DNA of 64,000 bases, taken from an uncultured Clostridiaceae bacterium (GTDB lineage Bacteria > Bacillota > Clostridia > TANB77 > CAG-508). Of this stretch, positions 1 through 64,000 are shown one piece after another. The stretch lies in the NCBI GenBank assembly GCA_948444845.1, contig CAOJVB010000006.1:1252-65251 (forward strand), read 5' to 3'. Each line of letters starts with the position of its first letter. Positions within the stretch are counted from its first letter, which is position 1. Both the position numbers and the translations under genes were made by a program. The notes under the pieces are model-generated. The model was not told where the DNA came from. It searched no databases and worked only from the letters and a program-made list of their open reading frames with translations.

Positions 1-20863: not shown

Positions 20864-21559
20864 TTATACTGGAATTACTTCAATCTCTTTGTCAAGGATG
20901 TATTCCCAGTACTTCACATTTTGCCCACCTTCTCCTTTGATGATACTCTCTATCTGTTCTGACACTACCAGCTTAATCACTGGTACATATTGCAACTTTT
21001 GGATATAAAAGATGCCGTAAAACCCTGTCTTTTCTCCGTTTGCTTTTACTGCTGGCAAAACTTTGATGTCTTCACCAATGCACTTATCAATTTCTGCATT
21101 CTTGATTTTAGCAACTTTCGCAGTTTTACCATTAAGTATCTTCATCAAGTAGTCTCTGTCTACTTTCGTGGGAACGCTCTTTGCTTGTTCCACTTTTCTC
21201 ATCACATTCTTTTTAGCTTCTGCTGCCTTTGCCACTGTTTTACGGCTGGGCACTGCCACTTTCATTTGACCAGTACATATATATACGTCGTTTGTACTGA
21301 CCACCTGCCGAAACACAGGCAATGTGACTACATCTTCTTCGTAAACTTCGGCATCCCAAAAGCGACATCTTTCATTCGCTTCAACCTTGTAAGCGAGACC
21401 CAGTTCCTGCAAAATCGCCTCATATTTTGCACTTACACAGGGTAACCACCGCTCAAATTTTACCTGATACCCTTGTCCGATTTGAAGCACATAATTTTTT
21501 GGAAGTGATTCAAATTTCACTGTTGTGTTCTTGGCTACTATGTTTTTCTTATTTTTCAT
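20864..21559 (-). CDS. Orphan protein in a visibly more G+C-rich island
   Basis: 231 aa ORF with zero-frame CGG codons at 21308-21310 and 21449-21451. No family recognised. Confidence 0.45.
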   Translation of the reverse strand: MKNKKNIVAKNTTVKFESLPKNYVLQIGQGYQVKFERWLPCVSAKYEAILQELGLAYKVEANERCRFWDAEVYEEDVVTLPVFRQVVSTNDVYICTGQMKVAVPSRKTVAKAAEAKKNVMRKVEQAKSVPTKVDRDYLMKILNGKTAKVAKIKNAEIDKCIGEDIKVLPAVKANGEKTGFYGIFYIQKLQYVPVIKLVVSEQIESIIKGEGGQNVKYWEYILDKEIEVIPV

Positions 21560-21775
21560 GATGCATCCTCCTTATAGGAAACCTTGTTAAATGTTCTATG
21601 TTTATATGATATCATATTATGTTAATTTTTTCAACCTTTTTTCTAAAATTTTCTCTTTTTTAATTTTTTCTATCTCTTTATATTTTTCAAACTTTTCTAA
21701 ATCTTATGATTATTTTTTACAACATCTTAAGTAATAACTATTAAAATATCCCAAAAAGAAAATAAAATAATATTT

Positions 21776-24694
21776 TTATTCATCTTTTGCTGTATTTATT
21801 TTTAATAATTTAAATATTTCTACTATTACTAATGGTGCAAATACTAAAGCTATTACCTCTATTACATTTCCTATTGGAAGTATTGGTATACTGAATATAT
21901 GCCTTAATGCTGGTATAAATAATATTATTAGCATTAGTAATGCCGATACCCCTATTGCTAGTAATAACTTTTTGTTGCTGGTTATTCCTGTTTTGAATAT
22001 TGATTTTTTGTTGTTTCTTATATTAAATACGTGTACTAGTTCTGATAGTGCTAATACTGTAAATGCCATTGCCTGACCTATTTCTACTTTTACTTTTTCT
22101 TTTGCTACAAGTTGTGCTCCATTTTGAATTAGTTCGTTTATGTTTTCTATTTCGCTTGCTGATATTATTTTTCCTTCATATTCTAGTATTGTTGGCAAAC
22201 TTTCTTCTGGAGTTGCTAAACCTATTATGAAGGCAAAAAGTGTAAGTAAGCCTATCATTATTCCTTGATATATTACTCTAAATGTCATTCCTTTTGTGAA
22301 TATTCCTTTTTTGCTGTTTATTGGCTTTCTTTCCATTATGTCTTTTTCTGCTGGGTCAAATGCTAGCGCTAGAGCTGGAAGTGAGTCTGTTACTAGGTTT
22401 ATCCATAGAATGTGCACAGGAAGCAATACTTCTATTAGGTTTATATCTATTCCAAATGTTTTTCCAAGCCATGGTGTTATTAGTATTGCTACAAATAGTA
22501 CTACTATTTCACCTACATTACTTGATAGTAAGAATTGAATTGCTTTTAATATATTATCATATATACGTCTTCCTTCTTCTACTGCTGATACTACTGTTGC
22601 AAAGTTATCGTCTGTTAGTATTACATCTGATGCTTCTTTCGCTACATCTGTTCCTACCATTCCCATTGAACAACCTATATCTGCTGTTTTTAGAGCTGGA
22701 CTATCGTTTACTCCATCTCCTGTCATTGCAACTACTTCTCCGTTTTTTTGCCATGCTTTTACTATTCTTACTTTGTGTTCTGGGCTTACTCTTGCATATA
22801 CACTGTATTTTCTTACGTTTTTTACTAGGTCTTCATCAGTCATTTTTTCAAGTTCACTACCTGTTATTGCTTCTTCTTCTTTTTGCAGAATTCCTAGTTT
22901 TTTTGCTATTGCTATTGCTGTGATTTTATGATCTCCTGTAATCATTACTGTTTTTATTCCTGCTTTTTTACATTTTTCTACAGCTTTTTTTGCTTCTTCT
23001 CTTGGTGGATCTATCATTCCTGCCATTCCTACATATATCAGATTTGTTTCTATGTTTTTCATTTCTTCTTTTGTTGGTTTATGATCTAGCTCTTTATAAC
23101 CAAATGCAAGTACTCTTAATGCTTCTTTTGCCATTTCTTCATTTTTTTGTTCTATTTGCTTTTTATACTCATTTATGTTTTCTTGTACATTTCCATCTAT
23201 TATATAACCACTACATCTATTTAAAAGTTCATCTACTCCGCCTTTCGTGTATACTAAATATTTATTTCCTACTTGATGAACTGTTGTCATTAGCTTTCTT
23301 TCTGAATCAAATGGTAGTTCTTCTACTCTTTCAAATTGTTCATATATTGATGGTTCAAATGCTAGCTTAAAGCCCATATCTACTAGGGCTGTTTCTGTTG
23401 GGTCTCCTGCTAAGGTGTTGTTTGTTGTTATTTTTGTGTCATTGCAAAGCATTGCTATATGAACTAATCTTTCTAGGTCTGCTATTTGGGTTATGTCTGT
23501 TTCTGCTTTTTCTAAAGTTTCTATGTCCATTAGTTCATTATCTGTATATATTTTTTGTACTGTCATTTTGTTTTGTGTTAATGTTCCTGTTTTGTCTGAA
23601 CATATTACTGTGGCACTTCCTAGAGTTTCTACTGCTGGTAGTTTTTTTACTATTGCATTTTTCTTAACCATTTTTTGTACGCCTATTGCTAAAACAATAG
23701 TTGATACTGCGGCTAATCCTTCTGGTATTGCTGCTACTGCTAAACTTACTGCTGTCATAAACATATCTATAGGATTTTTACCATATAGTATTCCTATTAC
23801 AAATATTATTGCACAAATTACTAATGCTACTATTCCTAGTGTTTTTCCTAATTGGTTTAGCTTTTTTTGTAGAGGTGTTTCTACTTCCCCAGTTTGACTT
23901 AAAATACCTGCTATTTTACCTACCTCAGTATTCATTCCTATATCACATACTATTCCTTTTCCTCTTCCATATGTTATTAAACTAGATGAGAATAACATGT
24001 TGCTTCTATCCCCTATACCTATTTCTTTCTCTTCTATTGCTTCAGTATCTTTTTCTACTGGTACAGATTCTCCTGTTAATGATGATTCTTGTGATTTTAA
24101 GTTTACTGCTTCTACTAGCCTTAAGTCTGCTGGTACATAGTCTCCTGTTTCTAAAACTACTATATCTCCTGGAACAAGCTTACTTGATGGTATTACAGTT
24201 TGCACTCCATTTCTTATAGTTTTTGCATTATGACTACTTAATTTTTGTAATGCTTCTAATGATTTTTCTGCTTTGTTTTCTTGTGCTACTCCTATAACCG
24301 CATTTACTATTACTACTATTAATATAATTATTGTGTCTGTTATTCCTTCTCCTTGTGCTATTCCAACTCCTCCTGATACAAGTGCTGCTATTATTAATAC
24401 TATTATCATAAAGTCTTTAAATTGTTCTAAAAATTTTACTACTACACTTTTCTTTTTCTTTTCTTCTAACTTATTTTCTCCATATTTACTTTTCTTTTCT
24501 TCTACTTGTTTTTCATTTAAACCTGTTTCTAAGTTGGTTTCTAATTCTTTGCATGCTTCTTCTATACTTTTATTAAACCATTGCTTTTCCAAATTAACCC
24601 TCTCCTTTATATTTATTATATACAAAAAATAGACTTTTAAAGAATTTTTTACATTTTTTAATGCACCTCCTTCTTTAAAAGTCTTGCTTACCAT
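21776..24694 (-). CDS. P-type Ca2+-transporting ATPase (PMCA/SERCA-like, P2 type)
   Basis: Motifs DKTGTLT, TGDHKITA, MTGDGVNDSPALK, TGES. The real start is probably TTG at 24592 (AAGGAGAG RBS), giving the usual WFNKSIEEACKEL N-terminus. Confidence 0.9.
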   Translation of the reverse strand: MVSKTFKEGGALKNVKNSLKVYFLYIINIKERVNLEKQWFNKSIEEACKELETNLETGLNEKQVEEKKSKYGENKLEEKKKKSVVVKFLEQFKDFMIIVLIIAALVSGGVGIAQGEGITDTIIILIVVIVNAVIGVAQENKAEKSLEALQKLSSHNAKTIRNGVQTVIPSSKLVPGDIVVLETGDYVPADLRLVEAVNLKSQESSLTGESVPVEKDTEAIEEKEIGIGDRSNMLFSSSLITYGRGKGIVCDIGMNTEVGKIAGILSQTGEVETPLQKKLNQLGKTLGIVALVICAIIFVIGILYGKNPIDMFMTAVSLAVAAIPEGLAAVSTIVLAIGVQKMVKKNAIVKKLPAVETLGSATVICSDKTGTLTQNKMTVQKIYTDNELMDIETLEKAETDITQIADLERLVHIAMLCNDTKITTNNTLAGDPTETALVDMGFKLAFEPSIYEQFERVEELPFDSERKLMTTVHQVGNKYLVYTKGGVDELLNRCSGYIIDGNVQENINEYKKQIEQKNEEMAKEALRVLAFGYKELDHKPTKEEMKNIETNLIYVGMAGMIDPPREEAKKAVEKCKKAGIKTVMITGDHKITAIAIAKKLGILQKEEEAITGSELEKMTDEDLVKNVRKYSVYARVSPEHKVRIVKAWQKNGEVVAMTGDGVNDSPALKTADIGCSMGMVGTDVAKEASDVILTDDNFATVVSAVEEGRRIYDNILKAIQFLLSSNVGEIVVLFVAILITPWLGKTFGIDINLIEVLLPVHILWINLVTDSLPALALAFDPAEKDIMERKPINSKKGIFTKGMTFRVIYQGIMIGLLTLFAFIIGLATPEESLPTILEYEGKIISASEIENINELIQNGAQLVAKEKVKVEIGQAMAFTVLALSELVHVFNIRNNKKSIFKTGITSNKKLLLAIGVSALLMLIILFIPALRHIFSIPILPIGNVIEVIALVFAPLVIVEIFKLLKINTAKDE

Positions 24695-24881
24695 ATAGGT
24701 TACTAACCAGATTTTTTTGTTTCGCGATTGTTGATTAGTAGTTTATAAGCTACTCCCTTTTAAACTTTATTTATTTTATCATTTGTTTTTTTATTTTGCA
24801 ATATTTTTTTTGCATTTAAGTTGCACTTTTTTTCTTTTTTGTTTATAATAAATTTGTTTAAATTTTGATAGGAGTTTTAGT

Positions 24882-25235
24882 ATGGAACATTGGAGTGTTG
24901 AGGATTATAAAAATTTTACAGATAGTAAAAAGAAAAAAAGTAAATATAGAGCTAATAAGGTTTCTATTGATGGGCATACTTTTGACAGTCAAAAAGAAGC
25001 AGATTATTATTGTGAGCTTAAATTACGTCTTCAAGCAAACGAGATTAATGGTTTTTGCTTACAACCTACTTTTATATTAGCACCTAGTTTAAAGTACAAA
25101 GCTGACTTTATTATTTTTAACAAAGATAATTCTACTGAAGTCATTGATGTTAAAGGTTTTAAAACTAAAGAATATATTGCTAAGAAAAAGGTTTTTGAGG
25201 ATAAATTTAATTTAAAAATAACTGAAATCGAATAA
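24882..25235 (+). CDS. DUF1064-family protein (phage-associated)
   Basis: KYRANKVSIDGHTFDSQKEADYYCELKL matches my memory of the DUF1064 pattern (NKKT.VDGI.FDSKKEA.RY.EL). Confidence 0.65.
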   Translation: MEHWSVEDYKNFTDSKKKKSKYRANKVSIDGHTFDSQKEADYYCELKLRLQANEINGFCLQPTFILAPSLKYKADFIIFNKDNSTEVIDVKGFKTKEYIAKKKVFEDKFNLKITEIE

Positions 25236-25367
25236 TGTGTTAAAAGCTTTTTCTGTTATACAAAATTAGAGTAAGTTCAACCATTATATTGGTAAAATTT
25301 ACTCTATTATTTGATAAATTATAGTACTAATTTTAAGACTGCCTCTTTAACTATAATTGTTATTATT

Positions 25368-25724
25368 TTATTCATTTGTTTGTATTTCTTCAGTTGTTTC
25401 TTCTATTATTGCTTCTACCGTTTCTTCCGGTTGTATACTTACTGATGTAGCTATTGGTGTACTTCCAAATGTAAATACTTTTTTGGTCGCTTTTTGTTTT
25501 TCTTCAAATTTTTTGTAAAATTCTTCTTTTGCTTCTTTTAGTGTTTCTTCCATTGCATTAAACATTTCTTCTATGTCTTGTTTTGTAAAGTCATAAGTAT
25601 TGCTTCTTGCCATTGGCTCTAATATTTGTATGTCATGTAATACATTATTTACTCTTTTACCTGCATTTTCTATAAATTTGTTTCTTTTTTCTTCATTTAC
25701 TTCTCTTTCCATTTTGTTTCTCAC
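25368..25724 (-). CDS. Hypothetical acidic protein
   Basis: 118 aa ORF; no family recognised. Confidence 0.45.
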   Translation of the reverse strand: MRNKMEREVNEEKRNKFIENAGKRVNNVLHDIQILEPMARSNTYDFTKQDIEEMFNAMEETLKEAKEEFYKKFEEKQKATKKVFTFGSTPIATSVSIQPEETVEAIIEETTEEIQTNE

Positions 25725-25911
25725 TCCTTATTTTATTGTATTTTTTCTTCTTTTATAAAATATCACAACTTTTTACAAAATTCAAATGTTTTTCTAATTT
25801 TCTTAAGAAATTATTACTATATAATTATAATTTTCTATATTAATAATTATTTTTTATTTTGTTTGTATTTTAGAATTTTCATTTTGTGGCAAAGCATAGG
25901 AAAGTATTTTT

Positions 25912-26824
25912 TTATTTTCTTATTTTAGCAATAAAGAATCCTTCATAATTTTTAGTAGGTTTGACACAAAGTGTTCCTTCTATTTTTGTTGGTAATAGTG
26001 GTAATTCCTCTTTTCCTTCAAATTCAATTGGTATTATTTTAGCATTACTTTCTTGTAATATCTTATTTACTATTTCTTCATTTTCACAATTAAGTATCGA
26101 ACAAGTTGAATATACCATTTCATGGCCTGGCTTTAATATTTTTATTGCTTTTTTTAGAAGTTGTAATTGAGAGGTTGTACTTTTTTCTATTAGTTTTTTT
26201 GTAAATGTTTTTTCTATATTAGCATCGTTTATGCTTAGTATTCCGCTTCCGTGAGCATGGTGCATCTAATAAAATTTGGTCAAATGAGAAAAAGTCATCA
26301 ATTCTTCTGCTGTCTGTTTGCATTGTGTATACTGAAGTTGCCCCTTGTTTTTCTATGTTATATTTTAGACGTTCCAACCTAATAGTGTTCATTTCACAAG
26401 CTGTAATATGTGCTTTATTTTGTGTTAGCACTGCAAGCTGGGTGGTTTTACCTCCTGGTGCTGCTGCCATATCTAATATGTCGTAGCCTTCTTTGGGATT
26501 TAGAATAATTGGTGGTAACATTGATGATAAGCTTTGTAAATATATTTCTCCGTTTTTATACATTTCTAGGCTTTCTATTTCTTTTTCAGTGCTATTTTTT
26601 ATTATAAATGCTTCTTTGCTCCAAGGTACTTTTTCAAATTCAATTCCTAATTCTTTTAATTTGTTTTCTATTTCTATAACAGCTACTTTTAATGTATTTA
26701 CTCTAAAAGTAACTGGTCTTTTTACGTTGTATCCTTCTATTATTTCTTTTGTTATTTCTTCTCCATATTGTTTTTTTAACATTTCTTTTAAAAACTCTGG
26801 TATATTTGTTGCTTCTTGATTCAT
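25912..26824 (-). CDS. RsmB/RsmF-like SAM-dependent RNA m5C methyltransferase; continuous only with a +1 shift at CGG_A
   Basis: ILDMAAAPGGKT (SAM motif I). The break at 26248-26251 restores LLDAPCSGSGILS (motif IV), followed by YSTCS (motif VI). Length is 913 nt, i.e. 304 codons plus 1. Confidence 0.8.
26248..26251 (-). other. +1 frame break at in-frame CGG_A (RsmB/F-like methyltransferase)
   Basis: TGC TCA C GGA AGC GGA ATA reads C S [C] G S G I. Confidence 0.9.
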
Positions 26825-26854
26825 ATAAACTTCCTATCTTTCTTTTAACAAAAT

Positions 26855-27049
26855 TTACATTATATCTGATTTTCTAGGCATTACAATTGCTGCAATAATA
26901 TATGCTAATATTCCACTTCCTGCACATGCTGTAAATAGTATCCATGCTAACCTAACTAACGTAGGATCTATATCAAAATATTCTGCTATTCCTCCACATA
27001 CTCCATCTAATTTTTTCCCTTGTTCAATTTTATACAATCTCTTTTTCAT
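26855..27049 (-). CDS. PspC-domain membrane protein
   Basis: KLDGVCGGIAEYFDIDPTLVRLAWIL is a typical PspC domain. Confidence 0.75.
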   Translation of the reverse strand: MKKRLYKIEQGKKLDGVCGGIAEYFDIDPTLVRLAWILFTACAGSGILAYIIAAIVMPRKSDIM

Positions 27050-27066
27050 TTATTTTATCTCCTAAA

Positions 27067-27222
27067 TTATTTTTTATCTTCTTTCATTTCTTTTTCAAAT
27101 TTTTCTTGTGCCTCTTTTATAAATATTCTACTTCTTCCACAGATCGGATTATTTAATGGGCAATGGTTATAGCAACCTCTACATGTTAGTTTTGCTAAAT
27201 ATTCTTGAAATTTTTCTTCCAT
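27067..27222 (-). CDS. Possible small Cys-rich protein (51 aa)
   Basis: Own translation gives MEEKFQEYLAKLTCRGCYNHCPLNNPICGRSRIFIKEAQEKFEKEMKEDKK. It is below the ORF-track size cutoff. Confidence 0.3.
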   Translation of the reverse strand: MEEKFQEYLAKLTCRGCYNHCPLNNPICGRSRIFIKEAQEKFEKEMKEDKK

Positions 27223-27296
27223 TTTCTTGCTCCTTTCATAATATCATTATATATAGTTTTTATTTTAATATATATAAATGCAAAAGGTGTCTAATT

Positions 27297-27911
27297 TTAT
27301 TGCTTTTTAAAATATTCTTTTCCCACCTTACATATAGGACACTGAAAATTTTCTGGTAGCTCTTCGCCATAGTATATATAACCACATACTGAACATATCC
27401 ATGCTGTTTTTCCTTTTTCGGTAGTAACTTTTAATAGTTCTTCTTTATGTTCTTGATAGTATCCATAGCTCATTGGTTCTTTTTCTTGGAAAACATCTGC
27501 TTCTATCATTTTTCCTATGAATAGTGTATGTGTATCATTTTCTATACTATCTACTATTTCACATACCATATAGCCTATCCCATCATTTATAACATCTATT
27601 TCTTCTATTTTTGTTGTTTCTATATTTTCAAATTTATTTATTTCTCTTGATGTGTTGAAACCGAATGTTTTAATTATTTCTGGGTTTACATCTTTACTTA
27701 ATACTGATATAGCAAATTTATTGTGTTTTTTTAATAGTTCATTAGTATAATTACTTTTCATTACAGCTACTGATATTAGAGGCTCGTCTCCTGCACTTAC
27801 TTGTGATACTGCATCTACTATGCATCCTCCTTCTTTTGTTGTTAATACATACATTCCTTGTGTTATTTTTCTTGTTATTTTTATATTTTTCAAAGTTTCT
27901 CTTCCTTTCAT
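27297..27911 (-). CDS. Flavin reductase-like domain fused to a C-terminal rubredoxin
   Basis: The N-terminal part is flavin reductase-like. The C-terminal WICSVCGYIYYGEELPENFQCPICKVGKEYF is a rubredoxin CxxC...CxxC. Confidence 0.8.
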   Translation of the reverse strand: MKGRETLKNIKITRKITQGMYVLTTKEGGCIVDAVSQVSAGDEPLISVAVMKSNYTNELLKKHNKFAISVLSKDVNPEIIKTFGFNTSREINKFENIETTKIEEIDVINDGIGYMVCEIVDSIENDTHTLFIGKMIEADVFQEKEPMSYGYYQEHKEELLKVTTEKGKTAWICSVCGYIYYGEELPENFQCPICKVGKEYFKKQ

Positions 27912-28043
27912 TATATACTTATTTCATATTCATATTAGCATAAAAGCAAATAATTAGCAAGGCTAACTATTTGCTTTTTTATTGAATAGGAAAGATCGAT
28001 TTCAAATGCAAATATTTCTCTATCTTTCATAAACGTCCCCCAA

Positions 28044-29282
28044 TTATATCTTTTCATATTGTTTTTTACACTCTTTTATTCCTAAAATATTTAATCCTTT
28101 TTGTATATTCTCATTTTTCATGAAGTACTTCCATATTGTTCCTGCTAAATAATTTTCTATCATTAACATTGATATTCCTTTATCTATTCCTATTACTTCT
28201 TTTGAATACCACTCTTCATTTTCTAAATTGTAAGCATCTTTGAAACCATATTTACACCATAGTTTTGGGTAATTATTATAAAAATTTTCTAATGCTTTTA
28301 TACTTAGTTCTGGGGTAAATACTATTGAGCCTGCTGGTCCACAAGGAGTTATTGTTCCGTCATTTTGTTTGTCTAAATTGGCTAAACTTGGTTTTGCTCC
28401 ATATCCACCACTGTATCCTTTTGGTCCCACACATGCAGTTAACCCCCATGAATTTTCCCCAAAGGTTTTAAATTTTTTGCTATTTTTTATACAATATTCT
28501 CTATTTGCAATAGTAGCTTTTATAGAGTTTTCAAACCAGTTAATTCCCTCTTCATCTACTTTATTTCTAAACTCTATCCATGCATGTGAAAACTGATATG
28601 TAAATAATGTTCCGCAATATGTATAAATAATATCTTCTATTCCTTCATAACTTTCCTTTTCTTTTCTTATATCATCATACATTGTTTTGTTTATAGGAAA
28701 TGTTGGTGAGCCTGCTCCAAGTACATATAACATTAGTTGTTCTGCATACATATCCCAGTGTCCCCAAAAGCCTTCTTCTGGTTTATATCCCATATAAAAA
28801 TAATTAGTTTCTTTATTTCTATACCATTCCCAATTAATTCTTTTATATAATTCTTCCGCTTTTTGTTTGATTTCTCCTTCAAAAAATTCTCCTGCACATA
28901 TTGCTCCACATATGAAAATTGCAGTATCTATTATTGATATTTCACAACTCCATTCTCTTTTTGCTGTATCCATATTTACAAAATGGTAGTAAAAGCCATT
29001 TTCTCCTTCTACATTATTTAAAAAGGTATCTAAAGTTTTATTTGCTCTTTTATATGCCTTTTTATAACTAATCCATTTTCGTTCTACTCCTATTACCAAT
29101 GCTGCAAGTCCATATCCAACAGATGCAATACTTGCAATATTGTTTGCATACATGTCCTTATCTCTAATTAGCCCATATCCTTTGCTGTTTTCATTTAAGT
29201 TACTTTCTTTAATAAAAAATTTGTAACTTCCTTTTAGTTCTTTAAGTAATAAATTATTACCATACTTTTTTAATATTCTCAA
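28044..29282 (-). CDS. Glucoamylase-family / (alpha/alpha)6-barrel glycoside hydrolase-like protein
   Basis: 412 aa. The assignment rests only on my recollection of similar sequences annotated as putative glucoamylase. Confidence 0.5.
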   Translation of the reverse strand: MRILKKYGNNLLLKELKGSYKFFIKESNLNENSKGYGLIRDKDMYANNIASIASVGYGLAALVIGVERKWISYKKAYKRANKTLDTFLNNVEGENGFYYHFVNMDTAKREWSCEISIIDTAIFICGAICAGEFFEGEIKQKAEELYKRINWEWYRNKETNYFYMGYKPEEGFWGHWDMYAEQLMLYVLGAGSPTFPINKTMYDDIRKEKESYEGIEDIIYTYCGTLFTYQFSHAWIEFRNKVDEEGINWFENSIKATIANREYCIKNSKKFKTFGENSWGLTACVGPKGYSGGYGAKPSLANLDKQNDGTITPCGPAGSIVFTPELSIKALENFYNNYPKLWCKYGFKDAYNLENEEWYSKEVIGIDKGISMLMIENYLAGTIWKYFMKNENIQKGLNILGIKECKKQYEKI

Positions 29283-29482
29283 AACACCACGTCCTTTAAA
29301 TTTATGTTAACATTTTTCTTTTTGATTTTCAATGGAAATTTATTCCCTAATAAGGTCATTTATTAATTATATAGTAAAAGTCAAAAAACAATCTGTGCTA
29401 TTTTTTATAACACAGATTGTAAAATGATTATTAAATATTTGTATTTATTAAATTCTTATATATTCACTCATAGTAAAAACTT

Positions 29483-30037
29483 CTACATTCGTTTTATTAC
29501 TTTGCAAGGGTTTCCAACTGCTACACTATTGGGTGGAATACTTTTATTTACTATGCTTCCTGCTCCTATTACAACATTATCTCCTATTGTGACTCCTGGA
29601 AGTACTACTACATTTCCTCCAATCCATACATTATTGCCTACTTTTATAGGTTTTGCATATTCTAATCCTTCATTTCTTTGTTTGTAGTCTAATGGGTGTG
29701 TAGCTGTATAAAAACTGCAATTTGGTGCTATAAATACATTATCTCCAAATTCCACCTTATTTCCATCTAAAATAGTTAAATTATGGTTTGAATAAAAGTT
29801 CTCTCCTACTTCTATATTGTAGCCATAATCACATATAAATGGCTGTTCTATTAGAAAGTTTTTTGCTGTTTTTCCTAGTATTGTTTTCATTAACTTTTTT
29901 CTTTCTTCAGTTTTTGAAGGTTTTATATTATTGTATTCATAGCATTTGTCTTTTGCTATATTTCTTTCTTTTATTAATTCTTCATCATAATTTGCATTAT
30001 ATATTTGACCTGCTAGCATCTTTTCTTTTTCAGTCAT
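29483..30037 (-). CDS. Sugar O-acetyltransferase (maltose/galactoside acetyltransferase family)
   Basis: MTEKEKMLAGQIYNANYDEEL N-terminus plus left-handed beta-helix hexapeptide repeats (GNNVWIGGNVVVLPGVTIGDNVVIGAGSIV). Confidence 0.85.
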   Translation of the reverse strand: MTEKEKMLAGQIYNANYDEELIKERNIAKDKCYEYNNIKPSKTEERKKLMKTILGKTAKNFLIEQPFICDYGYNIEVGENFYSNHNLTILDGNKVEFGDNVFIAPNCSFYTATHPLDYKQRNEGLEYAKPIKVGNNVWIGGNVVVLPGVTIGDNVVIGAGSIVNKSIPPNSVAVGNPCKVIKRM

Positions 30038-30135
30038 TTTCTCCTCCTTTTATACTTACTTTTTATAAAAAACAAGAATAATATTTTCTAAGCTCATTCT
30101 TCGCTAAGAAAATCTAATTCTTCCATAACTATCTT

Positions 30136-30477
30136 CTAAGGAAACTCACCGCTATCGCGGATGACTTTCCTAAGAATATAAAAATAATTATTCCCCTCTA
30201 AATACATAGTATTCTTTTTTATCCAAGGGCAACCAAATACAAACCTGTTTATTTGAAAGTTAAGTTTTGTTTGCTTTGTTTTTATTGTCATTTTTCCTAG
30301 TATAAATATATGGCTTATTTTGAAGTCTTGTATTTCTTCCCATGGTATAATAGCGTAAGTTTCTCCGTTTGTAGGGTATATTGTTATTCCTTTTTCGTTA
30401 AATAAAAAAAAGTAGTATTCTGTTTGCTCAAATTTTATATATGTTTTCCAAGGTGTTGGTATTACAGCGTTTGGCAT
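30136..30477 (-). CDS. Hypothetical protein; possibly continuous with an upstream ORF starting at 30556 via a +1 shift
   Basis: 113 aa ORF without a convincing RBS of its own. The upstream overlapping ORF has GAAGGA before the ATG at 30556. Confidence 0.4.
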   Translation of the reverse strand: MPNAVIPTPWKTYIKFEQTEYYFFLFNEKGITIYPTNGETYAIIPWEEIQDFKISHIFILGKMTIKTKQTKLNFQINRFVFGCPWIKKNTMYLEGNNYFYILRKVIRDSGEFP

Positions 30478-30653
30478 TGGTATATTTGTAACATATATTA
30501 TCTGTTTCTGTTATTTTATATTTTTCTATTATATTTTCTAGTTGTTTTGTAATCATATTTTTCCTTCTTGTATTGTAGGTCTTATTTCTTTTTAGAAAAA
30601 TTTTGAAAGACTTGGAAAGTTTTTGATGCATCCCAAATCTTTACATTACTTTT

Positions 30654-31283
30654 TTAATTGTTTTTAAAGAATAGTGAATCTGTTATGAAATCTCCAACAT
30701 TTTGCCATTCTTCTTTTAGTTCTTCTGTACAGTTAAAAGCTATTATTACTAATTTGTCATTATATGAGAAAAATATCATATTATTATATATTTTTGTATC
30801 TACTGCTTGTGACATTAATTTTATTTGACCAATATTATGTTTTTCTTCTTTGTAATAGTTTGAGCTTATTATTTCACTATTGTTTTTTAGTATTTTTTCC
30901 ATATATTCTTTGTAAGTTTCTATTTGTTCATTTTTCATTTCGTTTTGTGTTATGCTTATTGCAATATTCACAGTTGTATCGTCATTTGAAAATACTATGT
31001 TTGGTACATCTCCATTATATTTCTTATTTATTGTTTCGTAGTCTAATTGTTTAAAGGTTTTTGGAATTTTTACGTAGAATTGGTTTTCTTCTATATGAAT
31101 ATATTCAGTTTCTATTTGCTCTCCACTTTTAGTTTGCGTAGTTAATGTTTCATACTTTTTACTTTCTTTTTCAAGTTTTTTATTATCATTTGATATAACA
31201 ACTTGAATTATAATGCAAGCACTTATTATAATTACGAATATTGCACCTAATACTACTTTTATTGTTTTGTTCCCTTTTTTCAT
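30654..31283 (-). CDS. Membrane-anchored hypothetical protein
   Basis: 209 aa with an N-terminal TM anchor. Confidence 0.5.
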   Translation of the reverse strand: MKKGNKTIKVVLGAIFVIIISACIIIQVVISNDNKKLEKESKKYETLTTQTKSGEQIETEYIHIEENQFYVKIPKTFKQLDYETINKKYNGDVPNIVFSNDDTTVNIAISITQNEMKNEQIETYKEYMEKILKNNSEIISSNYYKEEKHNIGQIKLMSQAVDTKIYNNMIFFSYNDKLVIIAFNCTEELKEEWQNVGDFITDSLFFKNN

Positions 31284-31581
31284 TTTCTAATTTCCCCCTT
31301 TATAGAATTTTTATACCTAAATAATATCATAAAGACATATAGCCTGCAATGCTTTTATATTTTTTTCTATTTGTTTGTTTACTTTTTTATATAGTATAAT
31401 ATTTATATTTTATAGACTTTTATTGGCTGTTTGAATAAATTAAATTATAAATAGTTTATATTCTTTCAATTTTATAGTTTTCTTAAAATAGAATACTTTG
31501 CTAGTGTAGTATAGAAAAACAAACTGTGCCATTTTATAACACAGTTTGCAAAAAATTATTTAATTTTATATCAACAGTAAC

Positions 31582-32316
31582 TTAATTAATGGTTATCTTT
31601 CCGCTGATTGTTGAGATATCTACATCTGCATTATAGCCATTTTTATCTGCTTCGTGGCAGTTCACAACTTTTCCACTTACTGTACTGGTAGAAAGCTTAA
31701 TGTTTTTGACATTGCTAAAATCAACCAATACTTTTCCAAATATTGTAGAAGTTTTTAACGAAATATCTTCACTTGCAACAATATTAAGTTTAACACCTCC
31801 ACTTATTGTTGAAATGTTTGCCTTTTTAAATGTTGCATAACTGTTTACTTTACCGCTTGTCGTTTCAACTTTAATATTTTGCGCTGAAACTTCCTCACTT
31901 AATTCAACGCCTGCTGACACTGTTTTTATACTAATTGTCTTAAGATATTTAGGTATAGCAACATCTAACTCCAAATTACTTCCATAGCAGTTTCCCTCAT
32001 ATTGTAATGCAATTTTAATTTCATTTAATTTTCTCTGAACAACAAACTTAAGTTCTTTATCCAAATTTGCTTCTCCATGTAAGTGTGCTTCCACTTTTGA
32101 AGACTTAGAAACTGATACATTAACTTTTACAAATGTTGAATGTACAGTTACTTTTTCGATATTACCTGCTTCTTCACATTTCCGCTCATCATATTTTTTA
32201 AGTTCGCCTTTTCCGCCTCCATTTGTTACAACATTTCCATTCTGAATTACTACACTACCGGAAAAAACAGTACCATTTACTACACTATTAGAAAAAACAT
32301 TGCCATTGAAAAACAT
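31582..32316 (-). CDS. DUF4097-like beta-strand repeat protein
   Basis: Repeating xSGxVxL/V beta-solenoid-like units (TTSGKVNS, ISGGVKLN, VSGKVVN, ISGKITIN). It has a zero-frame CGG_A at 32181-32184. Confidence 0.6.
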   Translation of the reverse strand: MFFNGNVFSNSVVNGTVFSGSVVIQNGNVVTNGGGKGELKKYDERKCEEAGNIEKVTVHSTFVKVNVSVSKSSKVEAHLHGEANLDKELKFVVQRKLNEIKIALQYEGNCYGSNLELDVAIPKYLKTISIKTVSAGVELSEEVSAQNIKVETTSGKVNSYATFKKANISTISGGVKLNIVASEDISLKTSTIFGKVLVDFSNVKNIKLSTSTVSGKVVNCHEADKNGYNADVDISTISGKITIN

Positions 32317-32562
32317 AATTTTTCCTCCTTATACTCTCTTATAAATGTTTGTTTTTAGTGCTACTTAGTAATATTCATTACTGTATAAGATTTTTTATAC
32401 ATGGTATTACATATTTTTCATTATACTCCTATTTTACATAATTTTCAAGGTGCTTTAGAATATTTATTTACTTTTTAATAGTTTTATGGTAAAATCAATA
32501 TCACCTTAAGCTAAATGGCTTGTTAGTAACTATTAATAAAATTTTATTATAGGAGGTTTATT

Positions 32563-32946
32563 ATGATTAGACGGAGTAAAATTTGGTGTTTAGTATGTTT
32601 CGTATTAGCTTTCATATGTGCACTTTTATATGTGCTATTTTTTAATTGCTACATTATTAAATTAAACTTTATTTTTTCATTTATTTTTCTTATAATGTTT
32701 GCCACTTTATTTTTTGCATTATTTTTTACATTTCGTAACATTCTAAAGAAAATACAATTGAAATACCACATTTTCCTTTTTCTTTTCTTATTATTTACTA
32801 TAACATGTTTTTCAAGCATTTTAATAGCAATTGCTTTTAAGTTCTTTTTCCCTATAATAATTATTATTGTTATTTCATGCATAATGTCTATAGTATTTGG
32901 GCTTCTTTCCAGAATTGAAGAGTTAAAATTTGAGCAACAAAATTAA
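32563..32946 (+). CDS. Small polytopic membrane protein
   Basis: AGGAGG RBS, 127 aa, four hydrophobic segments. It has a zero-frame CGG_A at 32572-32575 (MIRRSK). Confidence 0.5.
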   Translation: MIRRSKIWCLVCFVLAFICALLYVLFFNCYIIKLNFIFSFIFLIMFATLFFALFFTFRNILKKIQLKYHIFLFLFLLFTITCFSSILIAIAFKFFFPIIIIIVISCIMSIVFGLLSRIEELKFEQQN

Positions 32947-33006
32947 TTCTTTAATAATTTTTTGCCATAACATTTTCAATAATTATTTGAAATGTTATGG
33001 CTTATT

Positions 33007-33699
33007 TTAATTAGTTTTTATTGTTATATCTTTAATATTAGTATTTTGCTTTTTATATATTTTGAACATTTTATCATTTATTATATTTATTATTTTTGCA
33101 TAAATGTATAGTTTAAAACTATCTATATTCGATAATTTCTTTTTTGGTTTGTATTTTACTTTATGCTCTGTGCTTGCCCAGAAGTCCATTAGTGCTGTTC
33201 TTATTTGTATTTCTACTTTTATATGTATTGTTTCTTCTTTTATTTTTACTGGTACTTCTATTATTACATGGTAAGCTGAATATCCACTCTTTTTTGCCTT
33301 TTTTATATAGTCTTTTTCTTTTAATATTTTTATATCTTTTTGATTTGCTATAATGTTTCTTATTTTATAAATATCTTCTTTATAATTACAAACTATTCTT
33401 ACTCCTGCAATATCATTAATGTTTTGAATCATATTTTCATAATTAATTTCTATTTTTTTCTTTTTCATTTTCCCAGCTATACTTTCTGGGCTTTTTATTC
33501 TTGATGTTATATTTGTTATTACTTCATAATTATAATATTCATTTAATATTCTTTTTAAATTTGTAAGTTTTTCTATTATGCTATTTAATGCTTTTTGGTA
33601 AATTAGCATAATTATTTCAAATTCATCATATTCTTTTTCTACTTTTATTAGTTCATTATTTTTTAGTACCTCATTTTCTTTTTTTAATATACTTTCCAT
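33007..33699 (-). CDS. Small alarmone synthetase (RelQ/RelP-like GTP pyrophosphokinase)
   Basis: Synthetase-only RSH: IAGVRIVCNY, SGYSAYHVII, VEIQIRTALMDFWASTEHKVKYK. Confidence 0.85.
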   Translation of the reverse strand: MESILKKENEVLKNNELIKVEKEYDEFEIIMLIYQKALNSIIEKLTNLKRILNEYYNYEVITNITSRIKSPESIAGKMKKKKIEINYENMIQNINDIAGVRIVCNYKEDIYKIRNIIANQKDIKILKEKDYIKKAKKSGYSAYHVIIEVPVKIKEETIHIKVEIQIRTALMDFWASTEHKVKYKPKKKLSNIDSFKLYIYAKIINIINDKMFKIYKKQNTNIKDITIKTN

Positions 33700-33973
33700 T
33701 TTATCCCTCCTTAATTAGGTTATATGGATTATATATTACATTTGTTAAACATATATTAACGTTTTGTGACTTTTTTGTGTTATTTGCCTTTTTCTTTTTT
33801 CAATTTAGGTCTAAACTCCTTGTTTTAAGTAGTTTCATTATATCAAAAAAAGTTAAACATTTAAAAAATAAACATTAAAATAAGTAAGCTAAAAGAGATG
33901 AAAAAAATTCATACGAATTTTCTCCATCTCTTTTAGCTTACTTGTTACATTTTTTTGGTTTTACAATTTGTTA

Positions 33974-34573
33974 CTAATTTTCTGTAATTGCAAGGTATTC
34001 AACAGGAGTATATACATAGTAAAATCCATTATTGCCGTACCAAGTAATTGTTGTAGGTTCAGTTCCAGGAATTATCTGTTTGCCTTCTGGGTCTGATTTA
34101 ATAATTTCAGGCTGCCTATTCCATCCCATTTTATGAAACCATATTTGTGTATCTCTGTCCTGCCGAACAAAATGAAAATCTCCTTTGGGAAGTTCCTTGT
34201 TAGGTGGAGTATAGAATACTTTTACAAGATATTCATTCTCCTTTAGCTGTTTTTCTTCTTCTAAGCCTATCCTCCTATAAGATATACTTAAATTTTCTAA
34301 GTCTATCTGGATTTTTTTCATCAGTTGTTCTTCATTTTCTATATTTTGTACATGATTAAAACATTTTTTTGTAAATCCTGGAATAAAGTCTATTCCTCTT
34401 TTTCCATTGTACATAATTCCTAGTGCATATGCATAGCAATTTGTTGTTTTTACTGTTTTTTCGTCAAGCATTATTGGATTATTTGTTTGTAGTAACTCCC
34501 ATGACTTCCGAATACTATTTTTTATTCTTTTTATTTTGAGAATACGCATATTATTACCTCTCTCTTTCTTCAA
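33974..34573 (-). CDS. Hypothetical protein (possible papain-fold Cys/His enzyme)
   Basis: 199 aa. NCYAYALG could be a Cys nucleophile context, which is speculative. Zero-frame CGG codons at 34163-34165 and 34508-34510. Confidence 0.4.
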   Translation of the reverse strand: MKKERGNNMRILKIKRIKNSIRKSWELLQTNNPIMLDEKTVKTTNCYAYALGIMYNGKRGIDFIPGFTKKCFNHVQNIENEEQLMKKIQIDLENLSISYRRIGLEEEKQLKENEYLVKVFYTPPNKELPKGDFHFVRQDRDTQIWFHKMGWNRQPEIIKSDPEGKQIIPGTEPTTITWYGNNGFYYVYTPVEYLAITEN

Positions 34574-34724
34574 ATTTATTTTATGTAATGTATTATATCA
34601 TTTTTTAGTATAAATGTCAATTTTATGTGCACTATATTATAATTATTTTTATTTGAATAATTGGTCAATTATTTGACACTTACTATTCTATATGGTATAT
34701 TTTTTTCTATAAAATTATATAAAG

Positions 34725-35411
34725 GTGTTGATTTATTTGAAAAGAACAAAATTAATAGATAGAGTTTTACCTTCTTATACAAAAGGTGAAGAAATTTTTA
34801 ATATGGTTACTCATATTGTCGGTGGTGCTTTGGGGGTTATTGGTATTATATTGGTACCTACTTTTGCGGGCTTTCATCATAACATTTATGGCATTGTTAG
34901 TGGTATTATTTTTGGTTTTTCTATGATTTTACTTTATTCAATGTCTAGTATATATCATGGACTTAGTCCTAAACTTAAGGCTAAAAAAGTTTTTCAAATT
35001 TTAGACCATTGTTCTATTTTTATTTTAATAGCTGGTTCGTATACTCCTTTTTGTTTATGCTCATTAAGAGAATATAACCCTATAACTGGTTACTCTATCC
35101 TTGGTATTATTTGGCTTGCTGCTATATTAGGTATTATTTTTAATTCTATCGATATTAAAAAATATAAAGTGCTTTCTATGGTTTGCTACCTTTTAATGGG
35201 ATGGTGTATTATTGTTAAAATTAATGTACTACCTAACTTATTAACTATACCTGGTTTTGTACTTTTACTTCTTGGTGGTATTATTTATACTATTGGAGCT
35301 GTTTTATATGGAGTTGGAAAAAAGCATAAATATATTCATTCTGTTTTCCATATATTTATATTTTTAGGAAATTTACTACATTTTCTTTGTATTTTGTTGT
35401 ATGTTGTTTAA
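34725..35411 (+). CDS. Hemolysin III / PAQR-family membrane protein
   Basis: Seven hydrophobic segments and the motifs NMVTHIVG, LDHCSIF, HSVFH. Confidence 0.85.
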   Translation: MLIYLKRTKLIDRVLPSYTKGEEIFNMVTHIVGGALGVIGIILVPTFAGFHHNIYGIVSGIIFGFSMILLYSMSSIYHGLSPKLKAKKVFQILDHCSIFILIAGSYTPFCLCSLREYNPITGYSILGIIWLAAILGIIFNSIDIKKYKVLSMVCYLLMGWCIIVKINVLPNLLTIPGFVLLLLGGIIYTIGAVLYGVGKKHKYIHSVFHIFIFLGNLLHFLCILLYVV

Positions 35412-35457
35412 TTATTATAAAAAAGAACATTCCTCAAATGATTTCTAACAGAAATGG

Positions 35458-35560
35458 AAGAGAAGTCAATGGGGACGGAGATTTTTGGCTACTTTTATTA
35501 AAATCAAAAAATAATTTTAATAAAAGTAGCCAAAAATCTCCGTCCCCATTGACTTCTCTT
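35458..35560. repeat. Perfect 43-bp inverted repeat with a 17-nt spacer
   Basis: AAGAGAAGTCAATGGGGACGGAGATTTTTGGCTACTTTTATTA (35458-35500) and its exact reverse complement (35518-35560), between convergent genes. It is a bidirectional terminator or a MITE. Confidence 0.85.
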
Positions 35561-35620
35561 TAACTTAAATTTTAAGAAACCACAGACATTTGTCTGCAGT
35601 TTCTTTAGCATTTCTGGTAC

Positions 35621-38260
35621 TTATACTATTCTCAAATCTTCAATTAGTACATTGTAGAGTTCTTCTAAGTCGGAAATTCTTTCTTCAATATTGCTAATCT
35701 CTAATCCTTCTAATAGCTCTCGTACATAGGAGTCAAATTCCTCCTTTACTTTTTGTTCTTTTTTGGACAGGCCTTTTACTCCTTTTATGAATTTGAATTT
35801 CTTTTCTGAATAATTTTCTTTTATGTGTTTTCCATACAGAAATTCGATGGCTTCTTTTGTATTTTGTACTGCTTTTTCTTCATCTTCAATTAGTTCTAAT
35901 TTCAGAGAATTGTTTTTATTAAGAGTAATACATCCAAAACCATAAATAGGCTCGCCATATCCACCATTACCAATTGTTATTTCCTGCTTTCCTATGTAAG
36001 GAATGCATTTTAATACAGAAGAAATATCAAATGCTTCTAATTCAGAAAGATTTCTTTTAGCTCTATCCCATGCTTCTTTTACTCTTGCACGTTCTACTTT
36101 ATTTCTTAAGTCAGCCATACTGTTTCCAGTGTGACTATTCCAAGAATCGCCATAGTATTTGAGAGTAACTTGTGTTCCATCATCTAATGCTACTCTTTTA
36201 GCTTCTGAATGATACAGTGTGTACTTATCTACAGTAATTGAGGTTTCTCTCCAATGGTAGCTTACTTCAAAGGCTTTTCCATCAATCGCTATTGTTTTTT
36301 GCCTTCTATCTTCGTAGTAAGTACTTCTATTACTAGCTTCATACTCTGCTTTTAATTCTGCATAGTCTGGATGATTTGGAACAACTTCAGTAGTTTCTGC
36401 AATTTCAATATCTTTAAAATATGTTACCTTTGTTACTTTAACAGCATCCTCATAAGAAGAATAATAACAATCTGTTTCTTCCTCTGTAATAAACTGAGGT
36501 GCTATTTGTTTTAATTCTTCGGCAGTTATTTTGCTTGCTATTGTAACCAAGTCCATTGTTCTTTTCCTGCCATATGAGTCTTTAAACTCAATAATTCTTG
36601 GCTTTCCAACTACTAATCTTGGACTACTTGAGCTTAAGCAACTTTTTCGGTCTAAGTTTCTGTAAACTCCATCTCCATTTACATAGCCATAACCAGTATC
36701 TTTATATACATGATTAATCATTCCTGCGATGCACGCCATCTTTATTGCTTCACAGTCATCAGAAAATGTTATTTCTACAACTCCTTTTAGTGCTTCATGC
36801 ATTCTTTTGATGTGCTCTTTAATCTGGAAGAAGGCTTTTTTGTTAATGCCTACTTCATCAAATTTTATAAAGCCTATTTTCTGAAGTGCATTCCACACAT
36901 CCAGCTCTGCTAATAAATCACTTTCTCTTTCACGAGTAAAGTTAGCATATGATGCATCCTTGCTAAGTAAAGTTCCGATTTCCACAATAGATGCAATTTT
37001 GATTACTTCTTCTGTAACACCATATTTTTCGGCCTCAATAATCATTCTTGCTGATTGCACGCCTACTGGCATTTTAGCCATTTTGTAGCCGATGGGGGTT
37101 ACTGTGTTATCTTCCTCAAGTGCACCTAAGTTTATAAGCATTTCCTTTGCTCTTACAAGTTCTTCTATTCTTGGTTGATGGAAGAATGGAAAGTCTACTG
37201 CATCGATTCCAATAGTTGCTAAGCGCAGTACTGTCTGCTCTAAAAGACATCTTTGAATTTCAGGTACCGAGAACTCTTTTCTTTCTTCAAAGTAAGTATT
37301 TGAACAAAGAATGTATTTGCCTTCCTTTGTTCTTCCTGCACGGCCTTTTCTTTGAATGCAGTCTGCCTTGCTTGTGTCTCTTAAGAATAACCCCTCAATA
37401 CCATCATGTGTTTCTAAGCGTCTTTCTTTTCCAGTATCTACTACTGCATCGATATCTGGAATGGTTATTGATGTTTGTGCCACATTTGTAGCTACAACTA
37501 CCTTAGGAACCGAATAACTATAAAAGCACTTTTTTTGTTCTTCAGAATCGAGTTCTCCATGTAACGGAAGGACTTTTGCTTTTACATTGTTAAAAGAAAG
37601 TTCTTCAATTACTTCTGCAATCTCTTTTTTGCCAGGAACGAATACCAGTGTATTTCGTCCTTCTGATACCATTTCATCAATAGTCGAAATTAGATGCATT
37701 TCGCTTCTTTCTTCAAAGCTTACTGGAAATAATCTTCCAGGTACTTCTAAAGAATATACATCTTCTCCAAAGTATTCTGCCAAGCTCTCTTTTTCCAGAG
37801 TTGCACTCATAATAACTACTTTGGTACACCAGCCCTCCTGTATCTTCTTCTTAGACCAGCCTATAAGTGTTTCAATATTTGAGTTCCACTCGTGAACTTC
37901 ATCTATTACTAACACTTTAGGTTTGTTCTTAGTATCTGTAAGAGACCGAACTAACTCTAAACCATCTGTACAATAGAGTATTGATGTATTTTTAGAATCT
38001 TTTCTCTCAAGTGCTGTTCTGAAACCTACTATTTCACCTAACGTAGTTCCCATTTCTTCTGCTACTCTTTCAGCTAACGACCAAGCAACCATACGCCGAG
38101 GTTCGGTAACAACAACATCATACCCAGCGTTATGTGCATACTGCGGTACCTGTGTTGATTTTCCAGAGCCTGTTTCAGCTGTAATAATTGTTACAGCATG
38201 ATTCTTGATTGCCTGTGTGATTTCATTCATGTAGTTGTAAATAGGTAATGATGTGTTCAT
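35621..38260 (-). CDS. DEAH-box helicase (HrpA/HrpB-like core) with a long uncharacterised C-terminal region
   Basis: Motifs AETGSGKST, TEPRRMVAW, VIDEVHE, SATL, TNVAQTSITI, QRKGRAGR. Visibly G+C-richer than its neighbours. Zero-frame CGG at 37946-37948 and 38096-38098 (the first R of PRR). Confidence 0.85.
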   Translation of the reverse strand: MNTSLPIYNYMNEITQAIKNHAVTIITAETGSGKSTQVPQYAHNAGYDVVVTEPRRMVAWSLAERVAEEMGTTLGEIVGFRTALERKDSKNTSILYCTDGLELVRSLTDTKNKPKVLVIDEVHEWNSNIETLIGWSKKKIQEGWCTKVVIMSATLEKESLAEYFGEDVYSLEVPGRLFPVSFEERSEMHLISTIDEMVSEGRNTLVFVPGKKEIAEVIEELSFNNVKAKVLPLHGELDSEEQKKCFYSYSVPKVVVATNVAQTSITIPDIDAVVDTGKERRLETHDGIEGLFLRDTSKADCIQRKGRAGRTKEGKYILCSNTYFEERKEFSVPEIQRCLLEQTVLRLATIGIDAVDFPFFHQPRIEELVRAKEMLINLGALEEDNTVTPIGYKMAKMPVGVQSARMIIEAEKYGVTEEVIKIASIVEIGTLLSKDASYANFTRERESDLLAELDVWNALQKIGFIKFDEVGINKKAFFQIKEHIKRMHEALKGVVEITFSDDCEAIKMACIAGMINHVYKDTGYGYVNGDGVYRNLDRKSCLSSSSPRLVVGKPRIIEFKDSYGRKRTMDLVTIASKITAEELKQIAPQFITEEETDCYYSSYEDAVKVTKVTYFKDIEIAETTEVVPNHPDYAELKAEYEASNRSTYYEDRRQKTIAIDGKAFEVSYHWRETSITVDKYTLYHSEAKRVALDDGTQVTLKYYGDSWNSHTGNSMADLRNKVERARVKEAWDRAKRNLSELEAFDISSVLKCIPYIGKQEITIGNGGYGEPIYGFGCITLNKNNSLKLELIEDEEKAVQNTKEAIEFLYGKHIKENYSEKKFKFIKGVKGLSKKEQKVKEEFDSYVRELLEGLEISNIEERISDLEELYNVLIEDLRIV

Positions 38261-38539
38261 ATTAAAATACTCCTTTCAAATTTCGCTTATTTAAGTTTTT
38301 TGGTAATGTTTGTTTATGCTAAATATAAACAATATCACTTATATTATATAACATTTTACATAAAATCGCAATCAGATATGGTTATTTATGTAAAAAAGTA
38401 ATAACTTTTACTTATTATTGTCAAAGTTATTACTTATATATAAGGTTATTTTTAATTATTTTGTTTTGCTTAGTATTTGTTGTTATATATAATATATTTC
38501 TATATTATTATATATTATATATGCATGTTATTAAACAAG

Positions 38540-39337
38540 TTATTTTCCTACATTTATATTTCCACAATCACATTCTAGTTGTAATGTAATTTCTGAGTTT
38601 CTATTATTTCTACTTATATTTGCTTTTCCTAAGTCTACTTTTGATTCTATGTATACTTCATTTGTTTCTTTTATATCTATATTTCCTAAGTCTGCTTTTA
38701 TTTTAGAATTTTCGTTTATTATAAGTTTTTGTATTTCTACGTTTCCTGAGTCAACTTTTATGTCGCATTTATTTAGTATTTCTTCTACTTTTATATTTCC
38801 TAAATCACATTTTATATTTGCATTTTTTATTTTGCCTATTTCTACATTTCCTGCGTCACAGTCTACATTTATTGTTGCATTTGGTAAATTGTTTATATAG
38901 CAGTTTCCTAAGTTATTGTTGATTTTTATTGTATTATTATAGCTAGAAGGAATATTTATTATAATATCATTTTTTATATTTCCAAAATTAAAAAATATGA
39001 ATTTGTTTCTTTTTGTATAATCTACTATTAATTTATTTCCTTCTAACGTAATTTCTACATCTTTCTCTTCTTCTCCATAAGCTGTTACTGTAATATTATC
39101 GTTTGAAGTTTCTTTTAATGTAATATCTCCTGCATCTTATTTTATTTCTATATTTTTTATTTCCTCTAAGCTAAAAGTTTTGTCATATATTATTTTATTG
39201 CTTTTAGAACCAATATTTATTATTTTACCTTTTCCCCCTGTTAAATTTACTACTAAAAACATTACTAAAATGAATATTAATATAGAAAGTAGTATTAATA
39301 AACATATAATTGGTGTTTTATTATTCATCTTTTTCAT
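38540..39337 (-). pseudogene. DUF4097-like repeat protein interrupted by an in-frame TAA
   Basis: The N-terminal TM ORF (39140-39337) ends in ...IKNIEIK-TAA (39137-39139). The same frame continues DAGDITLKETSNDNITVTAYGEEEKDVEITLEGNKL...CDCGNINVGK to a stop at 38540 (597 nt, no Met). Confidence 0.7.
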
Positions 39338-39971
39338 CTCCTTTTAACATGAATATTAGTTTTACAACTTGACATATTAAACCATTTATTATAAATATTA
39401 CCCAAGTTACATGCCATGCCATTGTTGTAAAACTTATTATGAAATATAGTGCTACACAAATTGAGCCTATAATTCCATTTATTTGTTTTATTATTTTTTC
39501 TTCTTTCTTTTCTTCTTTTGTTTTTTCAAATTTTGGCATTGACATATAGTTTTTTATTATTCTTGCTGTTGCCCAGCCTATTAGTATTAAGAATATGGAA
39601 CTTACTATTATTGGGTTTCCATGTGTTACTGGTATTGCTACCATTATAAATGCTATTGATACAATGTATATAAATATTGAGCCACTTACTACTTTAGCCG
39701 ATTTTTCTTTTGCTTCTTGTTTAGTAATTACATTTTCTTTTTGCTCCTCTGTTTGTTCTTGCTTTTCTTCTTTTATTTTGCCTGTTATTAGTTCTTCTAC
39801 TCCTATTTCAAATAATTCACTTATTGGTACTATTTTGTCAAAGTCTGGCGTGCTTTGGTTTGTTTCCCATTTTGAAACTGTTTGTCTTGTTACATTTAAT
39901 TTTTCTACCACCTCATCTTGTGTTAAACTTTTTGATTTTCTTAATTCAAATAATCTTTCTCCTAAATTCAT
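39321..39971 (-). CDS. XRE-family HTH protein with C-terminal transmembrane region
   Basis: LGERLFELRKSKSLTQDEVVEKLNVTRQTVSKWE HTH plus TM helices. It overlaps the start of the DUF4097 gene by 17 nt. Confidence 0.8.
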   Translation of the reverse strand: MNLGERLFELRKSKSLTQDEVVEKLNVTRQTVSKWETNQSTPDFDKIVPISELFEIGVEELITGKIKEEKQEQTEEQKENVITKQEAKEKSAKVVSGSIFIYIVSIAFIMVAIPVTHGNPIIVSSIFLILIGWATARIIKNYMSMPKFEKTKEEKKEEKIIKQINGIIGSICVALYFIISFTTMAWHVTWVIFIINGLICQVVKLIFMLKGDEKDE

Positions 39972-40268
39972 TATTTTTCATCCTCCTTTGTTTTAAATTA
40001 TATATGTTTTTTTTATTATTTTCTATCAATTTTGGTTGGAAATTTGTCAACTGGTTTTAACATTTAGGTGTTTTAATTAGTTGCAAAGGTTGTAATTGTA
40101 AGTTTTTTTATTATTGTATCATATATTACTTGGATAATTCTATATTTTTATTGTAAAAGAAAATAAGGTTACAAATTATAGCCTTTGATTGTGAAGTAGT
40201 AATATATTTTATTTTTGCATACATTTTTACATTTTGGTTACACTATTAAAAAAATGTGGAGGTGTTTT

Positions 40269-40820
40269 ATGAAATTAACTATATGTGAATTAAGTTATTT
40301 AAATGAACTAATTACTAGTTGTGTTAATACTATTACTTGTATGTCTTTATTTAAAAATCAGGTTACTAATGAAGAATTAAAAGCTTTACTTTGTAATCAT
40401 TTTCCTATTCATGTGGAGGATTATAATAGAAAAGTAGAGTTTGTTAAAAATATGGATAGTGCTTCTGGTAAACTTAATGTTCCTGAGCTTAATACTTCTA
40501 TTTTTACTGAAGATGTTAATAGTTCCAAACATGCTGAGCCTATTACTGTAAATACTAATGTTACTACTTTGACTGACAGGGAAATTGCTTTATCATATTT
40601 CTTAACTTTAAAAAGAGCTGGTAAGGAGTATGCCATAGCTTCTATGGAGGCTACTAACCCTACTTTACGCCAATTTTTAAAGGATGCTTATACTATGAGT
40701 TGTAATCATTCTTATGAAGTTTATGAGTGGATGGCTAAAAATAATTATTATCCTATTATTGTTGCTACTGGGGAACAAACTGGGGATATTGGTAGTATTT
40801 ATAATACTATTTCTTTATAA
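40269..40820 (+). CDS. Spore coat protein F-like (CotF domain)
   Basis: LTDREIALSYFLTLKRAGKEYAIASMEATNPTLRQFLKDAY is CotF-domain-like. The start at 40269 follows GGAGGTG. Confidence 0.7.
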   Translation: MKLTICELSYLNELITSCVNTITCMSLFKNQVTNEELKALLCNHFPIHVEDYNRKVEFVKNMDSASGKLNVPELNTSIFTEDVNSSKHAEPITVNTNVTTLTDREIALSYFLTLKRAGKEYAIASMEATNPTLRQFLKDAYTMSCNHSYEVYEWMAKNNYYPIIVATGEQTGDIGSIYNTISL

Positions 40821-40862
40821 AACATTTGGGCTAGAAGGCCTTTGAAAGGGGCTGTAAAAAAA

Positions 40863-40966
40863 GGAAAGATTTGGGACGTGTACAAAACTTTCCCTTTTTA
40901 TTTAAAATTAAAAAATAAAGTAAAAAAAGGTAAAAGGAAAGTTTTGTATGCGTCCCAAATCTTTCC
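40863..40966. repeat. 31-bp inverted repeat with a TTTGGGACG core, between convergent genes
   Basis: GGAAAGATTTGGGACGTGTACAAAACTTTCC (40863-40893) and GGAAAGTTTTGTATGCGTCCCAAATCTTTCC (40936-40966). Confidence 0.8.
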
Positions 40967-40977
40967 TCCATCCTTTT

Positions 40978-41217
40978 TTATTTGTGCTCTTGTATGTATT
41001 TAACAACATCTCCTACTGTAACTATTTTTTCTGCCTCGCTATCTGGTATTTCCATTTCAAATTCTTCTTCTATACTCATTATTAATTCTACTATGTCTAA
41101 AGAATCTGCTGATAGGTCATCTACAAATGTTGCTTCCATTGTTATGCTTTCTTGACTTGCTCCTAGCTGCTCTACTATTATCTTTTTTAATTTTTCGAAA
41201 ATTTCTTGTTCTGTCAT
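40978..41217 (-). CDS. acpP: Acyl carrier protein
   Basis: [19 protein letters not shown] carries the phosphopantetheine Ser motif. I chose ATG at 41217 because AGGAGGTG precedes it. Confidence 0.9.
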
Positions 41218-41231
41218 TTTTCTCACCTCCT

Positions 41232-42005
41232 TTAAACTCCCATTATATTGTAGCCATTGTCTGCATATATTACTTGGCCTGTTATACTGTTTGACATATT
41301 ACTTAGTAAAAATGTTGCTACATTTCCTACTTCTATTGTTGTTACATTTTGGTGCAATGGTGCTTTTTCTTCTACTATTGTCATTATTTTTGAAAAGTCT
41401 TTTATTCCTTTTGCTGATAGTGTTTTTATTGGCCCTGCTGATATTGCATTTACTCTATGTCCTTCTTTTCCTAGGTTCTCGGCTAAATATCTTACACTTG
41501 CTTCTAAGGCTGCTTTTGCTACTCCCATAATATTATAGCCTTCTAGTACTTTGGTTGAACCATGATAGGTTAATGTTATTAAGTGTGCATTTTCGTTTAA
41601 CATTTCTAGTTCTTTTGCTTTTCTTGTTACTAATACAAATGAGTAACTGCTAACTTCTACTGCGTGGCTATATCCTTCTTTACTTGTATATATAAATTCA
41701 TTGTGTAAGTCTTCAGTGTTTGCGTGTGCTACTGCGTGTACAATTCCGTCTAATTTTCCATTTTCTTCTTTTATTTTTTTGAATGTTTCTTCTACTTTTT
41801 CGTCTTCTGATGCTCCGTTTAGAACATAACATTTTCTTCCTTTAAATTCTTTTGTTAGTTCTTCTATTTTTTCTTTGTTTTCTTCTCCCATATATGTAAA
41901 TATTAGTTTTGCTCCGTTTTCATAGGCTGATTTTGCTATTCCATAGGATATGCTCCATTTGTTTCTTATTCCTATTATTAAAATTTGTTTGTCTTTAAGT
42001 AACAT
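41232..42005 (-). CDS. fabI: Enoyl-[ACP] reductase FabI
   Basis: SDR fold with the FabI pattern [39 protein letters not shown]. Confidence 0.85.
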
Positions 42006-42017
42006 TTTTTATCCTCC

Positions 42018-50105: not shown

Positions 50106-51815
50106 TTATTGTCCTATTACATCTAAGTTTGCTTGCCTTTTTATTTTATTTGTTGAGGTTTTTATTAGTGGTTCTTCGGTTAGCATTATTCCTCTTATTG
50201 CTTTATATGGTGGCATTTTTTTATTGATTTCTTTTATTTTTTCAAATAATACATTATATATTTCTTCATCTGTTTTTACTTTGTATGTTTCTTGTATTAT
50301 TTTTCTATCAAATACAATTTTGACATTTATTTTTATATTTTCTTTATCTTCTGATTGGCTTTTTCCAAATATAAATGATTCTTGTATTCCTTCTATTTTG
50401 TTTACTAAGTTTTCCATTTCTTCTGGGAATATGTTTTTTCCATTTTTTAAAACTATTACGCTCTTTTTCCTTCCCTTAATGAATATATAGCCTTCTTCAT
50501 CTATTTTTGCTAAGTCTCCTGTATGAAACCATCCATTTTTTATTGCTTCTTTTGTTGCTTTCTTGTTATCATAGTATCCTAACATTATGTTTGGCCCTTT
50601 TACTATTAACTCACCTATTCCTTCTTTATTTGCATCTACTATTTTTGCTTTTACACTTGGAACTGCTTTTCCTATGCTTCCTAACTTGTATTCTTTATTT
50701 GTTCCAATTCCTATAACTGGTGATGTTTCTGTTAGACCATATCCTTGTACTAGGTTTATTCCTAATAGTCTATATTTTTCTTCTATTTTTTTGTCTAGTG
50801 CTGCTGCTCCACTTATGAATAGTTTTATTTTTCCGCCTATCATGTTATGTATTTCACTGAAGGCTTTTTTTCTTTCTTCCATTGTAGAATTTCTGTATTT
50901 TTCTTCTTTTTCTAGTATTTCTTCTAGTTTTCCTTTTTTCTCTATATTTCTTCTAATTGCGAAAAATAGTCTTTCATATATTCCTGGTACACATGCCATT
51001 ACTGTTACTTCATATTCATTTAGGTTATCTATAATATGTCTTATTCCATCACAAAAGGCAATTTGCGAACCTTTGTATAGTGAAAATAAGAAGCCTACTG
51101 TACATTCAAATACATGGTGGTCTGGCAATACTGAAAGTATTGTATCTTGGTCGTTTACATCTAATATACTTCCTATATCCATTAGGTTTGAACATATATT
51201 TTTATGTGAAAGTGCTACTACTTTTGAGTTTGATGTTGTTCCTGATGTGAATAGCATTATACTCATTTCTTCTGGGTTTATTTTTGCATTTATAAATCTT
51301 GTGTCTTTATTTTCTATTAGTGTACAGCCTTTTTTTATTAGTTCTTCTTGTGAATAGATTCCTTGTGTACTTATATTTCTGTCCATTGAAATTAGGTGTT
51401 TTAGCTTATTTTTTGTGCTATATTTTATTTTCTTTATTGTTTCTTCATATTTACTTGAATAAAATATTGCTTCTACTTCTGCTCTTTGTATTAATGATGA
51501 TAGTTCATTTTCTGGTAATGATTTATCTAATGGTACTACTACTCCTGTTCCACATACTACTGATAAGTAAGCAATTTCCCATTCTAGTCTGTTTTCTCCA
51601 ATTATTGCTATTCTTTTTCCTTGTAATCCAATATCAATTAAAGCTGTTCCTAGTGCATTTACCATTTCTCTTACTTTATCATGTGTATATATTTTATAAT
51701 TTCCTTCTGATTCTTTTATTTTGTATGCTGGTCTATTTTTATATAATTGTTTCGTTTTAGTTAACATGTCTTTTAAGTCTGTTATTTCTAATGTTTCATA
51801 TAACTTTTCACTCAT
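50106..51815 (-). CDS. Long-chain acyl-CoA synthetase (AMP-forming adenylation family)
   Basis: LFTSGTTSNSKVV (AMP motif), YGLTET, WFHTGDLA, GRKKSVIVLKNGKNIFPEE. Confidence 0.85.
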   Translation of the reverse strand: MSEKLYETLEITDLKDMLTKTKQLYKNRPAYKIKESEGNYKIYTHDKVREMVNALGTALIDIGLQGKRIAIIGENRLEWEIAYLSVVCGTGVVVPLDKSLPENELSSLIQRAEVEAIFYSSKYEETIKKIKYSTKNKLKHLISMDRNISTQGIYSQEELIKKGCTLIENKDTRFINAKINPEEMSIMLFTSGTTSNSKVVALSHKNICSNLMDIGSILDVNDQDTILSVLPDHHVFECTVGFLFSLYKGSQIAFCDGIRHIIDNLNEYEVTVMACVPGIYERLFFAIRRNIEKKGKLEEILEKEEKYRNSTMEERKKAFSEIHNMIGGKIKLFISGAAALDKKIEEKYRLLGINLVQGYGLTETSPVIGIGTNKEYKLGSIGKAVPSVKAKIVDANKEGIGELIVKGPNIMLGYYDNKKATKEAIKNGWFHTGDLAKIDEEGYIFIKGRKKSVIVLKNGKNIFPEEMENLVNKIEGIQESFIFGKSQSEDKENIKINVKIVFDRKIIQETYKVKTDEEIYNVLFEKIKEINKKMPPYKAIRGIMLTEEPLIKTSTNKIKRQANLDVIGQ

Positions 51816-51941
51816 TTTTTATACCTCTCTTTTTAATATTTTATATCATACTTTTTTTAAAATTTCTTTAGAATGGGTGGTCAGTATAATGTATTTTTAT
51901 AAAAAGAGATTTTTAGGTACGTCCCAAAAATCTCTTTATTG

Positions 51942-54378
51942 TTATTCAAATAAGTTTAGTTGTTCTATATTACTTCTTAAATATACTTGCTCTAATGAAG
52001 TATCCAAGGCTACGTCGCCGTTTATTCGGGCGTCTTCTATGTTTAGGAAGCTATTGTTTGTGTATTTACTGCTTCTTAGTGCTAGTTGGTATATTAGGGT
52101 GAATTTGTCTGTTATTGAGCTTTGGCTTAGGTCTGATAGGCATATCATTTGGGTGTTGAATCTTTTTGATATTTCTATCATTGGTTCTAATAGGTGTTTT
52201 GATGATGTTTTTCCGAATGGATTGTCTAGTACGAATACTTTTGAGCTTTCTGCTTTTTCATCTTCTCCCATATTTTCTAGTTCTTTTTTTCTTGTGTACT
52301 GGGTTAGGGCTGATAGTAGTGCGAAACATGCTATGAATTTTTGTCCTCCTGAGTTTTCTATTATTACTTCTTCCCATTGCCTTAAACCACTATTTTTATT
52401 TTCTATGTCAAATTTGTATAGTTTTACTTTTATTGTTTCTATGTCTAGTGTTAGGTTTAATAGTACTCTATCTGATAAGCAGGCTATCACTTTATTTTCT
52501 ATTGTTTTTCGTATATCATCAGTGTGCTTACATTCTTCTCTTAAGTCTCGTATACATTCTTCTATGTGGCTTTCTATTCTTTTTTCTACATATTCCTTTA
52601 GCTCTTGTGGAATTTCTATTTTTAGAATTTGTACATATCTTTCCCCTATTTTTATTCTTGAAGATTCTGATATTTGTTTCATTTCTTGGTATAGCATAAT
52701 TCCTTGTTTTACTGCATGTTCTAATATGTTTTTCTTATCTTTTTCAATATTTTGAAGTGATAGGTTTAATATTCCTATATATTCTGTTAATTTCTTTATA
52801 CATAGTTCCATTCTTTCATAAATATAATAATATGTTTCGAAGTTTCCTTCTTGTGTACTTTGTAAATTTACATTTTCTAAAAAAGAACTTATAATTCTAT
52901 GTTTATTTTTGTAATTGTTACTTATTTCTAAATGTTTTCTATAACATTTATCTTTGCTTTTATTATTTTCACTTTTTAGTTCTTTATATTTACTTATTAA
53001 TTCTTGCAAATTTACTTTTTCTAGTTCTATTTTTTGGAATTCTTGGGTTATATTTTTTACATCTACATTTCTTTCGATATCATTTATTTGTTTTTGCATT
53101 TTATTATTTTTCATTATATATTCTTTTTGTTTTTTCTTGCCTTCTTCTTTTGCTATATTAATATCATTTTTCCTTTGGCTATAATTTCCTTTTATTTTGC
53201 TTCCACTAATAGGCTCTTCTTTTCCTAATTTTTTAAGGTTATTATATGTTGTTTGAAATAGTGTTTCTGCTTTTGCATATTTTTCTCTGGCTTTATCTGA
53301 TATATCTCTTTTTTCTTCTAGTTTATTTTCCTCTTCTTCTTTTCTTTCTTTGCATAAATCTTCTATTTCTTCTGAATAGGTAATAGTTATATATTCTTCT
53401 TCATTTATATCACTATAATCTTTGCGCTTTTCTTTTGCTTTTTCTTCTATAATAGTATTTTGGTTTGATATTTCGTCATTTATTTGTTCAATACTTTGCC
53501 TATATTCTTTACTTAAACTATCGTACCTTGCTTCTAATTCTTGTATAGAAATATTTAGTAGTTCTTCACTTTCTCTTTTTGGTATTTTTATTTGCTTTTC
53601 TTTTAATTTTTTTAATTCATTAGATATGTTAATTTTATTTACTCTATTTTCTTCATTCTTCTTTTCCGCTTCTTCCATTTGTTTTTCTATATTTTCATTT
53701 TCTTTTCTATTTGAGTTAATTTCATTTTCGTATGCTTCTTTTTCTTTTACATTCTCTAAATAGCAAATATTATTTTCTAAATACTTTAAGAAATCTTTTT
53801 CTTCTTGCTCTTTTTCTTTTAGAAATACCTCATTTTTTTGTATGTCCTTACTTCTATTTTCTATTTCCTTTTCCCAGTTTTTTGTACTTTTATTTTTATA
53901 TTCTAGAGATCTTTCTTCTAATAGTTTAAAATTGCAAGCAATTGTTTTCAAAAAATTATTTTTATCATTTGTAACTACCTTATACATTTTATTCGCTCTT
54001 TTATATATTTCTTTTTTATTTGAATTTATATATCTATATTCTGTTGATATTAAATTTTTGTATTTTACATCTTTTTCATCATATTTTAAAAGATGCATTA
54101 CATTTATTTCTTTTGGAACTGGTATCATTGCTAATTGCTAATGGGATATTTTTTCTATCATATATGAATAAAAAACTAGGATTATTTTTATATTTTTTAT
54201 AATGTTCTTTATATGAGTACAATGGCACAAAGTATTCGTAATTTTCTATTTTTAGTACTACTCCTAAATATGGTCTACTATGCTCTTTTTCATCTTTATT
54301 ATAGCTTATATGTTTTTCATACTTACTTAAATATTTAATATAATTTTCATCAATAGTATAAAATAATAGTTCTTCCAT
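51942..54378 (-). pseudogene. AbiQ/ToxN-like domain fused to a ~640 aa coiled-coil / ABC-signature tail; reading frame broken by a 7-bp tandem duplication
   Basis: ORFs 54079-54378 and 51942-54128 overlap at TTGCTAATTGCTAA (54128-54141). Removing one TTGCTAA gives one 810-codon frame (...NIPLAMIPVPKE...). The tail has SGGQKF (ABC signature-like) and VFVLDNPFGKTSS (Walker B-like). I see no Walker A. Confidence 0.65.
53889..54378 (-). other. AbiQ/ToxN-like (type III toxin endoribonuclease family) domain
   Basis: MEELLFYTIDENYIKYLSKYEKHISYNKDEKEHSRPYLGVVLKIENYEYFVPLYS ... MIPVP ... CNFKLLEE resembles my recollection of the AbiQ/ToxN pattern (Y.V...Y..YL...D..V......RPY.G......YFAPLSS, NMIPV, CNFKLLE). 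Confidence 0.6.
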
Positions 54379-54402
54379 TTACTTCCTCTTTCTATTTTTT
54401 TA

Positions 54403-54436
54403 TGCAAAAAGGGAGTACACTTTTTAATGTACCCCC
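54403..54436 (-). terminator. Stem-loop plus U-run immediately upstream of the AbiQ-like start
   Basis: In the minus sense: GGGGGTACA-ttaaaaag-TGTACTCCC followed by TTTTTGC. Known type III TA loci have a terminator between the antitoxin RNA repeats and the toxin gene. Confidence 0.6.
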
Positions 54437-54607
54437 AATAATTTAAAACAGCTCATTTATAAGGCTTGAGCTTTACCTAATTTCATAACGTTCTTTTTTA
54501 GGTTAGAACTTCCTATTAGTAATCACAATAGATTACTCTTCTAGTATATTTATTATAATACTATTTTATTCATTATGTCAATATAATTTTAATATTTTTT
54601 TGAATTC

Positions 54608-54702
54608 TTATTCTTCTACCTTTACAAACATATCTTTTCCAACTCCACATAATGGTCATACCTAGTCTTTTTGTAGGTCTTCGAATTTTACCTTTTCTAC
54701 TT
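54608..54702 (-). pseudogene. Degenerate duplicate of the 3' part of the rubredoxin gene
   Basis: About 95 bp that by eye differs at only about nine positions from 56307-56401, with the frame corrupted. Confidence 0.8.
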
Positions 54703-54712
54703 ATTAGCATAA

Positions 54713-56014
54713 TTATCTTATTAGAAACGCTGCATATAAAGGTATTGATTTTATTCCATTATGGAATCCAAAATTTTTGCTAGAAATTCTTATAGAGTAT
54801 TTTGGATTGTTTTGTTTTATATAACTATTTAAACTTTTTGAAGTTGTATTGTCAGATGCTTTTACTTCAATTGGAATTAGTCCATCTTGATTATATAAAA
54901 TAAAATCTATTTCAGCATCACTGTTTGACTTCCAATAATACAAACTAACTCCATTTCTTACTAATGTTTGTGCTACATAATTTTCTGCAATATTTCCTTT
55001 ATATAAAAAACTATTATCTAAAAGAATATCATTATATTGAATTTCTAATAATGATGTAAGTAAGCCTACATCACTTATATATAATTTGAAATATTCCTCA
55101 TCTGCATATGCTTTTGGTGGAATTTGAATTGATTTTAGTAAGTTGCATTTATATATCATAGTACTTGAAATTAGCCATTGCATTGATGTTTCATAGTCTC
55201 TACTTCTTGCATTTGAATTTATTTTTGAATATTGGAATTTATTACTTGTGTTTCCAAGTTGACTTGGTATTGATTTGTATATTGCTTCTATCTTTGACTT
55301 TTCCGTATTATTAAGAATATATTGATTCATATCATTTAAATATGACTCAATAATATTTTTGATTATTCCTTTATCAAAATCAAAAATATTTTGATTTACA
55401 TCTATTATATTTTGCACTGCTTGTGGCATGCCTCCAATACATAAATATAACCTATACAAGTTTAATAGTTTTTCATGTAATGCATTAGTTATAGGTGTCA
55501 TTTGCTCATAACATTTATATATTTCATCTATTAGTCCTTGACTAGATGTTGCCATTAAAAATTCTTCAAAATCCATTGGGTACATATATTCCATTTTAAC
55601 TTTTCCTACTGGAAAAGAAGAATGAAATCGATTTATTTTCACTCCTAACAAGCTCCCCGCACATATTATTTTATATGGCTTTTCTGATTCACAAAAATAC
55701 TTTAAATTACTAATTAATTTTTCACTAAGCTGAATTTCATCAAAAAATATTATTGTTTTTTCTAAATCTATGTTATTATTTAATATCCATTGCATTTTTG
55801 TAAATTTTTCCTCTGTTGAAATTGGTTGTTCAAATAAATCAACAATTTGAGGATTATCTAATAAATTAATATAAATATAATTTTCGAATTCGTTTTTGCA
55901 AAACTCATTTATAACATATGTTTTACCTATTTGTCTTGCTCCTATAATCATTAAAGGTGTATCAATAAAGTTTTCTTTCCAATACAATAAATTATTATAA
56001 ATTTTTCTTTTCAT
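54713..56014 (-). CDS. AAA+ ATPase with DUF4143-type C-terminal domain
   Basis: IIGARQIGKTY Walker A and IIFFDEIQ Walker B. The overall pattern matches the common 'ATPase, DUF4143' family. Confidence 0.8.
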   Translation of the reverse strand: MKRKIYNNLLYWKENFIDTPLMIIGARQIGKTYVINEFCKNEFENYIYINLLDNPQIVDLFEQPISTEEKFTKMQWILNNNIDLEKTIIFFDEIQLSEKLISNLKYFCESEKPYKIICAGSLLGVKINRFHSSFPVGKVKMEYMYPMDFEEFLMATSSQGLIDEIYKCYEQMTPITNALHEKLLNLYRLYLCIGGMPQAVQNIIDVNQNIFDFDKGIIKNIIESYLNDMNQYILNNTEKSKIEAIYKSIPSQLGNTSNKFQYSKINSNARSRDYETSMQWLISSTMIYKCNLLKSIQIPPKAYADEEYFKLYISDVGLLTSLLEIQYNDILLDNSFLYKGNIAENYVAQTLVRNGVSLYYWKSNSDAEIDFILYNQDGLIPIEVKASDNTTSKSLNSYIKQNNPKYSIRISSKNFGFHNGIKSIPLYAAFLIR

Positions 56015-56075
56015 ATAAATCTCCTTTTATACGGTTTCTAATTATATTATATTCTACTTTTTATAAATTATCAAG

Positions 56076-56166
56076 TTTTTTCACGTTTTTTGGAGATGTT
56101 TTATACTGTTTTTTCACAAAAAACGGAGATTGTTTTAAGGTATTTTTCACTGAAATTGGAGATAAC
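56076..56166. promoter_or_regulatory. Three direct repeats TTTTTCAC-N7-8-GGAGAT upstream of the DUF4143 ATPase gene
   Basis: TTTTTTCACGTTTTTTGGAGATG, TTTTTTCACAAAAAACGGAGATT and ATTTTTCACTGAAATTGGAGATA, spaced about 33 bp apart. Function is unknown. Confidence 0.4.
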
Positions 56167-56306
56167 TATAATAATTGTTCCATTATTTGCTTTTATTTCA
56201 ACGGTAATTAAAAAATATTCATTTCCTACAAATACATTTTAATTAAAAAACCCGCACAAGGAAATGTGAGGGTTTGCTTTAAGCTTTATTATAATATTTT
56301 TTTAAT

Positions 56307-56444
56307 TTATTCTTCTACCTTTACAAACATATCTTTTCCAACCCCACATAATGGGCATACCCAATCTTCTGGTAGGTCTTCGAATTTTACTTTTTCTACT
56401 TCTTCATCATATACATATCCGCATACTGTACATTCATATTTCAT
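56307..56444 (-). CDS. Rubredoxin
   Basis: Own translation gives [45 protein letters not shown]. It is below the ORF-track cutoff. An alternative ATG lies at 56450. Confidence 0.85.
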
Positions 56445-56465
56445 ATACATTTCACCTCCTTATAT

Positions 56466-57626
56466 TTATATAATGTTTTGTGCAAGTTTTTTCATTTCTT
56501 CTTCGTTTTCTTTACTCATTGTTGTTTTTATATGAATTATTGGTTCTATTATGGTTATATCTTTCATTTGCTCTAATAGTTCTTTCATATTTTTTGCAGC
56601 TACTGGTGCCCATGAGCCATTTTCTATTATTGCTACTGTTCTATTTTGATAATTTTTATGTTTTAAATGCCTTAGGAATTTTTCCATGTATGGGAATAAT
56701 CCTGCATCATATGTTGGACATGCTAGTATCATTTTGTCATATCTAAATGCATCTTCTATTACTTCTGCCATGTCTTCTCTTGCTAAGTCTGATGTTATTA
56801 CCTTTTTGGCACCTGTTTTAATTAAAATTTCTTCTAACCTTTCTATTGCTTTTTTTGTATTTCCATGTATTGAGTTATATGCTATAAGTATTCCCCCATC
56901 TTCTGGTTTATAACTACTCCATATATCATATTTATTAATATAGTAGCTTAGGTTTTCTTTTAGTATTGGTCCATGTAGTGGGCATATTGTTTGTATTTCT
57001 AAATTTGCTAGCTTTTTTAGTAATGCTTGTACTTGCATTCCATATTTTCCTACTATATTAAAGTAGTATCTTCTTGCTTCACATGTCCAGTCTTCTTTTG
57101 TGTCTAGGCTTCCAAATTTTCCGAAGGCATCTGCTGTAAATAGTATTTTCTCTGTTTCTTCATATGTTACCATTACTTCTGGCCAGTGTACCATTGGTGC
57201 CATATAGAATTTTAGAGTGTGTTTTCCTATGTTTAGCGTATCTCCTTCTTTTACTATAACTTGCCTATCATTTAGGTCTATTTCAAAAAATTGTGGTAGC
57301 ATTTTGAATGTTAGTGCATTTCCTACTATTTTCATATTTGGATATTTTTGTGTCAAAATCTTTATGCTTGATGAGTGGTCTGGCTCTAAGTGTGATACTA
57401 CTAAGTAATCTATTTGCTTTCCATCTAATTCTTTTTCTAAATTATTCCACCATTCTTCTTGTTTTCTTTTATCTACTGTGTCCATAACTACTATTTTTTC
57501 GTCTTTTATTATATATGAATTATATGATATTCCATTTGGTATTATATATTGACTTTCGAATAAGTCTAAGTCTTTATCATTTACTCCTATATATTTTATA
57601 GAGTCTGTTACTTGTGTTTCTTCCAT
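56466..57626 (-). CDS. Flavodiiron protein (FprA-type A-type flavoprotein)
   Basis: MBL-like N-domain with HLEPDHS and a flavodoxin-like C-domain. It sits next to rubredoxin, as is typical. Confidence 0.9.
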   Translation of the reverse strand: MEETQVTDSIKYIGVNDKDLDLFESQYIIPNGISYNSYIIKDEKIVVMDTVDKRKQEEWWNNLEKELDGKQIDYLVVSHLEPDHSSSIKILTQKYPNMKIVGNALTFKMLPQFFEIDLNDRQVIVKEGDTLNIGKHTLKFYMAPMVHWPEVMVTYEETEKILFTADAFGKFGSLDTKEDWTCEARRYYFNIVGKYGMQVQALLKKLANLEIQTICPLHGPILKENLSYYINKYDIWSSYKPEDGGILIAYNSIHGNTKKAIERLEEILIKTGAKKVITSDLAREDMAEVIEDAFRYDKMILACPTYDAGLFPYMEKFLRHLKHKNYQNRTVAIIENGSWAPVAAKNMKELLEQMKDITIIEPIIHIKTTMSKENEEEMKKLAQNII

Positions 57627-57674
57627 TTTTGCCTCCTCTTTTTTGGGGATTATATTATTTATTTGTGTTAATAA

Positions 57675-58025
57675 TTAATTTTGTTTTTCTATTATTTTCT
57701 TCAAGTCTTCCTTTAATTTAATAATATCTTCTGTTATAATATCCCAAATAAAGTTTAATTTTATTCCTTCATAATCATGTACAATCTTATTTCGCAAATT
57801 TTTTATAATAATCCATTCTATATTTGGATATTCCTGCATTGTTTCTTTACTAATATTTTTTACTAATTCTCCTATTTGGCTTATCGCAAAAACTGTTGCA
57901 TCTATTTTTTCTTCATTTTTCGAAAAAGTTTCAAAGTCACAATCTTTAGTATATCTTAATGCTTTATCAATATAATCTATCATCTTTTTTAATGATATAT
58001 ATTCTTTATTTTTCATACACAACAA
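57675..58025 (-). CDS. HepT-like (DUF86) RNase toxin
   Basis: RNKIVHDY matches the Rx4HxY HEPN motif. It overlaps the MNT gene. Confidence 0.85.
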   Translation of the reverse strand: MLCMKNKEYISLKKMIDYIDKALRYTKDCDFETFSKNEEKIDATVFAISQIGELVKNISKETMQEYPNIEWIIIKNLRNKIVHDYEGIKLNFIWDIITEDIIKLKEDLKKIIEKQN

Positions 58026-58314
58026 CTCCTGTTTCTTTAATTTCTTTATCTATTTTAGAATCTGCTATAATTTCATATTTTTCAAACCCATCTATTTCTT
58101 TTTGTAGCTTTTCTTGTATTTGACATATCAATTTTAATAAAGCAAAACCTTTTAATGTTGATTTTGTATCTATCACTAAGTCTATATCGCTTTTTTTATC
58201 AGCCTCTTTTTTTGCATATGAACCAAATAATATTACTTGATATACAGGTTCATTTTTTAATACTTCTTGTAGCATTTCTCGTATTTCTTCAATTGTATAT
58301 ATTTTTTCACTCAT
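58006..58314 (-). CDS. MNT-type nucleotidyltransferase antitoxin
   Basis: ILFGSYAKKEADKKSDIDLVID carries the GS...DxD nucleotidyltransferase motif. Confidence 0.85.
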   Translation of the reverse strand: MSEKIYTIEEIREMLQEVLKNEPVYQVILFGSYAKKEADKKSDIDLVIDTKSTLKGFALLKLICQIQEKLQKEIDGFEKYEIIADSKIDKEIKETGVVVYEK

Positions 58315-58390
58315 AGTTAATTTCTCCTATCTTTTTTATTTTATCATATTTTATAATAGTATACTACTTTTTTAATATATTATCTCTTTA

Positions 58391-58672
58391 TTACTTACAC
58401 CATTTTTTGCAATTTTCTATACGTAGTCCATTGTCTCCGTTTTCTTTATCATAAGCAAATGCTTCCAATAAATTACAAGCAAATTTTTCACATTTACCAC
58501 AACATTCAAGCTTTTTACTTTCACAGCATTCTTTAACTGGACATGTATCAGCCCAAAATGGTTTCTTTATATTTATGCATCCATTACATACTTTTTCTTT
58601 CATAAACTTACATTCACTACAATCAATTCCACACCTTGATTTGATTTCTGTTTTTATTTCTACACCTAGCAT
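58391..58672 (-). CDS. Cys-rich DUF3795-like protein
   Basis: CGIDCSECKF...CNGC...CPVKECC...CCGKCEKFAC pattern. Confidence 0.65.
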   Translation of the reverse strand: MLGVEIKTEIKSRCGIDCSECKFMKEKVCNGCINIKKPFWADTCPVKECCESKKLECCGKCEKFACNLLEAFAYDKENGDNGLRIENCKKWCK

Positions 58673-58705
58673 ATTATTTTTTCCTCATTTCTATAATTAA
58701 TAAAT

Positions 58706-58891
58706 TTATAATACTAATGCTTTCTTTGGGCAAAAATTTGAGCATTTACCACATTTTATACATTTGTCATGGTTTATTTCAGGTGCTTCAAAGTCTTTTT
58801 GTTTTAATGCTCCTACTGGGCAAACTTGTACTGCAGGGCATTTATGATTTTGTGGGCAGTTTTCTACTATTATTTTTAATCTTTTTTCCAT
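58706..58891 (-). CDS. Small 4Fe-4S ferredoxin-type protein
   Basis: CPVGAL and CIKCGKCSNFCP cluster motifs. Confidence 0.75.
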   Translation of the reverse strand: MEKRLKIIVENCPQNHKCPAVQVCPVGALKQKDFEAPEINHDKCIKCGKCSNFCPKKALVL

Positions 58892-59079
58892 ATTTTTTTC
58901 TCCTACATATTACTACTTTATTTGCTTTAACTTATGTTTAGTTTCCTTATTAATTAGCCTATTACTTTAACATGTTATCATAAAAATAGATAATTAGCAA
59001 TGCTAACTATCTACTATTTTTTAGTTTTTAAGTAGTGGCACAAAAATCATAATAAAAGTAATATGTAGAAAGTTTACTA

Positions 59080-60114
59080 CTATTTACAATTACTTCTAAT
59101 AAGCTCCTTATATTGTTCAACAAGCTTATATAAACTATCGGCACAAACATATTCATCTACTTCGTGTGCTGTTATTGGGCCTGCACCTAATATAAGGCAA
59201 TTGCTTTTTAGGAAACTTGCTTCTGTAATGAAATTACATGTTTTTGATGATAAATTTGATTTGTTAAAAAATGCAGATACTTTATTAATTTCTCGAACAT
59301 TAGCCATATATTTTTCTTTTAGAGTTTCTATTTTATTGCTTATTTTTTCTTCTGATTTTTTATCAATAGTTCTAAAGTCAACTAAAAATTCGCATGAATC
59401 TGGTACTGAATTGATTGCACTACCTCCTTTTATTTTTCCTATATTCATTGTTGTATAAGGTATTTCAAAGTTTTTATTTAAATTACTTTTTATTTCAGTT
59501 TGATAAAATTCGTTTAATTCATTTATAAATGATATTGCACTCATAATGGCACTTTTACCTTTTTCTGGTGTACTTGAGTGTGTTTTTATACCTTTAAATG
59601 AAATTTTATATTCCATCAATCCTTTGCTTCCAACTATAATTTCATTATTTGTAGGTTCTCCTATTATCATTGTTTCTGGGAAGTTAGTTTCATAATTTAC
59701 TACATCTTTTACTCCTGAAAATCCAATTTCTTCATCATATGTAAAATATAATTTTATTCCTTTTCTCAAATTATTAAAATCAATTTGAGATATAGCTGAA
59801 ATTATTGATGCGATTCCAGCTTTCATGTCGCAAACACCTAAACCATATATTTTATTATTAACTTTTGTTAATGCAAATTTTTCATATTTCCAACCGTCTG
59901 TAAATTCAACAGTATCAGTGTGTCCTAAAAATCCTAGTGCTGTTTCATCTTTGTTAGACATAATTAAAATCTTATCTCTCTTTTCTGTTTTGAAACCCAT
60001 TAAACTCATTGTATCTTGTATATAATCTAATATTTTCTCATTTTCCTTATCATTAATTGTATTGCATTTTACTAAATTTTCTAAAACATTTTCTACGTTT
60101 AACATTTTCTGCAC
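59080..60114 (-). CDS. M20-family metallopeptidase / deacylase (ArgE/DapE-like)
   Basis: GHTDTV, GVCDMKAG, DEEIG, GEPT motifs. Confidence 0.8.
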   Translation of the reverse strand: MQKMLNVENVLENLVKCNTINDKENEKILDYIQDTMSLMGFKTEKRDKILIMSNKDETALGFLGHTDTVEFTDGWKYEKFALTKVNNKIYGLGVCDMKAGIASIISAISQIDFNNLRKGIKLYFTYDEEIGFSGVKDVVNYETNFPETMIIGEPTNNEIIVGSKGLMEYKISFKGIKTHSSTPEKGKSAIMSAISFINELNEFYQTEIKSNLNKNFEIPYTTMNIGKIKGGSAINSVPDSCEFLVDFRTIDKKSEEKISNKIETLKEKYMANVREINKVSAFFNKSNLSSKTCNFITEASFLKSNCLILGAGPITAHEVDEYVCADSLYKLVEQYKELIRSNCK

Positions 60115-60122
60115 CTCCCAAT

Positions 60123-64000: not shown

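Follow-up and report, generated by a model that had tools for sequence, protein, structure and literature searches.

Type III toxin–antitoxin loci consist of a promoter, a repeated RNA unit, a terminator and a toxin gene, and in the toxIN family the unit measures 31–62 nt and is present in 1.9–5.6 copies (Blower et al., 2012; PMC3401426). The ToxN proteins of Bacillus thuringiensis (4ATO), Pectobacterium atrosepticum (2XD0) and E. coli (7D8O), and AbiQ of Lactococcus (4GLK), are all matched by an intact homologue of the toxin considered here (E = 1.2e-24 for 4ATO). Type III Wadjet (JetA3, JetB3, JetC3 and JetD3) is an SMC-like plasmid restriction system, whose operon order in the present clade of Clostridia is jetD-A-B-C.

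We analysed a 64-kb stretch of DNA (the window) from a low-GC (28%) mouse-gut Clostridiaceae bacterium, whose ancestor probably carried a toxIN locus followed by a Wadjet operon, jetD-jetA-jetB-jetC, in an accessory island flanked by a rubredoxin gene and fadD. The window holds a 99-aa ORF and a 728-aa ORF (51942–54128, minus strand), and, as the original prediction had noted, no stop codon separates the toxin-like start of the latter from its long tail. We are confident that this fusion frame is the scar of a 5.9-kb deletion joining a broken toxN to the 3′ part of jetC, and that the locus is what erosion has left of two adjacent anti-phage systems. A rearrangement joining two unrelated defence genes was among the possibilities first raised, along with a new fused effector inactivated by slipped-strand duplication and a mistaken family assignment; profile searches disposed of the last, placing the two parts in the ToxN/AbiQ and SMC/ABC families. 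Feature coordinates are collected in Table 1.

Table 1. Features of the toxIN–jetC region (window coordinates).
Feature	Position	Strand	Description
toxI promoter	54552..54581	-	TTGACA-18 nt-TATAAT, 12/12 consensus
toxI transcript leader	54490..54536	-	Two small hairpins: GTAATC..GATTAC (54519-54536) and GTTC..GAAC (54490-54509)
ToxI-like unit	54445..54484	-	40 nt, single; hairpin arms AGCTCA (54467-54472) and TGAGCT (54450-54455)
Truncated start of next unit	54439..54444	-	AAATTA, as after the last full unit in relatives (upstream-region alignment)
Intrinsic terminator	54403..54436	-	Between toxI and toxN; 11-bp stem (54411-54436), then U-run TTTTT
toxN 5′ fragment	54079..54378	-	99-aa ORF; ToxN homology to 54133, remainder out-of-frame read-through
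11-bp deletion scar	54128..54141	-	Resembles TTAGCAA twice; deletion point between 54133 and 54132, with 1-nt ambiguity
toxN 3′ fragment	53892..54128	-	Shifted frame; residues 1-79 of the 728-aa ORF
Lost toxN stop	53889..53891	-	AAA codon; TAA at the corresponding position in the closest relative, L028
Deletion junction	53874..53881	-	8-bp microhomology AAAACTGG, at both breakpoints in the undeleted L001
jetC 3′ remnant	51942..53873	-	About residues 819-1454 of a 1,454-aa type III Wadjet JetC; coiled coil and C-terminal head lobe
Probable operon terminator	51903..51937	-	AT-rich hairpin, then T's, 3′ of the jetC stop; read from sequence

The split toxN gene

The prediction that the 99-aa ORF and the start of the 728-aa ORF are two halves of one ToxN/AbiQ toxin was borne out. 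Judged against the curated threshold of 25 bits, both halves belong to the Pfam family ToxN_toxin (PF13958): the 99-aa ORF matched profile positions 3–73 (E = 4.6e-21, 76.1 bits), and residues 1–76 of the 728-aa ORF matched positions 84–158 of 159 (E = 7.3e-14, 52.7 bits). The PADLOC AbiQ model also recognized the 99-aa ORF (E = 1.4e-18). With an intact homologue as tblastn query, the 5′ fragment was 85% identical over residues 1–82 and the 3′ fragment 77% identical to ToxN residues 87–164. A good Shine–Dalgarno sequence, AGAGGAAG, lies upstream of the ATG of the 5′ fragment; inspection of the sequence upstream of the 728-aa ORF ATG revealed none.

The two frames had been proposed to be offset by a tandem duplication of TTGCTAA at 54128–54141. 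The repeated pattern is indeed there, but its supposed origin did not stand. DNA alignment of 15 intact homologues together with L028 and L031, the closest broken relatives that keep this stretch, gives GCAATT-ATTAAATTTTC-AGCAATG, and comparison with these two and with all 24 intact homologues shows that 11 bp have been deleted to give the frameshift; the same 11 nt are absent from both the window and the near-identical locus L001. We conclude that the tandem repeat did not arise by duplication and is evidently a by-product of this deletion, which would have shifted the frame and brought together two pre-existing AGCAA motifs to give a pseudo-duplication of 7 bp. Tandem repeats of this length are not rare in the AT-rich window, where seven sites were listed. 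Removing one TTGCTAA copy does produce a single frame, of 809 codons, as predicted; its product, however, lacks six conserved residues, IIKFSA, and skips Pfam profile positions 74–83.

A second lesion presumably removed the toxN stop codon, by a change from TAA, as in L028, to AAA. The sequence there is ...TATAAAAATTAAGTAAG in L028 and ...TATAAAAATAAAAGTACA in the window. The original prediction had named homologues with a stop codon and a separate gene beyond it as evidence against a true fusion, and L028, where toxN ends in TAA, is such a case. In place of an uninterrupted frame of ~165–175 aa with its own stop, the window thus has a gene that is split by the 11-bp deletion, has lost its stop and is fused at its 3′ end to jetC. 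Unlike the toxins of described ToxIN systems, it is a pseudogene of the ToxN family.

The toxI antitoxin unit

Upstream of toxN much of the type III arrangement survives. The region has a −35/−10 promoter, which the intact toxIN loci L004–L027 have in the corresponding upstream position, and a short palindromic terminator before the toxin gene, the stem-loop and U-run that had been predicted; this folds as expected and is the sole terminator-like site in 51850–54720. The two leader hairpins appear in both the MFE and the centroid fold, and the leader is conserved in relatives. What is missing is the tandem array of at least ~1.9 copies typical of the family (PMC3401426). The original prediction found no tandem antitoxin repeats in 54437–54607 and suggested a search for a ToxI-like RNA; the search revealed a single full unit, the sole copy in the window, followed by 6 nt of the next. 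Two tandem full 40-nt units are present in 25 of 29 related loci, which carry about 2.2 units between a perfect promoter and a terminator, so the apparent absence of an array is explained by the window having kept only one. The unit length and the copy number of the relatives fall within the published ranges, whereas the ~1.2 units of the window fall below them. In at least one locus, L016, an intact toxin accompanies a single-unit antitoxin.

The hairpin stem of the unit shows compensatory changes at three of its six pairs, with 97.5% of cells paired as against at most 52% in slid controls; a candidate pseudoknot helix, AGGU/GCCU, is almost invariant and so offers little covariation to read. 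The unit differs from those of described ToxIN systems in being preceded by a structured leader of ~55–60 nt and in having no Rfam model; no Rfam family was found in 54300–54800. We expect that toxI would still be transcribed from its intact promoter and stop at the terminator, and that read-through transcripts would yield only the 99-aa N-terminal ToxN fragment, presumably unable to form the fold.

Has the antitoxin outlived its toxin by selection, as an orphan chromosomal ‘anti-ToxN’ that acts against related ToxN proteins brought in by mobile elements or produced from other genomic loci? toxN has been broken independently four times in the clade (in the window and L001, in L028, in L031 and in L037), and the 179-nt toxI unit still has its hairpin and terminator and a perfect promoter. 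Its between-species identity is 99.4, 94.3 and 96.5%, compared with 93.3, 92.1 and 90.8% for the neighbouring flavoprotein gene and 77–96% for the toxN remnants, and in a close relative there are metatranscriptome contigs confined to this unit. We nevertheless regard such a role as unlikely. The simpler alternative is conservation inherited from a time when an active toxN made loss of toxI impossible, the lesions in toxN being recent.

The jetC remnant and the 5,893-bp deletion

The tail of the 728-aa ORF matched the PADLOC type III Wadjet JetC model (JetC3, PDLC00583; DUF3584) only over profile positions 823–1445 of 1471 (E = 1.8e-53). It therefore corresponds to the C-terminal ~45% of JetC, an SMC-like C-terminal half that lacks the P-loop, in agreement with the predicted SMC/ABC head half. 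It includes SGGQKF (52335–52352) and, at 52200–52241, KVFVLDNPFGKTSS with VFVLDNPFG. The tail had no Pfam or NCBIfam match and was recognized only by the PADLOC JetC3 models; a PDB sequence search with it returned nothing beyond a chance match. The AT-rich hairpin beyond the jetC stop was not flagged by the terminator scan, its stem having too few G–C pairs.

The window does not encode a full-length SMC-like ATPase (~1,450 aa) with an N-terminal Walker A head lobe, nor does it encode the partners of one. In tblastn searches we found no match to the JetA, JetB or JetD of L001 anywhere in the 64 kb, nor any other Wadjet genes. The window thus differs from type III Wadjet systems in keeping only the last ~636 residues of JetC; the Walker A head lobe, JetA, JetB and JetD have been deleted.

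L001 shows what was lost. This contig, 98–99% identical to the window, carries toxN (with the same 11-bp lesion), jetD, jetA, jetB, jetC and fadD in that order, followed by fabD, and its four Wadjet proteins match the JetD3, JetA3, JetB3 and JetC3 models with E-values of 1.7e-71 to 2.7e-146. Window positions 54476–53869 correspond to L001 1–608, and 53897–49012 to L001 6469–11358. Missing between them are 5,893 bp, consistent with the frame arithmetic, in which all three partner genes lie; the Walker A motif, NLANGGGKS, is in the deleted part of jetC (L001 4064–4918, JetC3 profile 1–290). The microhomology AAAACTGG occurs in L001 at 596 and 6489, so that an 8-bp direct repeat lies at both breakpoints; one copy is kept in the window, as in microhomology-mediated deletions. 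We propose that a third lesion, a deletion between these copies, removed the toxN–Wadjet spacer, jetD, jetA, jetB and the first ~818 codons of jetC (its 5′ 56%), and by chance (1 in 3) left the remainder of jetC in register with the shifted toxN frame. The remnant is 99.7% identical to residues 335–971 of the L001 JetC piece P0001, from which the deletion is evidently recent. P0001 itself, with 96% query coverage, was considered as a homologue of the fusion and rejected; it lacks any ToxN segment, being just a jetC piece of greater length. One point counts against the scar account: jetC of L001 already carries an in-frame TAA (4916–4918), and the order of inactivating events is only partly resolved. 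Complete operons with an uninterrupted 1,454-aa jetC are present in L040, from another species, and in L046.

The island has a GC content of 20–25%, compared with 30–34% in its flanks, and has been eroded independently in sister species: L031 lacks all of Wadjet and half of toxN, most of toxN is gone from L037 and L040, and the toxN frameshift of L028 is a different one. This is ordinary defence-island decay, and nothing in the window is unusual for microhomology-mediated decay except that the deletion restored a long open frame. In related Wadjet operons we also noted a conserved +1 frame break in jetD; it lies outside the window and is the most promising lead from this work. In an intact operon such as L040 the site reads GTT-C-GGA-AAA, and the break may reflect either programmed +1 frameshifting, which would give a JetD of ~340 aa, or a split gene, which would give a 54-aa peptide, a C-terminal protein started internally, or both.

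Origin and coding potential of the fused frame

We asked how far the fused frame could be explained otherwise. Were the contig chimeric, with toxN wrongly joined to the middle of jetC across a short repeat, a junction lying in an 8-bp repeat in AT-rich, low-complexity DNA might be expected, and contigs of run X3 do break at 53848–53898. Such a repeat is, however, far below assembler k-mer size, and at least four contigs share the identical fused ORF, including an 86.6-kb ENA contig (ERZ14865206) and a Logan contig (SRR17684624). Both lesions are spanned without differences by contigs of runs X1 (depth 47) and X2 (study P1) and X8 (study P3). The fused allele is real and comes from at least two studies, and an assembly artefact can be given practically no credence. 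The junction and the 11-bp-deletion allele had no exact match in GTDB representative genomes, and a gapped search of JGI metagenomes matched none of the three possible alleles, so the source strain or allele is absent from those collections.

A ToxN RNase with an SMC-like tail, turned off reversibly by slipped-strand gain or loss of 7 bp, would account for a frame that is open for 728 codons and becomes a single 809-codon frame with one repeat copy fewer. We consider this phase-variable effector extremely improbable. What was lost is 11 bp, IIKFSA is missing after the 7-bp ‘repair’, the tail is less than half of a JetC and has no P-loop, and a near-identical strain retains the complete intervening genes. 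Two copies of a 7-mer are in any case a poor substrate for slippage, and every contig seen has the two-copy allele, in a comparison of assembled contigs whose resolution does not extend to minority alleles at the repeat. Nor did the same fusion emerge elsewhere: among the best 150 of 654 matches in 1.84 billion representative proteins, with lengths of 58–351 aa, there was no ToxN with a long tail. A weak ToxN-like tblastn match at 16981–17154 was spurious, as it falls within an ordinary RNase R gene with RNB, CSD2 and S1 domains.

The JetC fragment, alone or as part of the chimera, might instead be expressed and either keep some function or act as a dominant negative, for instance by disturbing a different Wadjet or SMC complex; its uninterrupted 728-codon frame and 99.7% identity to the relative's jetC could be read in this way. 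That identity equally denotes a recent deletion, and coding DNA that is AT-rich and rich in Lys and Glu codons would be expected to stay open after such an event. ATP binding by SMC-type heads requires both the N- and C-terminal lobes. With an ATG lacking a ribosome-binding site, no other Wadjet genes in the window and a nonsense codon already in the parental jetC of a sister lineage, we think residual function very improbable. We favour the deletion scar: the 728-aa ORF is a chimeric pseudogene and not an effector, probably untranslated and inactive given that it lacks a ribosome-binding site, the ATP-binding P-loop half and the JetA, JetB and JetD partners, so that we would expect no RNase activity of ToxN and no plasmid restriction by Wadjet.

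As found, the locus matters little. The comparison defines a toxIN subfamily common in gut Clostridia, with a 40-nt ToxI unit and a hairpin supported by covariation. It also shows that the ancestral protein is reconstructed wrongly when an apparent tandem duplication is ‘repaired’ with no reference to homologues. The locus is a clear example of defence-island decay, in which a deletion can create a long and plausible chimeric ORF that may be mis-annotated as a new fusion protein.

Origin of the fused reading frame

Both ORFs and the TTGCTAA tandem described in the original prediction are present (see table), and dropping one copy of the heptamer does yield a single 809-codon frame. The ToxN/AbiQ assignment proved right, since the 99-aa ORF matches Pfam PF13958 (ToxN_toxin) over profile positions 3–73 (E = 4.6e-21), residues 1–76 of the 728-aa ORF match positions 84–158 of 159 (E = 7.3e-14), and the PADLOC AbiQ model concurs on both halves. 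The ∼650 remaining residues had no match in Pfam, NCBIfam or a PDB sequence search. They do match, with E = 1.8e-53, the JetC models of type III Wadjet in PADLOC (DUF3584), over profile positions 823–1445 of 1471 only; the tail therefore consists of the last ∼45% of an SMC-like JetC, a coiled coil and one head lobe.

We collected 34 related toxN loci from GTDB genomes, all gut Clostridia MAGs, 29 of which are close relatives. ToxN is intact (165–192 aa) in 24 of these 29 and reads ...PLAIIKFSAMIPVP... across the break. In the DNA alignment, the aligned intact genes, L028 and L031 read GCAATT-ATTAAATTTTC-AGCAATG, and the middle 11 nt are absent from the window and from L001, a near-identical relative. 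What shifted the frame is therefore a deletion of 11 bp and not the slipped-strand 7-bp duplication that had been proposed; two pre-existing AGCAA motifs, 18 nt apart, are now spaced 7 nt in the window. Although the frame opens once 7 bp are taken out, we rejected the resulting product as the ancestral protein, as it lacks the conserved IIKFSA strand, in line with the gap of ten positions in the Pfam profile match. The same allele occupies the 11-bp lesion on every contig seen, giving no support to phase variation.

When the repaired (one-copy) protein was used as query against 5.8 billion proteins, five were returned, none of them a ToxN fusion. The best match, P0001 (971 aa), is near-identical to the tail from NWEKEIENRS on, and its upstream part is more JetC, not ToxN. 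It is encoded on L001, a Logan-assembly contig 98–99% identical to the window. In BLAST alignments window 54476–53869 corresponds to L001 1–608 and window 53897–49012 to L001 6469–11358, so that 5,893 bp of L001, jetD included, are missing from the window. L001 has the octamer AAAACTGG at each breakpoint (596 and 6489), and the window has a single copy (53881–53874); the fusion junction is a microhomology-mediated deletion. The number of deleted bases leaves 1 on division by 3, exactly what is needed to align the rest of jetC with a toxN frame that was shifted already; that the fusion frame is open is an accident with a chance of 1 in 3. The toxN stop has also been lost, since window codon 53889–53891 is AAA where toxN of L028, the closest other species, ends ...EYKN-TAA.

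The original prediction had weighed a novel fusion effector against a rearrangement scar joining two defence genes. The scar is what we find: L001 retains the intervening jetD, jetA, jetB and 5′ part of jetC, and the polarity, a deletion rather than an insertion, is fixed by two other Wadjet operons. L040, from another species, has this jetD-A-B-C operon between a toxN relic and fadD, its 1,454-codon jetC uninterrupted, and the operon of L046 is intact as well. The effector reading fails because the tail is a jetC remnant joined by the deletion and has no fusion homologue among the matches searched; the best 150 of 654 relatives of the ToxN N-terminal half, among 1.84 billion representatives, are all 58–351 aa, with no long fusion.

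The fused allele is real. At least four contigs encode the identical 728-aa ORF, among them one of 86.6 kb from ENA and a Logan contig of another run. Three runs of mouse-gut metagenomes, belonging to two studies, have contigs that cover both lesions with zero differences. Deleted and undeleted (L001–L003) alleles both circulate. In L001 (4916–4918), L002 and L003 one in-frame TAA follows codon 284 of the 1,454-codon jetC frame, so Wadjet was probably already inactive in this sister lineage; jetC is uninterrupted in L040, L044 and L046 and has frame changes in L042, L043 and L045.

Features of the locus and of related Wadjet operons
Feature	Location	Strand	Basis or remark
toxN 5′ ORF, 99 aa	window 54079–54378	−	ORF reading
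toxN 3′/jetC ORF, 728 aa	window 51942–54128	−	ORF reading
Tandem TTGCTAA-TTGCTAA	window 54128–54141		sequence
SGGQKF, jetC head lobe	window 52335–52352	−	sequence motif
VFVLDNPFG, jetC head lobe	window 52200–52241	−	sequence motif
toxI promoter	window 54581–54552	−	perfect 12/12 consensus match
Sole toxI unit	window 54484–54445	−	one unit only
toxI terminator	window 54436–54411	−	terminator scan
toxN	L001		split 99 + 111 aa, as in window
JetD3	L001, next after toxN		E 1.7e-71
JetA3	L001, after JetD3		E 2.7e-146
JetB3	L001, after JetA3		E 2.3e-63
JetC3	L001, after JetB3		N-terminal part with Walker A NLANGGGKS, then 971-aa remainder
fadD, fabD	L001, after JetC3		same genes as in window
Split jetD	L001 709–1732		Wadjet operon; shift site 854–873
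Split jetD	L040 6964–7999		Wadjet operon
Split jetD	L042 3712–4762		Wadjet operon
Split jetD	L041, L043, L044, L045		Wadjet operon

The toxI antitoxin RNA

Upstream of toxN the relatives carry a promoter (TTGACA/TATAAT) followed by a structured leader, then two 40-nt units in tandem with the start of a third, and finally a terminator (GGGGGTACA...TGTACTCCC); the more distant L032–L036 show the classic ToxI arrangement, with three repeats of 36–37 nt. Both the unit length and the copy number of the relatives lie within the ranges of the toxIN family (31–62 nt, 1.9–5.6 copies; Blower et al., 2012; PMC3401426), whereas the window, with ∼1.2 copies, falls below the latter. A stem-loop with a U-run upstream of the toxin gene and a lack of tandem repeats had both been noted, correctly: repeat comparison finds one 40-nt unit. 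The unit has a 6-bp hairpin with three pairs changing on both sides from one unit type to another (AGTTCA/TGAACT, TGCTTA/TAAGCA, AGCTCA/TGAGCT), in few independent events; pairing holds in 97.5% of cells, and in slid controls in no more than 52%. The helix AGGU/GCCU, a pseudoknot candidate, hardly varies. Rfam has no model for the unit RNA.

Since ToxN cuts ToxI into single repeats and binds them (PMC8860590), one unit flanked by cleavage contexts could still be functional. L028, L031 and L016 are also single-unit, and one unit may be enough for neutralization because L016, whose toxI lies upstream of 6001, encodes an intact 177-aa ToxN. Its unit is of the second-unit type and the window clade retains the first (compared with L004–L027), so one-unit arrays arose at least twice.

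From promoter to terminator (54403–54581), toxI is 99.4, 94.3 and 96.5% identical to L028, L031 and L037, above the adjacent flavoprotein gene (93.3, 92.1 and 90.8%), and toxN is broken independently in all four lineages. In a close relative, short contigs from metatranscriptomes cover the toxI unit only. toxI may therefore be under selection without toxN, as an orphan antitoxin; its conservation is equally explained if, while toxN was formerly active, the antitoxin could not be lost before its toxin.

A variable island and a split jetD

Between the flavoprotein and rubredoxin genes on one side and fadD on the other, GC content at the locus is low, at 20–25% compared with 30–34% in the flanks. 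This hotspot is variable: L031 is without Wadjet and half of toxN, L037 and L040 keep Wadjet and only ∼30 codons of toxN, and L028 has another toxN frameshift and other downstream genes. Given these differing lesions, the clade has seen at least four independent inactivations of toxN. ToxN genes or relics (47–54% identity) adjoin the same Wadjet operon downstream in L043 (16933–17442) and upstream in L044 (3968–4114); toxIN and type III Wadjet thus co-localize repeatedly in these Clostridia.

A 119-nt direct repeat, 85% identical (54587–54705 and 56286–56404), duplicates the rubredoxin gene 3′ end and flanks 54713–56014, bracketing a ∼1.7-kb segment with an AAA_14/DUF4143 ATPase gene. The segment looks like an insertion, because in sister species L031 and L037 the rubredoxin gene directly adjoins the toxI promoter. 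Some 3 kb from toxIN, a HepT-like RNase toxin gene (PF01934) and an adjoining MntA-like nucleotidyltransferase gene (57675–58025 and upstream; also L038 1–454) form a second toxin–antitoxin pair, which fits a defence/TA island.

Throughout this Clostridia clade of type III Wadjet, whose operons run jetD-A-B-C, the jetD gene is split, with ∼54 codons in frame 0 and the remainder in +1; this holds for L001 and six further species. The split genes read GTT-C-GGA-AAA where contiguous relatives such as L046 have GTT-GGA-AAC; the extra C creates a rare 0-frame CGG codon (1.3 per 1000 vs. 37.9 for GGA in this genome), with TAA two codons on. The conceptual +1-joined product matches the JetD3 profile over positions 2–340 of 346 (E = 4e-89). 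About 25 protein clusters are split, some on dozens of contigs (27–64), and both halves stay open across 66–84% JetA identity; every jetD homologue with an identity of at most 57% is contiguous. This Wadjet nuclease gene looks like a candidate for programmed +1 frameshifting of the hungry-codon kind; alternatively, it may be a conserved split gene. We found no account of a split or +1-frame jetD in the papers searched.

In the window, toxI would still be transcribed. Only the 99-aa ToxN stub would be translatable, since a good Shine–Dalgarno precedes 54378 and none precedes 54128, and the JetC remnant would be inert, having no Walker A and no JetA, JetB or JetD. The fused frame, within a defence island in decay, is a chimeric pseudogene, and the locus a new but broken representative of known families.
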